A program made the position numbers and the translations under genes. Positions 1 to 20,000 of a stretch of 20,000 bases of DNA are shown here, piece after piece (within the stretch, counting starts at the first letter, position 1; every line of letters begins with the position of its first letter). The notes under the pieces were generated by a model. That model was not told where the DNA came from and did not search any database. It saw only the letters and a program-made list of their open reading frames with translations. This DNA is from Thelocarpon superellum (Eukaryota). The stretch lies in contig JAPEUG010000052.1 of the NCBI GenBank assembly GCA_026025795.1, positions 45,492 to 65,491 on the forward strand, in the 5' to 3' direction.

Positions 1-349
1 TACTCACCTGCATCTCTGCCTCCATCTCTGACATTCGGCTCTGCATCCGCGTCTCTCCCCGTCCTTCCGCATGTCGCACAACTTCGGTGAACATGTCAGG
101 CGGTTGGACGATTTCGATTTTGCGGCGCTTTGATGTCCGCGTTCGTTCGCAGTACATCGCCATTGTTTCATCGCCGCTCTCAGCTGGTCTGAGGAACTTG
201 CCCTCTTGGAGCATCGTCGTCGTCGTGGGGATGTCTAGTTGCGAAGCGATCGACAGCCGGACCGGCGTCGATTTGAGAAAGACGTCCGGAGGTTGATGCC
301 TGTGGGGCGATGCCCGTGGGGGCGAGACTTCAACAATCAGTGTCGGCAT
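1..349 (-). CDS. Probable first coding exon of a hypothetical gene that runs off the left edge (partial)
   Basis: Open frame from ATG at 349 (context gcaatcATG; an alternative ATG lies at 214) to a CAG|GTGAGT donor at 8/7. It is 114 codons (MPTLIVEVSPPRASP...TSKRRKIEIV...MSEMEAEMQ) and includes an NLS-like KRRK. An upstream GTAAGT donor at 392-387 suggests a further 5' intron. The ORF track omits it because it has no stop in the window. No family recognised. Confidence 0.45.
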   Translation of the reverse strand, partial: MPTLIVEVSPPRASPHRHQPPDVFLKSTPVRLSIASQLDIPTTTTMLQEGKFLRPAESGDETMAMYCERTRTSKRRKIEIVQPPDMFTEVVRHAEGRGETRMQSRMSEMEAEMQVS

Positions 350-741
350 GATTGCTGGAGTGAGAAGTATACGAGAGAACATGTCCACTTACCTGTGTGG
401 TGGAGATCTATCAGCGACGCGTGTTGACGCTGAAGAGAAGGAAGGCACGACGGAGCGCTCACACGTCCCAACGGATATGAGGCCGAGGACCTGATTAGTC
501 AGCGGCCACCGATCCAAACCGGTATAGCCGGTAACGTAGATCACCGTTAGCGCTCTCGACGAGGGAGACGCATCTAGCGTGGTGGCTCAGTCACCTGACC
601 GAGCAAAGCGTCGTGCACGGTGCTCGGTGCTCGGTGCGTGGGGCGGCGGTGTGGGGGTTTTGGACAAGTTTCGTCGGACGTAGCAAAGTGTGGCGAGAGC
701 TTTTGCAACGACGGAATTGGCGGAGTCACGGAGCGCCCAAG

Positions 742-818
742 TGGGGCTGGGGCTGGGGCTGGGGCTGGGGCTGGTGCTGGTGCTGGTGCTGGTGCTGGTG
801 CTGGTGCTGGTGCTGGTG
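742..818. repeat. Compound hexanucleotide microsatellite (TGGGGC)5(TGGTGC)7
   Basis: Read directly from the sequence; it explains the GA/WG/LV/ST runs in overlapping spurious ORFs. Confidence 0.97.
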
Positions 819-1199
819 AGGCTGATGCATGTTACACCGCTTCTACCGCTCACGCACTCCCGCACTCCCGCACTCGCCCACCCACCCACGCCGCCCATCT
901 GTCTGTCTTTCCCCCTCCTGCCCCGGCAACGCCGCGCATGGGCGAGTACTCCTTCGGACGACGCCGCTCTACTCGGGTGTGCCCGCGATCCCTCGGTCGG
1001 TCGGGTGGTCGGGTGCTCGGCCCGAGTCCCTCAGGCGGTGAACAATACAAGCTACAAATACGCCACAACAAGTCGTGCTCCACAAGTCTGAGCCACGGGG
1101 AGAAAGCAGTCATCCTGATATTCACGGAGGATCAGGGGCGCTCCACATCACCACCTTGCGTTGGGACAGCATCATGGCCTGGCCGGCATCTCACACACA

Positions 1200-1241
1200 C
1201 CGACATGACACCGACATGACACCGACATGGATCCCGACATG
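1200..1241. repeat. Short tandem repeat of 11-mer CCGACATGACA (about 3-4 units, the last ones degenerate)
   Basis: ccgacatgaca ccgacatgaca ccgacatggat cccgacatg. Confidence 0.85.
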
Positions 1242-3364
1242 GCGGTTGATGCAGTAGTGCCCAACGACGCTCCCGTTGGGGCATAGCGATGACGCGGAAG
1301 GGATCGGGATCGGTCCGCACTGCGGTCGTCAACCTATCAACGTCTCCCACCCACGGGACCCTCGACGCACAAAGGTGACACGAAAACGCCACCTTTGGGG
1401 GTTGGTGAGATTTCAACAATGGTTCGTGACTGCGACGTCCGACGATGAAGTTAGTAAACCTCGCCATTGGCTGGACGGGACGCGTGGGTCCCGGAGGGAT
1501 GATTGGCCCGACGCGTCCACCCTGCTGCTCTCCATCGGTCCGGCCCCTCTCGTGCGGTGGGAGATCCCCTCACGTGCAGCTTGGTGCCAGATCCCGATGA
1601 GCATCTTGGCTGTTCAAGGTCGCCGCAGACGCTGACAGGGTCATCTCACCACGACCGACTGAGGAGCCATGATCGCCATGGCTGGACAATGACATCACGT
1701 GCACGGCAGTGTGGCTGGGAGTGGCCAGGCCCGGGCTCGATGTGGGGATACTCCTACCCTCTCCTACACCACTCGGCAAGCGACCAACCGGCAGAGGCGA
1801 GTACCCATGCCGTATGGAAACCTGGGGCAACTCCGGGCACCCGCGGCCACGGGCCGTCCCCTCGCCCACCACCTCCTTGGAGGGACATGGGGAGCCCGGC
1901 GCACGGATGGCTCGTCGACGAGTGACATGCGCGTGGCCGTCCCCTTTGCGAGGATTGTCGATGACGCAAAATCGCGCGAGCGGGCACGATTGAGGAGAGC
2001 TGGGCGATGGAACGGGCCCTAGAGATCTTGTCCCGATCGAGAGGTGGTGGGCGATCGTGGACGGCCGATCTCACCGGGCTGGTCACGCGTGGCAGATGAG
2101 CGTGAACCGGCTTGACGTGGCGGGCACCGGTCGCGCGGATGGCGCTGGGGCTGACACGCGTTCGACGTACATGTCGACGTGCATTGCGACGCGCATTCGG
2201 CGTTGTGCCCTCCACCTCGCTTGTCTGGGACAACGATTGGGGTATGCCAGGGGACGCTTGCGTTGAAAAGCAAGGTGCATCGGTCTGGAGCGCTCCGTGG
2301 ATGCTTTTGTCGGAAAAAGCAAGAGAAAAAGCCACATACATCTACTGTACCCCGCAGACTGGTGGACGGGGCGGTAACACGAGACTAACGATTGGGTCAA
2401 CGTCGACTTGTGACAGCAATATGGGTACACCTTGAATGCTGCCGCAGACGATGCGATGCGCGAGCACATGCCCACGCACATTCCATCGCCAACTGCCAGC
2501 ATGGACGTCTGCCATCCCAATGGCCATGTACTTGTACATGCTCGTACATGGGTAGACAGCACCGGTGTGGAAGGGAAAACAAATAAGTCTTCCGAGACGA
2601 CTTCGGAGATGCTCGGCTTGCCAATCGGACATGAATGGTGACACGCACAGACGCATCCGATGACACCGTCGCAATCGATCCGAGGGCGACCGATCGGAGA
2701 GGAGAGGCGGAGAGGAGGGAACAAGGGAAAGAGGAGGAGGGAGGAGAGGAGAAGACGGAGGTTGACGGCCCGGCAGAAAGATCCTTGCCATGCCTCCACG
2801 TTGCAGCCTCCCGGTCGCCGAGCGACGTCTCGCACCACTCTCAATCCTTTGCGTTGGTGGGAGAAGTTACGCGAACCCAAATATTACCAGAGCCAGTCCG
2901 CGCAGCGGGTGCGAGGGTCGTAGTCTCGAAGCGGCGAGTGTGTCGACGGCTCAATGACTATGTTGCTGGCCAGCATTACTCCTTGTAGTGTTGCGGTCAG
3001 ACCGGAGTCACGGGACGCCCACGGGGCCGTGGTTGAACTTCTCAGGAGGCACTCTCATAGCGAAGAGAAGATGGTGACCACTAGTCTAGTCAGCGTGTAG
3101 GGGGCTATCCTTCGCATCTCGGCGTCTACTGTATTGGCTGGGGGGTCATGATTGCGAATCGGCCCGATGACCCATCCCGTCTTTGCACGTCAAAGCGTCG
3201 GTCTGCTCAAGCGCGCGGTGTTAGGAGACGGGGCCGACCAACGTCTGGACCTGCGCAAGCTGCGCCGAGGTCAACGTCAATTCCAGGAGACTTTGGATGG
3301 CGAAAAGTCCACTGGCGACCCGCGGCCAACCACGGCTGACTCGCCACACCACGCTGCTGAGCTT

Positions 3365-3538
3365 TGCTCCCCTGCTCACCTGCTCCCCTGCTCACCTGCT
3401 CCCCGGCTCACCTGCTCCCCTGCTCCCCTGCTCTCCTGCTCCCCTGCTCCCTGCTCCCCTGCTCACCTGCTCCCCTGCTCCCATGCTCCCCTGCTCCCTG
3501 CTCACCTGTCCACCTGCTCTCCTGTACATCTGCTCCCC
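3365..3538. repeat. Octamer tandem repeat (CCTGCTCC/CCTGCTCA), about 20 units
   Basis: Read directly; it produces the PAHLLPCS-type low-complexity ORFs. Confidence 0.95.
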
Positions 3539-3662
3539 CCTGGCTCATTCGAATGGCCCTAGAACCTGTCAGAGCGAGTCCGACTTCCAGCGTCGCTTAT
3601 GGGGACGGGGCCACTTGACGCCCAATCAAACGGAACCATCCCCGAGGTAGCGGTTACTTGGT

Positions 3663-3802
3663 GCTGTCGAGGCTCCATACGGGAGCTCGAGGCTTCTGAG
3701 TAAGCCACCTCACATGACCCACAATAGCTGTATATTAGAACGACGGATAGCTTCCGTAGAATAAACCACCCATCTCCAGTGGAATAACCGGGGTGCGTCA
3801 GT
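3663..3802 (-). repeat. Dispersed repeat family, copy A (inverted relative to copies B and C)
   Basis: Its reverse complement (tgacgcaccccggttattccactggagatgggtggtttattctacggaagctatccgtcgttctaatatacagctattgtgggtcatgtgaggtggcttactcagaagcctcgagctcccgtatggagcctcgacag) aligns almost base for base with 8540-8680. Confidence 0.93.
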
Positions 3803-4294
3803 GCGAAGCCCGCCCACCGAGCACAGGGCTAGCGGGCTTGGCCGCGGGAGGCTACTGAGCCAGCGCTAGCGGTCGAATTGTGACGGCGGAAATGTGCACT
3901 AGAAACGGGATCAGCACGGAATATGACCGGCTCCGTTGTGCAAACACGATCGATGCCCGTCCCGCGGCGGGCAAACGGTGCACCTGAAACATGCACAATC
4001 TCGTATGAGGATCGTATAGGCCTTGCACTATTACCTGTCAGATCAGGTCGCTTGCAACGCATGTTGTCGCCCGAGAGGTCGCCCATGATCTCGCCCATGG
4101 TCGCGGTCATGTCCATACATCGACCGTCTCCTCCGTCCGCGGGGTCCAGAAGGCCATCTGCGTTCACTCCTTCCGCAGACGATCCATCTTCCGCCGTGAC
4201 ATAGCGACTGGGGCGCTTTTTGCTTTCTGGTGCTTCGCAGTCTAGCACTCCACACTCTTTTCCCTCGTGCAACACTCTCTTTCCATCTGGCCAC

Positions 4295-5632
4295 ATGAAG
4301 CATCTCTCCCTCATGCTCGGCCTGCTGGTTGCCGCTGCATCCGCTGCACCCGTGGCCGACGACGGATGCGACATGCAATATGTGATGGTCAATCCCGACG
4401 GAACCCCCGTCTCCCCGTCGTCGAGCGATGCCTCGGTCGCGCCGGCCGACGCTTCGTCCAGTCCCACCTCGGACGCAGCGGCAGGGACGGGGACGGGGAC
4501 GGTGGCACCCGCCGGTCCGAGTGGCACGGCGCCCTCGGATCCGGGCCCAGGCTTCAAGACGGTCTCGTGCAGCGCCGGGTCGTTGGCTCCCGTCGGCATG
4601 GCCAGCTTCCCCATCAACGGCGACAACCTCTGCGCCCCCGAGCCCACGGACCCGGTGCCTGCCGACGCCGTGGTCTACACACCCAGCAGCTCGACCCTGG
4701 ATCTGCTGGACATCCAGCAATGGATCAACAAGGAGGCATCGGCGGGAGCCACGTTCCTCAAGGTGGCTCCGGGTCTCTACGCCTACGGCCCCGGGCCAGT
4801 CCACTCGGCGAGCACCGACACGAATACCGTTGCAGGCGAGAACATCGAGCTGACCGGCAAGGGCGGCATCACGCTCGACCTCCGTGGGGTGACCTTTGTC
4901 GTCACCATCAACCCACAGAACATCGACCAACGACTGGGAGAGATGATCTACGTCGGCTACACCCGCGACATCACCATCCTCGGTGGCACCTACTGGATCG
5001 ACCAGGGCGATCTGTGGTCGTACGCGGAGATGACGTCGATGGACAACCTGGTCGGCACCTTCCAAGTCCCCGAGGGCTTCAACCGCAGCGTCTGGCTCAC
5101 CGCCACCGCCTCGCCCGGCCTGATCATGTGCGCGGACACGTCGGACCCGAAGCACTACACCTTCCCGGAGTGCGGACAGTGGCAGCAGGCCGTCTCCTGG
5201 GACAAGTCGCAGCTCCTCTCGAACGGCATCCTGAAGGTCACCGCGCCCGGCTGGGCCGAGCATCCGAACTTCCGTCCGAACTTTAGCCTCTCGTGTGCCG
5301 TCGGACCACAGACGGCGACGACGATTGGCGCGGAGCATGTCGACAACCTGGTGATCAAGGGCATGACGACCAACGGCAATTTCTGGCAGTATGGACTCGA
5401 TTCATACAACACCGCCGTGCTCGAGGACTGCTGGGTGGTGCAGCCGCCGCGGCGGCCGGGCTATGGCATTGTCGGGCCCCATGGCCCCGTCTGGTTCCAG
5501 GACTCCATCAGCCACGTCAACTTCAACGCGCCGGGCGAGGTCCCGATGACGTACAAGAATTCCTGGTGGCAGGCCTCCTCGAGCCCCTACCAGCTCGAAG
5601 ACATGAACAACGGCACCGTGCCCACGTCCTAG
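4295..5632 (+). CDS. Secreted protein, 445 aa, intronless; probable right-handed parallel beta-helix (pectin lyase-like / GH110-like N-terminal region)
   Basis: ATG at 4295 gives a signal peptide (MKHLSLMLGLLVAAASAAP) followed by a Ser/Pro/Thr/Ala/Gly-rich linker, with strong GC3 codon bias and a TAG stop at 5630-5632. The segment DIQQWINKEASAGATFLKVAPGLY...ITLDLRGVTFVV...RDITILGGTYWID matches the capping-helix plus first-coil pattern of beta-helix carbohydrate-active proteins. The fold assignment is inference. Confidence 0.85.
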   Translation: MKHLSLMLGLLVAAASAAPVADDGCDMQYVMVNPDGTPVSPSSSDASVAPADASSSPTSDAAAGTGTGTVAPAGPSGTAPSDPGPGFKTVSCSAGSLAPVGMASFPINGDNLCAPEPTDPVPADAVVYTPSSSTLDLLDIQQWINKEASAGATFLKVAPGLYAYGPGPVHSASTDTNTVAGENIELTGKGGITLDLRGVTFVVTINPQNIDQRLGEMIYVGYTRDITILGGTYWIDQGDLWSYAEMTSMDNLVGTFQVPEGFNRSVWLTATASPGLIMCADTSDPKHYTFPECGQWQQAVSWDKSQLLSNGILKVTAPGWAEHPNFRPNFSLSCAVGPQTATTIGAEHVDNLVIKGMTTNGNFWQYGLDSYNTAVLEDCWVVQPPRRPGYGIVGPHGPVWFQDSISHVNFNAPGEVPMTYKNSWWQASSSPYQLEDMNNGTVPTS

Positions 5633-6431
5633 TCGCCGACCTCGTGGCGGGATGGAAAGGCTCGAGCGAGCGGCAATGACCTTGGTGCTTCTTCTTTCTC
5701 CATCTCCATGTAATGTCGGAAAGCCATGAAATTTTCTGCTAAATTGATTCGTTTACCCGTCGCATGTCTATGCTTGGGGAGTGCACGGATGTAGTCGTGC
5801 GCGCCCTACGTAGCCAGTACACGGGGAGGGCCCCGTTCACTACCAGTCGATGGGGGCCCTCTTTGAAACAGGGGAGCCCCAGTAGCTGCGTCCAGTAAGA
5901 GGCGATGGGAGGCATTTGCTTGTCTGGCACGCTCCCTGTCCTCTGGCGTGCTCTCGTCCTCGTCATCCTCCGCGATCGGCGGCTGGCGACCACCGCTCTC
6001 AGCGGCCGCAGCCACCGCCGCCTCCAGCTTGGCGACGCGCGCAGCCCGCCGGTGGTCGACACCGGCCTCATCAAGGCCCTGTACTGGAAATGTGCCGGTC
6101 TCCAGCGTAGTCCGGCCCCAACGTTGGACCACCTCCTATGTACGCCCATCTTGGTAGACGCCCTTGCCCACACGCAGGAATGTGCCTGTGGAGTCAGGCA
6201 CCAAGGTGAAAGGACTACGTGAGAGCATTGGGATTTTCTTGGAATGGTGTGGAGGGTCTTTGAAAGGACGGTGTTTGTTGCGCATTGGGGAATACGAAGT
6301 CGATGGTATGAAGGCTACTTGGTCTCCTCATACTGTAGGAGCGCGCACGTGATCAAGTCACGTGCCCACCCCTATTACAATCCCGGCTACATGTAGATTA
6401 GCAATTCAGCTCTGATTCCTACAATACGAGA

Positions 6432-6677
6432 TATATGGGAATCCCTTAGGCGGCATTTCCCGCTGAGCTCTCCCACGACCAACCACTGATTGTGTCATCT
6501 TCCAACATAATTTTCGGCATCTACATGTTGCGCAGAGGGAATAAAGTGTAGAGAGTATTAAGGCTAACAGCTATTACAACTCTGCTTGGGTCTCCCCATA
6601 CCAATTATATGGGAACCGACAGGGGCATTTCCCGTTCCGCCTTCCATGACCAACTGCGGATTATGTCATCTTCCAAC
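6432..6677. repeat. Degenerate direct repeat pair (about 75-bp units at 6432-6507 and 6606-6677)
   Basis: tatatgggaa..ggcatttcccg..ccacgaccaac..gattgtgtcatcttccaaca versus tatatgggaa..ggcatttcccg..ccatgaccaac..gattatgtcatcttccaaca; each is preceded by ctattacaa (about 6372 and 6572). Confidence 0.85.
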
Positions 6678-7436
6678 AGACGTAGTGCGTCATAGTAACC
6701 ACGTGACTTATACCTGGTCACGTGGCTGCCCGAACACTATCCTCGAGACGGAAACCTCGTGCAGCTCGACACAACAGTAAAGACATGACATATGATGGAA
6801 GAGGACATTGGCGCACACTTCATATCGATGCTGCATGCCATGCAAAAACATCTACAGGATCCACATGCTTGCTGCATAGTCGACGTGGGGCATTGAGCAG
6901 GAGCAAGCACGAGGGCTTTCCTTCTAATGAAACTGATGTTCTCCTCATCAGCCTCGTCACCTTTCGCACTCGTTCACATACCTCTCTCCGCATGCCACCC
7001 TCCGTCACCCTGGTGGAGGTCGCGTTGTGCTGCAACACAGATATGCCAGATGCTCAATCTACGTTGCATCGCATTTGTCGCTATCGTGGCTGCAATGGCG
7101 AGCACGGCCCCCCAGAACAGTGGGCGCTGTATCCCAGCTCAGCACGATTGGGGCTGCGCCAATTCGGGCCTCGCGGATCTTCCAGGTAGCTCGACAGGGG
7201 AGCCCCTATTAGCTGCTACAAATTCGCCCAACAGATCCACGTCAGATCCACCGCCCTCGAGAAGGAATTGTCTTGTACGGGGAAGGGCAGCACTGCCAAG
7301 GACCGACGACGACCAGAAGGCTGTGGAGGAGGCGAGTTGGCGCTGGTAATGAGGGAACCGTTCAAGGAACTGTGATGCGCCGCAGGGCGGTACCCGCCAC
7401 AGGGGCTCCGACTGCCAAAGCGCACGCACGCTGGAC

Positions 7437-7701
7437 TCAAACACGCCGGTCAGGGCAAGATGACTGGTAGCAGTCGCACGGCGAATCTCTGCACGGATGC
7501 ATGATGAGGGTTTTATGAACCACAGCGGTCTTGACGTCGTCCAGCACATCCGTCGCGCTCTGGTACGCGTCCGTCCAGCACTTGCGGATGACCGGACCCA
7601 TCACCGGCACATGCTCGGTCGATGGACGCTGCCCCGCGGCGTAGCGGCGCTCCACCTCTTCATCGCTGATGTCGTCCGGGGAGACTGTGGGCAGCCCCGT
7701 G
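7437..7701 (-). pseudogene. Truncated relic of a fungal Ser/Thr protein-kinase-like gene (C-terminal end of the C-lobe only)
   Basis: Translation STGLPTVSPDDISDEEVERRYAAGQRPSTEHVPVMGPVIRKCWTDAYQSATDVLDDV fits the TG..P..D..D.EVE.R...G..P.......I..CW...Y.SA.EVL pattern of kinase subdomains X-XI in fungal kinase-like families. The frame is closed upstream by TAG (about 7794-7796), with no ATG and no DFG/HxD motifs. Confidence 0.6.
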
Positions 7702-8539
7702 GAAGGAACTATTGCTACTGCGGCGGCGGCGGCGTGGGTGGCTACGAGCCGCCGCAGAGGCTGACGCTCCGCTTGGGCTGGCCCCGCTACTGACTACTAC
7801 TACGAGCAGGGCCTCTATGAGAGACGTCGAAGATGGCTCTGGCCACGTCGGACCAGGATACCGTCAAGGCGTATCAGCGCGGTGAAAATACTCGGGGGCG
7901 AGGGTGGAGGCATCGTCTGTTGTGTCGAGCCGGCGCCGGCGAAGATGGGAACAACGCTGCAAGAACACTGGATCTCCCTCAGCTAATGCGCCGGAGCACG
8001 GCATGAATGACTCGAGCCATCTAGCAATGGGAGACGACTCTTGTGATGTGGAAGAGCGGCGTCGAATCGGAATCGCTGGTACTGACCGGACGAGGAAGAC
8101 GAGATACCACCGGCGGACAAGGGCTCCACTCCCTTGGGGAGCGAGCAGGGAGCACCCTCTTCAGTTGCCCTGCCGCAAGGTGGTCTACCATGGAGCGCTC
8201 CCCCCGCCCTTTTGTACTGTGCCAGACATGCTCGGGTGGAGCGCGCCCATCCATCCAAGCCAGATCCTAGTGTAGAAAGACGCCGTCAATGTCAAGCGTC
8301 CAGTCATTGCTGCAAAGCCCTCCCGTACTGTTTTCCCCGACTAACTTTATCGTCGGATCTCTCATTTCCGTCACACTGCATGGTGGCGTAGGCCATGCCG
8401 TAAGCAATGTGACGAGGGCGTCGCGCTGCATGAGTCCGGATACGCCCACGCGGTTGGGGTACAAGCACGAGTACGAGTCCGAGGACAAGGACGAGGATGA
8501 GTAAGCGGGGCTCTTGTCTGGAGGACGAGCACTGGGTAT

Positions 8540-8680
8540 TGACGCACCCCGGTTATTATTCCACTGGAGATGGGTGGTTAATTCTACGGAAGCTATCCGT
8601 CGTTCTAATATGCAGCTATTGTGGGTCACGTGAAGCGGCTTACTCAGAAGCCTCGTGCTCCTGTATGGAGCCTCCACAGT
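8540..8680 (+). repeat. Dispersed repeat family, copy B
   Basis: Near-identical to the reverse complement of 3663-3802 and similar to 12046-12195. Confidence 0.93.
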
Positions 8681-8824
8681 ATGCCCCGTCGAGGCGTACG
8701 TAAGCAGTGGCTCCCTACTGGTGTGTTACTGCTCGGCCGAGAACTCGGGCGAGTCTCGCGGGGTAGGAGGAGCGTACAATCGCCGGCACGGCCACCAAGC
8801 TGCGGCACCAAGCATCGGTCATCG

Positions 8825-8954
8825 GTCGGATCCTGCCAAAAGAAAAGAAAGCAGTCCACACCCCTCACACCCCTCACCCCCCTGCCGCTCGGACGAACCT
8901 TGGCCCGGGCAAACGACACCAAGTTTTTCGTCGGATCCTGCAAAAAAGAAAGCA
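8825..8954. repeat. Short direct repeat pair GTCGGATCCTGC(C)AAAA..GAAAGCA (8825-8853 and 8930-8954)
   Basis: Read directly from the sequence. Confidence 0.75.
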
Positions 8955-9481
8955 ATCATGGCCCCCACGTACTGCCCACGCCGGATTGGTTCGTGGACGG
9001 TGGTGGCGTGACCATGGCCGCTCACACGGCAGTTGCAGCCTGATCCTGCGCGACCACCTCCCGCCAAGCACCCTCCCCCGTGCGTCCGAGGTGCGGACGG
9101 GCAACGGTCACGTGGAAGTGGGGGTTCTTTTCAAGTTCCGTCGGACGTCTCAAATTCCTGACGCCATCGGACGTGCATGGTGGCGCACTCGGTGACCAAT
9201 GAAATCGGCAGTCCGTAGACGGGCCGTTGGCGGAGTGCCGCAAGCAGATGGAGAGCGTCATTTGTTTAGCGACGGTGCAGAGCAGGTGCACGGTTGTCGG
9301 AATGGGAGAAGAGGGGAGGGGATGAGGGGAGGGGATGAGGCCAGGCAAGACATCTGTCCGGAATAAAGCCTACCAAGTTTGTTCACTCACGACTCGGATT
9401 ACAATCGCTGGCGTGGAAGGGAACCGCAAGGGACGGACATCCTCTCCCCATACACAGAAGCGTCGTGTCTCCTCCATCGCC

Positions 9482-11432
9482 ATGGGAGGTGGTCCGGTAC
9501 TCCCTCTCGAGCATTGGCCATCGGCCGTGGCGTCGTCGAGTCGTCGAGACAGGTCCCAGGGCCAGCTGGACCAGCTGGACCAGCTGGACCGCCTGGACCA
9601 TCTACGGGGGCTGGTGGACATGGGCAGGTGGGATGCTGATGCCAATCCTCTTTCATGGGCCCCCCCCGTTCCATCACCCGCTGACCGGTCCCGAGGCGCC
9701 CAGCAACGGCATCCGCTTCTCCATCTCCGACCTCGCTCCACCCACCTCCCGTGTCCTGCCCACCGTCTACCTCGGTCGCGTCGGCATCTCCCTCTATGAC
9801 GCGCAATTCGACCCCACCACCGGCGCCCGCCGTCCCATCCCCCCGGCCGTGATCCGCGCCGTCATCCAATCCCTGCGCCGCTTCCAAACCGTCTGCGCCG
9901 ACTTTGGCGTGCGCGACCACCACATCCGCGTCCTGGCCACCGAAGCCACTCGCACCGCCCGGAACTCCCTCGAGTTTCGCCAGGACATCACACACGCCAC
10001 GGGCTGGGCCGTGGAGGTGCTCTCCAAGGAAGAGGAAGGCGAGGTGGGCGCGTGGGGGGTCGCCAGCAGCTTCGCCGACGTGCGGGGCCTGGTCATGGAT
10101 CTCGGCGGCGGGAGCATGCAGATCACCTGGATGATTGCGCACCAGGGGGACGTGCGGACGAGTGCCAAGGGCGCCATCAGCTTTCCCTACGGCGCGGCGG
10201 CCATGGCGAGGCGCTTGGCCGAGGTGGAGCGCGGCAAGGACGAGGACGAGAGGGAAAAGGCCGTGGCCAAGCTGCGCGAGGAGATGAAGACGACTTTCGA
10301 AAAGGCGTACGAGCGTCTGGAGATCCCCGACGAGCTCATCGACGCAGCCAAAGACGAGGGTGGATTCCCCCTCTACCTCTCCGGCGGCGGCTTCCGCGGA
10401 TGGGGGTATCTGCTCCTGTCGCAGAGCCAGGTGCACGGGCACCACTACCCCATCTCCATCATCAACGGCTTCTGGGCGCACAAGGACGACTTTGCCAACA
10501 CCGACCAGCTCAAGGAAGTCGCGCGGACCGCGCACAAGATCTTCCGGGTCTCGGACCGCCGGCGCCAGCAAGTGCCCGCGGTGGCCTTCCTCGTCCACGT
10601 CCTCGCCACCGCCCTCCCGCACGGCATCAAAGACGCTCGCTTCTGCCAAGGCGGCGTGCGTCAAGGGATCCTCTTTCGCGATCTGCCGCGCCGCGTGCGT
10701 GCCGTCCACCCGCTCCCCGTCGCCACGGCGCCGTATGCCGGTCCGTCGGCGGGCGCCATCAGCGCGCTCCTGCGGTCCGCGCTTCCGGCCTCGTGCACGG
10801 ACGACGCCGCGACCTATCCCGCATCGATCAGCGTCCCCTTGGTGCAGGCACTGGCCAACGTCCTCTTTGCGCATGCGGCACTAGGCAAGGAGACCGCCTC
10901 CGTCTGCGCCCTCTACAGCACGAGCACGGGCATCTTGGCCTCGGCGCACGGCATCTCTCACGCCCACCGCGCCATGCTCGCGCTCATGCTCGAGGAGCGT
11001 TTCCCCGGCGAGCTCCCTCCGCGCGACGCCGAGGTCCAAGTGCACCTGGCCGAGCTCTTGCATCCGGCGGAAGTGTGGTGGTGCCGCTTCATCGGCACCG
11101 TGGCATGGCTGGTGGCGGAAGTGTACCCGACGGGGGTGATTGACGCGCGCCGGCCGCGCATGCAGTTCTCGTCGCGGTGGGCCACGAGACTCGGCAAACA
11201 GGGGACGAAGAAGGGGGTGCGGCTGACGGTCCAGGTGCCTGCCACGGGCGACGCGATGACGCACAGAGCGACGATGGAGGACGAGGTGCAACGGATCCGC
11301 AAGGTTGGGAAAAGGAAGAATTGGATCGGAGGGAGACAGGGATGGGGGATGGCCGTGGCGGTAGTGGTGAAAGTGCAGGAGGACTTGGATGCTGCTGTAA
11401 CGCGTGTGAGTCAGACCGAGGACGCCCGGTGA
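9482..11432 (+). CDS. RTG2: Retrograde regulation protein 2 (Ppx/GppA phosphatase family, ASKHA fold); exons 9482-9627 and 9704-11432, 624 aa
   Basis: Splicing a 76-nt intron (9628-9703; GTGGGA...GCTGAC...CAG) restores the family motif GLVDMGSNGIRFSISDL. Other motifs present are ATEATRTARN, EEEGEVGAWG, MDLGGGSMQ, LYLSGGGFRGWG, YPISIING, FRVSDRRRQQVPAVAFL and the C-terminal KVGKRKNWIGG. Confidence 0.93.
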
Positions 11433-11661
11433 GGCCAGCCATGACGGCAGAACGCGTCACGAATCGTCCTGCTCTTGCCTGCACCTTGCCCGGAGTGGGG
11501 CGCAACAGGTCTCTTGGATATGGCAGTGGACGAATTACATTGAAGTCGAGTGGTTGTGGAGTCGTAGCTGAGCTCAGGTAGCAGACCACGCAGCGGCAGC
11601 ACCACCACAGCTGAACTGTAGGATGACTGGCATACTTGCAGCACTAGCGTCGGCAGGACTG

Positions 11662-11717
11662 GACTCGCGACTCACGACTTACGACTCACGACTCACGACT
11701 CACGACTCACCGGACTC
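11662..11717. repeat. Heptamer tandem repeat (GACTCAC)n, about 7-8 units
   Basis: gactcgc gactcac gacttac gactcac gactcac gactcac gactcac. Confidence 0.92.
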
Positions 11718-12045
11718 ATCGCCTGCTTGGTCCGCCCCACAAGGAATGCTAGTACCGGGAGCGGTGGCGTGCCAAATCCCAGGCTGCTCTAATTCTCAGC
11801 TCAGTGTCGGGCACCTGGAAATTGGTGCAGTAGACATCACGAGCTCTAGCAACGTGTGATTCGACCATCTGTTGCTCCATCCTGCCCCGCCACAAGTCTT
11901 TGGGTTGATTGTGGTCATGAAGAATGGCCAGTGTACATCCGAGGCTCATACGTCCAGCTTGTGGCTGTTGATCGAGAGATTTTGACTAGCCCATGGTGAG
12001 AGCAGCCTGGCATGAGGCGATGAGGCGATGGGGCGCATTACCCGT

Positions 12046-12195
12046 ACTGACGCACCCGAGATGTAGACTGGAGCGGGTAACCTACTAGGTTTAGTATTTA
12101 ATGGAAGCTATCTGTCATTCGAAAATACAGCTATTGTGGGTCATGTGCAACAGCTTAGTCAAGTGCCCAAGCTCCCGTATGAAGCCTCACAGTAC
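12046..12195 (+). repeat. Dispersed repeat family, copy C (most diverged)
   Basis: actgacgcaccc...actggag...ggaagctatctgtcattcgaaaatacagctattgtgggtcatgtg...gcttagtca...agctcccgtatgaagcctcacagt aligns with copies A and B. Confidence 0.85.
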
Positions 12196-12352
12196 CTACC
12201 AACATTACATGCGAGGTGGACCGAGTACGACGTACGGTGTACTTGCAGGCCCCCGCTACTCACGGGGACTCGCCATGGTTGCCTGGCGCTGAGCTGCAGC
12301 TTTCCGCCCCACCACGGGAGACGAAGCATAGCCGAACAGTCACAAAGCCTAA

Positions 12353-12398
12353 GGCAGAAGCAGAGTCAGAGGCAGAGGCAGAGGCAGAGGCAGAGGCA
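12353..12398. repeat. Hexamer microsatellite (GGCAGA)n upstream of the ABC transporter
   Basis: Read directly from the sequence. Confidence 0.92.
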
Positions 12399-12461
12399 GC
12401 ACATCTGCCCGCCATAAATCACCCGTCCTCCCGTGGCATTGAGCATCGCAGGCTCATCGCC

Positions 12462-15010
12462 ATGATGGAGGCCCACCAGAGCGCCATCCAGGCCCTTCGG
12501 TACCTGTCGCCGCTCGCCGTCGCCATCTGCGCCGCGGCCACCAGCGTGGTCGAGGCCTGTCGCGTGGTGCCGGCCCAGCACGCTCGCCAAAGCCACCGGG
12601 CCCGCCCGATCGTCCTTCTGAGACTAGTCGTCGCCCTGCTGGTGCTCTGCTACGTACGTCGCCCCCGCCTGTCTCCCTCGTCCGACGGGCACGCTCACGG
12701 ACTAATGGCGAGCGGTAGATTGCGGAGGTCGTCGCCCTCTTCACCGAGGCCCTGCAGCAGCCGGAACACCAGCCTCCCCACGCACATGTCGTCCAGGTCG
12801 CCGTGCTGTTCTTGGTCTGGGTCGTCATCGGCTTCACGGACCGCGCCCCATGGCACACCTACTTGGGATCCGCCGTCCTCGGACTGGCCTTGGAGCTCCC
12901 CCTGCTCATCCTCGTCGCGCCGCAGGAGCTGCGTGGCACGGCGGGGACGGTCCACTTCGGGCTGCAGTGCACGCGCCTTTTCCTCCTCGCTGCCGTGGCG
13001 GTGGTGACGGCGGCGCAGGCTCTGCGGCATTACGTCACGACCATCTCGCACGAGGCGGCGGAAGCGGAGGCGGAAGCGGAACCGCTCCTGTCGGGTACCA
13101 CGGAAAACGGCACGACGGAAAACGGCACGCAGGACAACAGCGACAGCGAGGTGGAGGAAGAGCGCGATGCGTACGTCAAGAAGCAGCAGAAACGGCGGCT
13201 GGAGGAGGCCGGCAGCTGGTGGAAGTACCTCCAGACCTTCTCCGTCTTCCTGCCCTATCTGATCCCCAAGAACGACCGCAAGGTGCAGCTGTGCATGCTG
13301 GTCACCGTCCTCTGTCTGCTCGCGCGACGCGCCCTCAACGTGCTCCTGCCGCGCCAGCTCGGCATCATCACCAACAGCCTCGTCGCCGGCGGACGCCCCA
13401 TCGCCGAGCTCGGGTGGTGGCTGGTGCTCACGGCGATCGATGGATCGTCCGGCTTGGGTCTGCTCGAGAGTCTCATCAGCATCCCCATCGACCAGTTCTC
13501 CTACCGCCAGGTCACCAACGCCGCCTTTGGGCACGTCATGGGCTTGTCCATTGACTTTCACAATGACCAAGACTCGGCCGAGCTGATGAAGGCCATCGAG
13601 CAGGGACAGTCGCTCAACACCTTGCTCAACACCTTTGTCCAGACCATCGGGCCCACCTTGATCGACCTGGTGGTGGGCGTCGTCTACTTTTACCAGCTCT
13701 TCGACCTCTACGTGTGCCTGGTCGTCCTGCTGGCCGCCCTGACCTTTGTCACGCTGGACGTCAAGACGTCCAACTGGAACTTTGACAACCGCCGGCGCCT
13801 GGTCAAGGCGGTGCGCGAGGAGTCGCGCGTCATGCATCAAGCCGTGCAGGGCTGGCAGACCGTGTCCTACTTCAACCAGTTCGAGCACGAGCGCGCGCAA
13901 TTCGCCGGTGCGCTCGCGGCCTATCAGAAAGCCTCGCGCGTCTACCAGCGGCGCGCCGCCTACACCTATGCCTTTCGCGAGGTCATTCCGCCGCTGACCT
14001 TCTTCGGCGTCGGCGTGCTGATCATCCTGCGCATCTCCCACGGCCAGGCCAGCCCCGGCGACTTTGTCTTCTTCCTGCAGTACTGGGGCATCCTGATGTC
14101 GCCGCTCAAGTACCTCTCGCAGCACTATCGCTGGCTCATGCAGGATCTGATCGACGCCGAGCGCCTGTTGCTGCTGTTGCAGACCAAGCCCACCGTGACG
14201 GACAAAGCCGGCGCGGGCCCGCTGCGGGTGTCCAAGGGCAATGTGCAGTTCACGGGCGTCTCCTTTTCCTACGACCCGCGCAAGACGACGCTCGACCGGA
14301 TCGACCTCGAGGCGAAGCGCGGCAGCACGGTGGCGCTCGTGGGCGAAACGGGCGGGGGCAAGTCGACGATCCTGAAGCTCATCTACCGCTTCTACGACGT
14401 GTCCGCGGGCCAGATCGAGATCGACGGGCAGGACATCCGCGACGTGACGCTCGACAGCCTGCGCAACGCGCTCGGCGTGGTCCCGCAGGACCCGACGCTG
14501 TTCAACACGACCATCATGGAGAACGTGCGGTACGCGCGCCTCGACGCCAGCGACGAAGAGGTGCACGACGTCTGCCGCGCCGCGGCGGTGCACGACAAGA
14601 TCATGACCTTTCCCGACCAGTACCAGTCCAAGGTGGGCAACCGCGGGGTCAAGCTGTCGGGCGGCGAGCTGCAGCGGGTGGCGATTGCGCGCGTGCTGCT
14701 GAAGAACCCGCCCATCGTGCTGCTGGACGAAGCGACCAGCGCCATCGACACCGCGACCGAGGCCTCCATCCAGGCCGCCTTTCAGAAGCTCGTGCGCGGC
14801 CGCACCACCTTTGTCATCGCCCACCGCCTCTCCACCATCCGCAACGCCGACCAGATCGCCGTCATCAAGGAGGGCCGCATCATCGAGCGCGGCACGCACC
14901 ACGCGCTCTTGCAGCTGCGCGGGACCTACCACGGCCTCTGGTCCAAACAGGTGGCCAATGAGTCGGGGGAGACGGCGGGACCGGGCGATGCGCCCACGAC
15001 CCCGACATAG
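12462..15010 (+). CDS. Half-size ABC transporter, ABCB subfamily, HMT1/ABCB6-like (heavy-metal tolerance type); exons 12462-12653 and 12719-15010, 827 aa
   Basis: A 65-nt phase-0 intron (12654-12718; GTACGT...GACTAAT...TAG) joins the hydrophobic exon 1 in frame to the long ORF. The protein has an extra N-terminal hydrophobic domain, a TMD with LSIDFH, Walker A GETGGGKST, Q-loop VVPQD, signature LSGGELQR, Walker B LLDEATSAID and H-loop IAHRLST. The hydrophobic N-terminal extension favours HMT1-type over mitochondrial ATM1. Confidence 0.92.
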
Positions 15011-15254
15011 CATTACGACGCCACGACGACGACATGACGAGAGGAGGCATGGATGAAAGGGCGTGAGAGAGGGCAGAGTTTCCGCTAGACTATCCGACCG
15101 ACCTGGCCCCCAGCCGTAGCGCAAGACGCAGATGAGACGCCGACCATTTGCTAGCTCCGTAGCTCCGCCCGTCCATGTCTTCCTTCCCGCGCCTTCCTTC
15201 CCGCGCCTTCCTTCCCAGCATCCCAGTCGTGACCTGTCTTCCCCATGGCACCAT

Positions 15255-15626
15255 TCACCCCACCAATTTCACCTCGCAATTCATGTTACCGCCTGGTGGC
15301 GGGAGACGCAGAATCCCCTCGAGCTCCGTCGCCATGCCCCACGCGCTGGTAAAGTCGGCTTGGGTGTTGTTGGCGGTGCACTGGATCGGGCTTGTGGCGA
15401 TCGCCGTGAGAGAGACGGCTTCGGTCCAACTCCGGCAATCGCTCAGCCCCGTCACCTCCCACCGCGTGACGAACGGGCCATTCACGCCGTGGCAGTAGCC
15501 TGAGGGATCGACGCCATCGTTCTGTCGTTTGACCACTGCCCGTGGAACCGAGCGCGCGGTCGCCATCGCCACCAAGGCGAGCGCGAACAGGAGCAGGGGC
15601 AGGCGACGAGGTCGCGCGTGGTCCAT
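15255..15626 (-). CDS. Small secreted protein, 123 aa, with a propeptide/Kex2 site and 4 Cys (effector-like)
   Basis: ATG at 15626; signal peptide MDHARPRRLPLLLFALALVAMATA; propeptide RSVPRAVVKR with a dibasic KR site; mature part QNDGVDPSGYC...MNCEVKLVG with 4 cysteines. It converges on the ABC gene across a 244-bp gap. Confidence 0.75.
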   Translation of the reverse strand: MDHARPRRLPLLLFALALVAMATARSVPRAVVKRQNDGVDPSGYCHGVNGPFVTRWEVTGLSDCRSWTEAVSLTAIATSPIQCTANNTQADFTSAWGMATELEGILRLPPPGGNMNCEVKLVG

Positions 15627-16547
15627 CCGCCCGCGACCGACGGACGCGAAAGTGAGCGCCATCTCGCCGACGCGTGCACCGTTCCGTGTTCTTGTCAGGG
15701 GTGGCACCGCAGCTGGATGACAGGATTCGTCAAGAATGGAAGAGGGTCCTCGTCAACGTAGACAGAAGCGCGGATGGCGTGGGCGGCGGAGCGAGACGCA
15801 GGCAGGGGAATATATACCTTGTGGACGGCGACACGAGTCGACGCATCCTCATGCCCCGTCCGTGCGCGTCGAGAACAAGGTTTGTCGGATGACGTTGGCC
15901 CCTGGCAAGTCGTCTTTCGCCCTCATGCGCCGCCCCGATGGCCGACCAAGGCCACCGTCGATCCAGGCGCAGAGGGGATGAGGGAGCTCAGATGTACGAG
16001 GACCCGCATGCATGCGGTGCGCATGTTTGATGCATGAGATGACGGCGTCGAGGCGAGGCGGGTGCATGGCCATGCACGTCCGACGAGGCAATTATGCAGC
16101 CATGCGCGATTGTGGAGCATGGAGCCAGCGGCTGCCGGCACGGCTCCTGTGCACCGCGCGTTGCACGCTAAGAATACTCTCGAGTGCAACGTCTCGACAT
16201 CATACGGACGGTAGCGAAACATTGTTTGTGTCAGGGATTAGTGCGAGGCATAGCGGGAGATGCGCCTATGCGCCTATGCGCATGACACGCGTACGAGGAG
16301 GAGTTTAGGTTAGTCGGTGGCATATGCGAGGGGATTCATGGGATTCATGGGAACTGGCGGGAGTTTCTTGATTCGTTTCTAATGTCTGGGTGGGTGCATG
16401 CTTCGTCTAAGTACACTGCGGTGTGACTGTCCTCGTCACGTGTCTCGTCGTTGAACCGACCGTCCATGACTCGCCCGTCGCTGGAAATCATGCCATAGTA
16501 TCTCCACTTCGATGGCTGGCTGGTGGCGCCATGACATCGTTCCACCT

Positions 16548-17930
16548 CTAGGAATCGGCCTCTTCGTTAAGGTTGACGAAGTTCCAGTGGCTGGTATAGC
16601 CGTTGATGTCGTATGTATCGAAAGGGTCTCCCTCAAATGGATCGAAGATCATCCCAAAATTCTCGTCTGAAGAGTGCGGGACGAAATGATCCAGGTATGG
16701 GTAATCAGATCCGGACTTCGCGAATTGCTCGAGGACTGTGTATCCCGGCTCGGATTCTTTCTGCTTCCGATTCTCCTCCTCGACTTTGGCCCGCAACTCC
16801 TCAACATCCTGCTCGAAGCTCTCGCGGATGTCTGCAAGTTCGTTGACTGGGGCGTCGAGTAGACTAGCAATCACAGGGGAGATGGCGGAGTGGATGCTCG
16901 TGCTTCCATGGTGACTGGATGGATCGTTATTGTCGCTGTCGAGGTGAGAACCGGTCGTGACTGTGGCGGCTTGGGGAGGCTGCACGAGTTGAGGAAGCGC
17001 CATTGATGATTGAGAGAGCGTTGCTGCAGTAGGTCCGGCTACAAACGCATCTCCCAGGGCGGGCAATCCGGATTGAAGCGGATTGGTGATCAACATGTTC
17101 TGATTGGCGATTTCGGCACCAAAGAGAAGGGACTCTGCACCGACCGCCGGGATGTACCCTTCTTCGAAGCTGTTCTGGATGACATCGTGTACGGAGCAGA
17201 CTGCGGTGACATCGCCGTTGTCGAACGCGTCTGCCTCAGGAATGAAGGCGCGGCGCAGCTTGCGGTCCCCGTGCTCGTCGATATCGAATCGCCAGCCGAG
17301 CATCGCGATGTATTCCGCAGGCTGTACAATCCCGATGAACGGCGCATTGATGGCCAAGAAGAAGTCCAGAGGGGCTTGATGCTTGCCTTGGCTGTCACGA
17401 ATCACCGAATACGCTTTCGCAAGGATGGCCCACTTCGCTTTGAATGGGTCGTTTTTCCAAAGGAAAGTCAGAAATGCGGAGATATCCTTCTGCTGGAAAG
17501 TGGAAAACATCGAGCCGTAGTAGCCTGAGGAAAATGAGTCTCCATCTCCCTTCTGTTTCACGAGAACTGATAACTTACTTCGGTAGGCAATCCACGAGTT
17601 AAGAGGGCGAACCTTCTTGCTTGGATTGCGGGGGGGCGGTACGACGAAGCGTGGCTTTGACATCGGCTTACCAGCGGCAGACTTCTTGGTGCCTTTCTTC
17701 TTCGTGTCCCGCGATTTTGTGTCCGCATGGACTGCTGGAGGAGGCATTCGAGCCGCTTCACCGTTCTCGGTCGAAAGCGTCGGCGCGATGCTCATGATGT
17801 AGGCCGTCATGACCCCGTTAGGATCGAGCGCTTGGAGCTGTTCTGGAGTCATGGAGTTCACCAGGTCTCGGATGTTGGGCGGCGGAATGGCGGGGTCCTG
17901 CGCTTGCGGGAATTGGAGACCGTTCTGCAT
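16548..17930 (-). CDS. MAT1-1-1: Mating-type protein MAT1-1-1 (alpha-box transcription factor); exons 17930-17579 and 17524-16548, 442 aa
   Basis: Alpha box KKVRPLNSWIAYRS|YYGSMFSTFQQKDISAFLTFLWKNDPFKAKWAILAKAYSVIRD...APLDFFL...IGIV.P..Y...LGW. The 54-nt intron (17578-17525; GTAAGT...ACTCAT...CAG) splits the Ser codon at the position conserved in Pezizomycotina. The start context is GCCGCCATG and the C-terminal tail is acidic/aromatic. Confidence 0.96.
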   Translation of the reverse strand: MQNGLQFPQAQDPAIPPPNIRDLVNSMTPEQLQALDPNGVMTAYIMSIAPTLSTENGEAARMPPPAVHADTKSRDTKKKGTKKSAAGKPMSKPRFVVPPPRNPSKKVRPLNSWIAYRSKLSVLVKQKGDGDSFSSGYYGSMFSTFQQKDISAFLTFLWKNDPFKAKWAILAKAYSVIRDSQGKHQAPLDFFLAINAPFIGIVQPAEYIAMLGWRFDIDEHGDRKLRRAFIPEADAFDNGDVTAVCSVHDVIQNSFEEGYIPAVGAESLLFGAEIANQNMLITNPLQSGLPALGDAFVAGPTAATLSQSSMALPQLVQPPQAATVTTGSHLDSDNNDPSSHHGSTSIHSAISPVIASLLDAPVNELADIRESFEQDVEELRAKVEEENRKQKESEPGYTVLEQFAKSGSDYPYLDHFVPHSSDENFGMIFDPFEGDPFDTYDINGYTSHWNFVNLNEEADS

Positions 17931-18381
17931 GGCGGCGGTAGGTGTCGGCGAAGCCGACTTCGCAGCGAAGTCTAGCGTTGAAGTCTTTTGCCCTGTGCGG
18001 TCCACGATGAAAGCGATCACGGTTTGTACTGATTCAAAGGTCTAGTGCTGGGAGGTGGAAAGAGTGGAAGAGACCCGCGAAGGTGGCATCGCCGATGGAA
18101 AGAGTCGAGGACTGGAAAGGTAAGATGATCCAAGTCGAAAGTCCTCCTCTAGTTGTGGGTATATCCCGGTGGTTGGTCTTACGCTCAACGAACAAAGAAG
18201 TGTACAATTTCCTAAAGCAGAACACTCTCGTTTCATTGAATGATTCATAGGCCATCGGTGCTTCATTCACAGCTCTTGGTATTTCTAGCAAAGTCCTTGT
18301 GCCTATCTTTCTCCGATCTGACGCCATCACTCTTACTATCGATGCCGGTGGACCCTGCTTCCCCTTCTTCTCTACTTTTCC

Positions 18382-19571
18382 TCAATCCAGGCTGACACGA
18401 CGAACTGCCAAGACCGGGAAAACCTGCCCACGGGTGCGGACGTATATGCGGTGGGGAAGACTGCGGTCGCTCCAATCTGCAGTTCTTGCTCAGCGTTGCA
18501 TTTGCAAATTGTGCATCTTACTTACGATACCAGTAAGACAAGTCCTCTATCGTTGCCTCTCGACAGTACTTTCCTTGTCCCGTATACTATGTGTCCTCAG
18601 CATATGAATCCATACCTGATAAGAGGAGCGTACGGTGCTAAAAGGGCTCGGGTGGAGGTACATCTGATCTGTCAGCGGTGGTAATTTATGCTTCAGCGGG
18701 AATCCTACCTGGCCGAGCTCGGGGCGGAGATTTGCTGCGCGGCTCTCTGAGATCATAGAAGTCTGGACATAGTCAGTCGTACTGGTGCAGGTGGCTTTGC
18801 AACTTCATGTTTTGACGTACCTTCATATTTGAGGAAGGGTACTTCTGAGAAAGTTCCGTTAACAAGAGCCATCAGCGATACCAAGTGACAGACTTACTTT
18901 CAAGATGTCTGCTCGAATCTTCTTTGTCTGCTCCTTCCAGAGGATCATCAAGTTGGCTGCGCCAACAGGGAGTAGCTGGGTTGTCACTGTAGGAGCTCCT
19001 CCCGCACGCTCCAATAGAGCTGGCCCGAAGGAAGAGCCCGGTGCTCCATTGTGGAAGAACTGGCCCCATGGCTTGTACTGTGCCTGGTAAGAAGGGCGTG
19101 TGTAGCCACGGAGACGTCGATCTAAGATCCGCCCAATCTTCTCGATCCGTTCGTGTCCCGCGAGGATGAATTTGACGTCGTCGGAAAGCTGCCGAACGCC
19201 AGCAAAGAACCCCGCCCGATAGCCTTCGGATGGAAAGAGATGCTGATTGCAAACAAGTCGGTTGACTTCGGCCGTGATCTTGGGCACGGTGGCGATCATA
19301 CCCCAAACGCAGAACTCGGACGGGTGCGACCCGACGTGGTCCCGGAGGATGAGGAGATGCTTGATGATTTCGTACAGGAAGTTCACGCTGCAGGGCTTCG
19401 TGGTAGTACAGGACCCATCTGAACTAGTCAGCGGTGGGAATATGGTATGGGGCACAGAGACTGACTGGACTCCATTCCTCGATCGAAGCGGTCGTAATCG
19501 GCATCTATCTGACAATCCTGTTTCGCAAACCCACACGGACAGTAATCGTCGGCAGTCAAGACCAAAGCCAT
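18382..19571 (-). CDS. Auxiliary MAT1-1 idiomorph gene (no HMG or alpha box; MAT1-1-7/MAT1-1-2-like position), 7 exons, 296 aa
   Basis: Exons 19571-19466, 19418-18898, 18844-18821, 18762-18709, 18663-18634, 18586-18526 and 18476-18382. The six introns are 47, 53, 58, 45, 47 and 49 nt, with donors GTCAGT, GTAAGT, GTACGT, GTAGGA, GTACGC and GTAAGT, branch-like sites and YAG acceptors. They splice into one frame (MALVLTADDYCPCG...YKPWGQFFHNG...MYLHPSPFST...VRRVSLD*). The gene lies directly upstream of and co-oriented with MAT1-1-1. Confidence 0.78.
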
Positions 19572-20000
19572 GATTGCAAGTGCTGATCGGTAGAAGAACC
19601 CTCTGCTGAGACACAGGAGACGGGCGCAGTGGAGAGTCACGGAGGGAGGTTATCGCGTGTCAGCGTGGACGAGAGTGTTGGGAAAGAGTGGAAGCGGCAT
19701 CACACACGGGGTCGGCTTACTGCAAGAATGTTACCGCAACGTCTGCGTCGAGCGGTCCAACGGACGCATTCAAGCAGCCAGGACAATACCACCGCGCGGG
19801 ATCGCGGTGAAGGCCCGCGGAAGCAGAGGTTGGCGCGGGGCAGTGAAGGAGGGACATTTCTTTGTCCGGACCCTCCGCGCGCCCCCGACGTCACCCACGC
19901 AGCCGCTAAGCTGCTCCGGGCCAATTACAGTTTCGGGACGACCCGTCTATCCGCCTGGCTGGCTGTCTGCCCGTCTGTCTGGCGGCCGGTCGCTTATGCA

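Follow-up and report, generated by a model that had tools for sequence, protein, structure and literature searches.

A seven-exon gene upstream of MAT1-1-1 in Thelocarpon superellum is probably a divergent member of the MAT1-1-7 family

The mating-type locus of Thelocarpon superellum carries a seven-exon gene immediately upstream of the alpha-box gene MAT1-1-1. We conclude, with a probability of roughly 80%, that this gene is the second gene of the idiomorph in a MAT1-1 isolate and a divergent member of the MAT1-1-7 family. Most likely it is the expected gene in the expected place, from a family that is already described and little studied. Beyond a divergent member, the window (the whole 20,000-nucleotide stretch of contig JAPEUG010000052.1 that was analysed) supplies that family with a residue-level map of conservation, the first predicted fold for its core, and a plan of seven exons in which a 30-nt microexon is conserved. 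The gene models of the family are known to be inconsistent at the C terminus; these additions aid annotation and nomenclature only. The family is now also placed in Candelaria, for which we found no earlier report in the literature searched.

Results

Structure of the seven-exon gene

The gene runs on the minus strand from 19571 to 18382, a span of 1190 nt, and its joined exons comprise 891 nt, encoding 296 amino acids and a stop codon. Six introns of 47, 53, 58, 45, 47, and 49 nt interrupt the frame in phases 1,0,0,0,0,1; all of them begin with GT and end with AG, and each carries a branch-like site 13 to 19 nt from its end. We confirmed that this model, as read from the DNA, is genuine. The sequence-only reading had proposed six canonical introns, microexons of 24 and 30 nt, and a 296-aa frame ending about 450 bp before MAT1-1-1, and this description stands: the introns are GT-AG introns of 45 to 58 nt, and the stop lies 451 nt ahead of the first in-frame ATG of MAT1-1-1.

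All exons are given here on the minus strand and, where possible, beside their counterparts at a syntenic locus from a metagenome (L003, described below). Exon 1 (19466..19571, 106 nt, with the ATG at 19571) encodes a short Y..Y/FxRG block that is also found in homologs P0002, P0004, P0005, P0008, and P0029, and it is followed by a phase-1 intron (19465-19419) that is likewise present in L003. Exon 2 (18898..19418, 521 nt), which is single-copy in the genome, encodes the conserved, predicted all-helical core of the family with the invariant residues R89, L96, W153, G163, and Q183 (full-length numbering). Exon 3 (18821..18844) is a microexon of 24 nt, or 21 nt with a second acceptor, and its L003 counterpart has 33 nt and equal phases. 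Exon 4 (18709..18762) has 54 nt (60 nt in L003), while exon 5 (18634..18663) is a 30-nt microexon containing the PxPF motif of full-length homologs; exon 5 of L003 is also 30 nt long, with phase 0/0. Exon 6 (18526..18586, 61 nt; 70 nt and phase 1 in L003) is followed by a phase-1 intron (18525-18477), and exon 7 (18382..18476, 95 nt) ends with the stop at 18384-18382.

The predicted junctions downstream of exon 2 are partly uncertain. Intron 4 (18708-18664, 45 nt) is stop-free, in frame, and has a weak donor, making it the least certain intron of the model; intron 2 has an alternative acceptor 3 nt further on (18845 or 18842), and intron 6 has an alternative donor 4 nt further on (18525 or 18521). 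A strict intron filter, devised once the donors of the gene had been seen, gave seven candidates (six distinct acceptors) in the sense direction, none in the antisense direction, and at most two in any of 1000 dinucleotide-type shuffles. The reading frame of exon 7 was the best of three against the C termini of homologs, if weakly so (36/3000 shuffles versus 149 and 157). The C-terminal third of the model beat 1996 of 2000 shuffles against the homolog profile, and the C-terminal profile placed the model 28th among 54 scored splice paths; sequence support for this third of the protein is weak. At the start of intron 2, a V-S/R/C/G dipeptide read-through occurs in 28 of 42 homologs, which may be a loose sign that the intron 2 donor is shared.

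The mating-type locus

MAT1-1-1 (16548..17930, minus strand, 442 aa) lies downstream of the seven-exon gene on the same strand and encodes an alpha box (PF04769, E 2.7e-33). Its conserved alpha-box intron (17578-17525) has 54 nt and is in frame and stop-free; if retained, it would add 18 residues within the alpha box. On the other side of the seven-exon gene, the final 127 nt of the contig (19874..20000) recur without a mismatch as the opening 127 nt of contig C440, and of no other contig. C440 carries an APN2-like gene that faces the locus about 4.3 kb from the ATG of the seven-exon gene (named from PF03372, a weak GRF match, and inspection by eye) and, beyond it, a COX13-like gene identified by eye. 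SLA2, identified by an ANTH match and, by eye, a typical C terminus, is on the same contig as the window, about 17.7 kb past MAT1-1-1. Across the contig overlap, the gene order is thus APN2, seven-exon gene, MAT1-1-1, SLA2. The proposal that an auxiliary gene occupies the MAT1-1 slot is borne out by this position between APN2 and MAT1-1-1, with SLA2 beyond. So is the proposed lack of an HMG or alpha box: exon 2 and its reading frame matched 0 Pfam families, and hence contain neither domain.

The genome gave eight HMG matches, a count that is a lower bound, and on reading none of them was MAT1-2-1-like. Therefore, the species seems to be heterothallic and the isolate MAT1-1.

A conserved family of homologs

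We searched 1.84 billion representatives with exon 2 using phmmer and obtained 34 matches at E<=0.001, 31 of which have common motif blocks; the matches P0007, P0009, and P0018 were discarded as repeats or CUB-domain chance matches. Profile searches added seven and then four homologs, bringing the family to 42 homologs, or 43 rows with the window protein. They span Lecanoromycetes (Xylographa), Chaetothyriales (Cyphellophora), and Candelaria. Those with names are Cyphellophora europaea HMPREF1541_02525 (E 8.7e-28), Candelaria pacifica M1812_005719, and proteins of four Xylographa species, all of them annotated as hypothetical or uncharacterized. None of the 42 homologs bears the name MAT1-1-7, -4, -8, or -9. 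The word-based profile search regained only 2 of 31 input homologs and so misses most known members, for which reason the absence of MAT names says little. The gene ids of candidate named members, including that of Cyphellophora europaea, were not found in the literature searched (text and two supplements). A word-indexed search with exon 2 alone gave 177 candidates and none at E<=1. In the ESM Atlas, exon 2 gave no usable match, and the Cyphellophora protein gave only sub-0.9 bacterial leads with TM<=0.29 by query.

Over exon 2, the window protein is about 21 to 33% identical to its homologs. R89, L96, W153, G163, and Q183 are invariant in all 43 rows, and F97, F156, P162, and P186 are retained in 42 of the 43. 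The window protein joins no supported group in a quick tree, where its branch is long (1.63).

The Cyphellophora-like homologs (P0021 and P0034-P0040) are annotated as single ORFs of about 290 to 330 aa, which suggests that this lineage lost the introns of the gene.

A syntenic homolog in a metagenome

A scan of metagenomes yielded one locus, L003, out of 100 pattern matches; of five viral contigs, none had a family locus. L003 is the one homolog of 42 in which synteny was examined, and here the homolog and an alpha-box gene downstream of it share a strand, with 362 nt between them. Intron 1 is at 67-117 of this locus, and downstream of exon 2 there are ten intron candidates at five places, which permit a seven-exon plan with phases 1,0,0,0,0,1 and a 30-nt exon 5. 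Introns 1, 2, 5, and 6 of the two genes fall in matching alignment columns. We note that the exons of L003 were picked with knowledge of the window model, and the plan thus supports the splicing model, short of proof. The C termini of the two proteins gave no alignment above chance (1789/5000 shuffles).

Predicted fold and a proposed mechanism

The predicted exon-2 core (pLDDT 82.5, pTM 0.68) consists of six helices, three of them long. A Foldseek search with this core gave no match at E<=0.001, the best VIA-align hit against the PDB reached Z 8.4 over 68 residues, which is under the meaningful level for helical bundles, and the best sequence-profile match in the PDB (E 0.009) was a helical stretch. 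The core is predicted to fold as a generic helical bundle. Its conserved residues are mostly structural, and we saw no DNA-binding or catalytic signature.

A mechanism may be drawn by analogy from MAT1-1-2 and MAT1-1-5, which occupy a like slot. In Fusarium graminearum, two-hybrid assays reportedly show Mat1-1-2 binding every other MAT protein (PMC3691137); SMR1 is described as increasing after fertilisation (PMC3125171); and mutants of MAT1-1-2 and MAT1-1-5 are described as arresting after fertilisation and before asci (PMC6562746). We postulate that the seven-exon protein could be a non-DNA-binding, helical-bundle cofactor or adaptor. It would be made after fertilisation and act in the dikaryotic stage, where it would bind both the alpha-box protein and the HMG protein of the partner via a conserved surface around W153-G163/Q183, and it would be required for young fruiting bodies to progress to asci. 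We regard this mechanism as tentative, at slightly under even odds. The literature searched reported no function for the MAT1-1-7-type family.

Discussion

Membership in the MAT1-1-7 family

The sequence family of the seven-exon gene is very probably the one named MAT1-1-7, judging from slot, orientation, taxa, and architecture, with the named proteins compared by description. The gene lies between APN2 and MAT1-1-1 and is transcribed in the direction of MAT1-1-1. Its homologs include four Xylographa species from Lecanoromycetes and Cyphellophora europaea from Eurotiomycetes. At 1190 nt with six introns, it agrees with an architecture of about 1 to 1.4 kb, several short introns, and a variable C terminus, and it is free of an alpha box, HMG domain, or homeodomain. 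In Lepraria, apn2, MAT1-1-7, and MAT1-1-1 are given as co-directional and followed by sla2, with the discussion of that paper wording the position differently (PMC11515122). The Letharia paper reports MAT1-1-7 from most Lecanoromycetes and also from Eurotiomycetes (10.1101/2020.12.18.423428), and the gene is reported from Cladonia too (PMC6652019). Lichen auxiliary MAT1-1 genes are mostly 1.05 to 1.38 kb long with one to seven introns (PMC6414310 Table S3), and the C-terminal gene models of MAT1-1-7 are described as variable (10.1101/2020.12.18.423428; PMC10512270). Like MAT1-1-7 of Letharia, Cladonia, and Stereocaulon/Lepraria, the seven-exon gene is upstream of MAT1-1-1, co-directional, and on the APN2 side; it also resembles the Lecanoromycete gene in its length of about 1.2 kb, its numerous short introns, a single large early exon that is conserved, and a C terminus that varies. 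Unlike in Lecanoromycetes, SLA2 here lies about 17.7 kb off with other genes between.

The family has collected several names. Genes called MAT1-1-4 in Onygenales and Chaetothyriales ("MAT1-1-5" of Teixeira et al.), MAT1-1-8 in Botryosphaeriales, and MAT1-1-9 elsewhere belong with MAT1-1-7 according to the Letharia paper, which unites MAT1-1-4, -7, -9, and perhaps -8 (10.1101/2020.12.18.423428; PMC10512270). Cyphellophora europaea, whose protein is a clear homolog of the seven-exon gene, reportedly has MAT1-1 plus a "MAT1-1-5" akin to the MAT1-1-4 of Onygenales (PMC5358931), and in Exophiala viscosa a "MAT1-1-4" is described beside APN2, between it and the alpha-box gene (10.1101/2021.12.03.471027). 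Two differences are apparent: the Cyphellophora-like homologs seem intron-poor compared with the six introns found here, and the MAT1-1-8 of Phyllosticta, to which its paper assigns no known function, is reported to be oriented opposite to MAT1-1-1, whereas the seven-exon gene is co-directional with it (10.1101/2020.04.14.040725). The metallothionein-like MAT1-1-4 of Pyrenopeziza is ruled out by the 8 Cys in 296 aa, the lack of a Pfam match, and the helical bundle. The suggestion of a new MAT gene gives way to membership in a widespread family, from Lecanoromycetes through Chaetothyriales to Candelaria, that fits MAT1-1-7 as published.

Relation to MAT1-1-2 and alternative explanations

The sequence-only reading had also linked the gene to MAT1-1-2 through the motif PWGQFF. 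The motif is real, and its surroundings are the best-conserved block of the homolog family; its likeness to a MAT1-1-2 motif is only presumed. The link itself gained no support from Pfam: PF17043, the MAT1-1-2 model, matched 0 of 43 family sequences (0/32 and 0/11; the hmmscan filters discard anything weaker than about E 0.1), yielded no genomic candidate, and was carried by no homolog match from the phmmer or profile searches. MAT1-1-2 (SMR1, matA-2) is nonetheless the working model for how the seven-exon gene acts; both would be second genes of the MAT1-1 idiomorph with no known DNA-binding domain, and both may have a conserved Pro-Gly. Several papers define MAT1-1-2 solely by HPG or PPF residues with a common middle proline (PMC3961304, PMC3778014, PMC3125171, PMC7162830, 10.1101/2020.01.22.915686). 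Residues of this type recur in our family (P162 in 42/43, G163 in 43/43, H158 in 23/43, and P152 in 28/43): a near-invariant Pro-Gly is preceded, four places earlier, by a histidine in 23 of 43 rows, which would be compatible with the MAT1-1-2 motif but not diagnostic of it.

One alternative is that the family is a remote homolog of the Sordariomycete MAT1-1-2, and perhaps of the Leotiomycete MAT1-1-5 and -6, such that one ancestral second MAT1-1 gene goes under many names. The similar slot beside MAT1-1-1, the missing DNA-binding domain, and the residues of HPG/PPF type are in its favour, as is Figure S2 of Pizarro et al. (PMC6414310), in which MAT1-1-5, MAT1-1-6, the Diplodia and Coccidioides "MAT1-1-4" genes, and the lichen genes come directly after MAT1-1-2, an observation of label order only. 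The same paper terms the grouping of lichen genes with MAT1-1-4 unsupported (PMC6414310). MAT1-1-5 (Sclerotinia, Botrytis), reported to be required for ascoma maturation (PMC6562746), and MAT1-1-6 (Pseudogymnoascus) resemble the seven-exon gene, by description, as auxiliary MAT1-1 genes with no known domain. Against this stand the PF17043 results and the fact that H, P, and G are common residues, and we consider such homology possible but unlikely. A similarly unlikely extension would have MAT1-1-7/-8/-9, the Leotiomycete MAT1-1-5/-6, and MAT1-1-2 form one ancient helical-bundle family that has been the second core MAT1-1 gene since the early Pezizomycotina; its W-x-Q-F...A-P-G block would then be the HPG/PPF motif. 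The literature searched held no paper that ties MAT1-1-2 to MAT1-1-7/-8/-9 or applies structure prediction to them. Were a profile match to MAT1-1-2 or MAT1-1-5 to be found, several "lineage-specific" mating genes would collapse into one, and the lichen and black-yeast genes would gain a tested function; were there one ancient family, the genetics of SMR1/matA-2 would extend to lichens, to black yeasts, and to Candelaria and other small lineages.

Other explanations would alter the role or the identity of the gene. The protein might be a small enzyme, a ligand-binding domain, or a novel-fold DNA or RNA binder rather than an adaptor, given that R89, Q183, and W153 (43/43) could line a pocket and that the window protein has a basic pI of 9.1. 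However, most invariant positions carry hydrophobic or structural residues (L, F, W, P, G), with no acidic, His, or Cys set among them, many homologs read as acidic, and the fold matches are generic helical bundles, so that we hold this to be improbable. Less probable again, the gene could represent a distinct auxiliary MAT family, so far unnamed, that happens to sit in the MAT1-1-7 slot. No retrieved member has a MAT name, no Parmeliaceae, Cladoniaceae, Onygenales, or Botryosphaeriales protein was identified among the matches, and unrelated auxiliary genes are reported from Leptogium and Dibaeis, but those genes are placed on the SLA2 side in the same source (10.1101/2020.12.18.423428). Moreover, our family is found in both classes reported for MAT1-1-7 and matches it in slot, orientation, size, and intron load, and the missing names weigh little given the poor recovery of the word-based searches. 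The least probable of these explanations, to which we give very little weight, is that the gene is a flanking gene or is in decay, occurs in both mating types, and has no role in mating. Truncated copies of MAT1-1-8 are reported to persist in MAT1-2 strains of Phyllosticta and its relatives (10.1101/2020.04.14.040725), and the MAT region is loosened here, with about 17.7 kb from MAT1-1-1 to SLA2. Yet the frame is intact over six introns, the invariant residues of the family are retained, the gene is single-copy, and the L003 homolog also abuts an alpha-box gene. We therefore favour, on balance, the second idiomorph gene of the MAT1-1-7 family.

Further observations on the region and its source

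The expansion of about 17.7 kb on the SLA2 side contains an RTG2-like gene (9339-11432) and a half ABC transporter (12719-15010). Two ORFs, at 4205-5632 (plus strand) and 15255-15752 (minus strand), have no Pfam match and, on reading, each has a signal-peptide-like stretch. Just past the 3' end of SLA2, an ORF with about six tandem, 7-residue, coiled-coil-like repeats (L023:8933-9601, minus strand) overlaps positions 1-109 of the window.

Contig depth in the source run was 116-126 over both MAT genes (16474-19556), compared with 177-183 at 14001-15858. The break in the assembly, where the two contigs overlap by 127 nt, falls about 300 nt upstream of the seven-exon gene. The drop in depth and the break could mark the edge of the idiomorph in a sample of both mating types, with the caveats that GC also drops from about 0.66 to about 0.52 and that contig depth is not a share of cells. 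Finally, two moss metagenomes of one study (runs X2 and X3) contain near-identical pieces of MAT1-1-1 and the seven-exon gene (17522-19761) at a depth of 2-3, a hint that this fungus, or a very close relative, is present on moss.
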